DNA of 29,031 nt from a virus. Its lineage: Duplodnaviria; Caudoviricetes. Positions 1 through 29,031 of the stretch are shown here, piece after piece; position 1 is the first letter of the stretch, and every line of letters starts with the position of its first letter. The stretch is from positions 1 to 29,031 of the IMG/VR virus record IMGVR_UViG_3300020161_000747, one strand, 5' to 3'. The position numbers were made by a program, and so were the translations under genes. Under the pieces are notes generated by a model that made no database searches, was not told the DNA's origin, and was given only the letters and a program-made list of their open reading frames with translations.

Positions 1-318
1 CACCCGATTACCCCGCCGCAGTGGCACCTCGATGCCTGGTGCAAACAGGCGCTGGCTATGGGCGCTGATGTTGATGCCGTCTTTTTGGAAGCCGCCCGCT
101 GGGGAGCTGATCAGGAGCTGGACGCTTGCTGTGAGTGCATTAACGATCTGGCACACGGAGCTGATGTGATCCTTGCTGGTCTCCGCGCAGCCCGCCGCCC
201 CAAGCCGCCGAGCTTGAAGGAGCGAGCACTACAGGCTTGGGCTGCTGTTGACGCAGGCACGGATGATCAGGCGGCCATGTCAGTTATCCGCCGCGCACTG
301 GAGCAACTGGATGACTGA
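1..318 (+). CDS. Hypothetical phage protein, RPKPPSLKE family (5' truncated)
   Basis: Frame is open from base 1 (HPITPPQW...). Motifs ARWGADQEL, RPKPPSLKE and IRRALE are shared with 666-1019. The stop overlaps the next ATG. Confidence 0.8.
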   Translation, partial: HPITPPQWHLDAWCKQALAMGADVDAVFLEAARWGADQELDACCECINDLAHGADVILAGLRAARRPKPPSLKERALQAWAAVDAGTDDQAAMSVIRRALEQLDD

Positions 319-915
319 CTTCCGAGCACTGTGCGTTGAACTGACCGACTGCCTTGAAAAAGCCGACTGGCCGAACCAATACAAAATCGTCTTCCAGCAG
401 TGGATTGACATTGCCCACGCTGCTTTGGCTGAACCAGATGGACCGGCTGTGTCTGACGACAGGGAACCGGCCTCTGCCACTGACCAGATTACTCATCAGC
501 TTCACCGTCGAGCCACGGTCCTTCTGATCCGCAAGGTGATTGATCAAGCCATCCGCGATACTGCTTCAGTTCAGTGGCGGGTGGCTGATACCGGCGAGCA
601 ACTTGTCCGCGCCAGCGACCTAGTGGCGTGGGCAGATCATATGGAACAACAAATGGAGCAGCTCAATGACTAACCAGCACTCAGTCACTATGTTAAGTGA
701 CTTGATAGAACAACTTGAATCAGGCATTGATTGCTATGAGATTAGTACGAGCCAGGCTCTTGCTCGTGCTTACGCCGCAGGTGCTGATCAACAGTTAGAA
801 CTAGATGCAAAGTGGCTAGATCACAATGCTCTAAACGAAGCACATCTAAAGATTGCTCCAATGGGCGAGGTATTAAAAGAAGCGATGCGCCCCAAGCCGC
901 CGAGCTTGAAGGAGC
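196..915 (+). repeat. 28-bp identical direct repeat CGCCCCAAGCCGCCGAGCTTGAAGGAGC (196-223 and 888-915)
   Basis: Read directly. Also ATCCGCCGCGC at 286-296 and 987-997. Confidence 0.95.
311..673 (+). CDS. Hypothetical phage protein (MTDFRALC...)
   Basis: ATG at 311 is coupled to the upstream stop (ATGACTGA) and is in frame with ORF 248-673. Its stop overlaps the next ATG. Confidence 0.75.
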   Translation: MTDFRALCVELTDCLEKADWPNQYKIVFQQWIDIAHAALAEPDGPAVSDDREPASATDQITHQLHRRATVLLIRKVIDQAIRDTASVQWRVADTGEQLVRASDLVAWADHMEQQMEQLND

Positions 916-1019
916 AGGCGCTTGCTGAGCTTGATCTATTAAAGGCAGACGCGACTACTCATGGTCTTGGCTTTGACGCACCTGCCATCCGCCGCGCTCT
1001 TGAATCCCTACCCTCTTAG
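666..1019 (+). CDS. Hypothetical phage protein, RPKPPSLKE family paralog
   Basis: GADQQL, RPKPPSLKEQAL and IRRALE motifs, as in 1-318. Confidence 0.8.
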   Translation: MTNQHSVTMLSDLIEQLESGIDCYEISTSQALARAYAAGADQQLELDAKWLDHNALNEAHLKIAPMGEVLKEAMRPKPPSLKEQALAELDLLKADATTHGLGFDAPAIRRALESLPS

Positions 1020-1031
1020 TCAACATCACTA
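1017..1031. repeat. TAGT-N7-ACTA inverted-repeat site joining a stop codon to the next ATG
   Basis: TAGT CAACATC ACTA ATG. The TAG is the stop of 666-1019. Confidence 0.85.
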
Positions 1032-1241
1032 ATGACCCAACAACTTTCACCTGCTGCACAGGCAATTCTTGACGCTGCCGAAGCTGGGCTTGATGGCTAC
1101 ATCGAACTTTTACCGCCCACATGGAAGTCCAGTGTTGCCGCCGCCCTACGCGTTGCTGCTGATCAGTTCTTTTATGACTGGAACGGTATGTGCTGCGAAG
1201 AGCATCTCAAATCCATCGCTGCCGAGCTTGAAGCCCAGTAG
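1032..1241 (+). CDS. Hypothetical phage protein (MTQQLSPAAQAILDA...)
   Basis: 69-aa ORF bounded on both sides by TAGT-N7-ACTA sites. Confidence 0.8.
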   Translation: MTQQLSPAAQAILDAAEAGLDGYIELLPPTWKSSVAAALRVAADQFFYDWNGMCCEEHLKSIAAELEAQ

Positions 1242-1253
1242 TCCGATCAACTA
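1239..1253. repeat. TAGT-N7-ACTA inverted-repeat site joining a stop codon to the next ATG
   Basis: TAGT CCGATCA ACTA ATG. Confidence 0.85.
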
Positions 1254-1430
1254 ATGACCGACCAACAGATTATTCAAGCTGCCCTTGAGGCAGGTCTCTG
1301 CTTCCCGGAATGCTGGGCACTGACTAGCCCCAGTGACCCAACTGAGGACATCAGCGACGTCTGGGGCAGCTATGAGCAGGGCAAGATGCAGACGCTTCGC
1401 CACTTCGCTGAACTGATCAAAGCCTTGTAA
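1254..1430 (+). CDS. Hypothetical 58-aa protein (absent from ORF track)
   Basis: MTDQQIIQAALEAGLCFPECW...HFAELIKAL*. Same ACTAATGACC start context as 1032. Followed by TAAT-CAGATTC-ACTA. Confidence 0.75.
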   Translation: MTDQQIIQAALEAGLCFPECWALTSPSDPTEDISDVWGSYEQGKMQTLRHFAELIKAL

Positions 1431-1453
1431 TCAGATTCACTACTGCTCGGAAC

Positions 1454-1480
1454 TTTTAATAAGCTAAGCCCTTATTAAAA
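1454..1480. repeat. Perfect 10-bp inverted repeat with 7-bp spacer
   Basis: TTTTAATAAG CTAAGCC CTTATTAAAA. Confidence 0.9.
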
Positions 1481-1538
1481 ACTCAGCCGTCACTGGCATA
1501 AACTCCTAACCAACTCCAAATTTCAGCCAAATTAGGCG

Positions 1539-2069
1539 ATGACCATCCTCTGCGACTACGAGATCAAGGCACTCTGCACCGATGGCATGGTGCAAAACTA
1601 TGACGAGGCATTGGTTAATCCCGCAAGCCTTGACCTACGGCTAGGCGACACGATCATGATCGAGTCCGCAGAAAACCTAGACATGCGCCCGCTCAGCATT
1701 GCCAGGAACACGGTCGAAAATCCTTACCTGCTACGCCCTGGGCAATTCATCCTTGCTCAGACCATCGAGGTGTTCAACATGCCAGAAAACATCGCTGGCT
1801 TGTTTTTCCTAAAGTCCAGCCGTGCTCGTGAAGGCTACGAAAATCTGCACGCTGGCTACGCAGATCCGGGTTGGCATGGCAGCGTGCTGACGCTTGAGCT
1901 GAAGAACAGTCGCCAGTTGCTACCGCTGCCCTTGTATCCCGGCATGAAAATCGGGCAGATGGTGTTCTTCCGTATGAGCCAAAAGCCTGTGCTGAGCTAC
2001 GCCCAGGTTGGGCACTACAACAAGGATCTCAGCACTACCGGCTCAAAGCAGCTCGATCAGCAGGACTGA
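1539..2069 (+). CDS. dcd: dCTP deaminase (dUTPase superfamily)
   Basis: NPASLDLRLG, LKSSRAREG, AGYADPGWHG, LTLEL and KIGQMVF motifs. Confidence 0.93.
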   Translation: MTILCDYEIKALCTDGMVQNYDEALVNPASLDLRLGDTIMIESAENLDMRPLSIARNTVENPYLLRPGQFILAQTIEVFNMPENIAGLFFLKSSRAREGYENLHAGYADPGWHGSVLTLELKNSRQLLPLPLYPGMKIGQMVFFRMSQKPVLSYAQVGHYNKDLSTTGSKQLDQQD

Positions 2070-2080
2070 GCAGTCCTTTT
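2062..2080 (+). terminator. Possible weak intrinsic terminator after dcd
   Basis: AGGACT-GAGC-AGTCCT followed by TTT and a T-rich tract; overlaps the dcd stop. Confidence 0.45.
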
Positions 2081-2106
2081 CAATTTGTTTCAGGGGTGGA
2101 TCGCCC

Positions 2107-2135
2107 TTGCTTTCCACCCGTTTTGGTGCCATAAT
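2107..2135 (+). promoter_or_regulatory. Host sigma70-type early promoter
   Basis: TTGCTT (2107-2112), 17 bp spacer, CATAAT (2130-2135), with extended -10 TG at 2127-2128. Lies in an intergenic gap. Confidence 0.65.
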
Positions 2136-2182
2136 GGACCCATGAGGCACAGCGCCTCACTGCCCAACGCGTAACCAGTCCC

Positions 2183-2368
2183 ATGATCACAACCACCGCC
2201 GTATGGCTCCTTGCCCTACTGCTGCTGCCACTGCTCCTGATCTGGCACTTCAGTAAGTCAAAAGCACAACGCATCAACGAACAACGCCAGCGCGGCTGGA
2301 CATGGAAGCAGGTAGCCGATTACTGGCACTGCTCACCATCCACTGCGCGCCGCTGGGCTATCGCTTAA
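2183..2368 (+). CDS. Small protein with N-terminal hydrophobic helix and C-terminal HTH-like motif
   Basis: AVWLLALLLLPLLLIW, then GWTWKQVADYWHCSPSTARRW. Confidence 0.7.
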   Translation: MITTTAVWLLALLLLPLLLIWHFSKSKAQRINEQRQRGWTWKQVADYWHCSPSTARRWAIA

Positions 2369-2377
2369 TGTCCTCAA

Positions 2378-2395
2378 GCCCCCGGCAACGGGGGC
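2378..2395 (+). promoter_or_regulatory. GC-rich GNRA-tetraloop hairpin without U tract
   Basis: GCCCCCG-GCAA-CGGGGGC, intergenic. Confidence 0.65.
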
Positions 2396-2421
2396 ACCCT
2401 ACCCACTGCGTATTCAGTCCC

Positions 2422-2631
2422 ATGACCTACGACCTCACCGCTGCAGAAGAGACCCAGCTAGCCCGTGACCTCGCTAGCGATCTCGACGACTACATCAGCA
2501 ACGAACTAGGCGACACGCTGATCGAACTCGCAGCAGACATCCTCCGCCGTTACGGCAGCGACCCCGGTAGCGATTACGGGCGTGACCTGATCCAAGACCT
2601 GACCAACCGCATCAGGATTACCGCTGCATGA
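2422..2631 (+). CDS. Hypothetical acidic protein
   Basis: ATG 2422 (MTYDLTAAEE...) in frame with ORF 2302-2631. ATGA overlap with the next gene. Confidence 0.75.
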   Translation: MTYDLTAAEETQLARDLASDLDDYISNELGDTLIELAADILRRYGSDPGSDYGRDLIQDLTNRIRITAA

Positions 2632-2810
2632 AGCACACCGTCCGCCTCAAGCGCGGGCTGTACGTCCTGATGGATTCCTACACACGTCCATCACTACGCC
2701 TCAACCTGCCTTTCCTTTTCTGCCTTGCTGCAGTCATCACCGCAGGAATCACCCTGCAGTACGTCGAGCAGCAAAACCTACTCTGCCCATCTACCCAACG
2801 CGCACAATGA
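2628..2810 (+). CDS. Hypothetical small protein with hydrophobic segment
   Basis: ATGA coupling at both ends. Confidence 0.65.
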   Translation: MKHTVRLKRGLYVLMDSYTRPSLRLNLPFLFCLAAVITAGITLQYVEQQNLLCPSTQRAQ

Positions 2811-3118
2811 CCACCGCCAAGGATCTAATCAATCAGCTCATCGAACTGCGTGCTGAACGCGAGGAGCTAGAAGCCCGCGAAGATTTCCTGAAAGAACAAC
2901 TGCAAGGTGCCATCGCACTAGGCGAACTCGACACCCACGAAACCGACGACGGCATCTACGAGTTCGACAACGCCAAGTACATCCGCTGCCAGCGCAATAG
3001 CTACAAGCACAGCAAGGATGCTGAAAAGGCAATCCGCACCATTAAAGAGCAAGACATTGATGCTGGACTTGCACAGCGAAATGTGACAGTCTTCTACCAG
3101 CTACGCATGACATCTTGA
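2807..3118 (+). CDS. Hypothetical protein with N-terminal coiled coil
   Basis: Heptad-like LINQLIELRAEREELEARE; coupled to both neighbours. Confidence 0.75.
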   Translation: MTTAKDLINQLIELRAEREELEAREDFLKEQLQGAIALGELDTHETDDGIYEFDNAKYIRCQRNSYKHSKDAEKAIRTIKEQDIDAGLAQRNVTVFYQLRMTS

Positions 3119-3561
3119 ACGATTCCATCACCTTCACCGTCCATGGGCTGCCAGCGCCCCAAGGCTCAAAGCGGCACATGGGCAACGGTGTCATGGTGGA
3201 ATCCAGTAAGAATGTCAAACCATGGCGGCAGGACGTCAAGTTCACAGCCCTAGCCGCCAAACCTGCCAACTGGGACACCGCTCCAGCTATGTCCCTTTCA
3301 GTAGTGTTCCGCTTCCTTCGACCATCATCCCACTACGGGAAAAAGAATGCGCTACGCCCGTCCGCCCCCCAGCACTGCACTTCAGCTCGCAATGGCGACA
3401 TTGAGAAGCTGATTCGCTCCACTAACGACGCCCTTACTGGTGTCCTTTTTGACGATGACCGCCAAGTTGTTACTGTCACCGCCACCAAGCGTTACTGCAC
3501 AGCAAACGAACAACCGGGCGCTGTCATCACGCTCACTGCGCTAACACCTAACGCCTCATGA
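3115..3561 (+). CDS. rusA: RusA-family Holliday junction resolvase
   Basis: PAPQGSKR, WRQDV, GDIEKLIRSTNDALTGVLFDDDRQVV catalytic Asp/Lys pattern. Confidence 0.9.
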   Translation: MNDSITFTVHGLPAPQGSKRHMGNGVMVESSKNVKPWRQDVKFTALAAKPANWDTAPAMSLSVVFRFLRPSSHYGKKNALRPSAPQHCTSARNGDIEKLIRSTNDALTGVLFDDDRQVVTVTATKRYCTANEQPGAVITLTALTPNAS

Positions 3562-4256
3562 CTTACCCAAACCTCGCGGGCGTCATCACCAAAGATGACG
3601 TATTCCGTAAAGGGACTGGATCCTACGCCGCAGACTACGTTTCCTGGGCGCGGATCGCAAATCACCTGCACGCCAATGCACCAGGCTGGCAGTTCGCCCT
3701 CATGCAGGACGACGCTGGCAACCACGTCTGGAAAGCACCAGACGGCAGCGGTTACATCATGGGTTACTTCCGTGGTCCTGATGGGGAATCAACTGTTTGC
3801 TTCCCGTACCCTTGCCAGGATCACAGGAATCAGCCTGTCGCTTTTGACAAGGTATCCTGCCGCGTTTTAACAGACACGCATCGCCGTGGCCTTTGCGCTG
3901 CAGCCGCTTACTTCTTTAGCCTTGGCTACGAGTTATGGGCACGCGAAGAAGTAGAGGAGGCAAAAGGTGAACCTGCATCGCCACCTGTTACACCTTCAGC
4001 GCCTGCCAAAGCAAAACCTGCCGCCACCGCTACAAAGGATGAATCGGCACCTGATCTAGACGCTGAGGACCTCCCGATCACGGACAAGGATCTAAAAACG
4101 ATCCGCGACCTGTTGGCAGCAGAAGCTGTTGTCAAACGCAACAAGATCATCAAGGAGTTCAACAAGGCGTTTGAGGTGCCAGAAGGTGAGCTAATGACAG
4201 CTCATATCACGCTCCCTAAACACCTGCGGTTTATCCAGGAGCGTCTGTCCACCTAA
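3558..4256 (+). CDS. Single-strand annealing protein, Sak/Rad52-like (DUF1071-type)
   Basis: YVSWA and RRGLCAAAAYFFSLGYELWARE motifs, Pro/Ala linker and small C-terminal domain. Lies between RusA and SSB. Confidence 0.7.
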   Translation: MTYPNLAGVITKDDVFRKGTGSYAADYVSWARIANHLHANAPGWQFALMQDDAGNHVWKAPDGSGYIMGYFRGPDGESTVCFPYPCQDHRNQPVAFDKVSCRVLTDTHRRGLCAAAAYFFSLGYELWAREEVEEAKGEPASPPVTPSAPAKAKPAATATKDESAPDLDAEDLPITDKDLKTIRDLLAAEAVVKRNKIIKEFNKAFEVPEGELMTAHITLPKHLRFIQERLST

Positions 4257-4271
4257 ACCTACGGCAGCGCC

Positions 4272-4487
4272 ATGACGGATGAGATGATGCACGCTCAGAT
4301 GGCAGCAGCATACGCTGCACAACGCACAACGATGAAGCCTCATCTCCCTGCTGATCTTGAACTGCTGCCACCGCATCTGCGTGCACAGCTTGAACATTTC
4401 ATGCAGGCACGTCAGTATTCAGCGCAACAAGCATTGTCAATTATCCTTTCCAAATTCTTCGGCTCATGCTCCAAATTACCGCAGTAG
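4272..4487 (+). CDS. Hypothetical protein
   Basis: 71-aa ORF filling the gap in a + strand operon. Confidence 0.6.
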   Translation: MTDEMMHAQMAAAYAAQRTTMKPHLPADLELLPPHLRAQLEHFMQARQYSAQQALSIILSKFFGSCSKLPQ

Positions 4488-4798
4488 GCAATCTCGCCGC
4501 TGACCCCGAACTCAAGACCGTTGGTGATCGTGAGGTTGCTAACTTCACCTTGATGGTCAACAAAAAGGTAAAAGGCGAAGACCGTACAACAGCACTTCGC
4601 TGCGCCGTATGGGGTCCACGCGCTAAGGTCGTCGACGACTTCTTGACCAAGGGCAGTCAAATCACCGTGACCGGACAGGCGTACATCGAGACGTTTGAAC
4701 GGAAGGACGGCACTCCTGGCGCATCACTTGATGTTGCAGTTAACGACTTCACGTTGCCGCCGAAACAAAAGGCTGCAGCCGACGACATGCCGTTCTAA
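4466..4798 (+). CDS. ssb: Single-stranded DNA-binding protein
   Basis: VGNLAADPELK, VANFTL, LTKGSQITVTG and acidic C-terminal DDMPF. Confidence 0.95.
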   Translation: MLQITAVGNLAADPELKTVGDREVANFTLMVNKKVKGEDRTTALRCAVWGPRAKVVDDFLTKGSQITVTGQAYIETFERKDGTPGASLDVAVNDFTLPPKQKAAADDMPF

Positions 4799-4805
4799 TG
4801 TACCC

Positions 4806-4831
4806 GGGGGCTTTTGCCCCCTTTCTTTTTT
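4806..4831 (+). terminator. Intrinsic terminator after ssb
   Basis: GGGGGC-TTTT-GCCCCC followed by TTTCTTTTTT. Confidence 0.8.
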
Positions 4832-4835
4832 CTCG

Positions 4836-5759
4836 ATGGCTGATCCGCTCCGCGACTATCTAAACGAAATCGGCAAGATCCCTCTGCTAACGGGCGCAGA
4901 GGAGATCGAACTTGGTCATGCAATCAAACGGATGACGGAGATACGAGACAACGACAACCCAACCAAGCAGCAGCAACGCATCATCAAAATCGGCAAGCGT
5001 GCCAAAGAACGCATGATCAAAGGCAACCTACGCCTCGTGGTAGGTGTTGCCAAAAAATACAAGCACATGACCAATCGCCTTACCATGCACGACTTAGTGC
5101 AGGAAGGCAATATCGGTCTGATCCGTGCGGTAGAACTTTTCGACCCTGAGCGCGGGTACAAGTTCAGCACCTACGCCTACTGGTGGATCCGGCAAGGCAT
5201 CATGCGTGCGATTCAAACGTATGACCGGATCATCAAGCTGCCAAGTGGCGCCATCGAGGTATTGCGTAAGGTCCGGTCATTCTCGATTGAATACCAGCGC
5301 CAGCACGGTCGAACGCCAAGTATTGAAAGCTGCGCTGAGTTTGTCAATGTCACACCGCGAGCGATGAAATACTACATAGCCGCTTCTATAGATGCTGGCA
5401 GCCTTGACGCCAAGGTCAACAACTCAGGCGAAGCAAGCACCTACATCGAACTGATCGCTGCTGATGATGACCCTACTTCTGATGACGTTGAACTGGACAC
5501 ACGGATAGAAGCGGTGCATCAGGCGTTAACGCACATGAGTGATGAGGCAAGACAGCTTATTGAGTTACGGCACGGGTTAAAAAACAACGAGCCGAAGTCA
5601 ATGCGCGACATCGCCAAGGCATTAAATCTCGCCCAAGACAACACCAAACGAAAAGTCCACCAGGCTGAAAACGAAATGAAACTGATCTTGAAGAAGGGAC
5701 CGCCAAAAAAGCATTCCCTACAGAGCAACAGCTCCAGCTTGATCTGGGGTTGGGGTTAA
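4836..5759 (+). CDS. Phage-encoded RpoD/sigma-70-family sigma factor (no region 1.1)
   Basis: DPLRDYLNEIGKIPLLT (region 1.2), NLRLVVGVAKKY, DLVQEGNIGLIRAVELFDPERGYKFSTYAYWWIRQ (region 2). ATG at 4836 lies just after the terminator. Confidence 0.93.
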   Translation: MADPLRDYLNEIGKIPLLTGAEEIELGHAIKRMTEIRDNDNPTKQQQRIIKIGKRAKERMIKGNLRLVVGVAKKYKHMTNRLTMHDLVQEGNIGLIRAVELFDPERGYKFSTYAYWWIRQGIMRAIQTYDRIIKLPSGAIEVLRKVRSFSIEYQRQHGRTPSIESCAEFVNVTPRAMKYYIAASIDAGSLDAKVNNSGEASTYIELIAADDDPTSDDVELDTRIEAVHQALTHMSDEARQLIELRHGLKNNEPKSMRDIAKALNLAQDNTKRKVHQAENEMKLILKKGPPKKHSLQSNSSSLIWGWG

Positions 5760-5762
5760 ACC

Positions 5763-6005
5763 ATGCCTGCCAACAGGATGGGTCCGCCATGCCCTGAGTG
5801 TGGCAGTCAACTGACTGATGTATCAACAACAGAACGCAGCGAGGATCGTAGCTTCTGGAGATCTAGGAAATGCGTAACCTGCGGACATCGCTTTCATACG
5901 GTGCAGCAGCCTGAACAGTACGCCATCAAGGGCACTGTGACTTGGCACTGCGAGGGCAAGCTACGCAAACCAATGATCAACTGGAGGTTTTATGAAGCGG
6001 GATAG
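5763..6005 (+). CDS. Zinc-ribbon protein resembling the NrdR N-terminal domain
   Basis: CPECGS...T.V..T...RSRKCVTCGHRFHT. No ATP-cone domain. Confidence 0.7.
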   Translation: MPANRMGPPCPECGSQLTDVSTTERSEDRSFWRSRKCVTCGHRFHTVQQPEQYAIKGTVTWHCEGKLRKPMINWRFYEAG

Positions 6006-6327
6006 GCTGGCGATCAGTAGGTTTCAATCCGTCGAAACCTATGTTGACTGGTCAGGGCGTGTTTTTATCGCCTACTCATCAGGAGCTAGCGTCATCGTGC
6101 GTGACGCAAAAGCATTGCGTAAGTTCTTGGGACTTGCACCTAAGACACCTAGCCGTGAGTCTTTGGATTCTTGGCTGGTCTCACTCGCTGCAATAGACGA
6201 TGAACGGCAAAGCCGCAAGACACAACAAACGACAGGATTGACAGAAGAAGTTCTGCAAACAGGTTTTGGACCCGAGTGTCATCTTGATGAGACTGATCCG
6301 AACCATCAGACCCGGACTGTAATTTAG
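5992..6327 (+). CDS. Hypothetical protein (last gene of + arm)
   Basis: 111-aa ORF overlapping the previous stop. Confidence 0.65.
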   Translation: MKRDRLAISRFQSVETYVDWSGRVFIAYSSGASVIVRDAKALRKFLGLAPKTPSRESLDSWLVSLAAIDDERQSRKTQQTTGLTEEVLQTGFGPECHLDETDPNHQTRTVI

Positions 6328-6544
6328 CCTCATCGCCCAGGAAGATTTCAAGCTCTAGCTTTGAGATGTGTCCGGTAGCCTGCTTTAACAGCTTGCTGTA
6401 GTAGGCGTTTTGCTTAACAAGCGACGAGCATAGCTTCGCCACTTCTGCTGCATCATTGCAGTGCAGGACAGTCCTAGCCTGGCTTTCTATTTGTAGTTCC
6501 TCCTCGATGGAGAAATCTACAACCATCCAGTCTCCCCAAGACAT
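6149..6544 (-). CDS. Hypothetical protein (last gene of late arm)
   Basis: Likely ATG 6544 (MSWGDWMVVDFSIEEEL...), helical, directly after the endolysin. Confidence 0.65.
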   Translation of the reverse strand: MSWGDWMVVDFSIEEELQIESQARTVLHCNDAAEVAKLCSSLVKQNAYYSKLLKQATGHISKLELEIFLGDEAKLQSGSDGSDQSHQDDTRVQNLFAELLLSILSFVVSCGFAVHRLLQRVRPAKNPKTHG

Positions 6545-6573
6545 AGGACTGCTGCATATTCTGCAGGGTAGCC

Positions 6574-7629
6574 CTAATAATTCCACCTAACACGCGGACG
6601 CCCTTTGCGTATCCCTAGATGCACAAATCCTTTGGGAGCGCCGTAACCTACGCTGTACTGCCAGTGCTTGTCGCAATACTCTTGCACCTTGTAGATATCA
6701 ACGCCTTCAATGTAGAAATCAACAGCGCCTACGTCAGGTGCATCAAATAAGTGCTCCGAACTGCTAGCGCCACCAACCATCCGATTGACAGAAACTGGAC
6801 GGTAGCCGCTAGTGATGATCAGCGGTTTGCCGCCAAAATGCGCCCTTACCTTTTCTAAAAACTCAGCCAGCTCTGTAGCAGTCTTGATCTGATAATCAGC
6901 AGCGAAACGCCGTTCCTCTTGATTGAGCGCAAACTCACCGATAGCAATGTGCGGGGTCAGCTTGGCGCTAAACGGCGCGGTAGGACGCAGCTTTGGTGGT
7001 CCCTGCTGTTTTTGGACGCTGCCAGTAAACAGCGCGACCTCATCCTTCCTGCGATTGACTAGACCCTCTAGGACTTTGTTGCCTGCTTTGTTCCAGCGTG
7101 GCAGCTCCTCGATTACGACCTTGGTGGCATCCTCGCCAGCCAGCAGCCGTTTACGCAGCGTGCTTTCTTCCAGCGCACCTAGCCCGACGTTGTAGGCAAA
7201 ACTGATGATCGCTGCAGTCTGCTCACCGCGCCATTTTTTCGCCAGCGCCAGCAGTGCGAAAACACCAGGCGCAAACAGGTTCTCGACCTCATGCAGCAGC
7301 ATCTCATCGGCTTCCTGCTGCGTAATCGTGTCACCCATGCGGACGGCACGATTCGCTAGCCGTGTCGCACCGTACCCAATGGTCGGCACATCAGCAGGAC
7401 AGCGGTACGCTTCCAGCCTGCAGCCCTCCCACTTTTTGATGAGCTTTAGGGCAGGCGCCAGCCATGCAGCAGGCAGCGGATCCTTAGCAACAGGATCGGC
7501 GCGATACAGCTCAGCAAACTGTTCTAACGCCTCCTTGCTAACGCGCTCCTGCAGCCAGTCCCACGCTGCTAGCTGATGCGGTAACTGCTTGAAATGCTTG
7601 GCAGCGTCACGCAGTTGAATCGTGCTCAT
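6574..7629 (-). CDS. Endolysin: N-terminal domain + GH24 lysozyme + peptidase M15 domain
   Basis: WEGCRLEAYRCPADVPTIGYG, AIISFAYNVG, GLVNRR (GH24); ITSGYR..N..VGGA..SEH..AVD..GFVHL (M15). Confidence 0.9.
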   Translation of the reverse strand: MSTIQLRDAAKHFKQLPHQLAAWDWLQERVSKEALEQFAELYRADPVAKDPLPAAWLAPALKLIKKWEGCRLEAYRCPADVPTIGYGATRLANRAVRMGDTITQQEADEMLLHEVENLFAPGVFALLALAKKWRGEQTAAIISFAYNVGLGALEESTLRKRLLAGEDATKVVIEELPRWNKAGNKVLEGLVNRRKDEVALFTGSVQKQQGPPKLRPTAPFSAKLTPHIAIGEFALNQEERRFAADYQIKTATELAEFLEKVRAHFGGKPLIITSGYRPVSVNRMVGGASSSEHLFDAPDVGAVDFYIEGVDIYKVQEYCDKHWQYSVGYGAPKGFVHLGIRKGRPRVRWNY

Positions 7630-7886
7630 TGATCGGACCAGGGGGACTTGATCTCCATTGCGCCGCCTAACTTGCGGCTTTCACCAGTTTGCAACTCATC
7701 ATTGATTTCATGATGAATGACAACAGGCATAGGCTGCTCAGGTTGCGCCTGATGCCAGCGTTTTTCCTCGCGGTCTAAACGCGGTTTGAGTGTCTTCTCA
7801 AACTTGTTGTCTCGCGCCCAACGGCTCAAATAATGCCGCCAGTCTTTATCGCCAAACCGCGCCAGCCATACGGTATCGGCATTCAA
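7626..7886 (-). CDS. Hypothetical protein in lysis cassette
   Basis: TTG start overlaps the upstream TGA; the stop overlaps the endolysin ATG. Confidence 0.65.
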   Translation of the reverse strand: MNADTVWLARFGDKDWRHYLSRWARDNKFEKTLKPRLDREEKRWHQAQPEQPMPVVIHHEINDELQTGESRKLGGAMEIKSPWSDQ

Positions 7887-8020
7887 CGCTTTGGGAACAC
7901 CACCTTCAGCGCCTTGACCAGCAGTTGAATCCAGCCGTTTTCCTTGATCGGCAGCAGGCTGATAATTTCAGAGCCAGCGGCGATCACAATGGCGATAACA
8001 GCAGCAGTAGTCGGATCCAT
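7883..8020 (-). CDS. Putative holin-like small membrane protein, 45 aa (absent from ORF track)
   Basis: MDPTTAAVIAIVIAAGSEIISLLPIKENGWIQLLVKALKVVFPKR: hydrophobic with basic C-terminus, upstream of the endolysin. Confidence 0.7.
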   Translation of the reverse strand: MDPTTAAVIAIVIAAGSEIISLLPIKENGWIQLLVKALKVVFPKR

Positions 8021-8022
8021 GA

Positions 8023-8274
8023 TCAACAGGATGGCGGACGTACTTCCAGCTTAGAGACTCGCTGCTCAACAGTATTAAGACGAGAGAAGAACTCTTTACG
8101 ATCTTCCTTAATGTCTGTATGCAGCACTTCCAACTGAGTGGCAATATGCTCTACGGCTGAAGTAAGCCTGATAACAGCATCTCGCGCTTCATCAGACTTG
8201 CGCGAAAAACCCATAGCACCCATCGCCGCAACTGAAATAGAAGCACCAGCTACGGCTGCAAAAACTTCAATCAT
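8023..8274 (-). CDS. Membrane-anchored coiled-coil protein (lysis-associated candidate)
   Basis: N-terminal hydrophobic helix, then heptads (RLNTVEQRVSKLE). Confidence 0.7.
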   Translation of the reverse strand: MIEVFAAVAGASISVAAMGAMGFSRKSDEARDAVIRLTSAVEHIATQLEVLHTDIKEDRKEFFSRLNTVEQRVSKLEVRPPSC

Positions 8275-8298
8275 GACGACGGATGCTACAGATACAGG

Positions 8299-8433
8299 TT
8301 ACTTGCCCTGCCCTCTTGTCTTTTTGCGCCCGTGATTGGGCAGGCTGTTTTGACCTTGACCCTGCCGGGTCCGCTTCGGTTTGCCGGGCTGGTGCTCGAC
8401 ACGTCCCAGTGCGGTCTTCGATTTGACTGCCAT
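8299..8433 (-). CDS. Small basic 44-aa protein (absent from ORF track)
   Basis: MAVKSKTALGRVEHQPGKPKRTRQGQGQNSLPNHGRKKTRGQGK; fills the gap between neighbours. Confidence 0.75.
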   Translation of the reverse strand: MAVKSKTALGRVEHQPGKPKRTRQGQGQNSLPNHGRKKTRGQGK

Positions 8434-8435
8434 GA

Positions 8436-8747
8436 TCAGTTATTCCAGGGAACGCCGGCAGCTTTGGACGGATGACGTTGCTCGTCGATTTGTGCCTGAA
8501 GAGCAGCTTCAATTTCGGCAACTTTCGGGTCACCGCCAAGGGCTTCCTTGACCCAGCCGATTACTTCATCCTCAGTCAAGTCTGAATACGGGATCAGGTT
8601 GTCGGGGCGCTGGAAACCGATGCTGCCGTATGCCGAGCTGGAATACGTGCCATCGTTGGCGGCAATGGTGTAATGAGCAGTAAAAACGAAGCCGTCGTCG
8701 GTTTCGCGCTCAAGGGTGCTGATACCCCACGTGAAGGTGGTGGCCAT
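8436..8747 (-). CDS. Small tail-fibre-associated protein
   Basis: TFTWGISTLER...IPYSDLTEDEVIGWVKEALG...GVPW pattern, directly downstream of the fibre. Confidence 0.75.
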   Translation of the reverse strand: MATTFTWGISTLERETDDGFVFTAHYTIAANDGTYSSSAYGSIGFQRPDNLIPYSDLTEDEVIGWVKEALGGDPKVAEIEAALQAQIDEQRHPSKAAGVPWNN

Positions 8748-8818
8748 GGTAAAAACCGTGTTCGCTAGCAGGTTAGTAGTGGTGCAACCAGTTGGATAGT
8801 GCCGGTTGCCCGCACGAG

Positions 8819-8833
8819 TAGTGAAGGGGACTA
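8819..8833. repeat. TAGT-N7-ACTA site immediately after the tail-fibre stop
   Basis: Minus strand: TGA T TAGT CCCCTTC ACTA CT. Confidence 0.8.
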
Positions 8834-8834
8834 A

Positions 8835-10724
8835 TCAGTTTGCCTGCATGATGATCCAGTTGGTGCCATCACTTACTAATGTTGCAAATCTGCCGGCAGT
8901 AGCCGCAAGTATTGCAGTACCGGCCGCGCCGCCTGCAAGTGGAACCACATTGGAAGATGCTGAGACGACCGTGAATGCAGCAATGGTTTTTAGCATGATT
9001 TCACGGCCAGTCCAAGCACTTGCAGTTGGTAGCGTCACCGTGATGGAGGCTGTGCCGTTGCAGATCAGCCAGTTTTCTGTGATGCCGACAGTAAACGCCC
9101 CTGTCTTTGTAACAGGAGCACCACGCCCAATGGCACCTGCATACCTAGCAAAACCATTGCTATCAATACGCAGGCGCTCCGTCGGAGAAGAAGCCCCATC
9201 CGCCGTTGTAGAAAATACGAGGCGGCCTGGCATGTCGTTAGTGCCGGGGGTGCCGTCTACAGCTACGGTGATAGAAGCTGCGCTAACAAAGTTAGTACCG
9301 TCGTCACCAGTAAACTGGATTCCACCAAGGCCGTCTCCGCTTTGAACAATGGCGCGAGTTCCGACGCTTGCGCCACGAGATTTGCTAAAAATGTATTCTG
9401 AAAAAGCGGTATTATCTGACCAGCGACCACTGTTTACATAAGCGAGTGCGCCGGTGCCGTGCACCTGTAACCCCGCTCCGAGTAACGCGGTAAAGCTTGT
9501 AGACGTACCAACCAAGAGCCTGCCGCTGGAGTCGATGCGGGCGAGCTCACTGGATGGTCCTTGAACAATGAGCGGTGCAGTTGATGCTGCAGCTTTGATA
9601 TCAAGCGTGCCTCCAGGGCTTGTGCCAATCCCTACTCTGCTGTTGTTATCTACAGTCAATGCAGTGGTTGGCGAACTTGTAGCGCCCCGTTTGATATAAA
9701 TATTGCCCGTAGTGCGTTCAAAGCCAATTTCCGCTGTGGTTTCGCTTGTATTTGCCGAGCCAAACTGCATGTAGGAGTATGCGTTTGCGCCAACGTCAAA
9801 GCGGAAGCCGTCCTGTACATTGATCTGAAACTTGGCTGCTGGGCTCGCAGTGCCAATCCCTACGTTGCCTGCAAAGTAATTAGCAGCAGTGCCGTTAGCG
9901 TAGAAGTTAAAACGACCAGTGCCAGAAGCAATGTTGCTATAGAAACCAAAGTTATTAGTGGCGCCTGTTAAAGCAGCGTCAGCAAAGAACCCGTACTGAC
10001 TGGTGATAGCCGATCCAGCGCCAACAGTGCTCTGGCTTGCCTTGTAGTGCGTTAAATTGCCAAGAGTAAACGCAGCCGCTTGCGTTGAGATATAGCTAGA
10101 ATGACTTGTATATACGTTAGTCTGTGCCGAGCTAACTACTGTATCATCATAAATACCATTGGCGGTTGTTCCAGAGCTATAGTTAGCCGTGCCTCCGCCA
10201 ACGCCAATCTTTTCATTGCCTGTATAAGATCGGCCAACAAGTACGTTGCCTGCCGAGGTGATGCGCAGGCGTTCGGTGCCATTAGTGCTGATGGCTACTT
10301 GGTCTGCGCCGGGGGAGTAGATGCCGGTGTTGGTATCGCCGCTAAAGAACAATCCGGGGGTGCTGACGCTGCCCGCAATAATCCCCAGCGCACCGGTCAT
10401 CGTGTCGCCGTTCACGTCAACAAACGTGCCGGTCTCACTGCGCCATGCGCTACCGTCCCACACCTTGAACACATAGGTGCCGCCGGTGGTATCCAGCCAC
10501 TGCTCACCCAGCGTGTTACCAGTTTCACCACCAGAAGCAGGACTAGCGTTTGGTGCCGTGGTGCCAACATGCACAGGACCAACCTTCACAAGGCTGCCGC
10601 TGGCACTTTTGAAAAATAGTCCGGGGCTTGTCGCTTCAGTATTAATAGCAATCTGCCCGTCAGACATCGCCGCAGGGGTCGGGCGCTTGTTGGCGGTGCT
10701 ACTACGAAGATGCTGCAGAGCCAT
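8835..10724 (-). CDS. Modular tail fibre / receptor-binding protein
   Basis: Repeated ERLRI.S.G and VGIGT.SP beta-modules, N-terminal anchor, C-terminal TVTLP...SDGTNW domain. Confidence 0.85.
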   Translation of the reverse strand: MALQHLRSSTANKRPTPAAMSDGQIAINTEATSPGLFFKSASGSLVKVGPVHVGTTAPNASPASGGETGNTLGEQWLDTTGGTYVFKVWDGSAWRSETGTFVDVNGDTMTGALGIIAGSVSTPGLFFSGDTNTGIYSPGADQVAISTNGTERLRITSAGNVLVGRSYTGNEKIGVGGGTANYSSGTTANGIYDDTVVSSAQTNVYTSHSSYISTQAAAFTLGNLTHYKASQSTVGAGSAITSQYGFFADAALTGATNNFGFYSNIASGTGRFNFYANGTAANYFAGNVGIGTASPAAKFQINVQDGFRFDVGANAYSYMQFGSANTSETTAEIGFERTTGNIYIKRGATSSPTTALTVDNNSRVGIGTSPGGTLDIKAAASTAPLIVQGPSSELARIDSSGRLLVGTSTSFTALLGAGLQVHGTGALAYVNSGRWSDNTAFSEYIFSKSRGASVGTRAIVQSGDGLGGIQFTGDDGTNFVSAASITVAVDGTPGTNDMPGRLVFSTTADGASSPTERLRIDSNGFARYAGAIGRGAPVTKTGAFTVGITENWLICNGTASITVTLPTASAWTGREIMLKTIAAFTVVSASSNVVPLAGGAAGTAILAATAGRFATLVSDGTNWIIMQAN

Positions 10725-10772
10725 TCCTTAACACCCCAGCGGGGGCTGGAAATTACCTCTGAAGTCTACGTA

Positions 10773-12695
10773 TCAGTACGTTCCTTCGTTGATATTGACC
10801 GTGCCGTCAAAGGTAGCCGTACCAGTTACATCTAGTGTTCCAGGGATGTCGATGTTGCTTGTCCACTCAACACCGGTGCCGGCTGCATCGGTTTGCAGCA
10901 GTTGGCGAGCAGTACCATCGGCAAGTTTGCTGACGGCAATTTCAGCACTAGCACTAATGTCTGCGTCAACAATGCTGGCATTACCCGAGACCAGTACGTT
11001 GCCGCTTTGATTCGGGAAAGTAATCGTGCGGTCAGCCGTTGGATCGGTGACGGTAATTGTGGTTTCATTTGCATCAGCCGTGCTGCCTTCAAACACCAGC
11101 GAACCGGTGGTGCCAATCAGCAGCTCACCAGTCATGGTGCCGCCAGCCTTAGCCAGCTTGTCGTCCTCTAGTTCCTGCAGTGCGGTTTGGACGTTGGTAG
11201 CAGCAATACCGCCGTAAGGCGTAAAGGTAATGTTGCTGGCTAACTGACCGCCAATACCACTGGAAACGTCAACGAGATCCCAAGCGGTGCCGCTAGACAC
11301 CAGCATGTCCGGTGGCGCCAGTGCAACAGCCGGTGCAGGCGAAGTGCCCGTGCCACTGACTGAAACAACAACGTAGTAGCGCAGGTTGTTGGCAGATGCT
11401 GCAGGTAGTGCGGCACTAATAATCAAGCCGGCAGCCGTACCAGCAGCAGTGACAGAGGCAACCGTGTTTGTGCTGGCGTTATACGTACCGGCGTACAACA
11501 ATTCACCGGCGGTAATGGTGATCGGCGTCCAAGCGTTGCCGTTCCAGAGATAAAGGTCGCCGTTTAGTTCGTCGTAGAAATACTGCCCTTTGTATTCAGG
11601 CGTGGGGAATGTGACGACACCGGCTGTGCTACCAGCACCACCAAATTGAACGACTGCCGAGTCAGCAATCTTGGCGCCGGTGATTGAGTTTGTGCCGTAA
11701 AGACTGGCGCTAAACGTACCAGTGGTAATTTTGCTGGCCGCAAGATTCGGAATATCGGTGTCGGCTAACGCTGCACCGCCTGTGACGTGCCCTTGGGCGT
11801 CATAAGTAATTTTGGTTGCCGTGGCAGCCGTGACGCTATTGCTGTGATTAAGGGCGCCAGCGCCAGTAACCGTGAGACCCGTGCCCGGTTGGACGGCGCC
11901 ATTTCCGCCGATTGTGGCTATCGGTAAGTCAGTGCCGATGATGGCGCGACCACCAGTAACTAAACCCTTGGAGTTGAAGTTGACGACTGTGTAATCAGTA
12001 GGGCTGGCGGTTACGTCGTTATTGATTTCAATGGTGCTGCCGTCCATACGCAGCCCTTCGCCGTTGACCTGCACAGCACCTTTGGCGCTAGTGGTCGCTG
12101 TTGGCAGGTCGGTCGGGTCAATCGTCCGATAACTGACCGCACCAGCAGCGTTGGTGGGACCAGCCAGAAATTGATTGGCGGCGCCGGTGTTATCCAGCGT
12201 TGCCGCGATGGTGACGGTATCGCCGGAGGTCGTAATACCGATATTGACGATGCCGGCGGTGTCACCGTTAACGGTGTTGATCGAACCAGCCGCTTTGATG
12301 CTCTGCCAAGTGCTGCCGTCCCAGCAGTAAACCTTCAGGTCGTCGGTATCCAGTGCCAGTTGGCCTGTGTACGCACCACTTGCCGGAAGGGTGGTAACGA
12401 GGTCAACGGTGGATTCGTTGGCGAGTTTTGCTGCGGTGACTGCGCCAGAAGCAAGTTGGGTGGCGCCGATACCGCCGGTGGCGATGGCTGAGCCAGCAAT
12501 TTGACCGCTGGTGAAAACGATCTTGGCGCCGGGGATGGTGGCGTCTGCAATCAGGGTGACGCCGTACCCGATGGCGTCGGTGACCGTGATTTTCTTGGTT
12601 TCGCTGGCGCTTACGTCTGCAACGGCAAAAAAGTCGCCGCCGGCAAGGTTCGCACCAGTTAGCTGCGGGAGTTCACTGATTCTCAGGTCGCTCAT
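10773..12695 (-). CDS. Long tail fibre / proximal fibre protein
   Basis: RISELP N-terminus; repeats LP.AT....GAVQ, G.VTGG and Y.WDG..W; Gly/Thr/Ala-rich. Confidence 0.8.
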   Translation of the reverse strand: MSDLRISELPQLTGANLAGGDFFAVADVSASETKKITVTDAIGYGVTLIADATIPGAKIVFTSGQIAGSAIATGGIGATQLASGAVTAAKLANESTVDLVTTLPASGAYTGQLALDTDDLKVYCWDGSTWQSIKAAGSINTVNGDTAGIVNIGITTSGDTVTIAATLDNTGAANQFLAGPTNAAGAVSYRTIDPTDLPTATTSAKGAVQVNGEGLRMDGSTIEINNDVTASPTDYTVVNFNSKGLVTGGRAIIGTDLPIATIGGNGAVQPGTGLTVTGAGALNHSNSVTAATATKITYDAQGHVTGGAALADTDIPNLAASKITTGTFSASLYGTNSITGAKIADSAVVQFGGAGSTAGVVTFPTPEYKGQYFYDELNGDLYLWNGNAWTPITITAGELLYAGTYNASTNTVASVTAAGTAAGLIISAALPAASANNLRYYVVVSVSGTGTSPAPAVALAPPDMLVSSGTAWDLVDVSSGIGGQLASNITFTPYGGIAATNVQTALQELEDDKLAKAGGTMTGELLIGTTGSLVFEGSTADANETTITVTDPTADRTITFPNQSGNVLVSGNASIVDADISASAEIAVSKLADGTARQLLQTDAAGTGVEWTSNIDIPGTLDVTGTATFDGTVNINEGTY

Positions 12696-12698
12696 GGG

Positions 12699-13586
12699 TT
12701 ACTCCTGATCCTCCAGCAGCAAGTAAGAAGTTGGGTCTTGCTCAAGCTTGATTCTATCGCCGCTCTCCTGGACCAGATAGCTGGCTGCAATGGTCTGGGC
12801 TCGAAGTTGGATCGGACCAGTCGCTACGAAGTCGATGGTTGCTTGGATGCGATCTTCGGGAGTGAACGCCACGCCAGAACTGGTTACCAGTGCGTCAAAC
12901 TCCCACCACAACGAATCGTTTAACTGGCGAAATTGCGTTCCAGTCATTGAACCCGTGTCGGGCGATTTGATGTAAAACTTGCCGCTAAAAGACGAGCCAA
13001 CTTCTGTCCGCAATACAAGCTGCATCAGGTAGTTGACTGTCTCGTATTCCTTGTTGTTTTCGTAGTCCCAGATAGCGGTTAACGATCCACTGCCTGTGAT
13101 CAGGCTGCTGTATTGCGACCGGTATGTTTCGCTGAGAGCTGTAATATCAACGGTTTCGCGGTTGGTGTTTAGTTCGTAGCTAACAACGTCTCCCAGTACG
13201 CGGGCTACGGGGCTATCCATCGAAACGCTGATCGGAATGTTTCGCGCAATCGTTACAAGGTCGATCTTGTTTGTGTTTTTTAGTGCATCGCCGAATGTGT
13301 CGTGGAGTGTGACACCGCCTAGCTCATCAACGTGGATGTACCAGGAACCTGCTGTTTGGACGGTGGAATTAGCCCAGCCGCTTGCCGCGACAAAATCCAG
13401 CGTGGTGCCGTCTGTTGTAGCGATCTGGATACGATCTCCAGTTAACAAATAGCCTTGCTGGAAGTCGAAGCTGAAGCGATCTTTGGTGGCGTTTATGTCG
13501 GATGGATTTACAAGGGAGGTCAGTGGCGTTTCAGTCCCTTGGCGTTGCAGTTCAATGCTGCCCGTGTAGCCGAGATAAACGCCCAT
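12699..13586 (-). CDS. Tail-tube-like protein with insertion domain (collar / fibre attachment candidate)
   Basis: VVSYELNTNRETVDITAL...GSGSLT resembles the major tail protein. C-terminal YLVQESGDRIKLEQ..YLLLE. Confidence 0.65.
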   Translation of the reverse strand: MGVYLGYTGSIELQRQGTETPLTSLVNPSDINATKDRFSFDFQQGYLLTGDRIQIATTDGTTLDFVAASGWANSTVQTAGSWYIHVDELGGVTLHDTFGDALKNTNKIDLVTIARNIPISVSMDSPVARVLGDVVSYELNTNRETVDITALSETYRSQYSSLITGSGSLTAIWDYENNKEYETVNYLMQLVLRTEVGSSFSGKFYIKSPDTGSMTGTQFRQLNDSLWWEFDALVTSSGVAFTPEDRIQATIDFVATGPIQLRAQTIAASYLVQESGDRIKLEQDPTSYLLLEDQE

Positions 13587-14011
13587 CAGATTGTCACCGC
13601 TGTTAATGCGCCAGTGGCTTGGAAGTTGATTTGGGCACTGCTGACTTCACCCACCCCAACGCTGGTGCTGACGCTGGTGATATAAGCCGTCATCCGAATA
13701 TCGTTTGTTATCGTGCCATCCACAAAACGCAGTCGCAGATCAACTGTGTCGGTGCTGCTAACCCCAGTGGTTTTGATGACTTTTTTCAGCAGTGTGGCGG
13801 CATCGTTGCGGCCAGTGTCGTCTTTGTAGTACAGCAGCGTGGCGGATCCGCTGAAACCTTGGACGCCGGGGGTGTAACTGCGCTGACTGTCGCCAAGCGT
13901 GGTTGTTTCCAGCATTTCGGCGTCAGCTTGGACGCTCCAGTTGGTGACCTTGATCTGGGTGGTGCCGTCGATCAAGAGCTGACCGTCCCGACCGGAATAC
14001 GCTTTAGCCAT
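13586..14011 (-). CDS. Tail-tube-like minor protein
   Basis: VTNWSVQADAEMLETTTLGD..RSYTPG..GFSGSAT; AGGAGG RBS upstream. Confidence 0.7.
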   Translation of the reverse strand: MAKAYSGRDGQLLIDGTTQIKVTNWSVQADAEMLETTTLGDSQRSYTPGVQGFSGSATLLYYKDDTGRNDAATLLKKVIKTTGVSSTDTVDLRLRFVDGTITNDIRMTAYITSVSTSVGVGEVSSAQINFQATGALTAVTI

Positions 14012-14033
14012 GAGTCAGCCTCCTTGTTTCAGT

Positions 14034-14402
14034 TTAGAGAACAGCCACAAGCTTGACTGTTACGCTGCTACGCCCAGGGCGCACACTTGAAATTTCTGGT
14101 GGTCCTGAGTAACGCCAGTTGGTGCCAGCTCCAGAGTTGATGCTGCCTGGCGTCCAACCGGATGTGGTGTTGCCGGCAAGGCTGAAGGTGGAGTAGGTGC
14201 CTTTTGTTTCGTCAAAGTGTGTAACAAAAGCGTTGGCGTCGGTGTCGCTGATGTTGTCGAAGCTCAGTGACAGTTGCGCTCCAGTGCGACGGCTGCCGTA
14301 CAAAATGCGCGTCTCAACGCCGGACTGGCTTTGGAAGGTTTTGATTGGATAATCGCCGGCATCAAATGAACGTGATGTGGGCTTGAGATTCGGGAATGGC
14401 AT
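14034..14402 (-). CDS. Distal tail protein candidate (lambda gpM-like)
   Basis: Size about 120 aa, LSLSFDNI..F..HF...GT..F pattern, position in the tip module. Confidence 0.6.
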   Translation of the reverse strand: MPFPNLKPTSRSFDAGDYPIKTFQSQSGVETRILYGSRRTGAQLSLSFDNISDTDANAFVTHFDETKGTYSTFSLAGNTTSGWTPGSINSGAGTNWRYSGPPEISSVRPGRSSVTVKLVAVL

Positions 14403-14404
14403 CG

Positions 14405-17400
14405 TCAAGCCTCCTCAATAAAGTTGCTGGTGGAGACCAGATCTTGGGCGATAACACTACGGTAGCTGGCGTCGGTGGGGAAATGGCTCGCCACGATTTC
14501 AACCAAACCTTCCGCGTCAAGGGTCAGTTGCTCCACCACGTAGGTATTGGATGAGGTGGATCCTGTGACGATGGAGAAAACTGAGCCGTATAAATCTGCC
14601 TGTGTGGTGGCGCCATTTGAAACAGTCAGCGTTCCAGCGGATACGGTCTCAGCGGGTGGGCGGTAATAAACAACGGAGTAGTTGCCGTTGGCTAAGGGTG
14701 TGGCTGAAGTGATGGCGCCAGTTTCAGAGACCACGCCGTTGTTGACGCCGCTGTAGGGGCTGGATTCTGTGATGACGCGGATGTAGGAACCGGGGGCAAG
14801 GTTCAAGCCTTGGGGCGTTGTTTTGAAACGGACGCTGTGAGTAACACGGCGACGAATCGACAAGATGTACTTTGCCGCCAGCAAGGCGTGGTCTTTACTG
14901 GTGCAGTATTGGGTCAGGTCAAAGGATTCAATACGGTCTGAAGTAGATGTTGTGTTGTTCCAGCGCAGATTGAGGGTGCGCTCTACGGGCAACTGATTTT
15001 TTGCGCCTTGGCGATAGCGCATTACAGCTTGGATGTTGTTGCGTTCTTCGCTGTTGAGGTATTCAATCGTGAACGTATCTTCGATGATGTTGCCGCTTGT
15101 GAACAGGGCGCTGATGGGGACAGCATCGGTGCTGATCCCACCCGAAGGAGTTGTGGGTATGGCAGGTACCAGGCTGAACAAGCCATCACGAATTACAAAG
15201 TTGCACAGGAAAAATGGGGCAACACTTGTGATGAAATCCCTGATGTTGGTTGCGTCAACGATGGCGCCATCAAAGAAGAGTTTGTTAGTACGCAGGAATC
15301 GGGCGACTGCCGCAAAGTCGTTAGTTTTAATCTGAGCCGGACTGATTAAAGTTCCCGCGCCAGCGACCGGATCTGTCAGTAGGTAGTAGATCAGATCGCA
15401 AAGCAGGTTGCTGGCCCCAACGGTTCCGGCTTCGTCAGGGTGGAAACGTGTAACGGGCAGTCCGTCATCTTTCCAAACACGGACCTGATCGAGCTGCGCG
15501 TAGGTTTTAGATGCCTTCAGCGCCAAGCCCATCATCACCATGTTGGTGTACTGAGGGGTGGTCGGGTTGTCTACGATTTCGTTGACGTAAACAATCTCGT
15601 GCTCTGGCGCATCGTTATTGCTCTTTTGCAGCAAGTCGCTATAGAAACTTACGTCGGCAAGTTGCGATTTGTCTTCAAAAATGCGATCTGCGTTTAGACC
15701 CGCAGGGATAACAACGGTCTGCAGTGAATCAATACGGACGTTTGGACCAAAGATCAAACCGCTTAAGTTTGGGACTGCGCCAGTTGTAAGAACAGGGTTT
15801 GTTGCTGATGCCGTTTGCTGCGCCACGAAACTTTCGTTGACTGTCCACGAACCCGTTGATCCAGCCGGATTGACGCTAATTCCGAGATCGCTCCAGATTC
15901 GTCCGAACAGCTCTACGGGCAGGAAAGAACCATTGTTAGTAATAAGTTGCGCAGACCACGTAACGCTGATTGTTTTGGAGCCGACCGTGTAAGTGCGTGT
16001 GCGTGTAGCGACTTGTCCGAGGTCGTAGCTGCCACCGCCGCTTTTGTAGTAAGGACCAAATTGTTCCCAGAGAAAAGCTTGACGCAGGCGCCTTTGGATT
16101 GTTGCGTCGTTCTGGTAATTTTCAGGTGTCCAGTACGCGATGCTTGCTGCGCTTGGCAGAGCGTAGGTAACGGAAGAATTGGTAATCTCTCCGTTTTGGG
16201 TCATCTCAAGATTAAATTCCAGCTCGGTTACATCACGTTGTTTGCCGACGCCGTAAATCTTGAAGTCGCCGTATGCAGTGGATACTGTTCTGGACAGTAG
16301 GGCGTTTGAATCAGTTAAATACCTTTGGTCTAGTTGCCAAAACAAGTCGCCCACGCCCATGTGCCGAATGGTGTTTGCGCTAGAGCGAGGTACGAATCGA
16401 AACTCCCACTGCTTTGTTTCAAAACCACCTGAACGAGGATGCTCGAAGCGCAGGAAGTTGTATAGGTCAATCGGTTGATCGCCGCTAATACAGAAACTAG
16501 CTCCCATCAATGACCACGCATATTCGTTACCGTTTGCGTCTAGTTCGGCGGGGCGTACTTGTACGGCGAAAACAGACGTACGCTGAAAATACTGCGTCAT
16601 CTGTCCATTTTGTGTAATAACTTTTTTCTTTTGTAGACGTTCAAATTCGTCTGGTTTTGGCAGATTGCTGAAATTACACAGGCCGTTGGCGTAGTTAAAT
16701 ACGCGACTTTTAAAGCCGATTTCTGTGCAGTCGCAAGTACGACTGTTACGCACCAAGCCGATTTGGGTACGCAGCAAAGGGTAGAAAGATACGGGAATGA
16801 TTGAAGTAGCGCCTTCGTTCAGGTCTGGATCACTTGTAACGCCGGTAGTGAGATAGTACGTGTTGAGGATTCCAACTTTGCGGTTGTCTCCTGGAGAACC
16901 AAGCAAATCAATGCATCGCAGTGTTATGTCTTGCGTCATGTTTTTACGTGGCATCCACAACGCTTGCGTGCGATTAACGACTTTCCACACCGTGAAGCCG
17001 ATTTGGATTGTCTCGCCTAGTTGAAGTTGTGAATCGGCGGAAATAGCTTGGGAATCTAGTTCACTGTTAATGTCATCAATTTTTACGTTTTTCATCCGAA
17101 AACCGTCATTTTCTGTGCGATCAGACCAATACAGCTCTTTGCGTAAGCGGGTTGGATCAATCCTGAACACGCAGGTATCGTTGATCGCTGCTTGCATTTC
17201 GATAAATTTAGTAGCACCAGTAGCGGTATACGTAGTGCTGCCTCGTTGCAAAGAAATAACTCCCATGCGACGGCTATACGCTCGTCCTGTTCCTTGTTGT
17301 CCTCTATTTCGTACTTTATTTTCCCAGTCGTTTGTTCTGCCCTTAAGTGCATAATCTCCTGTTACTTTGACTTGCTCCAGCACGACGGGTTTGATGTCGT

Positions 17401-18334
17401 CATCTGGGGAACCCGTTTCGATTGCAGGGTGAAGTTTAAAATTAACGCGATAATCTGTGCCGTTATAGATAGGTGAGTAGACACCAAATTGTGTGTTTGA
17501 TGAAGGTGTGTACGCTTGGCAAAATGCCGTATCGGTCAGGCTCTCGCGTGTAGGCGCAACAAATATATCAGCGTTACTTTCTGGATCGCCGGAATCTAGT
17601 GTTCCTCTGGATCCGTATCTAAAGTTGTCAGATTTGATCCGAGATGTACCGTTAAACGTACCGCTGCGCCAGTAGAAGGCGTACAGGTGTGCGTAAGCAG
17701 CATCAAGTGGAGTGCTGCCTAAGAAAATGCCGGTGAGATCTGGGCGGTCAATACCGGTTGTGCCAACGCCCTGTTCGCCTATGATGTAAAGCTGTTTGAT
17801 TGCCTGCGTTGTGCCGTAGCTGAACGCTCGTGACCACACCATCTTGGGTGTAATCAACATGCCACCAGTCGCGCCCGTATAGCGGCCAAAAATAACCGGC
17901 ACGGGATCTGCGTAGCTGGAAAGTTCAGCTAAAGAATCAAAACCGCTTGTTGGTGCAAATCGGCTGGCGCCAGTGATATTGGACAGCCTTCGTTGCCTTG
18001 TGGGGTCTTGTGCCCCAGGCATTTTGGGTTTTGGTGCTAGTAAGTAACTAGCTGCTGTAAGTGCCAGTCCAATCGCAAAACTTATGACTGCTGATGTGAT
18101 GGCCGCTGATTTAGCTGCTGTGCCCCCTGCCGCCGCCAAATATCCGGCTGCCAGCAGAGGTGCGACCGCTTGAATATCAGGAATCAGGTCGTATTCAGCA
18201 GGTCGTATTTGGGATCTTTTATACGCTTCGGCAACAAAAAATCTGTACTCGTCCTCCGTTATTCCTGCTGTTTCAATAAGCTGCCTTTCAAACGGAAGCA
18301 GTGGCAGCGTGTAACGCTTGATATAGGGCACCAT
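14405..18334 (-). CDS. Tail tip / central fibre hub protein (lambda gpJ-like)
   Basis: About 1300 aa; PVPVIFG, L.YLLTD..GAG, FFDGAI, LAPGSYIRV. Follows L-like and NlpC genes. Start at ATG 18334 is an estimate. Confidence 0.8.
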   Translation of the reverse strand: MVPYIKRYTLPLLPFERQLIETAGITEDEYRFFVAEAYKRSQIRPAEYDLIPDIQAVAPLLAAGYLAAAGGTAAKSAAITSAVISFAIGLALTAASYLLAPKPKMPGAQDPTRQRRLSNITGASRFAPTSGFDSLAELSSYADPVPVIFGRYTGATGGMLITPKMVWSRAFSYGTTQAIKQLYIIGEQGVGTTGIDRPDLTGIFLGSTPLDAAYAHLYAFYWRSGTFNGTSRIKSDNFRYGSRGTLDSGDPESNADIFVAPTRESLTDTAFCQAYTPSSNTQFGVYSPIYNGTDYRVNFKLHPAIETGSPDDDIKPVVLEQVKVTGDYALKGRTNDWENKVRNRGQQGTGRAYSRRMGVISLQRGSTTYTATGATKFIEMQAAINDTCVFRIDPTRLRKELYWSDRTENDGFRMKNVKIDDINSELDSQAISADSQLQLGETIQIGFTVWKVVNRTQALWMPRKNMTQDITLRCIDLLGSPGDNRKVGILNTYYLTTGVTSDPDLNEGATSIIPVSFYPLLRTQIGLVRNSRTCDCTEIGFKSRVFNYANGLCNFSNLPKPDEFERLQKKKVITQNGQMTQYFQRTSVFAVQVRPAELDANGNEYAWSLMGASFCISGDQPIDLYNFLRFEHPRSGGFETKQWEFRFVPRSSANTIRHMGVGDLFWQLDQRYLTDSNALLSRTVSTAYGDFKIYGVGKQRDVTELEFNLEMTQNGEITNSSVTYALPSAASIAYWTPENYQNDATIQRRLRQAFLWEQFGPYYKSGGGSYDLGQVATRTRTYTVGSKTISVTWSAQLITNNGSFLPVELFGRIWSDLGISVNPAGSTGSWTVNESFVAQQTASATNPVLTTGAVPNLSGLIFGPNVRIDSLQTVVIPAGLNADRIFEDKSQLADVSFYSDLLQKSNNDAPEHEIVYVNEIVDNPTTPQYTNMVMMGLALKASKTYAQLDQVRVWKDDGLPVTRFHPDEAGTVGASNLLCDLIYYLLTDPVAGAGTLISPAQIKTNDFAAVARFLRTNKLFFDGAIVDATNIRDFITSVAPFFLCNFVIRDGLFSLVPAIPTTPSGGISTDAVPISALFTSGNIIEDTFTIEYLNSEERNNIQAVMRYRQGAKNQLPVERTLNLRWNNTTSTSDRIESFDLTQYCTSKDHALLAAKYILSIRRRVTHSVRFKTTPQGLNLAPGSYIRVITESSPYSGVNNGVVSETGAITSATPLANGNYSVVYYRPPAETVSAGTLTVSNGATTQADLYGSVFSIVTGSTSSNTYVVEQLTLDAEGLVEIVASHFPTDASYRSVIAQDLVSTSNFIEEA

Positions 18335-18645
18335 GCGACCTTGTTCAAATGGGGATTGATGTGCAGAATTCCCGTTTGCCATGTGACCGCAAAAGTCTTG
18401 GTGTGTTGCGCTAGTAGCAGCACGTCACCATCGTACTCAGGACGGTCAACCTGTACGCCCCAGGTCAGGAGGTCTCGGGCTATTTGGCGCCAGCCGGCAG
18501 CGTACCAGTCCTGCTTGAACGCCGGCGTTGGTATCTGCAAACGCTCTAATACTGTGTAAACCAAGTGGATGCAGTCGATCTCGCCGTCAGTGCCGTCAGC
18601 ACCGAAGCGGTACTGCATACCAACTAGATCACTGCAATCTGACAC
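18259..18645 (-). CDS. NlpC/P60-like tail assembly protein (lambda gpK-like)
   Basis: LVGMQYRFGADG...IDCIHLV, GDVLL, GILH. Likely GTG start at 18645. Confidence 0.75.
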   Translation of the reverse strand: MSDCSDLVGMQYRFGADGTDGEIDCIHLVYTVLERLQIPTPAFKQDWYAAGWRQIARDLLTWGVQVDRPEYDGDVLLLAQHTKTFAVTWQTGILHINPHLNKVAWCPISSVTRCHCFRLKGSLLKQQE

Positions 18646-19096
18646 TGCTGCTGGTAGGTAGTGCGCCAACTAAAAGTTGCGTGATACGCCGCATTGGAAC
18701 GTCGGAGCCCACAGAGTCAAGGACTGTGTTCAGCGTCAGGTTCAACGTGGTTTCATCCCAGCTTCCTTCGGCTACCGCACCCACATAGGTGTGCATCAAC
18801 GTGCCCGCGCTGGTGTTGTCGGGGTTGAGGGCAAGCACGTATACCGTGGCAAGCCAACGATTCTCTAACGCGGAAATACCCCAGGATCGAGCCAGTGCAT
18901 TATTGGGAAAAACCAGCGAGGCATCCGTGTTGTCGCCGCTGCGGTTGATGCTTACTCCTGAAAATCCAAACGGAAGAAAGCTATACGTTTGACTGTTGAA
19001 CGTGGCGGTTTGGTTGATATGGAAGTTTTGGTAGCGGAATGTGTTGCCGCTTCCTTGGAGGGTTAGGTAATTGCCAACGGCAATGGTGGTGCTCAT
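18629..19096 (-). CDS. Minor tail protein (lambda gpL-like)
   Basis: YSFLPFGFSG, L.L.TVLD.V..DVP.R; immediately after the tape measure gene. Confidence 0.65.
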   Translation of the reverse strand: MSTTIAVGNYLTLQGSGNTFRYQNFHINQTATFNSQTYSFLPFGFSGVSINRSGDNTDASLVFPNNALARSWGISALENRWLATVYVLALNPDNTSAGTLMHTYVGAVAEGSWDETTLNLTLNTVLDSVGSDVPMRRITQLLVGALPTSSSVRLQ

Positions 19097-21261
19097 ACGC
19101 CGATCCTCCGGCGGGTGCTAGGGGATTGTTGCAGGCGGCGGAGTGTTTGACGTTGACCTTCAGCGGCGCCTTGGGCGGCAGCTTGCTGCATACCAGCTTG
19201 GAACTGATCGGCGGTCACGTAGTCCACGTTGTTGATCCGCTCCACGCTATAGCGAACGTCGATGGCTGCAGATGCCATTGTGGCAGTGCCGCCTGTTTCG
19301 CCGCCATCGCTGCCGGTTGGGATGACGCTGGAACCACGGGCACCGGCGGCGTAACGCCCCATCGCGCCACGCATCTTGCTGGCAGGGATGACATATTCCG
19401 CTTCGCCGCCTTCGCCGATCAGTGCGCGGGTAGGTCCGGTAACAAAACCACCTTCGGCAAAGAAACTAGGCGCACCAGCACCAAACATTGATGCTCCGCC
19501 ACCAACGCCAGCAGCAGGCATCGTCACGGGACCTTGACCGCTAAACATGCTGGGATTGCTACCCCCACCAAACAAACCAAGTAGCTGCTTAAAGGCAAAC
19601 ATGATCACCATTTGAGCAATAATCTCGGTTGCCATTTGAACAAAGGCATCACCAACACTTTTGAAGAATCCGGCCAATGCCTGTTGAGTTGATTGTGCGC
19701 CGGTCACGATTGATTGGAACGCACTACTAAAGGCGCTGCCAATTCCTTGGGCGCCAGTCATTGCCATGTTGACCGGATCAATCAATTCTTCAAAACGTTT
19801 CTTCAGCTCTTCTGTTTTCTTTGTTGCATCGTCTACTGGGCCAAGGTTGATATCCGTCCTGAATGCACCGGCGCCGCCACGTAGCGGATCACCAGCCTGA
19901 AGGCCGGCAAGCTTGTAGTACTCCTCAATTTGTTTCTTGAGTTCTTCGCTCTGCAGTTTGAGGATATCAAGGCGCCTAATCTCTTTGCTTAGCGTGGTCA
20001 GATTGATTTTCTGCTCTTCATTTTTAAGTTCACCAATTTGCTTGGCGCGATCCTCAAAGTCATACTGGATCTGCAATCGTTTGCGTTCAATCTCTGAACT
20101 TTCGTCTAGCAACGCCACTTGTCGAAAGAATTGCGTTCCAAGTTGATCGCCTGTTTTCAGTGATTGTTCCAGTTCTTTGCGTAAACGTTCGGCTTCGCGG
20201 GCAGCATCGGAAACACCGCCGCGACCTTTCCCTCCAGCACCGCCACTAGGGGCAAGCAACGGAGGCAACGCGCCACCGCCAGCCATTCTTGGTGCAGCAG
20301 CGGCAGCCCCTGCCCCCATTTCTGAAGTGACAAGAGATTTGCGCAGTCGTTCCCGATATTGCTGAACTTCTTGGTCAAATGGATTGGCGTATCGCAACGC
20401 ACCAAAACGTGTTCTTGTACGTCTATTGGCTTCTTCGTAAGCTCTTGCCTCTGCACCAATTCGAGAGGCGCTATTTAGCCTTTCAATAAGTGCGTTGACG
20501 CCATCAATCAAAAACTTAAACACCGGTTCAAAGAAAGTACCGATATTTTGCGCAAGGCGCTGGAAGGAATCTTGCAAAGTGCTGAGTTTGCCGTTTAAGG
20601 TGTCACTCTGGGCAATCGCGCCATTTGCATATTTGCCACCAGCGTCCGTCAGTTTGATGATTGCCGCTTCAACAGCTTGTGCGCTAATGCGTCCTTTTTC
20701 AAGCGCGTCTTGGAACTCCTCGCCGCTGAGCTTGTACTCATCTTTGAGTATTTTTTGCAAAGCAACTCCACGCTCTTGGAACTGCAGCAGCTCCTCCCCT
20801 TGCAGCCTGCCTTTGGCTTGCACTTGCCCATAAGCAGTCACTAAGCCCTGCAGTTCTGCGCCAGTGGCGCCACTTACGTCAGCAAGGCGGCGAGTTGTAT
20901 CTACAACTTTGCTTGTCTCAACCCCAAAAGCTTGAAGACGTTTAGCCGAATTAATAAGTTCGGAACTTGTGAATGGTGTTACCGCCCCAAGATCCTGTAA
21001 CTGTTTAACAATTTGAGTGGCTTTTTGTACGCTGCCAGTCAATACCTCAAGACTGCGTGTTTGGCTTTGAATTTCAGCGGCTTGCGTAAAAACAAACTTA
21101 ACCGCTTGAAACGCGGCGTACGCCCTGACTAGCTGCCCAACGCTATTGGTAAGACCACCAAAGGCCCGTTCTGTTTGCTGCGCCTGATTCTGGACCTCAC
21201 GCAGCTTCTGAGTCGCGCCACGGCTATCAACATTGATGGCAACGTTTGCGACGACAGACAC
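19093..21261 (-). CDS. Tape measure protein
   Basis: TPF...L...AKRLQAFG, AYGQVQAKGRLQGEELLQFQERG, LSTLQD; C-terminal FAEGGFVTGPT..LIGEGGEAEYVIP. Confidence 0.93.
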   Translation of the reverse strand: MSVVANVAINVDSRGATQKLREVQNQAQQTERAFGGLTNSVGQLVRAYAAFQAVKFVFTQAAEIQSQTRSLEVLTGSVQKATQIVKQLQDLGAVTPFTSSELINSAKRLQAFGVETSKVVDTTRRLADVSGATGAELQGLVTAYGQVQAKGRLQGEELLQFQERGVALQKILKDEYKLSGEEFQDALEKGRISAQAVEAAIIKLTDAGGKYANGAIAQSDTLNGKLSTLQDSFQRLAQNIGTFFEPVFKFLIDGVNALIERLNSASRIGAEARAYEEANRRTRTRFGALRYANPFDQEVQQYRERLRKSLVTSEMGAGAAAAAPRMAGGGALPPLLAPSGGAGGKGRGGVSDAAREAERLRKELEQSLKTGDQLGTQFFRQVALLDESSEIERKRLQIQYDFEDRAKQIGELKNEEQKINLTTLSKEIRRLDILKLQSEELKKQIEEYYKLAGLQAGDPLRGGAGAFRTDINLGPVDDATKKTEELKKRFEELIDPVNMAMTGAQGIGSAFSSAFQSIVTGAQSTQQALAGFFKSVGDAFVQMATEIIAQMVIMFAFKQLLGLFGGGSNPSMFSGQGPVTMPAAGVGGGASMFGAGAPSFFAEGGFVTGPTRALIGEGGEAEYVIPASKMRGAMGRYAAGARGSSVIPTGSDGGETGGTATMASAAIDVRYSVERINNVDYVTADQFQAGMQQAAAQGAAEGQRQTLRRLQQSPSTRRRIGV

Positions 21262-21287
21262 AGCACAACCCTTTTGCTAACAGCAGT

Positions 21288-21473
21288 CTACCGACGACGC
21301 TTCATCTGACGTTCTTGCTCTTCGTTTTGCAGCTCGAAATAGCTAGACCAAAGCAGCAGCTCCTCTAACGTCACCTCTTGATTGAGGCGAGCCAATGTAT
21401 ATCCTAGTTCCTTGGCAACCCCAAGCTGTAGGAGCAAGAGGTTGTCTTTTTTAAGATCAGCCTTTAGGGCTTT
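21288..21473 (-). CDS. Tail assembly chaperone C-terminal (T) segment, probably reached by frameshift
   Basis: Open frame KALKADLKKDNLLLLQLGVAKELGYTLARL...EELLLWSSYF..., with no ATG near its 5' end, between the chaperone and tape measure genes. Confidence 0.75.
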   Translation of the reverse strand, partial: KALKADLKKDNLLLLQLGVAKELGYTLARLNQEVTLEELLLWSSYFELQNEEQERQMKRRR

Positions 21474-21816
21474 TCATGTCGAGGTCTTTTTCTTCCTCGG
21501 GGTTAGTGATGATCGCCAGCATTAATGCTTGTAGATCGGCATCCATTACTTCGTTTTTCAGCTCAGCAATTTCACCAGTCTGAAACAGGCGCTGTCCTGC
21601 GTCGTCAACAGCTTTGGTCACTAGCAGGTTCAACGCAAACCCGTTCGGGTCATCACCGCCTGGCATCTTCTGAGCACGCTCACGCTCAGCCATGGTCAAC
21701 GGGGCGCTGAAAAACTCAAACACGTCACCGTTCGCCAATGTCACCACACGCTTGACGGGCGTCAGGTTGGCTGCCTTTTTCAGGCGGGCAAGGGCTGACG
21801 ATGCAGGTGTTGGCAT
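21457..21816 (-). CDS. Tail assembly chaperone (G)
   Basis: PLTMAERERA, KAVDDAGQRLF; lies between tail tube and tape measure. Confidence 0.85.
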   Translation of the reverse strand: MPTPASSALARLKKAANLTPVKRVVTLANGDVFEFFSAPLTMAERERAQKMPGGDDPNGFALNLLVTKAVDDAGQRLFQTGEIAELKNEVMDADLQALMLAIITNPEEEKDLDMKSPKG

Positions 21817-21847
21817 AAAAATCAGGTGTTGGCTATCACTTTAGACA

Positions 21848-21877
21848 TAAAAAAGCCCCCGATGCAACTCGGGGGCT
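21848..21877 (-). terminator. Intrinsic terminator after major tail gene
   Basis: Minus strand: AGCCCCCGA-GTTGCA-TCGGGGGCT-TTTTTA. Confidence 0.88.
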
Positions 21878-21896
21878 AAACCTTGATAGTTCAAGC

Positions 21897-22655
21897 TTAG
21901 GCAGAGGTGCTGAAATCGAAGGTCGGCACGCCAGCAGGACGGAAGGTGATTTCCACTTGCTGAGCATCGTCAGGGTTGATGTTCAGGCTTGCGGTCAGCA
22001 GTACGGCATCCATTGCGATGCTGCGGCTCAGTGCCTCAGTGCCCTGCTTGTCGGTGTACAGCTTGAAGCCGCAACCAACCTGCTGGCGTTGCAGCACGTC
22101 TTCCACCATGCGGTTGGACAGTGCAGCGTCCTCATTGGTGACGTAGATGGTGGCAGTACCGTTGCCATCAGCAAAGCCGGGGATATAAGCGCGGAAGGGC
22201 GCATACTGTCCAGCAGTTTGACCGATGGTGGTTACGTCGATTTCAGCGCGGCTGATTTCAAACGACCAAGATTGCACCTGACCAACGGCGGCGTAATCCG
22301 CGTAGTACACCTCAAATTCGTTGGGCGCTACAGCGGTGCCGTCATCGGTGATAGCCAGGATGGTGCCACCAGCAGCGGTGGAAACCGTCAGCGCACCAGT
22401 GGCAGCGGTGTAGGTCAGAACGTAGTAGGTGGTGCTGGAATCAATAGGAGATGGCAGTGTGCCGGTGCCAGAGCCGCCAGTCTGGCTATTGATGACGCGG
22501 AACTTCACCGGATCACCAGCTTTAAAGTTCAAATAAGGCTGAACAGTGATGACATCAGTGCTGGCATTGACGCCAGACTCCGGAAAGTTGCCGTTGGTGC
22601 CAGCGGGCTTGTAGTAAAGGGCGCCGGACGTACCGGACAAAACAGTGACAGCCAT
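21897..22655 (-). CDS. Major tail (tube) protein with inserted domain
   Basis: VQSWSFEISRAEIDVTTIG, RAYIPGFADGNG; followed by a terminator and the chaperones. Confidence 0.85.
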   Translation of the reverse strand: MAVTVLSGTSGALYYKPAGTNGNFPESGVNASTDVITVQPYLNFKAGDPVKFRVINSQTGGSGTGTLPSPIDSSTTYYVLTYTAATGALTVSTAAGGTILAITDDGTAVAPNEFEVYYADYAAVGQVQSWSFEISRAEIDVTTIGQTAGQYAPFRAYIPGFADGNGTATIYVTNEDAALSNRMVEDVLQRQQVGCGFKLYTDKQGTEALSRSIAMDAVLLTASLNINPDDAQQVEITFRPAGVPTFDFSTSA

Positions 22656-22679
22656 GTTTGTGAACGGTAGTGGCTACCT

Positions 22680-23099
22680 CTAGTCTAGGTAGGCTTCAAA
22701 CGTAGCAGTCAACTGAGTCTGAAAGTAAGGCTCAGGTGCTGCAGGCGTTACTTGTGCTGGTCCCGAGGCTGCGTCAAAGATAATGCTGCTGAACTTTGCG
22801 CGGTCAAACTTGTCCTTGATCCGTTCTGCAATGGTGAAGTTTGCGGCGGTGCCTTGACCCTGTGGCGTAAAGACGTTGACCACCAGCGTGCCAGTCTGAC
22901 GGTTGAAGCCAGTGCTGGGACCAAGCAGCGTGGCGTAGTTATTATCGCCAAAGCGGATGAAGACCTGCACCCATGATGTGTTGTTAGGTGGGGTGAACGG
23001 CACGTTTTGGTAGCTGACTTGGTAGGCAGGTGATAGTGCCAGCTCCGTTGCGATGCGTCCTTCAATGGCAGCGCGAACGTCGTTGTAGGTGCTGCTCAT
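22680..23099 (-). CDS. Tail terminator protein
   Basis: YQNVPFTPP, G.LVVNVFTPQGQG; position before the tail tube. Confidence 0.75.
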   Translation of the reverse strand: MSSTYNDVRAAIEGRIATELALSPAYQVSYQNVPFTPPNNTSWVQVFIRFGDNNYATLLGPSTGFNRQTGTLVVNVFTPQGQGTAANFTIAERIKDKFDRAKFSSIIFDAASGPAQVTPAAPEPYFQTQLTATFEAYLD

Positions 23100-23494
23100 G
23101 ATTCCCTCCCGATGCGGTCAGCATTAACGCGTACAAAGCCTTGGATGTCTTTGGCGATACCTTGCACCCAGCCTCCAGGAGCCTGCTTTGACCAACCTTG
23201 TGCAAGACGTTCTGCATAAGGAAGGTTGTTATGGATGCTGTAGACGTTCCCTAGTTTTTCCTGCTGGTAGCCGATTCGCTCAATTTGCGGTGTGCCTGTG
23301 TATGTACCGGGAGGTTTTTCTCCGCCTGGTGCAGCATTCTCGCCAACCTGCCAGCTAACACGAAAACGACCAGTATCAACAGGGCTGGCTGCTTTCAAGC
23401 GTGCATCAGTTTCAAAAACAGCAACACGCAATAGTTTTTCAAACTGCTGCTCAGCGTAGTTGCCGATATCACCAACTCTGATGGTGCGTGCCAT
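23096..23494 (-). CDS. HK97 gp10-like neck/tail completion protein
   Basis: SPVDTGRFRVSW, NNLPYAERL..GWSKQAP.GWV. Confidence 0.85.
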   Translation of the reverse strand: MARTIRVGDIGNYAEQQFEKLLRVAVFETDARLKAASPVDTGRFRVSWQVGENAAPGGEKPPGTYTGTPQIERIGYQQEKLGNVYSIHNNLPYAERLAQGWSKQAPGGWVQGIAKDIQGFVRVNADRIGRES

Positions 23495-23850
23495 TATGCC
23501 CTCAAGATCAACTCGTAGGTGATGGCGGTGTTGTCCTGTTCAATCGTACGCACCTCAATAATCTGATGCGTCACACTGCTAATTAGCACTTCATCAGCAG
23601 TGGTAGGCGCGTTGGCAACATCAGCAGCAGCAATCAGCAGCCGCTTGTCGCCCGCCTGAATCAGATCATTAACTTCGCTCAGCCTTACGTCTTCCAACAC
23701 GCCGCGCACAGTAGTGTCAGCAGTGGTTTCGCTAACGGTGCCTGTCGTTGTGTTGTAGGCGCCAGTGGTTATACGGCGGATAGTGGCAACACCGCCAAAC
23801 TTCAACATCAGCTTGCTGGCGGTCTTACGCAGTGATGTAGCAAGCGCCAT
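23494..23850 (-). CDS. Head closure / head-tail joining protein
   Basis: L..KFG...T..R.T.G.YN..TG, LIQAGD, YELILR. Confidence 0.75.
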   Translation of the reverse strand: MALATSLRKTASKLMLKFGGVATIRRITTGAYNTTTGTVSETTADTTVRGVLEDVRLSEVNDLIQAGDKRLLIAAADVANAPTTADEVLISSVTHQIIEVRTIEQDNTAITYELILRA

Positions 23851-23853
23851 TTG

Positions 23854-24387
23854 TTAAGCCACCTGTACTGCAGTCACAATAATGCCAGGCACAGAAGGAT
23901 GCGCCGGTCCCGAAGGGGCTGATGGCAAAGATTGAATGCTGGCAGCAACGTTGGTTGTTGACCAGATCAATTCCAAGTAATCATTGGCAGCAAGTTTTAA
24001 GACGTAATTTACGCACCCAATAACGTGACCATCGATGCCGCCATGGCTGGAGATAATGCTGAACTTGCTGTCTGATGCGGCGACATCCCCGCTGGCACCG
24101 CTGTCGTTTTTTCGTAGCCAGATGTTGATATCGTGAATTGAGGTGCTTGTATTTACAAACTGGGCGGAATAAGTGACGCTGTAAACGCCTGCTCTGGAAA
24201 ACGTGATTCGTGATCCAGAAACGATGCTGATTCCACGGCTATCAGGATCAGTTGAGTTGATACCAATCGAATAGTCAGTATTAGCAAGCGTCGCAATCTG
24301 TTGAGTCGTATCGTAAAACGACCCCCACAGCATTTGATTGCGTACGGTATCAAGCTGACTTGTAAATGGGTTGAGCTTGAACGCCAT
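23854..24387 (-). CDS. Beta-sandwich (C1q/TNF-like) virion protein candidate
   Basis: GSFYDT, ITFSRAGVYSVTYSAQF, LAANDYLEL.W. Confidence 0.6.
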   Translation of the reverse strand: MAFKLNPFTSQLDTVRNQMLWGSFYDTTQQIATLANTDYSIGINSTDPDSRGISIVSGSRITFSRAGVYSVTYSAQFVNTSTSIHDINIWLRKNDSGASGDVAASDSKFSIISSHGGIDGHVIGCVNYVLKLAANDYLELIWSTTNVAASIQSLPSAPSGPAHPSVPGIIVTAVQVA

Positions 24388-24390
24388 TGC

Positions 24391-24600
24391 TCAGCTCCTC
24401 GTGACGGTCATCAGATTGTTGTTGCCGTCATAAGTCATGGTCAACGTGGCAACGACTCTGCCGCTTGCGCCGCCACGTTTATACGTTGCAGTCAGAAGAT
24501 TGTTGGCGCCGTCGTAAGTGTTGACGATGTAATCATGCGTTGGGATTTCAAGCCCGTCGCGGGCAACAGCATCACCACCACCGGGGAGAACGTAAGCCAT
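24391..24600 (-). CDS. Small hypothetical virion protein
   Basis: Internal repeat TYDGANNL / TYDGNNNL. Confidence 0.7.
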   Translation of the reverse strand: MAYVLPGGGDAVARDGLEIPTHDYIVNTYDGANNLLTATYKRGGASGRVVATLTMTYDGNNNLMTVTRS

Positions 24601-24827
24601 CAGAGCCTGTAAGCAACGACGGTGCCGCTGGTCAGAGTGATGCTGGTGAAAACGCCTTCAATCTCAGTGCTTGCTTTAAAAGGGATCGCGCTCAAGGTGT
24701 TACCAGTCCAATCCTGAGCGGTCAGACTGGCAATTACTGAATCTTCAAGGGCAACGATCTTGCCGAAGCGTCCGGCATGTGCTGCGGTGTCGTCGATAAA
24801 CTCAGCACCGGGATACATGTAGCTCAT
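24600..24827 (-). CDS. Small hypothetical virion protein
   Basis: 75-aa beta-rich ORF tightly packed in the late operon. Confidence 0.7.
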   Translation of the reverse strand: MSYMYPGAEFIDDTAAHAGRFGKIVALEDSVIASLTAQDWTGNTLSAIPFKASTEIEGVFTSITLTSGTVVAYRL

Positions 24828-24829
24828 GA

Positions 24830-25396
24830 TCAGCTCCGGCGAATTGCAAAGTTGCCTGGTCCACTAATTCTAAGCCCGATCAAATACCGCTCATAAATTG
24901 GCGGCACGCGATCAGCTCCGGTTGCCATGCTGCTAGCGCCTGCTGATTCAACACGCAACGAACCGATCTGAACGGACTTGTAATCTTCAATCCCGCTCAG
25001 CCCCATACCATCCTTGTTGTTGTTCAGGTAAACGGCAAGGACACACTGAGCCTTTTTGATCTGGTCTGGGATCTCAGTGTCGGTGTAATAGTCAGTTGTA
25101 ATGCGGAAGGGGAACCCTACTGCGTAGGTGTTGATGTAGGTGTCAGGCTTCCGCACTCCGGTACGAGGCCACTGCAATGCCTGCGTATCAGTTGCGCGAG
25201 CACCTAAAAAACGCTCACGATCAATGCGCTGCGTTGCCGAAACTAGCGCACGGTTTTTTTGATCAGTGGTAGCTGATGCCCAAGCGGTTACATCATCGTC
25301 CTGAACGAAGCCTTCAATAATCAGCTCCGCTGCTGCCAGCGTCAGGTAGCTGTTGGCGTTTGCGCCCCCTACCGTTGCGTCGATTGTGATTGCCAT
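24830..25396 (-). CDS. Head-tail adaptor (often annotated DnaT-like)
   Basis: ANANSYLTLA.A, AL..AT..ID, QALQWPR, IPDQIKKAQC.LA. Confidence 0.8.
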   Translation of the reverse strand: MAITIDATVGGANANSYLTLAAAELIIEGFVQDDDVTAWASATTDQKNRALVSATQRIDRERFLGARATDTQALQWPRTGVRKPDTYINTYAVGFPFRITTDYYTDTEIPDQIKKAQCVLAVYLNNNKDGMGLSGIEDYKSVQIGSLRVESAGASSMATGADRVPPIYERYLIGLRISGPGNFAIRRS

Positions 25397-25511
25397 CGGT
25401 AGGTTCCGTGGTCAGTTCAAGTGTAGGTGCGGGCTCCGCAATAGGAAAAGAGGCTGCCTCCTTAGAAGCAGCCTCACGTTCCTGGCGTCGCCTAAAGGCG
25501 AACAATCCCAT
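25314..25511 (-). CDS. Small hypothetical protein (MGLFAFRR...)
   Basis: ATG 3 nt after the upstream stop; fills the gap. Confidence 0.55.
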   Translation of the reverse strand: MGLFAFRRRQEREAASKEAASFPIAEPAPTLELTTEPTDGNHNRRNGRGRKRQQLPDAGSSGADY

Positions 25512-25514
25512 CTA

Positions 25515-25928
25515 TCAGCCGCCCTTACGGAAAACGGTGAAAGCGGGGGTGCCCACTGCAGTGCAGACGAACACATAGGTTGCGCTGGAAGCAGCAGCCA
25601 CAGTTGCCATAGCAGCCACGCCACCCAGGGTGATACCCGAAGCAGCAGCGGTCAGCGTGATGGCATGAGTGGAAGCAGCCACGTTCACGACGGTCAGCTC
25701 AAAAGCTGTGCCGATTTCCAGCGGACCACCGATGTAGGACTTCAGATCAGCGCCGGTAGGAGTGGTGAGCGCACGACCCGTAGAAGGGGTCATGGTCACA
25801 ACACCGTTGACGCATTCAGCAGCAGTCAGGGTGGTGGCTTCATTGGAAGCAGCCTTAAGAGGATGCTTGCCGATTGCGATCTCCTGAACCGAAAGGTCAG
25901 AAGTCAGCTCGAAAATTGAAGAAGGCAT
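25515..25928 (-). CDS. Putative capsid decoration / minor head protein
   Basis: Ala/Thr-rich beta protein directly after the MCP; GAGG RBS. Confidence 0.6.
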   Translation of the reverse strand: MPSSIFELTSDLSVQEIAIGKHPLKAASNEATTLTAAECVNGVVTMTPSTGRALTTPTGADLKSYIGGPLEIGTAFELTVVNVAASTHAITLTAAASGITLGGVAAMATVAAASSATYVFVCTAVGTPAFTVFRKGG

Positions 25929-25939
25929 GACTAATTACC

Positions 25940-26968
25940 TCAATCCATGTTCGAGACGTTTGTGGCACGCACGATGCCGATGTTCTTCAGCTCATACACC
26001 TTGGACCAGTTGCCCACGGTTTCAAGCTGCGCGCGAGTCGGGTTCACCGTGGTGACGCCCCACTTAGCACCAACGGGGTGGTAGCAGTAGTGAAGGTCAA
26101 TCGACATGGCATCGCTCTTGGCGAGGATGTCACGGTCGGTTTCAGTTTGCATTGCGAGCTGTTCGCCCGATGCAACTGCACCTGCGGTGAAGAAGAAAGT
26201 GCCGTACTCAGAGCTACCACCGGAACCGGCAGTAGGCACATCGTCGGAAACGATCACCCGAAGACCCATGTAGGTCGGAACGGTCACGTCGCCGCCATAA
26301 GCAGCAACGAGCGAACCACCAGATTGAGTGGTGGAAGTGCCACGGGCTTCAGCAGTCGACACATAGTCGATAGCCTTGCGCTCAACCAGGTCGTAATAGA
26401 CCTTGGAGTGCATGGCAACCGCAGCCAGCTTGTCACCCTGATCGCCAAGGATGGCGCGGGCTTCAGCGACGTGACGGGGGCTGAGAGCAGTGGGGGTATC
26501 ACCGGACTCGGAATCGATGCAAAGATCGAAGAAAGCCGAGCTGTTGGTGTTGGTGTTCAGGCTGCCGAACACGCCGGTCAGGCAGGACAGCAGATCCTTC
26601 TGACGCTGGTTAGCGACGTAATCAGCGATCTTGGCGCCGATAGCAGCCATGGGGTCGGAACCAGCAGCAAGGGCTGCAAGGTCACGAGCCTCGAAGGCGC
26701 GACCACGGTGCAGGATCACACCGATCTGCTTGTCGGCAGTGATTTTGCCGGGGGTTAGAGAGGAGCTATCGGTCAGCACCTCGAAGTCACCGGAAAGGTT
26801 GGCTTTCCAGAAAGGAACGTTGATGAAATCACCGCCCTCGGTGGCATTCAGCTCCGCCATGGGCTGCACCACACCGGAAGCCAGGAAGGCATCACGCTGG
26901 GTGGTTTGCTCAATGACGTAAGGCGTAAATACCTCGGGGATGATGATGTCAGAGCGAAGGGTCGCCAT
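25940..26968 (-). CDS. Major capsid protein
   Basis: T.RSD.IIPEVF.PY, GGDFINVPFW, AMHSKVY..L, YMGLRVIVSD, ETDRDIL. Confidence 0.92.
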   Translation of the reverse strand: MATLRSDIIIPEVFTPYVIEQTTQRDAFLASGVVQPMAELNATEGGDFINVPFWKANLSGDFEVLTDSSSLTPGKITADKQIGVILHRGRAFEARDLAALAAGSDPMAAIGAKIADYVANQRQKDLLSCLTGVFGSLNTNTNSSAFFDLCIDSESGDTPTALSPRHVAEARAILGDQGDKLAAVAMHSKVYYDLVERKAIDYVSTAEARGTSTTQSGGSLVAAYGGDVTVPTYMGLRVIVSDDVPTAGSGGSSEYGTFFFTAGAVASGEQLAMQTETDRDILAKSDAMSIDLHYCYHPVGAKWGVTTVNPTRAQLETVGNWSKVYELKNIGIVRATNVSNMD

Positions 26969-27051
26969 GACAAGTCTCCAAGATTGGTTTACGGTTTGGG
27001 CGCAGCCCTAGGCTCTGTGCGGCGCAGCCATCACGAGCAGACAAATAAATA

Positions 27052-27729
27052 CTAACGCCCCGCTGCTACTTTTAACTTCTCGTACAAATCACGGTCAGTA
27101 CGGAACAGACGTGATTGTTCGGTGAGGTTGAAAGATTCAGGAGCGAACGGGTTTTTGGTGCCTGCATGGATGTCACCAGTGCTGCGACCAACAGGTGCGC
27201 CGCTGCCCTGTGGCTTGGGTTGCTTCTGCATCCAAGCTGGCAGTTGCTTTGCCCATTCCTGTACGGGCGTGCGCTGGTAGCCGTCCACTACCACGACGGT
27301 GCCGTCAGCTTCCCGTTCGATCTTGTCCGGCGACAGCTTGGTTTTCATAACCAAGTCAGGATCATGCACGATGTCAGCCAAGGCGCTGACAGCAGGCGTA
27401 AGCAGTTCAAGTTCACGGACGCGGGTTTCAAGTTCTGAGATGCGCTTGTCCTTCTCCGATGCCGCCTCACGGAACTGCTGCTCCAGAGCCTGTCGTGCTT
27501 CTTGGTACTTGCCTTGTGATTCGAGCTGCTGTTGCTCGTAATTGCGTTTGAACTCAAGTAGCTCATCGACATTGACCCCATCCGGCAGCTTTGGTGCTTT
27601 GGATTTGGCTTGACGCAGTTCAGCGATTAGCTCTTGGTTTTTGCGCTCTAGTGCTTCTACGCTGCGCTGCAACGCTTCAGCTTCAACCCCAGTAGCCGCA
27701 GACTCTTGGGTTTGTTGTTCGTCTGACAT
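27052..27729 (-). CDS. Capsid scaffolding protein
   Basis: Coiled-coil rich, GSGAP and C-terminal NPF...FNLTEQ; directly upstream of the MCP. Confidence 0.85.
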   Translation of the reverse strand: MSDEQQTQESAATGVEAEALQRSVEALERKNQELIAELRQAKSKAPKLPDGVNVDELLEFKRNYEQQQLESQGKYQEARQALEQQFREAASEKDKRISELETRVRELELLTPAVSALADIVHDPDLVMKTKLSPDKIEREADGTVVVVDGYQRTPVQEWAKQLPAWMQKQPKPQGSGAPVGRSTGDIHAGTKNPFAPESFNLTEQSRLFRTDRDLYEKLKVAAGR

Positions 27730-27751
27730 GGATAAGCCGCAGGCTTAATTA

Positions 27752-27770
27752 CGCTGGTATCGTACCAGCG
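27752..27770. promoter_or_regulatory. Palindrome between divergent genes containing -10-like boxes on both strands
   Basis: CGCTGGTA-TCG-TACCAGCG; TATCGT (+, 27758-27763) and TACGAT (-, 27764-27759). Confidence 0.55.
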
Positions 27771-27779
27771 AAAGCAGTA

Positions 27780-28013
27780 ATGACACGCGAATGGAATACT
27801 CCTATTCGTGAGCCGTGGAATCCTTTAATCAAGCAAGTGCTAAACGCTATCGACCGTCATGAACTGTTGTATCGGCAGACAGGCTCAGGTTGGCACGCTG
27901 CTAAGGCGCAAGAGTTGCGCTGGTATATCTCAGAACTGAAGGACTGGATTCACTGCCAGGAGGCTACCATTTCTCCCGATCAGCCCAGAACGCAGCAGAC
28001 ATCTTCCCTTTAG
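27780..28013 (+). CDS. Small hypothetical protein on the opposite strand inside the head module
   Basis: MTREWNTPIREPWNPLI...; the only substantial ORF filling 27730-27963. Confidence 0.7.
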   Translation: MTREWNTPIREPWNPLIKQVLNAIDRHELLYRQTGSGWHAAKAQELRWYISELKDWIHCQEATISPDQPRTQQTSSL

Positions 28014-28236
28014 CGATGTTTTTGGCGTGACGAGCTTTGAAGGATGCTCGCCTCGCTTCTGCTGCCTTTGATTCGCCTTGACGTGGCGGGCTGCCGCTAA
28101 CACCCTGCTGCCCGAAACGGATCAGCTTTACCTTGTCACCTTCCTTGGCGAGCACCGCGTGCGATTTGGTCGGATGCTTTGGCGTCCGCTTCGGCTTGTT
28201 GTAGCCGTCGAAGTCCTCGCCACGGTAGGTAATCAT
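27964..28236 (-). CDS. Small basic hypothetical protein
   Basis: GYNKPKRTP.HPTKSH.VLAK, IRFGQQG, SFKARH, SAA.WA...KW. Confidence 0.8.
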   Translation of the reverse strand: MITYRGEDFDGYNKPKRTPKHPTKSHAVLAKEGDKVKLIRFGQQGVSGSPPRQGESKAAEARRASFKARHAKNIAKGKMSAAFWADREKW

Positions 28237-28463
28237 TTCTTCAGCGGTGCTTCGCGCAGTTCAGACCGTAGCTTTAGCACTTTGCCGCCAGTGGATTCTG
28301 ACTTCAGTTCAAGGACAGGATCACCAGGCTGAGCGATTCGCACGACCTGCCCACCACCCTGCGTGGTGATGGTGGCACGCTTGCCAGCAGTGCCAGTCAC
28401 CTTGCCGAATGTGCGTGTGCCTTGATAAACCCAGCTAACGCGTGAACCGATGCCGATTGCCAT
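28233..28463 (-). CDS. Small SH3/Tudor-like protein (DUF2945/HVA1-like)
   Basis: GSRVSW...G.V......I...G..V.R......P......S..G..VL...SEL pattern. Confidence 0.6.
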   Translation of the reverse strand: MAIGIGSRVSWVYQGTRTFGKVTGTAGKRATITTQGGGQVVRIAQPGDPVLELKSESTGGKVLKLRSELREAPLKK

Positions 28464-28651
28464 TACTTCTTGCCTTTGGTTTGTTTTTTGGATTTGCCCG
28501 CTTCGCTAAGTGCGATAGCGATTGCCTGCTTACGACTTTTTACGGCTGGTCCTTTTCCCGGTCCCTGTTTGCCGCTTTTCAGCGTCCCGGGTTTGTACTC
28601 GCTCATCACCTTGCCGATCTTTTTCTCGGCTTTGGTCGGTTTCTTCGCCAT
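28463..28651 (-). CDS. Small Lys-rich protein (DUF6496-like)
   Basis: KIGKVMSEYK.GTLKSG...VKSRKQAIAIALSEAG; ATG at 28651. Confidence 0.75.
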   Translation of the reverse strand: MAKKPTKAEKKIGKVMSEYKPGTLKSGKQGPGKGPAVKSRKQAIAIALSEAGKSKKQTKGKK

Positions 28652-28820
28652 GACGCCAAGCTTCAATGCCTGTGAGCAGTGTAGAACCGTCAGCCGTTGC
28701 CCAGCCTTTGTCGGTGTACACGGCAGCAATCCATGCTTCACCGTGTAACGCTTCTACCACGTCGCTTTTGATGTGAAAGATCCCTTCATTCCTGAAGTGT
28801 CTAAGACTCGGCAGCTCCAT
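28530..28820 (-). CDS. Hypothetical protein
   Basis: ATG overlaps the end of the minor head gene; globular N-terminal about 56 aa. Confidence 0.6.
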   Translation of the reverse strand: MELPSLRHFRNEGIFHIKSDVVEALHGEAWIAAVYTDKGWATADGSTLLTGIEAWRHGEETDQSREKDRQGDERVQTRDAEKRQTGTGKRTSRKKS

Positions 28821-29031
28821 AGCGTCTTCTCAGTTGCTCCAAGGTTAGTTCGCTGCCATCATCGCGCACCAGCTTGGCGATAGCGTCCTTGCCGCCATAC
28901 TTGTCTACAAGCATGTTGAAATACGGCACTTTTTCTTTGCCTAGCACTTCAGCCTTGGTCGCTGCATCCTGCTTGGCTAGCCATTGCCCGTAGGACAGAT
29001 CAGCAGGCACCTGCCCGTCCATGCTGGCTCG
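28801..29031 (-). CDS. Minor head morphogenesis protein (SPP1 gp7 / Mu gpF-like), C-terminal fragment
   Basis: GQVPADLSYGQWL.KQ....EVLG...LTLEQL C-terminal signature; frame open to the window edge. Confidence 0.75.
   Translation of the reverse strand, partial: RASMDGQVPADLSYGQWLAKQDAATKAEVLGKEKVPYFNMLVDKYGGKDAIAKLVRDDGSELTLEQLRRRYGAAES

Follow-up and report, generated by a model that had tools for sequence, protein, structure and literature searches.

Palindromic 15-bp sites at which cyanophages of lakes exchange small genes and parts of tail fibres

Genes and sites of the window

The DNA analysed (the window) is a stretch of 29,031 nt from the record of a siphovirus-like phage that is 59% complete, and its first 2.1 kb gave short matches to Synechococcus phages only (5 records). 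Near its left end, small ORFs are separated by the element TAGT-N7-ACTA, and the three exact copies and the TAAT-armed variant reported in the initial annotation were all confirmed (Table 1). As had been described, the left arm supplies the in-frame stop (TAG or TAA) at the first three junctions, and ATG follows the element at the first two. The remaining copy, at nt 8819, is exact as claimed but does not itself provide a stop, since it begins behind the tail-fibre stop codon.

Table 1. Coordinates of sites and genes in the window
Feature	Position (nt)	Strand	Remark
117-aa ORF (phrog_32006)	666-1019	+	terminates at first site
Site, spacer allele CAACATC	1017-1031	+	exact match; TAG is stop of ORF 666-1019
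Cassette 1, 69-aa ORF	1032-1241	+	missing or replaced in near-identical strains
Site, spacer allele CCGATCA	1239-1253	+	exact match; overlaps stop of cassette 1
Cassette 2, 58-aa ORF	1254-1430	+	homologues occur between other spacer pairs
Array-end site, drifted (TAAT arm, spacer CAGATTC)	1428-1442	+	derived from allele CAGACCC
Sak-like single-strand annealing protein (weak)	3558-4256	+	PF06378, E=4.3e-4, 20.3 bits against cut-off of 22.3
DUF7936 gene	8436-8747	-	fixed right-hand neighbour of tail-fibre array
Site, spacer CCCCTTC	8819-8833	-	exact match, one base past tail-fibre TGA
Tail-fibre gene with embedded sites	8835-10724	-	
Embedded site D	9206-9220	-	lost in window
Embedded site C, in LLVGTST	9500-9514	-	degenerate
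Weaker second copy of site B	9620-9634	-	
Embedded site B, in VGIGT	9848-9862	-	one mismatch
Embedded site A, in QVAISTN	10283-10297	-	one mismatch

Three exact copies were present against a mean of 0.15 after shuffling, and three or more were reached in 0 of 100 shuffles. One-mismatch copies numbered 8 against 5.05 expected, a count reached by 9 of 100 shuffles; being near the chance level, each of them needs outside support. The copy at nt 1428 is regarded as a drifted form of the common CAGACCC site because homologues of that gene end in such a site. Four further copies, embedded in the tail-fibre gene (A, both copies of B, and C), had been missed, so that the earlier list was incomplete, and one of its entries could not be upheld: the one-mismatch copy at nt 22668-22682 is site-like in only 6 of 48 distinct orthologous junction sequences and is attributed to chance. 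In relatives, any of TAA, TAG and TGA serves as the stop at this junction and indels occur in its spacing, which makes it an example of neutral-junction drift in these phages. Copies at nt 16331 and 23432 are located inside genes and correspond to no spacer allele.

RusA and SSB proteins are encoded in the window as well, and nt 4695-5759 encode an RpoD-like sigma factor. A C-terminal module of 35 bases is common to ORFs 1-318 and 666-1019 (nt 196-230 and 888-922, 91% identical) and is present in about 600 viral stretches. ATGAC-stop overlap junctions lie at nt 311-318 and 666-673, and in relatives such junctions also connect the same gene ends with unrelated genes. A direct repeat of 38 bases (nt 2149-2186 and 2388-2425, 74%) ends at the start codon of a small gene in both copies. 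Between the last site and the DUF7936 gene is a structured-looking stretch of about 70 bases (nt 8748-8818, minus strand), the motif of which was found in 50 of 62 loci free of the recombinase described below versus 0 of 71 loci carrying it.

Spacer length, alleles and order in relatives

The element is one of a widespread family in picocyanobacterial phages; as a boundary element it is frequent and precise, and the phages that carry it differ in structure and range from about 30 to 85 kb. Searches with window proteins gave 103 loci, in which the spacer was 7 bp in 47 distinct contexts and 8 bp in 18, and any other length was represented by 0 to 7; the 18 contexts with N=8 were set aside as something different, several of them resembling LexA boxes. 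When the gene end was fixed and the spacer left free, the spacer was 7 bp in 97 of 105 contexts, and when the gene start was fixed, in 77 of 93; both patterns demanded the second arm within 2-14 bases, and the gene-start set contains chance hits. The enrichment of N=7 at gene junctions, which the initial annotation had put forward as a check, was thus found in relatives. About 20 spacer alleles were recovered in these two scans. A scan with a 14-base pattern yielded mostly chance hits, and its 120 loci were excluded from all counts. The TAG is the stop of an ORF of at least 45 codons in 296 of 374 sites and is retained in the remaining sites too. No phage gene family tracked the sites among 22 genomes, and no description of the motif was found in the literature searched. 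As a separate observation, TAGTAC-N4-GTACTA palindromes resembling the cyanobacterial LexA consensus were seen in five loci, L217:9969-10040 (three in tandem), L121, L126, L181 and L203.

Variants of the two arms are mirror-symmetric (AGT 363/356, AGA 22/19, AGC 16/10, AAC 12/8; rho 0.80) and reappear, less evenly, in the protein-query set, while beyond the 4-bp arm there is weak base bias only. An RNA hairpin was ruled out, since none of the four window sites folds (folding z -0.9 to +1.1) and 71 of 128 variant sites are unable to pair on either strand, with compensation in 3 of 128.

Spacers are conserved as alleles, which stay exact while four-fold sites diverge. Among pairs with a common gene end, the spacers were identical in 1250, at 34% four-fold divergence, and differed by one base in 307 and by two in 219; pair counts here and below reuse sequences and hence are not independent. 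Within an array, by contrast with 33 expected, only 6 of 352 site pairs had identical spacers (128 distinct arrays; minimum 19 in 2000 permutations), and within series identical spacers numbered 1 versus 23.4 expected and 5 versus 34.5 expected. The series to which the window's array belongs runs TCTACAC, CAACATC, CCACCTC, CCGATCA, CAGACCC, and that behind the tail fibre runs GTTCTCC, CCTACTC, CATTACC, CGCTTCC, CACCTTC. Spacer order agreed across genomes in 279 of 286 pairs, counting allele pairs seen at least 3 times. In 66 arrays obtained from protein queries alone, 224 of 224 pairs were ordered, with 0 reversed and 0 identical; this set shares some contigs with the first, and one allele was ranked from the loci of this set itself. 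Sites within arrays are co-oriented. Co-orientation, different spacers and fixed order are more in keeping with cassettes being replaced slot by slot than with inversion or free reordering.

Palindromic elements of fixed spacing that overlap a stop codon in most cases might instead be bound by regulatory proteins (as stoperator-like roadblocks, LexA-like operators or translation-coupling signals) and coincide by chance with gene boundaries, these being the places at which selection spares random recombinants; inverted repeats with no assigned role precede small genes of Microbacterium phages in cluster EG (PMC7302621). A free spacer should then drift, whereas the alleles are exact despite four-fold divergence; moreover, within-array uniqueness and order are left unexplained, no RNA hairpin is formed, and copies occur within fibre coding sequence without a start or stop role. 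The cyanobacterial LexA box, given as AGTACWNWTGTACT, has an 8-bp spacing, one base longer than the 7 bp found here, and an inner AC/GT that the sites lack (PMC3091678). A regulatory origin of the pattern is regarded as unlikely.

Exchange of cassettes and sites inside tail-fibre genes

Cyanophages of lakes swap small genes and tail-fibre parts at these sites. Sorting yielded 215 distinct cassettes, which fall into 166 families and of which 166 hold a single ORF; in the first slot of the window, 12 cassettes represent 12 unrelated families. The spacer is linked to either flank (z 26 and z 31), and given the spacer the flanks are independent (z 0.8). Near-identical strains lack the gene at nt 1032-1241, with ends at its two sites. 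In sequencing runs X2 and X3 (one independent study), depth was 0 over nt 1121-1200 with the flanks covered, and contigs from them differed from the window by 0-2 bases over nt 895-1030 and 1231/1239-2400. The match of one contig ends at nt 1030, and matches resume at nt 1231 and 1239; in one contig nt 1030 is joined to nt 1239 with intervening sequence present. The proposals that the small ORFs are exchangeable cassettes and that breakpoints in relatives fall at the sites are therefore supported, with unrelated genes per slot, unlinked flanks and the absent gene.

At sites, the linkage ratio across the junction was 1.02, compared with 9.4 for ATGAC-stop overlaps and 375 for ATGA overlaps as controls, and unrelated downstream DNA was seen in 106 of 138 pairs at sites versus 39 of 59 at site-free ATGAC-stop junctions. 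The same spacer accompanied 138 of 196 common gene ends and 151 of 232 common starts, against a background of 9%; a different spacer was present in the other 58 and 81, respectively, and in 8 of 14 near-identical cassette pairs a flanking spacer differed. Spacer identity is thus not strictly required, and several of the 8 cassette pairs would fit order-keeping deletions between unlike sites.

Tail-fibre genes carry four more ordered sites (A to D) with spacers of their own, spelled by rare codons. The embedded copies are retained through rare codons in 39 of 47, 21 of 23, 62 of 76 and 32 of 50 cases of the four fibre motifs, for example GTA in 20 of 23 versus a background of 21%, and the VGIGT motif itself carries a site. 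Control motifs gave 0 of 21 and 0 of 60, both being unable to spell a site and hence weak controls. At site D, the base directly outside the arm is free (TTA 23 and CTA 19 of 53); some codons further from it are also conserved, so common descent contributes. The order A-B-C-D is violated in only 2 of 104 fibre ORFs. Pairs similar upstream of an embedded site numbered 68, and 2 were similar downstream too. Sequence identity extends no more than 6-12 bases beyond site B, leaving a conserved island of about 15 bases (95% inside, 45-52% beside), and linkage across site D decays by 10-19 bases irrespective of the site. Sites B, C and D were also observed in the tail fibre of the cultured phage S-H1 (L224, 29851-30348), in which no integrase is annotated.

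Candidate recombinase and comparison with known systems

As the initial annotation stated, the window holds no tyrosine recombinase, and in some relatives one does adjoin the tail-fibre array. In two genome sets, PF00589 was matched by 7 of 49 and 5 of 35 members. One family of 282-aa recombinases is encoded between the tail-fibre array and DUF7936, its gene standing behind the position of the window's 8819 site; it is intact in 8 of 80 genomes and missing from the majority of site-rich ones. Of 45 loci, 30 have a site at most 1.5 kb upstream of the recombinase, and none of 59 has one downstream on the same strand; look-alikes on the opposite strand were seen in two loci. The recombinase varies together with DUF7936 (rho 0.58; 38 of 60 close pairs) and is not linked to the upstream DNA (rho -0.02; 0 of 60), so that it appears to be a fixed platform instead of one of the cassettes between sites.

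The 282-aa candidate scores above the PF00589 cut-off and has a predicted tyrosine-recombinase fold (pLDDT 79) resembling the integrase cores of Tn1549 and lambda (TM about 0.5); its activity is likewise a prediction. R144, K178, R240 and Y272 are invariant (18 of 18), and the two catalytic His positions are Tyr237 and Asn263. Its length suggests that there is no arm-binding domain, following the classes in PMC8138268. It had no sequence match in the PDB, fell far below every NCBIfam cut-off and gave no match in 301 host-family genomes, a set with many small or incomplete members. A protein scan of bacterial genomes returned short contigs of metagenome-assembled genomes only. C-terminal fragments of the family were noted at G030:C1:45397-45537 and G018:C1:83431-83547. 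Sites are retained in 52 of 55 recombinase-free tail-fibre loci, a divergent recombinase clade has no sites nearby, and the complete genome G029 carries the recombinase, yet no array site. Embedded sites were retained in 65 of 71 cases beside the recombinase versus 94 of 121 otherwise (p=0.017), a difference that is suggestive only.

Gene A12 of Synechococcus phage S-LBS1 (MG271909) encodes a protein 80% identical to the candidate, also after the tail fibre; ahead of it lie the embedded sites B, C and D, plus two others. The original publication describes it as a lysogeny integrase and proposes different att sites for it; integration was not detected by mitomycin C induction, and the available text does not mention TAGT-N7-ACTA sites (PMC6157547).

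The elements are ordered, heterospecific, palindromic exchange sites. Inverted arms and a 6-8-bp spacer enclosing the crossover, as in tyrosine-recombinase sites, are present here, but binding elements of about 11-13 bp are not, the bias past the 4-bp arm being weak, and the arms, at 4-6 bp, fall well short of the 11 bp of Xer arms (PMC13141974). The reading preferred here, with chances judged about even, is that the 15-bp elements are crossover points, likely heterospecific tyrosine-recombinase sites served by an enzyme acting in trans. A protein dimer would read the two (T)AGT half-sites on double-stranded DNA, with the spacer as strand-exchange region, and a cassette would be replaced through two crossovers between co-infecting genomes. 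Owing to the 7-bp cores, two genomes would preferentially recombine at corresponding slots, and deletion inside a single genome would be disfavoured; a crossover between unlike spacers would now and then remove units and shift cassettes without disturbing the order. The enzyme would be the 282-aa recombinase of the S-LBS1 gene A12 family, which comes from a minority of phages and would act in trans on recombinase-free genomes such as that of the window; this identification, a predicted link of position only, is the weakest part.

Retention of sites in recombinase-free loci and the lack of a gene family tracking them in 22 genomes would also be expected if the sites were short homology linkers for phage Sak, SSB and RusA, together with common gene-end modules. 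Different spacers would then avoid deletions, order would be inherited, the integrase would be a passenger and the palindrome a separate signal, e.g. a nicking or loading site starting homologous exchange. Such proteins are encoded in the window (the Sak-like match being weak), modules of 30-40 bp are common to gene ends, and site-free ATGAC-stop junctions shuffle as well. However, neither the same arms around about 20 spacers nor the strict 7-bp length is required by homology alone, and mirror-symmetric arm tolerance is left unexplained; an out-of-frame TAG retained by rare codons in four different fibre motifs and a site B island of little more than 15 bases also speak against linkers. We consider this alternative possible, if rather doubtful, and place it behind trans-acting recombination.

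By extension of the recombinase reading, we tentatively propose, at somewhat less than even chances, a natural population-wide cassette exchange in which one phage recombinase with short half-sites is a public good and the ordered spacers are slot addresses. If so, accessory genes and receptor-binding segments of many unrelated cyanophages would be swapped in register. If the recombinase link is true, the S-LBS1 'lysogeny integrase' would serve diversification, and its many orthogonal spacers would make such a recombinase useful as a tool. The cultured pair S-LBS1 and Synechococcus TCC793 puts the model within direct experimental reach.

Integron attC is a long folded site. A single ORF in most cassettes, a tyrosine recombinase adjoining one array and TAAC/GTTA arm variants, presumably reminiscent of integron cores, would agree with an integron proper, in which folded single-stranded sites serve to excise cassettes as circles and a single primary site takes them up again. 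The sites here, however, are only 15 bp long and unfolded, their order is conserved and not reshuffled, the spacer is linked to both flanks, the enzyme is above no NCBIfam family cut-off, and no IntI-family integrase beside attI is present in the window; an integron proper is therefore highly unlikely. In the R64 shufflon (Rci/sfx), the recombinase lies beside a tail-fibre-type gene, with sites in coding sequence and inversion within one genome. Shufflons and invertase switches have inverted sites and invertible segments, whereas the arrays here are co-oriented and ordered, so that the integron- or shufflon-type mechanics suggested initially are not supported: the sites are unfolded and carry different spacers in a fixed direction and sequence. 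In Mu Gin and P1 Cin, the recombinase gene likewise adjoins a tail-fibre gene and sites occur in coding sequence, and DNA between inverted sites is inverted within one genome (PMC8987985); the cyanophage sites, unlike these, are direct, heterospecific and exchanged between genomes.

The origin of phage mosaic junctions is an old question, and the boundary element described here is rule-bound and also divides a host-recognition protein. Boundary sequences are absent from most phage mosaic junctions (PMC3029335). PeSL cassettes of T4-type phages, which are promoter and terminator units among small genes (PMC2839356), and lambdoid boundary sequences (PMC3029335) are likewise short conserved breakpoint elements between small non-essential genes. 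Unlike PeSLs, the sites here are 15 bp long and palindromic, form no stem-loop, leave little room for a promoter and are systematically non-identical within a genome.

Another likeness is offered by pdif of Acinetobacter plasmids (XerC/D), where gene modules also lie between recombinase sites with variable spacers and exchange occurs at identical or near-identical spacers (PMC13141974). Single modules are replaced there via two crossovers between two replicons, with the enzyme encoded outside the module. The arms of pdif differ from each other and are 11 bp long, its spacer is 6 bp, orientations alternate and the enzymes are the host's XerC/D (PMC13141974). The cyanophage sites, by contrast, have symmetric 4-6-bp arms and a 7-bp spacer, are co-oriented in fixed order and occur in coding sequence too, and their enzyme is only a candidate. 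Engineered recombinase-mediated cassette exchange with heterospecific lox or FRT sites uses one arm sequence with several incompatible spacers. The logic is the same here, but natural, population-wide and with an ordered series of at least 5 spacers. The system thus works like pdif modules or engineered cassette exchange, yet belongs to neither integrons, shufflons nor pdif.
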